Assembly: GCF_004010195.1 (NCBI RefSeq)
Contig: NC_057752.1
Span: 16,153,360 to 16,173,359, forward strand
Reading direction: 5' to 3'
Length of the DNA: 20,000 nt
Origin: Chiloscyllium plagiosum
Lineage: Eukaryota
Position numbers and translations under genes: made by a program. This document shows positions 1-20,000 of the stretch, in pieces. Under the pieces are notes generated by a model. The model was not told the origin of the DNA. It worked only from the letters and a program-made list of their open reading frames with translations, and searched no databases. The stretch's first letter is position 1. Each line of letters begins with the position of its first letter.

Positions 1-780
1 GTCATTGTATATATGACCCCGTACCTCAGTGATTGCCAGTGTGTGTATATGACCCTGTACCCCAGTGAGGGACAGTGTATGTATATGACCCCGTACCCCA
101 GTGAGGGTCAGTGTGTGTATATGACCCCGTACCCCCCTGAGGGTCAGTGTGTGTATATGACCCCGTACCCCACTGAGGGTCAGTGTGTGTATATGACCCC
201 GTACCCCAGTGAGGGTCAGTGTGTGTATATGACCCCGAACCCCAGTGGGGGTCAGTGTGTGTATATGACCCCGTACCCCAGTGGGGGTCAGTGTGTGTAT
301 ATGACCCCGTACCCCAGTGGGGGTCAGTGTGTGTAAATGACCCCGAACCCCAGTGAGGGTCAGTGTGTGTATATGACCCCGAACCCCAGTGGGGGTCAGT
401 GTGTGTATATGACCCCGTACCCCAGTGGGGGTCAGTGTGTGTATGTGACCCCGTACCCCAGTGGGGGTCAGTGTGTGTATATGACCCCGAACCCCAGTGG
501 GTGTCAGTGTTTGTATATGACCCCGTACCCCAGTGGGGGTCAGTGTGTGTATATGACCCCGTACCCCAGTGGGGGACAGTGTGTGTATATGACCCCGTAC
601 CCCAGTGGGGGACACTGTGTGTATATGACCCCGTACCCCAGTGGGGGTCAGTGCGTGTATATGACCCCGTACCCCAGTGGGGGACAGTGCGTGTATATGA
701 CCCCGTACCCCAGTGGGGTCTGTGTGTGTATATGACCCCGTACCCCAGTGGGGGTCAGTGTGTGTATATGAGCCCGTCCC
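1..780. repeat. 36-bp minisatellite, about 21 copies
   Basis: Unit ATGACCCCGTACCCCAGTG(A/G)GGGTCAGTGTGTGTAT recurs at 13, 49, 85, 121 and onward with 36-bp period; small deletion near 720. Confidence 0.97.
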
Positions 781-949
781 CATTGGGGGGAGGGGGGGGG
801 CGGTATTGAGGTGTGGCGTTTCTTTCCTCTGTCTTTGTTGAAGATCAGAACGATAATCCGCTGCTGCCCTCTCCCTGTGGTACAGAAATGTGCAATTCAA
901 TCGGATTGTGTATCTGGCCCCACCCCAGTAATATAACAACAACTTAACT

Positions 950-1040
950 TTCGACATTTCTTGTCAATGCGTTCGGACATACCTCTAGAGCAGGTGGGTC
1001 TTGAACCCTGGCCTCATGGCTGTGAGGTAGGGACACTACT
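950..1040 (-). mobile_element. tRNA-derived SINE fragment (head region)
   Basis: Minus strand reads AGTAGTGTCCCTACC...GGGTTCAAGACCCACCTGCTC, containing a Pol III B-box-like GGTTCAAGACC. Confidence 0.6.
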
Positions 1041-1138
1041 CCTTTCTTTATATTACAGCTTAAAGGTGATGAATCGTTCCAAAGCCCTTCACTTGTGCAT
1101 TGGACAGTAAACAGTAAACATTGGGCCATATTAAAACT

Positions 1139-1274
1139 TTCGAGGAGGAAGTGAGGACTGCAGGTGCTGGAGATCAGAGCTGATAATGTGTTGCTGGAAA
1201 AGAGCAGCAGGTCAGGCAGCATCCAAGGAGCAGGAGAATCGACATTTCGGGCATAAGACAGCAACACATTTTCA
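1139..1274. mobile_element. Penelope-like terminal-repeat fragment with short inverted arm (fold-back copy 1)
   Basis: Nearly identical to 4188-4262 (AATGTGTTGCTGGAAAAG...GGAGAATCGAC.TTTCGGGCAT). CAGCAACACATTTTCAGC at 1259-1276 is the inverse of about 1179-1196. Flanked by direct repeat GCCATATTAAAACT (1125-1138 and 1275-1288). Confidence 0.75.
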
Positions 1275-1879
1275 GCCATATTAAAACTGGTGAACTTTCG
1301 AGNNNNNNNNNNNNNNNNNNNNNNNNNNNNNNNNNNNNNNNNNNNNNNNNNNNNNNNNNNNNNNNNNNNNNNNNNNNNNNNNNNNNNNNNNNNNNNNNNN
1401 NNNNNNNNNNNNNNNNNNNNNNNNNNNNNNNNNNNNNNNNNNNNNNNNNNNNNNNNNNNNNNNNNNNNNNNNNNNNNNNNNNNNNNNNNNNNNNNNNNNN
1501 NNNNNNNNNNNNNNNNNNNNNNNNNNNNNNNNNNNNNNNNNNNNNNNNNNNNNNNNNNNNNNNNNNNNNNNNNNNNNNNNNNNNNNNNNNNNNNNNNNNN
1601 NNNNNNNNNNNNNNNNNNNNNNNNNNNNNNNNNNNNNNNNNNNNNNNNNNNNNNNNNNNNNNNNNNNNNNNNNNNNNNNNNNNNNNNNNNNNNNNNNNNN
1701 NNNNNNNNNNNNNNNNNNNNNNNNNNNNNNNNNNNNNNNNNNNNNNNNNNNNNNNNNNNNNNNNNNNNNNNNNNNNNNNNNNNNNNNNNNNNNNNNNNNN
1801 NNTCAATATTTCTCCCAAACAATGTCCTAAAACTCAAAGTATTGCCTGACTGTCAACTATCAAATCAAGGTCACTTTTG

Positions 1880-2970
1880 AACAAATATAGGAGCAGGCCC
1901 CTCAGCCCATCAATCCTGCCCCCTCCCCCACCCCCAACTGGTCTGATCACCCCCACACTCACACTGACCCCTTGAGAACCTCTCACCCTCTCTCCCCACT
2001 GCATCTAAAATATTCCAAGGATCCTGCTCCCACCATCTCTCAGGGAGAAAGTTCCAAAGAGTCCCAGCTGTCTGGGAGGTAAAGCTTTTCCCCATCCCTG
2101 TCCGAAATGGGGGGGGGGGGGCTTCTTTTTAATCATTGACCCCTCGTTCTCAATTCTCCCACAGAGTGGGATCTTCCCCTACGTACCCGCCCGGTCAGGA
2201 CCCCTCCAGATCTGGTATGGTCCCATCCATCACCTCAAATTCTAAACTCCAGCAGAGCCCAGCCCAGAAGTTCCTACCTCTCCTCATGAGGCAATCTGTC
2301 CTGAGTGTTAACCTGAAAAACCTCCACTGAATTGTTTCCAATGCACTTACACCCTTCAATCCATAAGGAGACCAAGACTGTACACAGTGCTATAGATGTG
2401 ATCTCACTGCTGCTCTGTATAACTGAAACATAACCCCCTTACCCTTTACCTGATAAAGTGTAATATCCTACCAGGTAAAAACAATGACTGCAGATGCTGG
2501 AAACCAGATTCTGGATCAGTGGTGCTGGAAGAGCACAGCAATTCAGGCAGCATCCAAGGAGCTTCGAAATTGACGTTTTGGGCAAAAGCCCTTCATCAGG
2601 AATAATGAAGGGCTTTTTCCTGAAATGTCGATTTTGCCTGTCCTCGGATTTTGCCTGTCCTCGGATGCTGCCTGAACTGCTGTGCTCTTCCAGCACCACT
2701 AATCCTGTAATATCCTACCAGCCTTCCGAATTGCTGTGTACCAACCTCGTGTGCTTTATGCCAGAGCCCAGAGTACTGCAACCTCCCACTGTTCAGATCA
2801 TCAGCTTCTGTTGCTTATTCTTTCTGCCAATGTTGATAATTTCACATTTTCTCATGTTGCACTCCACTTGGGAGATCTTTGCTCATTTATTGAACCTAAT
2901 TATATTCCTTTGCAGCTCGTTATGATTGATTCACAATTCAGGTTTCTACTCACTTGGTGTTATTAGCCAC
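1880..2970 (-). mobile_element. Degraded CR1-type LINE 3' region, interrupted by the 2475-2705 insertion
   Basis: Minus-strand remnants of CR1 RT C-terminus and 3' end (CAATGTGAGAAAATGTGAAATTAT-like, HCVQSWSPY-like motif near 2365-2390, GTLWNFLPER near 2040-2070); tail-like sequence near 1885. Confidence 0.7.
2475..2705. mobile_element. Penelope-like fold-back insertion with two opposed degenerate hammerhead motifs (copy 2)
   Basis: 16-bp target-site duplication TGTAATATCCTACCAG (2459-2474 and 2706-2721). Inverted arms at about 2514-2555 and 2663-2705. Minus-strand CTGATGAAGGGCTTTTGCCCAAAACGTC (2572-2599) and plus-strand ATGAAGGGCTTTTTCCTGAAATGTC (2605-2629). Confidence 0.85.
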
Positions 2971-3002
2971 CCGTACCTCTGGCCCCTTCATCCTAGCCGT
3001 TT

Positions 3003-3086
3003 GGGTGTTCAAATCCGGGACCCCAGAACATCAGCTGGGTCTCTGGATTAACAGTCCAGCGATAATATCACTAGGCCATCACCTTC
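3003..3086 (-). mobile_element. tRNA-derived SINE head (SacSINE1/DeuSINE-like)
   Basis: Minus strand GATGGCCTAGTGATATTATCGCTGGACTGTTAATCCAGAGACCCAG...GGATTTGAAC shows an A-box-like TGGCCTAGTG and a degenerate B-box. Confidence 0.65.
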
Positions 3087-3098
3087 CAGAGCAAAACC

Positions 3099-3100
3099 AC

Positions 3101-3128
<28 letters not shown>
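3099..3128. repeat. (AG)n microsatellite
   Basis: Direct reading of the AG dinucleotide run. Confidence 0.95.
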
Positions 3129-3131
<3 letters not shown>

Positions 3132-3149
3132 CACGAGAGGTAACTGTAC

Positions 3150-3293
3150 CTGGATTGCAATGGGAATTAATTCATCCTGTGGATTCACGTACAAAAGACA
3201 CATTGGTGCTTCAAGATATCGCTGATCTCCACAGATTGAATGGGCAGGAATTTCATCCAGCAGCTCATAATCAACAAGGAAAATATTTCCTTT
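3150..3293 (-). CDS. ALOXE3-like: Lipoxygenase (ALOXE3/ALOX12B-like) internal exon, 144 nt, phase 0 to 0
   Basis: Acceptor gtttcag|AAA, donor CAG|gtacag. Encodes [48 protein letters not shown], matching the animal LOX motif G(N/S)(I/L)F..D...L....APxCLL.......L.P(I/L)AIQ. Paralog assignment is tentative. Confidence 0.93.
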
Positions 3294-3699
3294 CTGAAAC
3301 AGGAATGTGACCAGTGAAAGTTTTGTCAAAAGCAGCAGGAATGTTTACCAAGAGAAGGACAGTTTATAGAGGGGAAGCATACAGAATCTCCCGAGACAAG
3401 TCAGCAAACCGACCCCCTCTCCCCAAAACTCCCATTGAACAAATGGCACAACTCAAGCACTGGCATTGTGTGCATAGTTCATAAAAACTATGTCACACAG
3501 GTTGGAAATTACAAACCCATGAAACTAAAAGGGCAAAGCTCTCTCTTAAAGAAACAAGTGGAATCCCCAGTGTCAATATTACAGACAGCATGGATGTGAC
3601 GTAAACCTCAATCTAACCCTGGTTGGGTCAGAGCGAGAGGATTTGATCCAACTCTTGTACTCCACACAGTCACAAGATGTCAAAGTCTGGGAGAGATGG

Positions 3700-3950
3700 T
3701 CATAGAGAGCAGGGAGGAGGGCTTTCAGTGAACATGGAGAGACTGAAAAATGGATTCTTATCATCAGAGGGAAAAAGGTGAAAACAAGGGGTAAGAGAAC
3801 CAGACGAGGTGAGGGTGCTGAGAATGTTTGAAGGTATGGGCAGTGGAAGCAGTTTCAGTTGGAACTTTCGAAACGGGAAGTGGAGAAGCATATGAAGGGA
3901 GAATGCTTAGCAAGGCCACACGCTCAGAGCGGGAGGGAGATGGGAGTGTG
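3700..3950 (+). mobile_element. Highly degraded CR1-type LINE 3' fragment
   Basis: Remnant resembling a CR1 3' end (GCAGTGGAAGCAGTTTCAGTTGGAACTTTCGAAACGGGAAGTGGAGAAGCATATGAAGGG). Confidence 0.45.
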
Positions 3951-4187
3951 TGTTTTCAAACGATACTGTGATGTTAATACGTCCTGAGCATCTTCCTACA
4001 CATTACTGCACTTCCATTATTAACATCCCAATAAATACAGTCTGAGCATTATCCCCAAAATATCTTACAGTTCTAGTAATAGTTATTAATATTATGACAG
4101 CAAAGTGCAGAAAAGTGAGCCTGGAGTAGGTTTATTGTAGCTTTGGCAATACAGATTTGATGGGCTGATGGGCTGATTTCTGGCTCT

Positions 4188-4524
4188 GAAAATGTGCTGC
4201 GGGAAAAGCGCAGCAGGTCAGGCAACATCCAAGGAACAGGAGAATCGACGTTTCGGGCATGAGCCCTTCTTCAGGAATGAGGGAAGTGTGCCAAGCAGGC
4301 TAAGATAAAAGGTAGGGAGGAGGGACTTGGGGGAGGGGCGTTGGGAATGCGATAGGTGGAAGGAGGTCAAGGTGAGGGTGATAGGCCGGAGTGGGGGTGA
4401 GGGCGGAGAGGTCAGGAAGAAGATTGCAGGTTAGGAAGGTGGTGCTGAGTTCGAGGGTTGGGATTCTCCTGCTCCTTGGATGCTGCCTGACCTGCTGTGC
4501 TTTTCCAGCAACACATTTTCAGCT
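4188..4524 (-). mobile_element. Penelope-like element 3' fragment with inverted terminal arm (fold-back copy 3)
   Basis: 15-bp target-site duplication CTGATTTCTGGCTCT (4173-4187 and 4525-4539). Arms at about 4188-4246 and 4462-4520 are near-perfect inverted repeats. The purine-rich middle is the complement of a pyrimidine-rich PLE-like 3' region. Confidence 0.85.
4242..4278 (-). ncRNA. Minimal hammerhead ribozyme motif (Penelope type)
   Basis: Minus strand AUUC-CUGAAGA-A-GGGC-UCAU-GCCC-GAAA-C-GUC-GAUUC: conserved CUGANGA and GAAA boxes, perfect 4-bp stem II, GUC triplet, palindromic ACGU stem III. Confidence 0.75.
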
Positions 4525-4857
4525 CTGATTTCTGGCTCTTTCTTGTTCTCTGATTCTACCAACAAAGACTCCCTCCCATTAACTATCCGGAACACTGAAG
4601 AAAGAGCCTTCGGTCCCTGTCACAAATTCCGAGTCCCTCGTCATTAACTCCTTCTCTCTTGCTGCCTTTATCAGAGACTGCCTCCAGGACAGCTCAGTTC
4701 GAAAATTCTTGTCCTTCTTTTCAAATCCCCATCCCCAACCTGTCCCCTGTGGTTTCTCAGTGGTGGGAAACATCAGGCTGTTTTGTCCCCCTACTGCCCC
4801 AATACCTGCTTCAGAGACTAGGCTGGCCTCTGCCTCTCATATAGCACCTCGGGAGGT

Positions 4858-5582
4858 TAGAATAGAACAGAATGCCCACAGTGTGGAAACTGGCCATTTG
4901 GCCCATCAAGTCCACACTGAACCTCCAAACAGCATCCCACCCAATCCCACTCCTCTACAGTATACCTGTCAACTTGCAATTCCCATGGCCAATCCACCCT
5001 AACCTGCATATCCCTGGGCACTATGGGACAATTTCCCACGGCCAACCCACCCTAACCTGCACATCCCTGGGCATTATGGGACAATTTCCCATTGCCAACC
5101 CACCCTAACCTGCACATCCCTGGGCACTATGGGACAATTTCCCACAGCCAACCCACCCTAACCTGTACATCCCTGGACACTCTGGGACAATTTCCCATGG
5201 TCAACCCACCCTAACCTGCACGTCCCTGGGCACTATGGGACAATTTCCCATGGCCAACCCACCCTAACCTGCACATCCCTGGACACTCTGGGACAATTTC
5301 CCATGGCCAACCCACCCTAACCTCCACATCCCTGGGCACTATGGGACAATTTCCCACAGCCAACCCACCCTAACCTGCACATCCCTGGGCACTATGGGAC
5401 AATTTCCCATGGCCAACCCACCATAACCTGCACATCGTTTTGACTGTGGGAGGAAACCAAAGCACTCGGAGGAAACCCACGCAGACACGGGGAGAATGTG
5501 CAAATTCCATACAAACAGTCGCTCAAGGCTGGAATTAAACCTTGTGCTGTGATGCAGCAGTGCTAATGACAGGGCCACTGTG
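4858..5582 (-). mobile_element. V-SINE (HE1-like) with tandemly amplified internal segment
   Basis: tRNA-like head at about 5530-5580, V-domain TTTGCACATTCTCCCCGTGTCTGCGTGGGTTTCCTCC...TTTCCTCCCACAGTC at about 5440-5505, CR1-like tail with short repeat at about 4858-4920. Confidence 0.88.
4980..5436. repeat. 53-bp tandem array, about 8.5 copies, inside the SINE
   Basis: CTAACCTGCACATCCCTGGGCACTATGGGACAATTTCCCATGGCCAACCCACC starts at 4999, 5052, 5105, 5158, 5211, 5264, 5317, 5370 and partially 5423. Confidence 0.95.
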
Positions 5583-5620
5583 ATATCCTTGGGTTGTAGA
5601 TTAAAGGGGTTATGTAATAG

Positions 5621-6570
5621 GACATAAACCATTACAGCACAGTACAGACCCTTCGGCCCTCGATGGTGCGCTGACCTGTGGAACCAATCTGAAGCCCATT
5701 AATCCTACAGTATTCCATTCTCATCCATATGTTTATCCAGTGGTCACTTAAATGCCCTTAAAGTTGGCAAGTCTACTACTGTTGCAGGCAGTGTGTTCCA
5801 CACCCCACTACTCTCTGAGTAAAGAAACTACCTCTGACATCTGTCCTATATTGATCACCCCTCAGTTTATAGCTATGTCCCCTCGTGCTAGCCATCACCA
5901 TCCGAGGAAAAAGGCTCTCACTGTCCATCCCTATCTAACCCTCTGATTTGTCTCAATTACGTCACCTCTCAACCTTCTTCTCTCTAACGAAAACAGCCTC
6001 AAGTCCCTCAGCCTTTCTTCGTAAGATCTTCCCTCTATACCAGACAACACCTAGTAAATCTTCTTTGAGCCCCTTCCACATCCTTCCTATAATGCAGTGA
6101 CCAGAGCTGTACACAGTGCTCCAAGTATGGCCATACCACAGTTTTGTACAGCTGCAGCATGATCTCATGGCTCCAAAACTCAATCCCTCTACCAATAAAA
6201 TCTAACACACTGTATGCCTTCTTAACAACTCTATCAACCTGGGTGGCAACTTTCAGGGATCTATGTACCTGGGTACCGAGATCTCTTTGCTCATCTACAC
6301 TACCAAGAATCTTCCCATTAGCCCAGTAATCTGTATTCCTGTTGCTCCTTCCAAAGTGAATCACCTCACATTTTTCTGCATTAAACTCCATTTGCCACCT
6401 CTCAGCCCAGCTCTGCAGTTTATCTATGTCCCTCTGTAACCCACAACATCCTTTGGCACTGTCCACAACTCCACCGACTTTAGTGTCATCCGCAAATTTA
6501 CTAACCCACCCTCCTACGCCCTCATCCAGGTCGTTTATAAAAATGACGAACCGCAGTGGCCCCAGAACCA
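5621..6570 (-). mobile_element. 5'-truncated CR1 LINE (RT C-terminus and 3' UTR)
   Basis: ORF 6035-6466 reads LQRDIDKLQSWAERWQMEFNAEKCEVIHFG...RDLG...LEHCVQLWS; the FADD motif (TTTGCGGATGAC on minus) lies near 6485-6497. Confidence 0.92.
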
Positions 6571-6761
6571 GTTATTAATTATCCTGGTTCTTGTTTATGC
6601 GGGAATAAATTATCCAGAATGTGCTGACATCAAGATGATGCTGTGCTTTTGAGTGCATTCAATTATTTGACATGACATTAGCCCTGCCCTACATTCCCAA
6701 ACTCTTTAGTGGAGCAATTTGCGACAGAGTGAAAAGGTGCCGGCGTTAACTGTAAACCCAC

Positions 6762-6934
6762 CTGAAGTTCCTGTTGGAGTGTGGTGTTTGGTTCAAGAAA
6801 GGGGGAGACCATCTCATCAGTAACGGGGAACTTGGCTGGGATGGTTCGGCACTGTCTGATCAGTTGAGGGTTTGATCCATTTAAGTATTGGTAACCAAAG
6901 AATGTGTCTTCTTTCCAATGTTTCATAACATACG
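6762..6934 (-). CDS. ALOXE3-like: Lipoxygenase (ALOXE3/ALOX12B-like) internal exon, 173 nt, phase 1 to 0
   Basis: Acceptor atgcag|CG, donor CAG|gtgggt. Encodes (A)[57 protein letters not shown] with the hallmark WxxDxxFGxQxLNGxNP motif. Splices in frame to 3293. Confidence 0.95.
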
Positions 6935-6946
6935 CTGCATGGGGTC

Positions 6947-6971
6947 ACAGAGAGAGAGAGAGAGAGAGAGA
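6947..6971. repeat. (AG)n/(CT)n microsatellite at the ALOX acceptor
   Basis: Direct reading; lies about 11 nt upstream of the acceptor AG on the minus strand. Confidence 0.95.
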
Positions 6972-7208
6972 ACTGGTTCATCACAGGATGACTTGGCTGG
7001 TGAACCACGATGGGATGGTTTGCAATGATAGATTCTCCCAGGAACATCAGCAAATTCTGGGAATGTTTAGCATTTCTCAGTGAAAACAGTTCCAACAAGG
7101 CCAGCAGGAAATCATGAAAGGCAGGTCCTGCACCCACAAACAATGAGGTGAACCATGTCTGTCTCATTTAACTGACCAACAGGTCACCAACCAGACCCCA
7201 GCTGGCCT

Positions 7209-7561
7209 GACCATCACCCCAACACCCTCCCCCCCAGACTGTCACCCCAACACTCCCATGACCATCACCCCAACACCCACCACCCAGACTGTCACCCCAA
7301 CACTCCCATGACCATCACCCCAACACCCACCACCCAGACTGTCACCCCAACACTCCCATGACCATCACCCCAACACCCACCACCCAGACTGTCACCCCAA
7401 CACTCCCATGACCATCACCCCAACACCCACCACCCAGACTGTCACCCCAACACTCCCATGACCATCACCCCAACACCCACCACCCAGACTGTCACCCCAA
7501 CACTCCCATGACCATCACCCCAACACCCACCACCCAGACTGTCACCCCAACACTCCCATGA
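7209..7561. repeat. 50-bp minisatellite, at least 7 copies, running into a gap
   Basis: GACCATCACCCCAACACCCACCACCCAGACTGTCACCCCAACACTCCCAT at 7260, 7310 through 7510, plus a diverged first copy at 7209. Confidence 0.97.
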
Positions 7562-8589
7562 NNNNNNNNNNNNNNNNNNNNNNNNNNNNNNNNNNNNNNN
7601 NNNNNNNNNNNNNNNNNNNNNNNNNNNNNNNNNNNNNNNNNNNCCAGCATCCCCCTCCCCCTCAATGCTTCTCCCACATCCCCCCACACTCCCCCAAACC
7701 TGTCAATTATACGTGAGCTGCTTTCTGGGTTCCTGCTGCTTGACCTGAGCCAGCACAGACTCTGTGGGCTGTTCAATTCCATACATCGGCACCAGTGAGA
7801 ACAAGGAAAATACGATCCATATCCTCCTGAACTGGAGCTTGGCACCTGCTGCCTTTGAACCAAAGGTGATGTTTACAGTTTGCCTTTGGAGCTGTTCGGC
7901 TTTAAGAAGATTCAGCCATCGGTACACGAGGCAGATTGCACTCACCTGTAACAATCCAAGTCTTTCCCACATTGCAAGAGATTCATGTGAAGGGTAAGGC
8001 ACAAAACAAAACCCATGGATCTGAAGCTCAAGCCAAGCTGTGGTTGACAGAGTTAAGGAAAGGTGTTTACTTTGTAATGGATTAAATACATAGCCAACTG
8101 CTGAACGTCTCAAAAGCAGTCCAGGATTGGGATAAATAATTGCACGCATCCGTGAACCATGGCCTCCAGCTGTCTCTGTGATTGACAGGTCAGGGAAGGG
8201 GAAAACTGTGTTCTCAGCAAATGTAACCGATACCTCACGAAGCTGACATGCTGATACCTGTCCAGCAGCACGCTCCGTGCTGTGACAACCATCCCTATTT
8301 GATATGTACTGCGAGTTACAAACACCTCCCAATGTAAACGTAAAGAGTTTTCAGGTAAAACTTGGTGTTTGATACAGGCACCTCTTCAGAAAGTCGAGAG
8401 TCACAGTTCCTACCTGCACATCTCTGTTCAGACCGAGGTGAGTGATATTGACCAGGATACCTGTTCAGAGGCTCTGACTGAGACCACAGGAGGGGTAGGA
8501 AACACTTAAAGGTGGAATTCCAGAGATAATCAAATGGGAAGATTAAAACCAGAAAAATCATTGGGAACGTACACAGAGTGTAAAATACA

Positions 8590-9053
8590 GCAGCGATCTG
8601 CCCTGCAGATAAGTACAGAGGAAATCAACAAAAGATATACATAGGTGAAATGAGTAGACAAAACTTAGCAGATGCAGTATAATGATGGAAAATGTGAGCT
8701 TCTGCACTTTGGCAGGAAGAACTGAAGAGCTGAATATTATTTAAAAGGAGAAAGGCAGCAGAAAGCTATGGATCAGAGCGATTTGGGAGATTCTGTCCAT
8801 GAATCACAAGGCGCCAACATTCGATGTCAGCAGGTAATGGGGAAGGCAAATGGAATGTTAGCCTTTATTTCAAAGGGAACAGAACATAGAAATAGTGAGG
8901 CTTTTCTAAAACTATATAAGACACCTATTAGGCCACACCTCGAATACTTTGAACAGTTCTGGGTCCCTTACTGAAATAAAGACACACAGACATTGGAGGC
9001 TGGTTCACTCAGCTGATCCTGATGATGGAGGAACTGTCTTATGGAGGAGAAGG
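8590..9053 (+). mobile_element. Older CR1-type LINE RT C-terminal fragment (left part)
   Basis: QMQYNxGKCExLHFGRKN-like sequence at 8670-8722; ORF 8768-8974 reads GKANGMLAFISKG...KLYKTPIRPHLEYFEQFWVPY. Confidence 0.85.
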
Positions 9054-12000
9054 TAGAGTCATAGAGTCACAGGGATGTACAGCACGGAAACACATCCTAC
9101 AGTCCAACTCACCCATGCCAACCAGATATCCTAAACCAATCTAGTCCCATTTACCAGCACATATCCCTCCATACCCTTCCTATTCATATACCCATCCAGA
9201 TGCCTTTTAAATGCTGTAATTGTACCAGCCTCCATTACTTCCTCTGGCAGCTCATTCCATACACACACCACCCTCTGCGTGACAAAGTTGCCCCTTAGGT
9301 CCCTTTTATATCTTTCCCCTCTCAACCTAAACCTATACCCTCTAGTTCTGGATTCCCCCACCCCAGGGAAAAGACTTTGCCTATTTATCCTATCCATGCC
9401 CCTCATAATTTTGTAAACCTCTATAAGGTCACCCCTCNNNNNNNNNNNNNNNNNNNNNNNNNNNNNNNNNNNNNNNNNNNNNNNNNNNNNNNNNNNNNNN
9501 NNNNNNNNNNNNNNNNNNNNNNNNNNNNNNNNNNNNNNNNNNNNNNNNNNNNNNNNNNNNNNNNNNNNNNNNNNNNNNNNNNNNNNNNNNNNNNNNNNNN
9601 NNNNNNNNNNNNNNNNNNNNNNNNNNNNNNNNNNNNNNNNNNNNNNNNNNNNNNNNNNNNNNNNNNNNNNNNNNNNNNNNNNNNNNNNNNNNNNNNNNNN
9701 NNNNNNNNNNNNNNNNNNNNNNNNNNNNNNNNNNNNNNNNNNNNNNNNNNNNNNNNNNNNNNNNNNNNNNNNNNNNNNNNNNNNNNNNNNNNNNNNNNNN
9801 NNNNNNNNNNNNNNNNNNNNNNNNNNNNNNNNNNNNNNNNNNNNNNNNNNNNNNNNNNNNNNNNNNNNNNNNNNNNNNNNNNNNNNNNNNNNNNNNNNNN
9901 NNNNNNNNNNNNNNNNNNNNNNNNNNNNNNNNTCTATCTTTCAGTCAGTTCTGTATCCAAATGGCTAGTTCTCCCTGTATTCCGTGAGATCTAACCTTGC
10001 TAACCAGTCACCCATGGGGAACCTTATTGAACGCCTCACTGAAGTCCATATAGATCATGTCCACCACTCTGCCCTCATCAATCCTCTTCATTACTTCTTC
10101 AAAAAAATCAGTCAAGTTATTGAGACATGATTTCCCATGCACAAAGCCATGTTGACTATCCCTAATTAGTCCTTGCCTTTCCAAATACATGTAAATCCTG
10201 TCCCTCAGGATTCCCTCCAACAACTTGCCCACTATCAATGTCAAGCTCACTGGTCTGTAGTTCCCTGGCTTGTCAACCTCCAGTCTTCCGGCACCTCACC
10301 TAACTATTGATGATGCAAATATCTCAGCAAAGGGCCCAGCAATCACTTCCCTAGCTTCCCTCAGTGTTTTAGGGTACATCGGATCAGGTCCTGGAGATTT
10401 ATCCAGTTTTATGCATTTCAAGACACCCAACACTTCCTCCTCTGTAATATGGACATTTTTCAAGATGTCACCATCTATTTCCCTACATTCTCTATCTTCC
10501 ATGTCCTTCTCCACAGTAAATACTGATGCAAAATACACGTTTGGTATCTCCCCCTCATCTCCTGTGGCTCCATACAAAGGCCGTCTTGTTGATCTTTGAG
10601 GGGCCCTATTCTCTCCCTAGTTACCCTTTTGTCCTAAATATATTTGTAAAAACTCTTTGGATTCTCCTTAATCCTATTTGCCAAAGTTATCTCATGTCCC
10701 AGTTTTGCCCTCCTGATTTCCTCCTTAAGTATACTCCTACTTTCTTTATACTCTTCTAAGGATTCACTTGATCTATTCTGTCTATACCTATTATATGTTT
10801 CCTTCTTTTTCTTAACCAAACCCTCAATTTCTTTAGTCATCCAGCATTCCCTATACCTACCAGCTTTTCCTTTCACCCCGACAGGATTATACTTTCTCTG
10901 GATTCTTGCGAACATCTGCCCCCAATCAGCTTTTGAAAGTTCTTGTCTAATACCATCAAAATTGACCTTCCTCCAATTTAAAACTTCAACTTTTAGATCT
11001 GGTCTATCCTTTTCCATCACTAATTTAAATCTAATAGAATTATGGTCGCTGGCCCCAAAGTGCGCCCCCACTGACACCTCAGTCACCTGCCCTGCCTTAT
11101 TTCCCAAAAGTAGGTCAAGTTTTGCACCTTCTCTAGTAGGTACATCCACATACTGAATCAGAAAATTGTCTTGTACAGACTTAACAAATTCCTCTCCATC
11201 TGAACCTTTAACACTATGGCAGTCCCAGTCTATGTTTGGAGAGTTAAAATCCCCTACCATAACCATCCTATTATTCTTACAGATAGCTGAGATCTCCTTA
11301 CAAGTTTGTTTCTCAATTTCCTGCTGACTATTAGGGGATCTATAATACAATCCCAGTAAGGGGATCATCCCTTTCTTACTCCTCAGTTCCACCCAAACAT
11401 CTTCCCTGGATGTATTCCCAGAATATCCCTCCTAAGCACAGCGGTAATGCTATCCCTTATCAAAAATGCCACTCCCCCTCCTCTCTGCCCCCCCTTTGTA
11501 TCCTGGAACATTAAGCTGCCAGTCCTGTCCATCCCTGAGTCATATTTCTGTAATTGCTATGATATCCCAGTCCCATGTTCCTCACCATGCCCTGAGTTCA
11601 GCTGCCTTCCCTATTAGGCCTCTTGCATTGAAATAAATGCAGTTTAATTTATCAGTCTTACCTTGTCCCTGCTTGCCCTGACTGTTTGATTCGCTTCTTT
11701 TTCCAACTGTACCAGTCTCAGATTGATCTCTTTCCTCTCTATCTCCCCTTCCAATTCAGGTGCAGTCCATCCTTCCTGTACAGGTCACTTCTACCCCAGA
11801 AGAGATTCCAATGATCCAGAAATGTGAATCCTTCTCCAATACACCAGCTCCTCAGTCACACATTCATCTGCTCTATCCTCCTATTCCTACCCTCACGAGC
11901 TTGTAGCACCAGGGGTAATCCAGACATTACTATCCTCGAGGACCTCCTTTTTAAATTCCTGCCTAACTCCCTGTAATGTCCCTTCAGAATCTCATCCTTT

Positions 12001-12438
12001 TCCCTTCCTATGTCATTAGTTCCAATGTGTGCAATGACCTCCTGCTGGTCACTCTCCCCTTTGAGAACATCCTGCACCCTCTCTGAAATATCCTGGATCC
12101 TGGCACCAGGGAAACAACACACCATTCTGATTTTTCGCTGCTTGCCACAGAAACGTCTGTCTGTGCTTCTGACTAAAGAGCCTGCTATCACAATCAATTG
12201 CTTGGAACCCAACGTACCCCTCATTACATTAGAGCCAGTCTCAATAACAGGAACTTGGCTGTTTGTGCTACATTCCCCTGAGAGTCTATCATCCCCTACA
12301 TTTTCCAAAACAGCATACTTGTTTGAAATGGGGATAGCCACTGAAGACTCCTGCACTACCTGCCTCCCTCTCCTACCTTTCCTGGAGGTAACCCATCTAC
12401 CGATTGTACCATCTTTGCTCCTTCACAATCTACAGACC
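9054..12438 (-). mobile_element. Long CR1 LINE with esterase-type ORF1 remnant and APE/RT ORF2 remnants (disrupted)
   Basis: ORF1 11856-12356 (LIVIAGSLVR...FPGARIQD...HIGTND, SGNH-like); endonuclease 10634-11392 (YYRSP, VGDFN, LDLLL, SDHN); RT pieces 10008-10577 (KSPGPD, QHGF, DFSEAFNKVPH); 3' end 9131-9406; tail repeat TAGAGTCA at 9054-9069. Confidence 0.93.
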
Positions 12439-12600
12439 CAGCGGGTTGGGCCTGTAACCATTGGAGTTAAAAAGAGTGGGAGGCAACTTTACTGAAACAT
12501 ACAAGATTCTCAGGGCGACTTGACAGGGGAGATGTGGAGAGGTTGTTTCCCTTTGTGGGAGAGTTATCATCCCAGAATAAGGTCTCACACATTGAAGACA
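12439..12600 (+). mobile_element. Older CR1-type LINE fragment (right part, continuing 8590-9053)
   Basis: Degenerate xLGLYxLExxRxxGxxxETYKILR...ERLFPFVGE, which follows the GLSYEERL-like motif that ends at about 9053. Confidence 0.75.
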
Positions 12601-12909
12601 GAGATGACATATGTCTCACTTCCGTTTCTACATCTTTACAGTTTGCTGTGTAACTGAAAAAGAGAAACAAAGCAATAAAATATTAGAAGCTAAAAGGTAA
12701 ACACAGGTATAAGCAGGTCAATAAAGTTTGGGACTAATTCTGGCCCAGAAGGTTATCATGGTTCTGATAGGGTATAAAGCTGAGACTTCAATGAGCATCT
12801 GTCTGTACTGGGAGAGTTGCTGATGCATTAGGAAAGAAGTAGACAGTGGTAGGGCTGGGGGAAGAGGGCAGCTTGTTAGCATTTATCCAGTCCAGTTGGC
12901 GTGGGAGGT

Positions 12910-13775
12910 TATAGAGCACTGAATCAGACTCTTCGGTCCAACCAGTCCACGACAACCATAATCCCAACCTTAACTCGTCCCATCTGCCTCTATTTGGACC
13001 ATATCCCTCCAAACTTTTCCTATTCATGAACTTATCCAAATGTCTTTCAAGCCTTCAGTCTATACCTGATCTGTGCATTTTGTCTGGAAATTTATTCCAC
13101 ACATGAACCACACTCTATTTAAAAAAAATTGCCCTCATGTCTTTTTAAATCTTTCTCCTCTCATCTTAAAAATATGCTGCCCTCCCCCAATCTTGAAATC
13201 CTTCACCCTAGGAAAACAACCTGTCATTCACCTTATCAATACCCCTCATGATTTTATAACCATAGGGTCATTCTCCTACGCTCCAGTGAAAAATGACCCA
13301 GCCCATCCAGCTTCTCCTCATAACTCAAACCCTCTATTCCCAGAAACATCCCGGTAAATCTTTTCTGAACCCTCTCCAGTTTAGTAATATCATTCCTATA
13401 ACAGGGCGACCAGAACTGGACACGGTATTCCAAAAGCAGCCTCACCAACATCCTGTACAACCTCAACATAACAACGTCCTGTACGCAAAGGACTGAGCAG
13501 TGAAGGCAGGCGTGCCAAATGCCTTTATGACCACCCCATTCAAAAGTGATGCAAACTTCAAAGAATTATGTACCTTGAACCCCTAGGTCCCTCTGTTCCA
13601 GAATGTTAGTGTTAGTTGTATAAGTCCTGTCATTGTTTGTTTTACCAAAATGCAATATCTGACATTTATCCAGAATAAACTCCTCCTGCCACTCTTCAGC
13701 CCATTGACCCAATTGATCAAGGTCCCTTTGTAAGTTCAGGTAACCAACTTCACTGTCCGTTATAGCACCAGTTTT
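12910..13775 (-). mobile_element. 5'-truncated CR1 LINE
   Basis: ORFs 13566-13889 (LQRDLDQLGQWAEEWQ...KCQILHFG), 13254-13469 (LEYRVQFWSPCY...LERVQKRFT) and 3' end 12910-13039. Confidence 0.9.
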
Positions 13776-13879
13776 GGTGTGGCAAGGTGGAAGGGTGAAA
13801 TTCTGGCCACAGTCTGAATGGCACAAAAGGTCTGAAGGAGTTACACATGTACAGGTGTATTTAAAAACAGTGAGAAGGA

Positions 13880-14269
13880 ATGGACCCAACAGCTACAGGC
13901 TAATGATCTCTGGAATAAAATACCTTGTCTTCTAGATTAGTATGGATTTGGTAATGGACATCAGCACCAATCTGCTAAATTTGAGTCATATTTTTACAAA
14001 CAGAGTTGCTGATCTCTCTGGAGATGGTTGAGGATGGCAGGGCTGTTGATATTGTGCAAACGAGGGAAACTATATTAAAACTGAAACAAAGGCTGGTGCG
14101 TGAAGTCAGCTGAGAAACAGAAAGTCAGGCTGAATGGCTGCTTTTCAGACTGGGATAAAGCAGACACTGTAGCTTTTGGGAGGCATCATGGAGATTGTGA
14201 CTGTTCCTAAGATATATATTAGTGACCTTTCACATCTGGATATGAAGCAGAATCTCAACGTTTGCAGAT
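13880..14269 (+). mobile_element. Old degraded LINE RT fragment (left part)
   Basis: GGCAGGGCTGTTGATATTGTG (GRAVDIV), CAGAAAGTCAGGCTGAATGGCTGCTTTTCAGACTGG (QKVRLNGCFSDW), ATATATATTAGTGACCTT (IYISDL), ending in TTTGCAGAT (FAD). Confidence 0.7.
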
Positions 14270-14951
14270 TCAGGTCCATTGTACCCTGAAGGTGGCTGCA
14301 CAGGTGGATAGAGTGGTCAAGAAGGCATATAGTAAGCTTGCCTTCATCAGATGGGGTTTTGAGTATAAGAGCTGTACAAGACATTGGTTCGGCCGCATTT
14401 AGAATACTGTGTACAGTTCTGGTCGCCACATTACCAAAAGGATGTGGACGCTTTGGAGAGGGTGCGGAGAAGGTTTACGAGGATGTTGCCTGGTATGGAA
14501 GGTGCTAGATATGGAGAGAGGTTGAGGATGTTAGGTTTGTATTCACTAAAAAAAAGGAGATTGAGGGGGGACCAGATTGAAGTTTATAAAATCATGAAGG
14601 GTATAGACAGGGTGGATAGAGATAAGCTTTTTCCCAGGGTGAGGGATTCAATAACGAGAGGTCATGCTTTCAAAGTGAGAGGTGGAAAGTTTAAGGGGGA
14701 TACATGCAGCAAGTACTTCACACAGAGGGTGGTGGGCGTTTGGAACGCGTTGCCAGCAGAGGTGGGAGAGGCAGGCACAGTAGATTCATTTAAGGTGTGT
14801 CTGGACAGATGCATGAGTAGGTAGGGAGCAGATGGATGCAAATGCTTAGGAATTGGGCGACAGGTTTAGACAGTAGATTTGGATCGGCTCAGGCTTGGAG
14901 TGCCAAAGGGCCTGTTCCTGGGCTGTAAATTTTCTTTCTTCTTTGTTCTTT
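14270..14951 (+). mobile_element. Young 5'-truncated CR1 LINE
   Basis: ORF 14384-14824 reads VRPHLEYCVQFWSPHY...TRGH...FTQRVVGVWNALP; T/C-rich tail at 14930-14951. Confidence 0.92.
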
Positions 14952-16416
14952 GACATGAAGGTATTTTACACGTAAGTGAGGAATAAGAGAATGATCAAAG
15001 AAAGAGTAGGGCCGATCAGGGATAGCATAGGGAACTTGTGTGGAGTCTGAGGAGGTAGGGGAAGCCTAAATGAGTATTTTGCTTCTGTCTATACGAAAGA
15101 AATGAACTTTGTAGTGAATGAAACCTTTGAAGAGCAGATGTGCATGCTGGAATGGATAGAGATAGAGGAAGCTGATGTGCTGAAAAGTTTGTCAAACATT
15201 AAGATTGACAAGTTGCCAGGCCCGGACCAGATTTGTCCTCGNNNNNNNNNNNNNNNNNNNNNNNNNNNNNNNNNNNNNNNNNNNNNNNNNNNNNNNNNNN
15301 NNNNNNNNNNNNNNNNNNNNNNNNNNNNNNNNNNNNNNNNNNNNNNNNNNNNNNNNNNNNNNNNNNNNNNNNNNNNNNNNNNNNNNNNNNNNNNNNNNNN
15401 NNNNNNNNNNNNNNNNNNNNNNNNNNNNNNNNNNNNNNNNNNNNNNNNNNNNNNNNNNNNNNNNNNNNNNNNNNNNNNNNNNNNNNNNNNNNNNNNNNNN
15501 NNNNNNNNNNNNNNNNNNNNNNNNNNNNNNNNNNNNNNNNNNNNNNNNNNNNNNNNNNNNNNNNNNNNNNNNNNNNNNNNNNNNNNNNNNNNNNNNNNNN
15601 NNNNNNNNNNNNNNNNNNNNNNNNNNNNNNNNNNNNNNNNNNNNNNNNNNNNNNNNNNNNNNNNNNNNNNNNNNNNNNNNNNNNNNNNNNNNNNNNNNNN
15701 NNNNNNNNNNNNNNNNNNNNNNNNNNNNNNNNNNNNNNNNNNNNNNNNNNNNNNNNNNNNNNNNNNNNNNNNNNNNNNNNNNNNNNNNNNNNNNNNNNNN
15801 NNNNNNNNNNNNNNNNNNNNNNNNNNNNNNNNNNNNNNNNNNNNNNNNNNNNNNNNNNNNNNNNNNNNNNNNNNNNNNNNNNNNNNNNNNNNNNNNNNNN
15901 NNNNNNNNNNNNNNNNNNNNNNNNNNNNNNNNNNNNNNNNNNNNNNNNNNNNNNNNNNNNNNNNNNNNNNNNNNNNNNNNNNNNNNNNNNNNNNNNNNNN
16001 NNNNNNNNNNNNNNNNNNNNNNNNNNNNNNNNNNNNNNNNNNNNNNNNNNNNNNNNNNNNNNNNNNNNNNNNNNNNNNNNNNNNNNNNNNNNNNNNNNNN
16101 NNNNNNNNNGATAGCCAGAGACTATTTCCCAGGGCAGAAATGACTAACACGAGGGGTCACAGTTTTAAGCTGGTTGGAGGAAAGTATAGAGGGGATGTCA
16201 GAGGTGGGTTCTTTACACAGAGAGTTGTGAGAGCATGGAATGCGTTGCCAGCAGCAGTTGTGGAAGCGAGGTCATTGGGGACATTTAAGAGACTGCTGGA
16301 TATGCATATGGTCACAGAAATCTGAGAGTTCGTACATGAGGATCAGTGGTCGGCACAACATCCTGGGCTGAAGGGCCTGTTCTGTGCTGTACTGTTCTAT
16401 GCGCTATGTTCTATGT
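14952..16416 (+). mobile_element. 5'-truncated CR1 LINE spanning an assembly gap
   Basis: KIDKLPGPDQI before the gap and RLFP...TRGHSFK...FFTQRVVRAWNALP after it; tail TTCTATG repeats at 16395-16416. Continuity across the gap is assumed. Confidence 0.85.
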
Positions 16417-16800
16417 ACTTGGAAATGGAGCAAACATTGAGGAGGGTAAAAGGACTTCAAGAGGACACAGATTGGTATAATGACACGTCATGTAACACAC
16501 AGAAGAATTAGGAGATTATATCTGATAAAGAGGAAAAGGGCTGAGGCAATATAGACCAAATGTTACAACTTTAAAGGGACCGCAGGAGGAAACGTTTGTG
16601 TCAGCACAAACAAGGTCACTTTGCAACAGCTACAACTGTTAGAGCTTGAGATAAGATTTACTAAGAGAGGGTCAGAATACAGAAGTAAAGATGTTGCACT
16701 GAACCTTGCTTGTCAAATGTTGTGTCTCAGCTGGAGGGTTGTTTGCACTGCTGTCGGGAAACTGAGCTGTGTTTAGGTTCTAGAAGGTTTTAACAGAAGC
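16417..16800 (+). mobile_element. Old degraded LINE RT fragment (right part, continuing 13880-14269)
   Basis: CTTGGAAATGGAGCAAACATTGAGGAGGG...CTTCAAGAGGACACAGA (LG...EE...LQEDTD, post-FADD motif); GAATACAGAAGTAAAGATGTT (EYRSKDV). Confidence 0.6.
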
Positions 16801-16809
16801 TGTCGAGTT

Positions 16810-17930
16810 GTTTAACAGCACAGAAGGAAGAGATTTGGCCCATTTGGTTTATAGTGCAATCACTCCATGGTGTAATCCAATCAATGCCATTCACCTTGCA
16901 GGTTTAACCCCTTGAAGTGAATCTCCAATCTCCTTTTGAGATCATTGACTGATCCTGCTCCCAGCTCATTACCATTTGCTGCATAAAATGATTCTTGCTC
17001 ACATTGCTCCATGTACCTCCTGCCCCAAACCGTAAACCATTCCCTCAGCTTTGGCCCAGCAGCTAACAGACAGTGTTTTTCTCCCATTAACTTGATCTAA
17101 ACTGCTATAACGCTGTACAAAATCTTCATCAAATCTAATCTCAAGCTCTAACAGTTGTAGCTATTGCAAAGTGACCTTGTTTGTAAGAGACTCACTTCCC
17201 CATTCTCTAGATCCTCAGCAGGACAGTCACACTCACCCAAAGTGTGGGGACGTGCTCTGGCTGCAATCTAACAACCAATGTTTAGCATCACCGCCCTGTT
17301 TCTGTACTCAATACATCTATTCATCAAAGCTGAGGGTCCACAATTTACTCATTGTTCTCAATATATTCTATCACACTCAAGGATCAATAGACTCCCAGGT
17401 CCCTCTGACTCAGCACATTCTATACAACTTGGCCGTCAAATGTACATTGACTCACACCATTCCATTCCATGGAACTGTACTTTATAGCTTACCACTGAAC
17501 TCTGACTGCTGCTTGCCTGCTCAGTTCTGCTACTGCATCCCTGATCTGTTTAAATCATTCATATTGCTCTCAGCGTTTGCCATTCCATCCAAAACCCAAG
17601 CTCTCAGGTCTACTCAGAAAAATATTGATCACGGGCCTTTCTTTTGTTCTTGAGTCATTTCATTTCGTCCACCAGCCTCAGTTTTACCAAGTGGACCTTT
17701 CAGTGGTAACTTGTCAATGGCTTTCTTGAAGTTCAGACAGACAGCATCCACCACATCCACTTCAACATGCTTCTCTGCTGCTTCATCAAAGAGATCCGGT
17801 TATATCTCCAGGTGCCTTTTACAAAGTGGTGCTCACTCTCCATCATTAACTCAGACCAGATAATCAATTTCAAAGCCTCACCCACCGCTGATGTTAAACC
17901 CATCAACCTGTGATTGCTAAGGCTGTGTGA
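16810..17930 (-). mobile_element. Old degraded CR1-type LINE
   Basis: ORF 17733-18113 contains SNHRLMGLTSAVGEAL (NYRPVSLTSVVGK-like); VDVVDAVCLNFKKAIDK near 17710-17760; 3' end remnants at 16810-17100. Confidence 0.7.
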
Positions 17931-18859
17931 TGACTTCTCTTCAATGGTTGTGTTTATGGACATTGCCACCACGATGTAGAGAGATGGGTTTGGGTGCAGG
18001 GAGAGAGGGGATGGTAGCGCAGCATCATTGTCAAATGAGTGAGTTGCAACCGGCAATGACAAAACTGGCACTGCCCATGTATCCAGAGGGTGAATCAAAC
18101 TCCAAATTGGCAACAGGGTTCAGGGCTGATGGTGGAGGAGATGGAATGAAGGTGTGCTCGCTATCAGCAAAATCTTTTTATTGTTAAACTAATCAAAATG
18201 GCGCTGGAATGTGGCAGCTTTTTACTGTGTTGTTCATTGTAGAGCACACATAACAATACATCATCCTTCATTCACTTTCAGTGTTCAGAGTCACAAAAGG
18301 CTTTGATCAAATGCTTTAAACCAAGGAGGCTGTGCAGAGAGATGGTTCCAATTTAGAAATGTATGCCTAGTGGAGCTCAGTGTGAGTTGGGTACAGTGTC
18401 ATTTATTCCTGAGAACAGAAGCAGATGCCTCAAGGTCAGTAGGCTCTGAACTAATGGAAAACTGCTTGACAACAGGATTCTGATTGGCCCCTGACCAGGT
18501 GACCATGAGGGGCCAGTGCTGCAAAGAATATTAAATCTGCAGAGGGAACGTGGCAAAAGTCTTTGTCTCATTCCCCTCTCTCCTGTGCAGACGGAGCAGA
18601 AAGTTTCCTCTAATAGCCTGCTACCTTCCATTCTCATACATCGCTGCAATTCCTTGTTGAAGGATAAATAAACCAGCCTCAAAACATGGTGAAAGGACAG
18701 ATTCTCAACCAGGAAATGAAAGACAGCATCAGTGAACATCATTGGCAAAGAACGTAAAAGGAATTGGACAAGAACAAATGCAGCTGAACAAAGCTCAGAC
18801 TGGTGCTATGGAACTGTCTTTCCCTGATCATTCTCCGTTTCCATCTTTAATATCCATGT

Positions 18860-18888
18860 CCTGTCTGTCTGTCTGTCTGTCTGTCTGT
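18860..18888. repeat. (CTGT)n microsatellite
   Basis: Direct reading, about 7 units. Confidence 0.95.
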
Positions 18889-19342
18889 GAAATGAGCAAT
18901 TGAAGGAGGATAGAGTTTCAGTTGGACAGTTACAAGTCAGCAATTCAAGCTTCCTAATTGCCATAGATTAAAGATAATTTGTTTGCAACATACGGTTGTT
19001 TCCTAGTTTATTGCAAAAACCTGGTGTGTAATTTTTAAAACCCGAGACAGGAAAAGAGGCAAATAGTTTAACAAAATGTTTTCAACTTAGTGAAAGCTCA
19101 GGAAAGAGTGGGGCTCGATTTCCAGTGCCAGGAGTCATGACGATATAAGTACTCCACGGGAAGTTTCAGTCCTCAGATCTATGCTCAGCAAAGAGACACA
19201 CAATCCTGCGGGGAAGATAAAGCTTCAGTACCAAGGTACGTCAAGCCCTGAGTCAGGCAGTAACCTGTGTGTCTTCAGGACCGTAGTACCTCATTAGTTA
19301 CCCAGAAATACCAGAGTAGCACCGGGCACCGTTCAGAATTAC

Positions 19343-19446
19343 CTGCAACTGGAACCTTGCTGAAGTCCAAATAATTACGGAATTCGCCCACGTTATTCCA
19401 GGCGCTGTTAAGCAGCTTCAGTGGGTTCAGACCAAGTTCGACCAAG
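19343..19446 (-). CDS. ALOXE3-like: Lipoxygenase (ALOXE3/ALOX12B-like) internal exon, 104 nt, phase 2 to 1
   Basis: Not in the ORF track. Acceptor ttaactcag|C, donor CAG|gtaatt. Open frame LVELGLNPLKLLNSAWNNVGEFRNYLDFSKVPVA+G; G joined to CG of the next exon gives Ala in frame. Position of the Trp and exon size/phase fit the LOX exon preceding the HWxED exon. Confidence 0.8.
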
Positions 19447-19832
19447 CTGAGTTAACAAAGATATTTTACAATTAATCACCGTGAGCACTGAAAATGTTCA
19501 CTCTTCCCCCTAATGGTTTCTGGGCCCCAGGGTCTGGATGGTGAAAGCTGGCACTAATTGGAGGTGAGGGAGCACACATTACAACAGAGGCAGGGGGTAA
19601 AACACTGCAATGCACATGACAGCACTTCTGATCAAAGGAAGGCAGAACCGAGCCCTGAGCAGAGATGTCAGTGCAGCAATCTGAGATCCAATCAAAGAAT
19701 CACACAGGACAGGAGAAGCCATTAGAACCACTGAGTAAAAGGTAGGTTTTAAAGATTATCCCAGGAGGAGGTTGAGGGAGGGAGTTTCGTGCCCTGGCCT
19801 ACAATAGAGGTACAGCCAGAGAGTGATGTTCT

Positions 19833-19992
19833 AGAGGGGGTTACAGAGGTAGGGAGGGGGTGTAGGGGCTGGAGGGGGTTACAGAGATAGGGAGGGGGTT
19901 TAGGGGCCAGAGGGGGGTTACAGAGATAGGGAGGGGATGGAGGGTCTGGATGGGGTTACAGTGATAGGGAGGGGGTGTAAAGGCTGGAGGGA
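19833..19992. repeat. About 38-bp G-rich minisatellite, about 4 copies, possibly derived from an L2-type LINE 3' segment
   Basis: TTACAG recurs at 19841, 19879, 19918 and 19956; unit approximately GGAGGGGGTTACAGAGATAGGGAGGGGGTGTAGGGGCT. An L2-like remnant lies at about 19735-19800. Confidence 0.85.
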
Positions 19993-20000
19993 AGAGGGAA

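Follow-up and report, generated by a model that had tools for sequence, protein, structure and literature searches.

Penelope-like insertion units and the three inserts

The insertion units of EN+ Penelope-like elements (PLEs) of the clades Penelope/Poseidon, Neptune and Nematis are described, in the portions of two studies available to us, as a pLTR with an adjoining inverted, 5'-truncated copy and a tail of 30-40 bp (PMC3846280, PMC8557442). Minimal hammerheads have been reported in opposite-strand pairs 100-700 bp apart, with scattered motifs ascribed to truncated PLEs, and the accessible part of that report names fish, coelacanth, frog and reptiles, and no shark, as hosts (PMC4209133). With the Anolis carolinensis Poseidon element, in vitro work revealed that two RT start sites bound the tail and that both target strands are cut and extended, that hammerhead cleavage is unnecessary for insertion and that no RNA reads end at the cleavage site (PMC11167929). 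Non-LTR retrozymes are characterized, in the available sections of two further sources, by head-to-tail tandem arrays, at least two complete hammerheads and circular RNA (PMC7229834; bioRxiv 10.64898/2026.07.22.740005), and the 2026 survey, in the part available, includes retrozymes found in a chondrichthyan (bioRxiv 10.64898/2026.07.22.740005).

In the window, i.e. the whole stretch of 20,000 nucleotides of Chiloscyllium plagiosum DNA that was analysed, a first-pass annotation had proposed a cluster of three separate inserts with inverted arms and flanking direct repeats (TSDs), falling into two sequence types. The three inserts, with their inverted arms and flanking repeats, are present in the sequence, and comparison confirmed the two types, one formed by copies 1 and 3 and the other by copy 2. 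Each insert is built from two 3' ends of a single repeat, arranged head to head and joined at their 5' truncation points (3/3), and contains no ORF. The TSDs are exact and measure 14 bp (copy 1), 16 bp (copy 2) and 15 bp (copy 3). The arms have their outer ends at either of two fixed points separated by 38 nt: four tail-less ends agree within about 3 nt across the inserts, and the two other ends bear a 38-nt tail, which is thus present on one end in two of the three inserts (copies 1 and 2). Junctions and lengths are different in all three, with arms ranging from 16 to 273 nt. The clustering is weak, as chance alone would place three points this near one another with a p of about 0.05-0.1 by hand calculation, and no further copy of the repeat was found in the window. 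We consider it very probable that a highly abundant PLE with two subfamilies gave rise to the inserts in three independent retrotransposition events, and that all three products are dead.

The likeness to EN+ PLE units comprises the head-to-head inverted copy, the optional tail on one end (here 38 nt), the strong 5' truncation and the TSD; the difference is that no ORF is left here and that copy 3 is tail-less on both ends. Two further observations speak against the PLE reading, namely that the TSDs, at 14-16 bp, exceed the 8-10 bp of the rotifer EN+ examples given in the available part of PMC3846280, and that the target sites are just 53-71% A+T.

In the following, features are on the plus strand unless the minus strand is given. 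Copy 1 has its left TSD at 1125-1138 and its right TSD at 1275-1288. Since an extra 10-mer recurs at 1135-1144 and 1293-1302, the duplication may comprise 28 bp (1275-1302, up to the start of a 500-N gap), with a left copy (1125-1144) that lacks 8 bp. The long arm (1143-1257, minus strand) represents the 3' end of the element, is cut off inside hammerhead stem-loop II and has no CUGANGA box. The 38-nt tail (1143-1180, minus strand) is confined to this arm and is the same as that of the family loose ends behind position 4529 (see below). The tail-less short inverted arm (1259-1274) is only 16-18 nt long and matches the long arm at 17 of 18 positions.

Copy 2 splits an old LINE fragment (2330-2920, minus strand), and both copies of its TSD (2459-2474 and 2706-2721) match the same 16 positions of a LINE paralog within the window (about 8847-8862), where the sequence is single. 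Alignments of the flanks to LINE paralogs scored above all 100 shuffles in 7/8 cases, and the TSD overlap is clear on one of four paralogs. A contig from a related species aligns from exactly 2706 and continues for 260 nt past this position without entering the repeat, as expected for an empty site; from this alignment, copy 2 is probably absent from the related species, and its insertion looks young. Copy 3 is common to C. plagiosum and the related species. TSDs of 14-16 bp, the single TSD sequence in the paralog and the empty-site-like contig together indicate true insertion. As a control for the TSDs, 3000 size-matched random brackets were drawn from the window, which also contains tandem arrays and the elements themselves; 19 of them gave a direct repeat of at least 14 bp and 2981 one of at most 10 bp, which places the TSDs well beyond chance expectation.

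The long arm of copy 2 (2475-2603, minus strand) carries the tail at 2475-2512, and its start lies 4 nt upstream of C3 of the hammerhead; the short inverted arm (2605-2705) is tail-less and starts inside the CUGAUGA box. Between the two arms there are 11 differences in the 42 proximal positions and 3 in the 48 distal ones, including a block of four non-CpG changes. Within the short arm, a 17-nt tandem duplication (2630-2663, start ambiguous within 2630-2633) begins at the position that matches the hammerhead cleavage site; it has a 3-nt microhomology, which is enough for slippage.

Copy 3 is bounded by TSDs at 4173-4187 and 4525-4539, the first five bases of the latter also fitting a continuation of the element. 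Its long arm (4188-4460, minus strand) is tail-less and extends upstream of the hammerhead into some 180 nt of family sequence rich in C. The short inverted arm (4462-4524), likewise tail-less, shows 5 differences in 61 positions to the long arm.

Hammerhead motifs and fold-back of the inserts

The description of all three inserts as hammerhead-associated held in full only for copy 3, where we predict the core of a minimal type I hammerhead at 4247-4274 (minus strand) using a descriptor from PMC4209133. This core comprises CUGAAGA, an unpaired A, a 4-bp stem II, GAAA, a palindromic stem III stub and GUC, with a weak stem I; a scan of the window gave no other core that was intact and had a stem II. 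From its sequence, the ribozyme would be expected to cleave between 4247 and 4246, and the first base of the short arm of copy 3 corresponds to N1.1, directly after this predicted site. In copy 2, the minimal-hammerhead motif (2572-2599, minus strand) has G12 replaced by A, which breaks the core, and copy 1 begins inside stem-loop II. Compared with the minimal hammerhead as defined in the available part of PMC4209133, the core boxes, the unpaired base before stem II, the G10.1-C11.1 pair and the palindromic stem III stub are shared, and the differences are that stem II has 4 bp, that stem I is weak and that only one of the three copies is intact. An Rfam search with E-values up to 1 returned three matches and no hammerhead model. 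Two microRNA models placed on the inner hairpin of copy 2 were rejected as their scores were far below the gathering thresholds.

Hairpin formation, also part of the first-pass annotation, applied to copies 2 and 3, which folded better than their shuffles (z -13.5 and -12.4, respectively), but not to copy 1, whose 16-18-nt arm gave a fold no better than shuffles (z -1.33, 17/200). In the modelled structures, the inverted arm of copy 3 is predicted to pair with the 3' strand of stem I and that of copy 2 with the core, so that folding back would trap the ribozyme.

Family abundance, junctions and coding sequence

The repeat is very abundant, with 96,333-162,100 matching contigs per run in three contig runs. 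Across the family we obtained 1,295 different joints, none of which was dominant among the best 15 of these 1,295 joints or the best 12 of 609 junction rows, so that no mini-element of fixed form is apparent in these rows. The deepest joint among the best 15 of 1,295 had a depth of 906, and the arm bins had depths in the millions. Some joints reached depths of 100-900, versus 7-14 for single-copy flank, but the mean depth of a contig can be raised by neighbouring high-copy words and such depths are not proof of a recurrent junction; this observation is a further one against the PLE reading, in that it could mean that a few fold-back forms are re-amplified. Joints were overrepresented at 2603 and 4462, which was discarded as evidence, both positions being ends of the reference arms. 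Loose ends of both kinds were found family-wide, as low-agreement flanks behind 4510-4519 and as a tail consensus behind 4529. Upstream of the hammerhead, depth dropped steeply from 5.07M to 1.33M in run X5, and from 633 to 141 in raw RNA. RNA run X21 contained 3,312 matching reads in both orientations, 117 of them at 99% or more, with no pile-up of starts or ends; this is a polyA single-cell run of which about 2 in 100 were read, a library type blind to short or circular RNA.

The linkage to RT or GIY-YIG ORFs, which the first-pass annotation had named as a check, was sought in four protein searches with translations of 37-52 aa, weak tests in which no such ORF was found; by protein, 0/40 candidates in one search and 0/15 in another led to RT or GIY-YIG. 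Among 8 chosen frames of the window, none carried an RT or GIY-YIG domain attached to the repeat, the RT matches belonging to APE-type LINE fragments. One of the protein searches yielded a single match, a hypothetical protein of 96 aa from Chiloscyllium punctatum, and another yielded two, both FUBP3-like models of C. plagiosum that end in the repeat (28/32 residues matching in one such model); these hits are shark gene models into which the repeat has been drawn. Exact-pattern scans gave 0 and 0 matches in viral contigs and 0 in GTDB genomes. The 48 metagenome loci picked up by exact pattern were taken as chance, the best 15 alignments spanning 22-34 nt and covering the pattern only. Membership in the PLEs is thus read from architecture and motif and not from coding sequence, the ORF link having been sought without success. 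A search by title and abstract, with Repbase, Dfam and most subscription journals outside its range, revealed no literature on hammerhead cleavage at Penelope inversion junctions or on template switching there, and the family may well be catalogued already.

Origin of the inverted arms

The first-pass annotation had left a choice between severely truncated PLE insertions and a separate non-autonomous, retrozyme-like family, and our results fit the first of these and do not support the second. Truncated PLE insertions fit the head-to-head 3' ends, the optional 38-nt tail, the TSDs and the minimal-hammerhead motif, and the many different junctions across the family fit an inversion made afresh at each integration. 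Based on published PLE work, the GIY-YIG endonuclease would nick both target strands about 15 bp apart, and the RT would begin at either of two neighbouring internal sites, so that ends come out with or without the tail; the paired start sites and the two-strand cutting of Poseidon (PMC11167929) explain both kinds of ends seen here. Synthesis would break off prematurely, in many cases at the hammerhead or close to it, and within the same integration another inverted copy, a short one, would be joined on, arising either from a second priming event on the opposite strand or by template switching or fold-back. The best explanation for the hairpin is a by-product of integration and no replicating unit.

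A specific form of this integration, which we regard as rather unlikely, is two-ended: each nicked strand would prime RT on a separate RNA, using either of the two start sites, the cDNAs would be joined 5' to 5', and some templates would be hammerhead-cleaved so that RT runs off there. Pointers in this direction are the start of the copy 3 arm at N1.1, the start of the copy 2 duplication at the matching position and, in copy 2, the block of four non-CpG changes between arms that may derive from two templates. All of these pointers are post hoc and come from two copies, and by hand calculation one of six 5' ends is expected on a given base in about 100 in about 6% of cases. The main text of the Poseidon paper leaves the inverted arm unexplained, and an arm starting at the cleavage site as in copy 3 is not predicted by it (PMC11167929).

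It is improbable that the inserts form a discrete, non-autonomous family of fold-backs, similar to retrozymes or SINEs, with PLE proteins acting in trans to re-mobilise a transcript of the entire hairpin. Such a family would agree with the extreme abundance of the terminal 100-130 nt, the sharp fall in depth upstream of the hammerhead and the recurrence of a few junctions in two or three runs at depths of 100-400. It is opposed by three copies with three junctions and arms of such unequal length, by the lack of a dominant joint among the best 15 of 1,295, by two of the three hammerheads being broken and by the predicted pairing of the inverted arm with stem I or the core. Retrozymes, as described in the available sections of the sources above, resemble the inserts in being non-coding, in the type I hammerhead and in their kinship to PLE pLTRs, but each insert stands singly and in head-to-head form, the lengths are unequal and at most one core is intact. 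The head-to-tail repeats of a unit that define non-LTR retrozymes were not found among the 11 TRF rows in the window, and the inserts are therefore not retrozymes.

Still less credit can be given to the idea that the inserts share this PLE origin but acquired the inverted arm after insertion, by local inverted duplication or repair at the DNA level, even though the short arm of copy 1 is merely 16-18 nt long and an unrelated 54-nt inverted duplication without TSD, at 16606-17184, shows that such events occur in the window. The inverted arms of all three inserts directly abut the TSD and stop at one common position of the element, which a later DNA event would not respect; the four-change non-CpG block of copy 2 also sits poorly with copying from a neighbour. 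MITE-like DNA transposons with an incidental hammerhead-like motif would account for a flanking duplication and for inverted repeats at either end but are very improbable, as on the tailed side of copies 1 and 2 the inverted repeat does not reach the terminus, the inner arm ends vary, the TSDs vary in length (14, 15 and 16 bp) and exceed what is usual for cut-and-paste elements, and depth declines away from one end as in 5'-truncated retrocopies.

With regard to integration of truncated PLEs, the layout has already been described for these elements, and the inserts look like ordinary dead-on-arrival stumps. If the two-ended form were true, it would be genomic evidence for ribozyme cleavage of PLEs in vivo and for two templates per insertion. 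A family with so many dated junctions in a shark genome could be used to test both the origin of the inverted arm and hammerhead cutting in vivo, which the PLE papers left open. Since the repeat leaks into shark gene models such as the FUBP3-like ones, annotators should mask it.

Three insertions and their target-site duplications

All three inserts that the first-pass annotation had described as bounded by their own direct repeats of 14-16 bp were found in place, at about 1139-1274 (copy 1), 2475-2705 (copy 2) and 4188-4524 (copy 3), with exact repeats of 14, 16 and 15 bp, respectively. In 3000 random brackets of matched size, repeats were at most 10 bp long in 2981 and at least 14 bp long in 19. 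For copy 2, which sits within an old LINE fragment and splits it in two, the duplication was shown independently, since both 16-mers fell on the same positions (about 8847-8862) of a paralog at 8600-9060 when each flank was aligned on its own; the placement was clear for one of the four LINE paralogs tried. The duplication of copy 1 runs up to a gap of 500 Ns and may be 28 bp long, with 8 bp missing from its left copy. No further copies of the repeat were found elsewhere in the window. The proposed clustering is weak, as the chance of such closeness is about 0.05-0.1 (hand calculation) and the inserts are separate events, given their differences in age and subfamily. Both left junctions were found in a second individual of organism A (run X5). 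In organism B, a related species (run X12) whose flanks differ by about 3-7%, one contig spans the left junction of copy 3 and reaches 4212, so copy 3 is older than the split between organisms A and B. The alignment of another contig of organism B begins exactly at 2706, with 260 more letters upstream that are known by length alone, which is what an empty site lacking copy 2 would give; contigs of organism A (run X1), by contrast, break 20-44 nt inside the repeats.

The window consists of repeat-rich, vertebrate-type DNA, with four N runs, several tandem arrays and LINE fragments matching reverse transcriptase (RT), APE-type endonuclease and, weakly, GDSL-esterase. A decayed long LINE at 10008-12422 (minus strand), which we take to be CR1-like, retains pieces of a GDSL-esterase-like ORF1, an APE-type endonuclease and RT. 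Between copies 2 and 3, a high-copy short repeat at 2988-3068 (three runs gave a summed depth of about 90,000) looks, by eye, like a minus-strand tRNA-derived SINE head. The array at 4980-5580 (8.6 copies of a 53-bp unit, followed by a minus-strand SINE-like head) presumably resembles an HE1 SINE of sharks in which the internal repeat has expanded. Further arrays are a minisatellite at 6-789 (36-bp unit, 21.8 copies, 93% matches, long open frames in both strands), one at 7208-7561 (50-bp unit, 7.1 copies, 99%) abutting an N run, and one of a 38-bp unit at the end of the window (19834-19991). Distinct from the Penelope-like repeat is an inverted duplication at 16606-16659/17131-17184 (54 nt, 96%, arms 471 nt apart), possibly a templated inverted insertion, whose flanking direct repeat never exceeds 9 bp and whose left arm resembles, by eye, a portion of an old LINE fragment.

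Arms, ends and the hammerhead motif

On the element strand, each insert consists of two 3' ends of one repeat, facing outward and fused at their 5' truncation points. Four of the six outer ends map to a single position, give or take about 3 nt, and the remaining pair extend 38 nt beyond it, as tails at 1143-1180 (copy 1) and 2475-2512 (copy 2). In copies 1, 2 and 3, respectively, the long arm starts within hammerhead stem-loop II, 4 nt upstream of C3 and 186 nt upstream of C3, and the short arm 18 nt from the end, within the CUGAUGA box and exactly at N1.1; four of these six starts fall within or adjoin the 28-nt hammerhead core. One frame of copy 1 (1143-1255, minus strand) is open across terminal repeat and tail, as expected if the ORF of a Penelope-like element (PLE) begins in the terminal repeat (pLTR); a protein search using its translation returned no match.

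The hammerhead association, claimed for all three inserts, holds fully for copy 3, whose core (4274 to 4247, minus strand; 4-bp stem II, weak stem I) is the only intact one, but not for copy 2, in which it is changed (G12A), or copy 1, which lacks the 5' box. The copy 3 core has the unpaired base before stem II, the G10.1-C11.1 pair and the palindromic stub of stem III of the minimal descriptor (PMC4209133), and an Rfam search of the window gave no hammerhead match. PLE hammerheads are described as requiring dimers (PMC6765202). Likewise, the fold-back description fits copies 2 and 3, with long predicted hairpins compared to shuffled sequences (z -13.5 and -12.4), but not copy 1 (z -1.33), whose inverted arm measures 16-18 nt. 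In the predicted fold of copy 3, the inverted arm pairs with all bases from N1.1 onward, and in that of copy 2 it pairs with the core, so energy minimisation leads us to expect that the ribozyme would be trapped in a read-through transcript of either copy.

Abundance, junctions and transcripts of the family

The stretch 2340-4740 was compared with four runs at a threshold of 88%, and matched 162,100 contigs in X1, 96,333 in X5 and 130,440 in X12. Summed depth, which is not a copy number, reached millions over the arms versus 7-14 in most single-copy flank bins. Although its depth is lower (from 6.8M to 3.0M and 2.6M in X1, from 5.1M to 1.3M and 0.9M in X5), the C-rich part at 4284-4445 is a repeat as well; it thus belongs to the element, most copies of which end before it. 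Both end types occur among the loose ends: those behind 4529 share a tail consensus, and those behind 4510-4519 lead into flanks of low agreement. Among 12 of 609 junctions, eight depart from the copy 3 long arm, seven of them at 4267-4281, at most 7 nt from C3, and none within 4282-4460, which in this small, selected sample suggests that truncation is concentrated at the 5' edge of the hammerhead. Joints numbered at least 1,295 (deepest 906 among the best 15 of 1,295), several having depths of 100-900 and some recurring in two or three runs, which counts against the reading favoured below. Re-amplification of fold-back forms may explain these depths, but they may instead come from inflated contig means. 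In a polyA single-cell RNA run (X21), of which about 2 in 100 reads were read, 3,312 reads matched in both orientations (117 at ≥99%), mostly from other copies of the repeat, and starts or ends did not pile up in this library type, which is blind to short or circular RNAs.

Element identity and mode of integration

PLE insertions are described as heavily 5'-truncated; they often adjoin an inverted copy, itself 5'-truncated, and carry a 30-40-bp tail (PMC8557442; PMC3846280; PMC8969392), and Penelope is listed among the repeats of the whale shark (PMC8455134). The suggestion of truncated PLEs is supported by architecture, tail, hammerhead motif and target-site duplication, but translation searches and the eight window frames examined gave no link between the repeat and the PLE-defining ORF with RT and GIY-YIG, so that insertion in the manner of a PLE is a firmer claim than membership of a particular PLE clade. 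The inserts are real and of a known kind, very probably left by an abundant Penelope-like element whose truncated copies were inserted head to head. Translated, the repeat also makes up the C-terminal end of Chiloscyllium gene models (P0002 and P0003, FUBP3-like isoforms X1 and X2; P0001, hypothetical protein), with 28 of 32 residues matching in C. plagiosum and 66% in C. punctatum, reflecting either exonisation or an annotation error. These matches mark the host as an elasmobranch of bamboo-shark type.

The inserts combine insertion between target-site duplications, head-to-head 3' ends, two end positions and variable inner junctions. The Poseidon protein is reported to cut and extend both target strands and to start reverse transcription at two adjacent internal sites bounding the tail, hammerhead cleavage being dispensable in vitro (PMC11167929). 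Very probably, the inserts are PLE insertions cut back almost to the terminal repeat, whose inverted arm would have been produced at integration; self-priming on an antisense template has been proposed as its origin (PMC3846280). An unlikely variant, conceived post hoc from two inserts, is that each insertion used two RNA templates, some of them ribozyme-cleaved beforehand. It is allowed because the copy 3 short arm begins at the base following the cleavage site, a 17-nt duplication in the copy 2 short arm begins at the matching position (3 nt ambiguity), and, between the arms of copy 2, mismatches occur at 11 of 42 proximal and 3 of 48 distal positions, including four adjacent proximal changes unexplained by CpG decay, even though copy 2 looks young. 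A retrozyme-like family, the other reading first offered, is not supported. Retrozymes are by definition arranged head to tail, in arrays that include two or more complete hammerheads (bioRxiv 10.64898/2026.07.22.740005; PMC7229834), whereas the window holds neither such an array nor such a pair, and the inserts join 3' ends head to head.

A literature search on cleavage-site starts of the copy 3 type and on template use returned no paper on point by title or abstract. Potentially new are the start of the copy 3 short arm at the cleavage site, the position of the duplication in copy 2 and the mismatch between the copy 2 arms.
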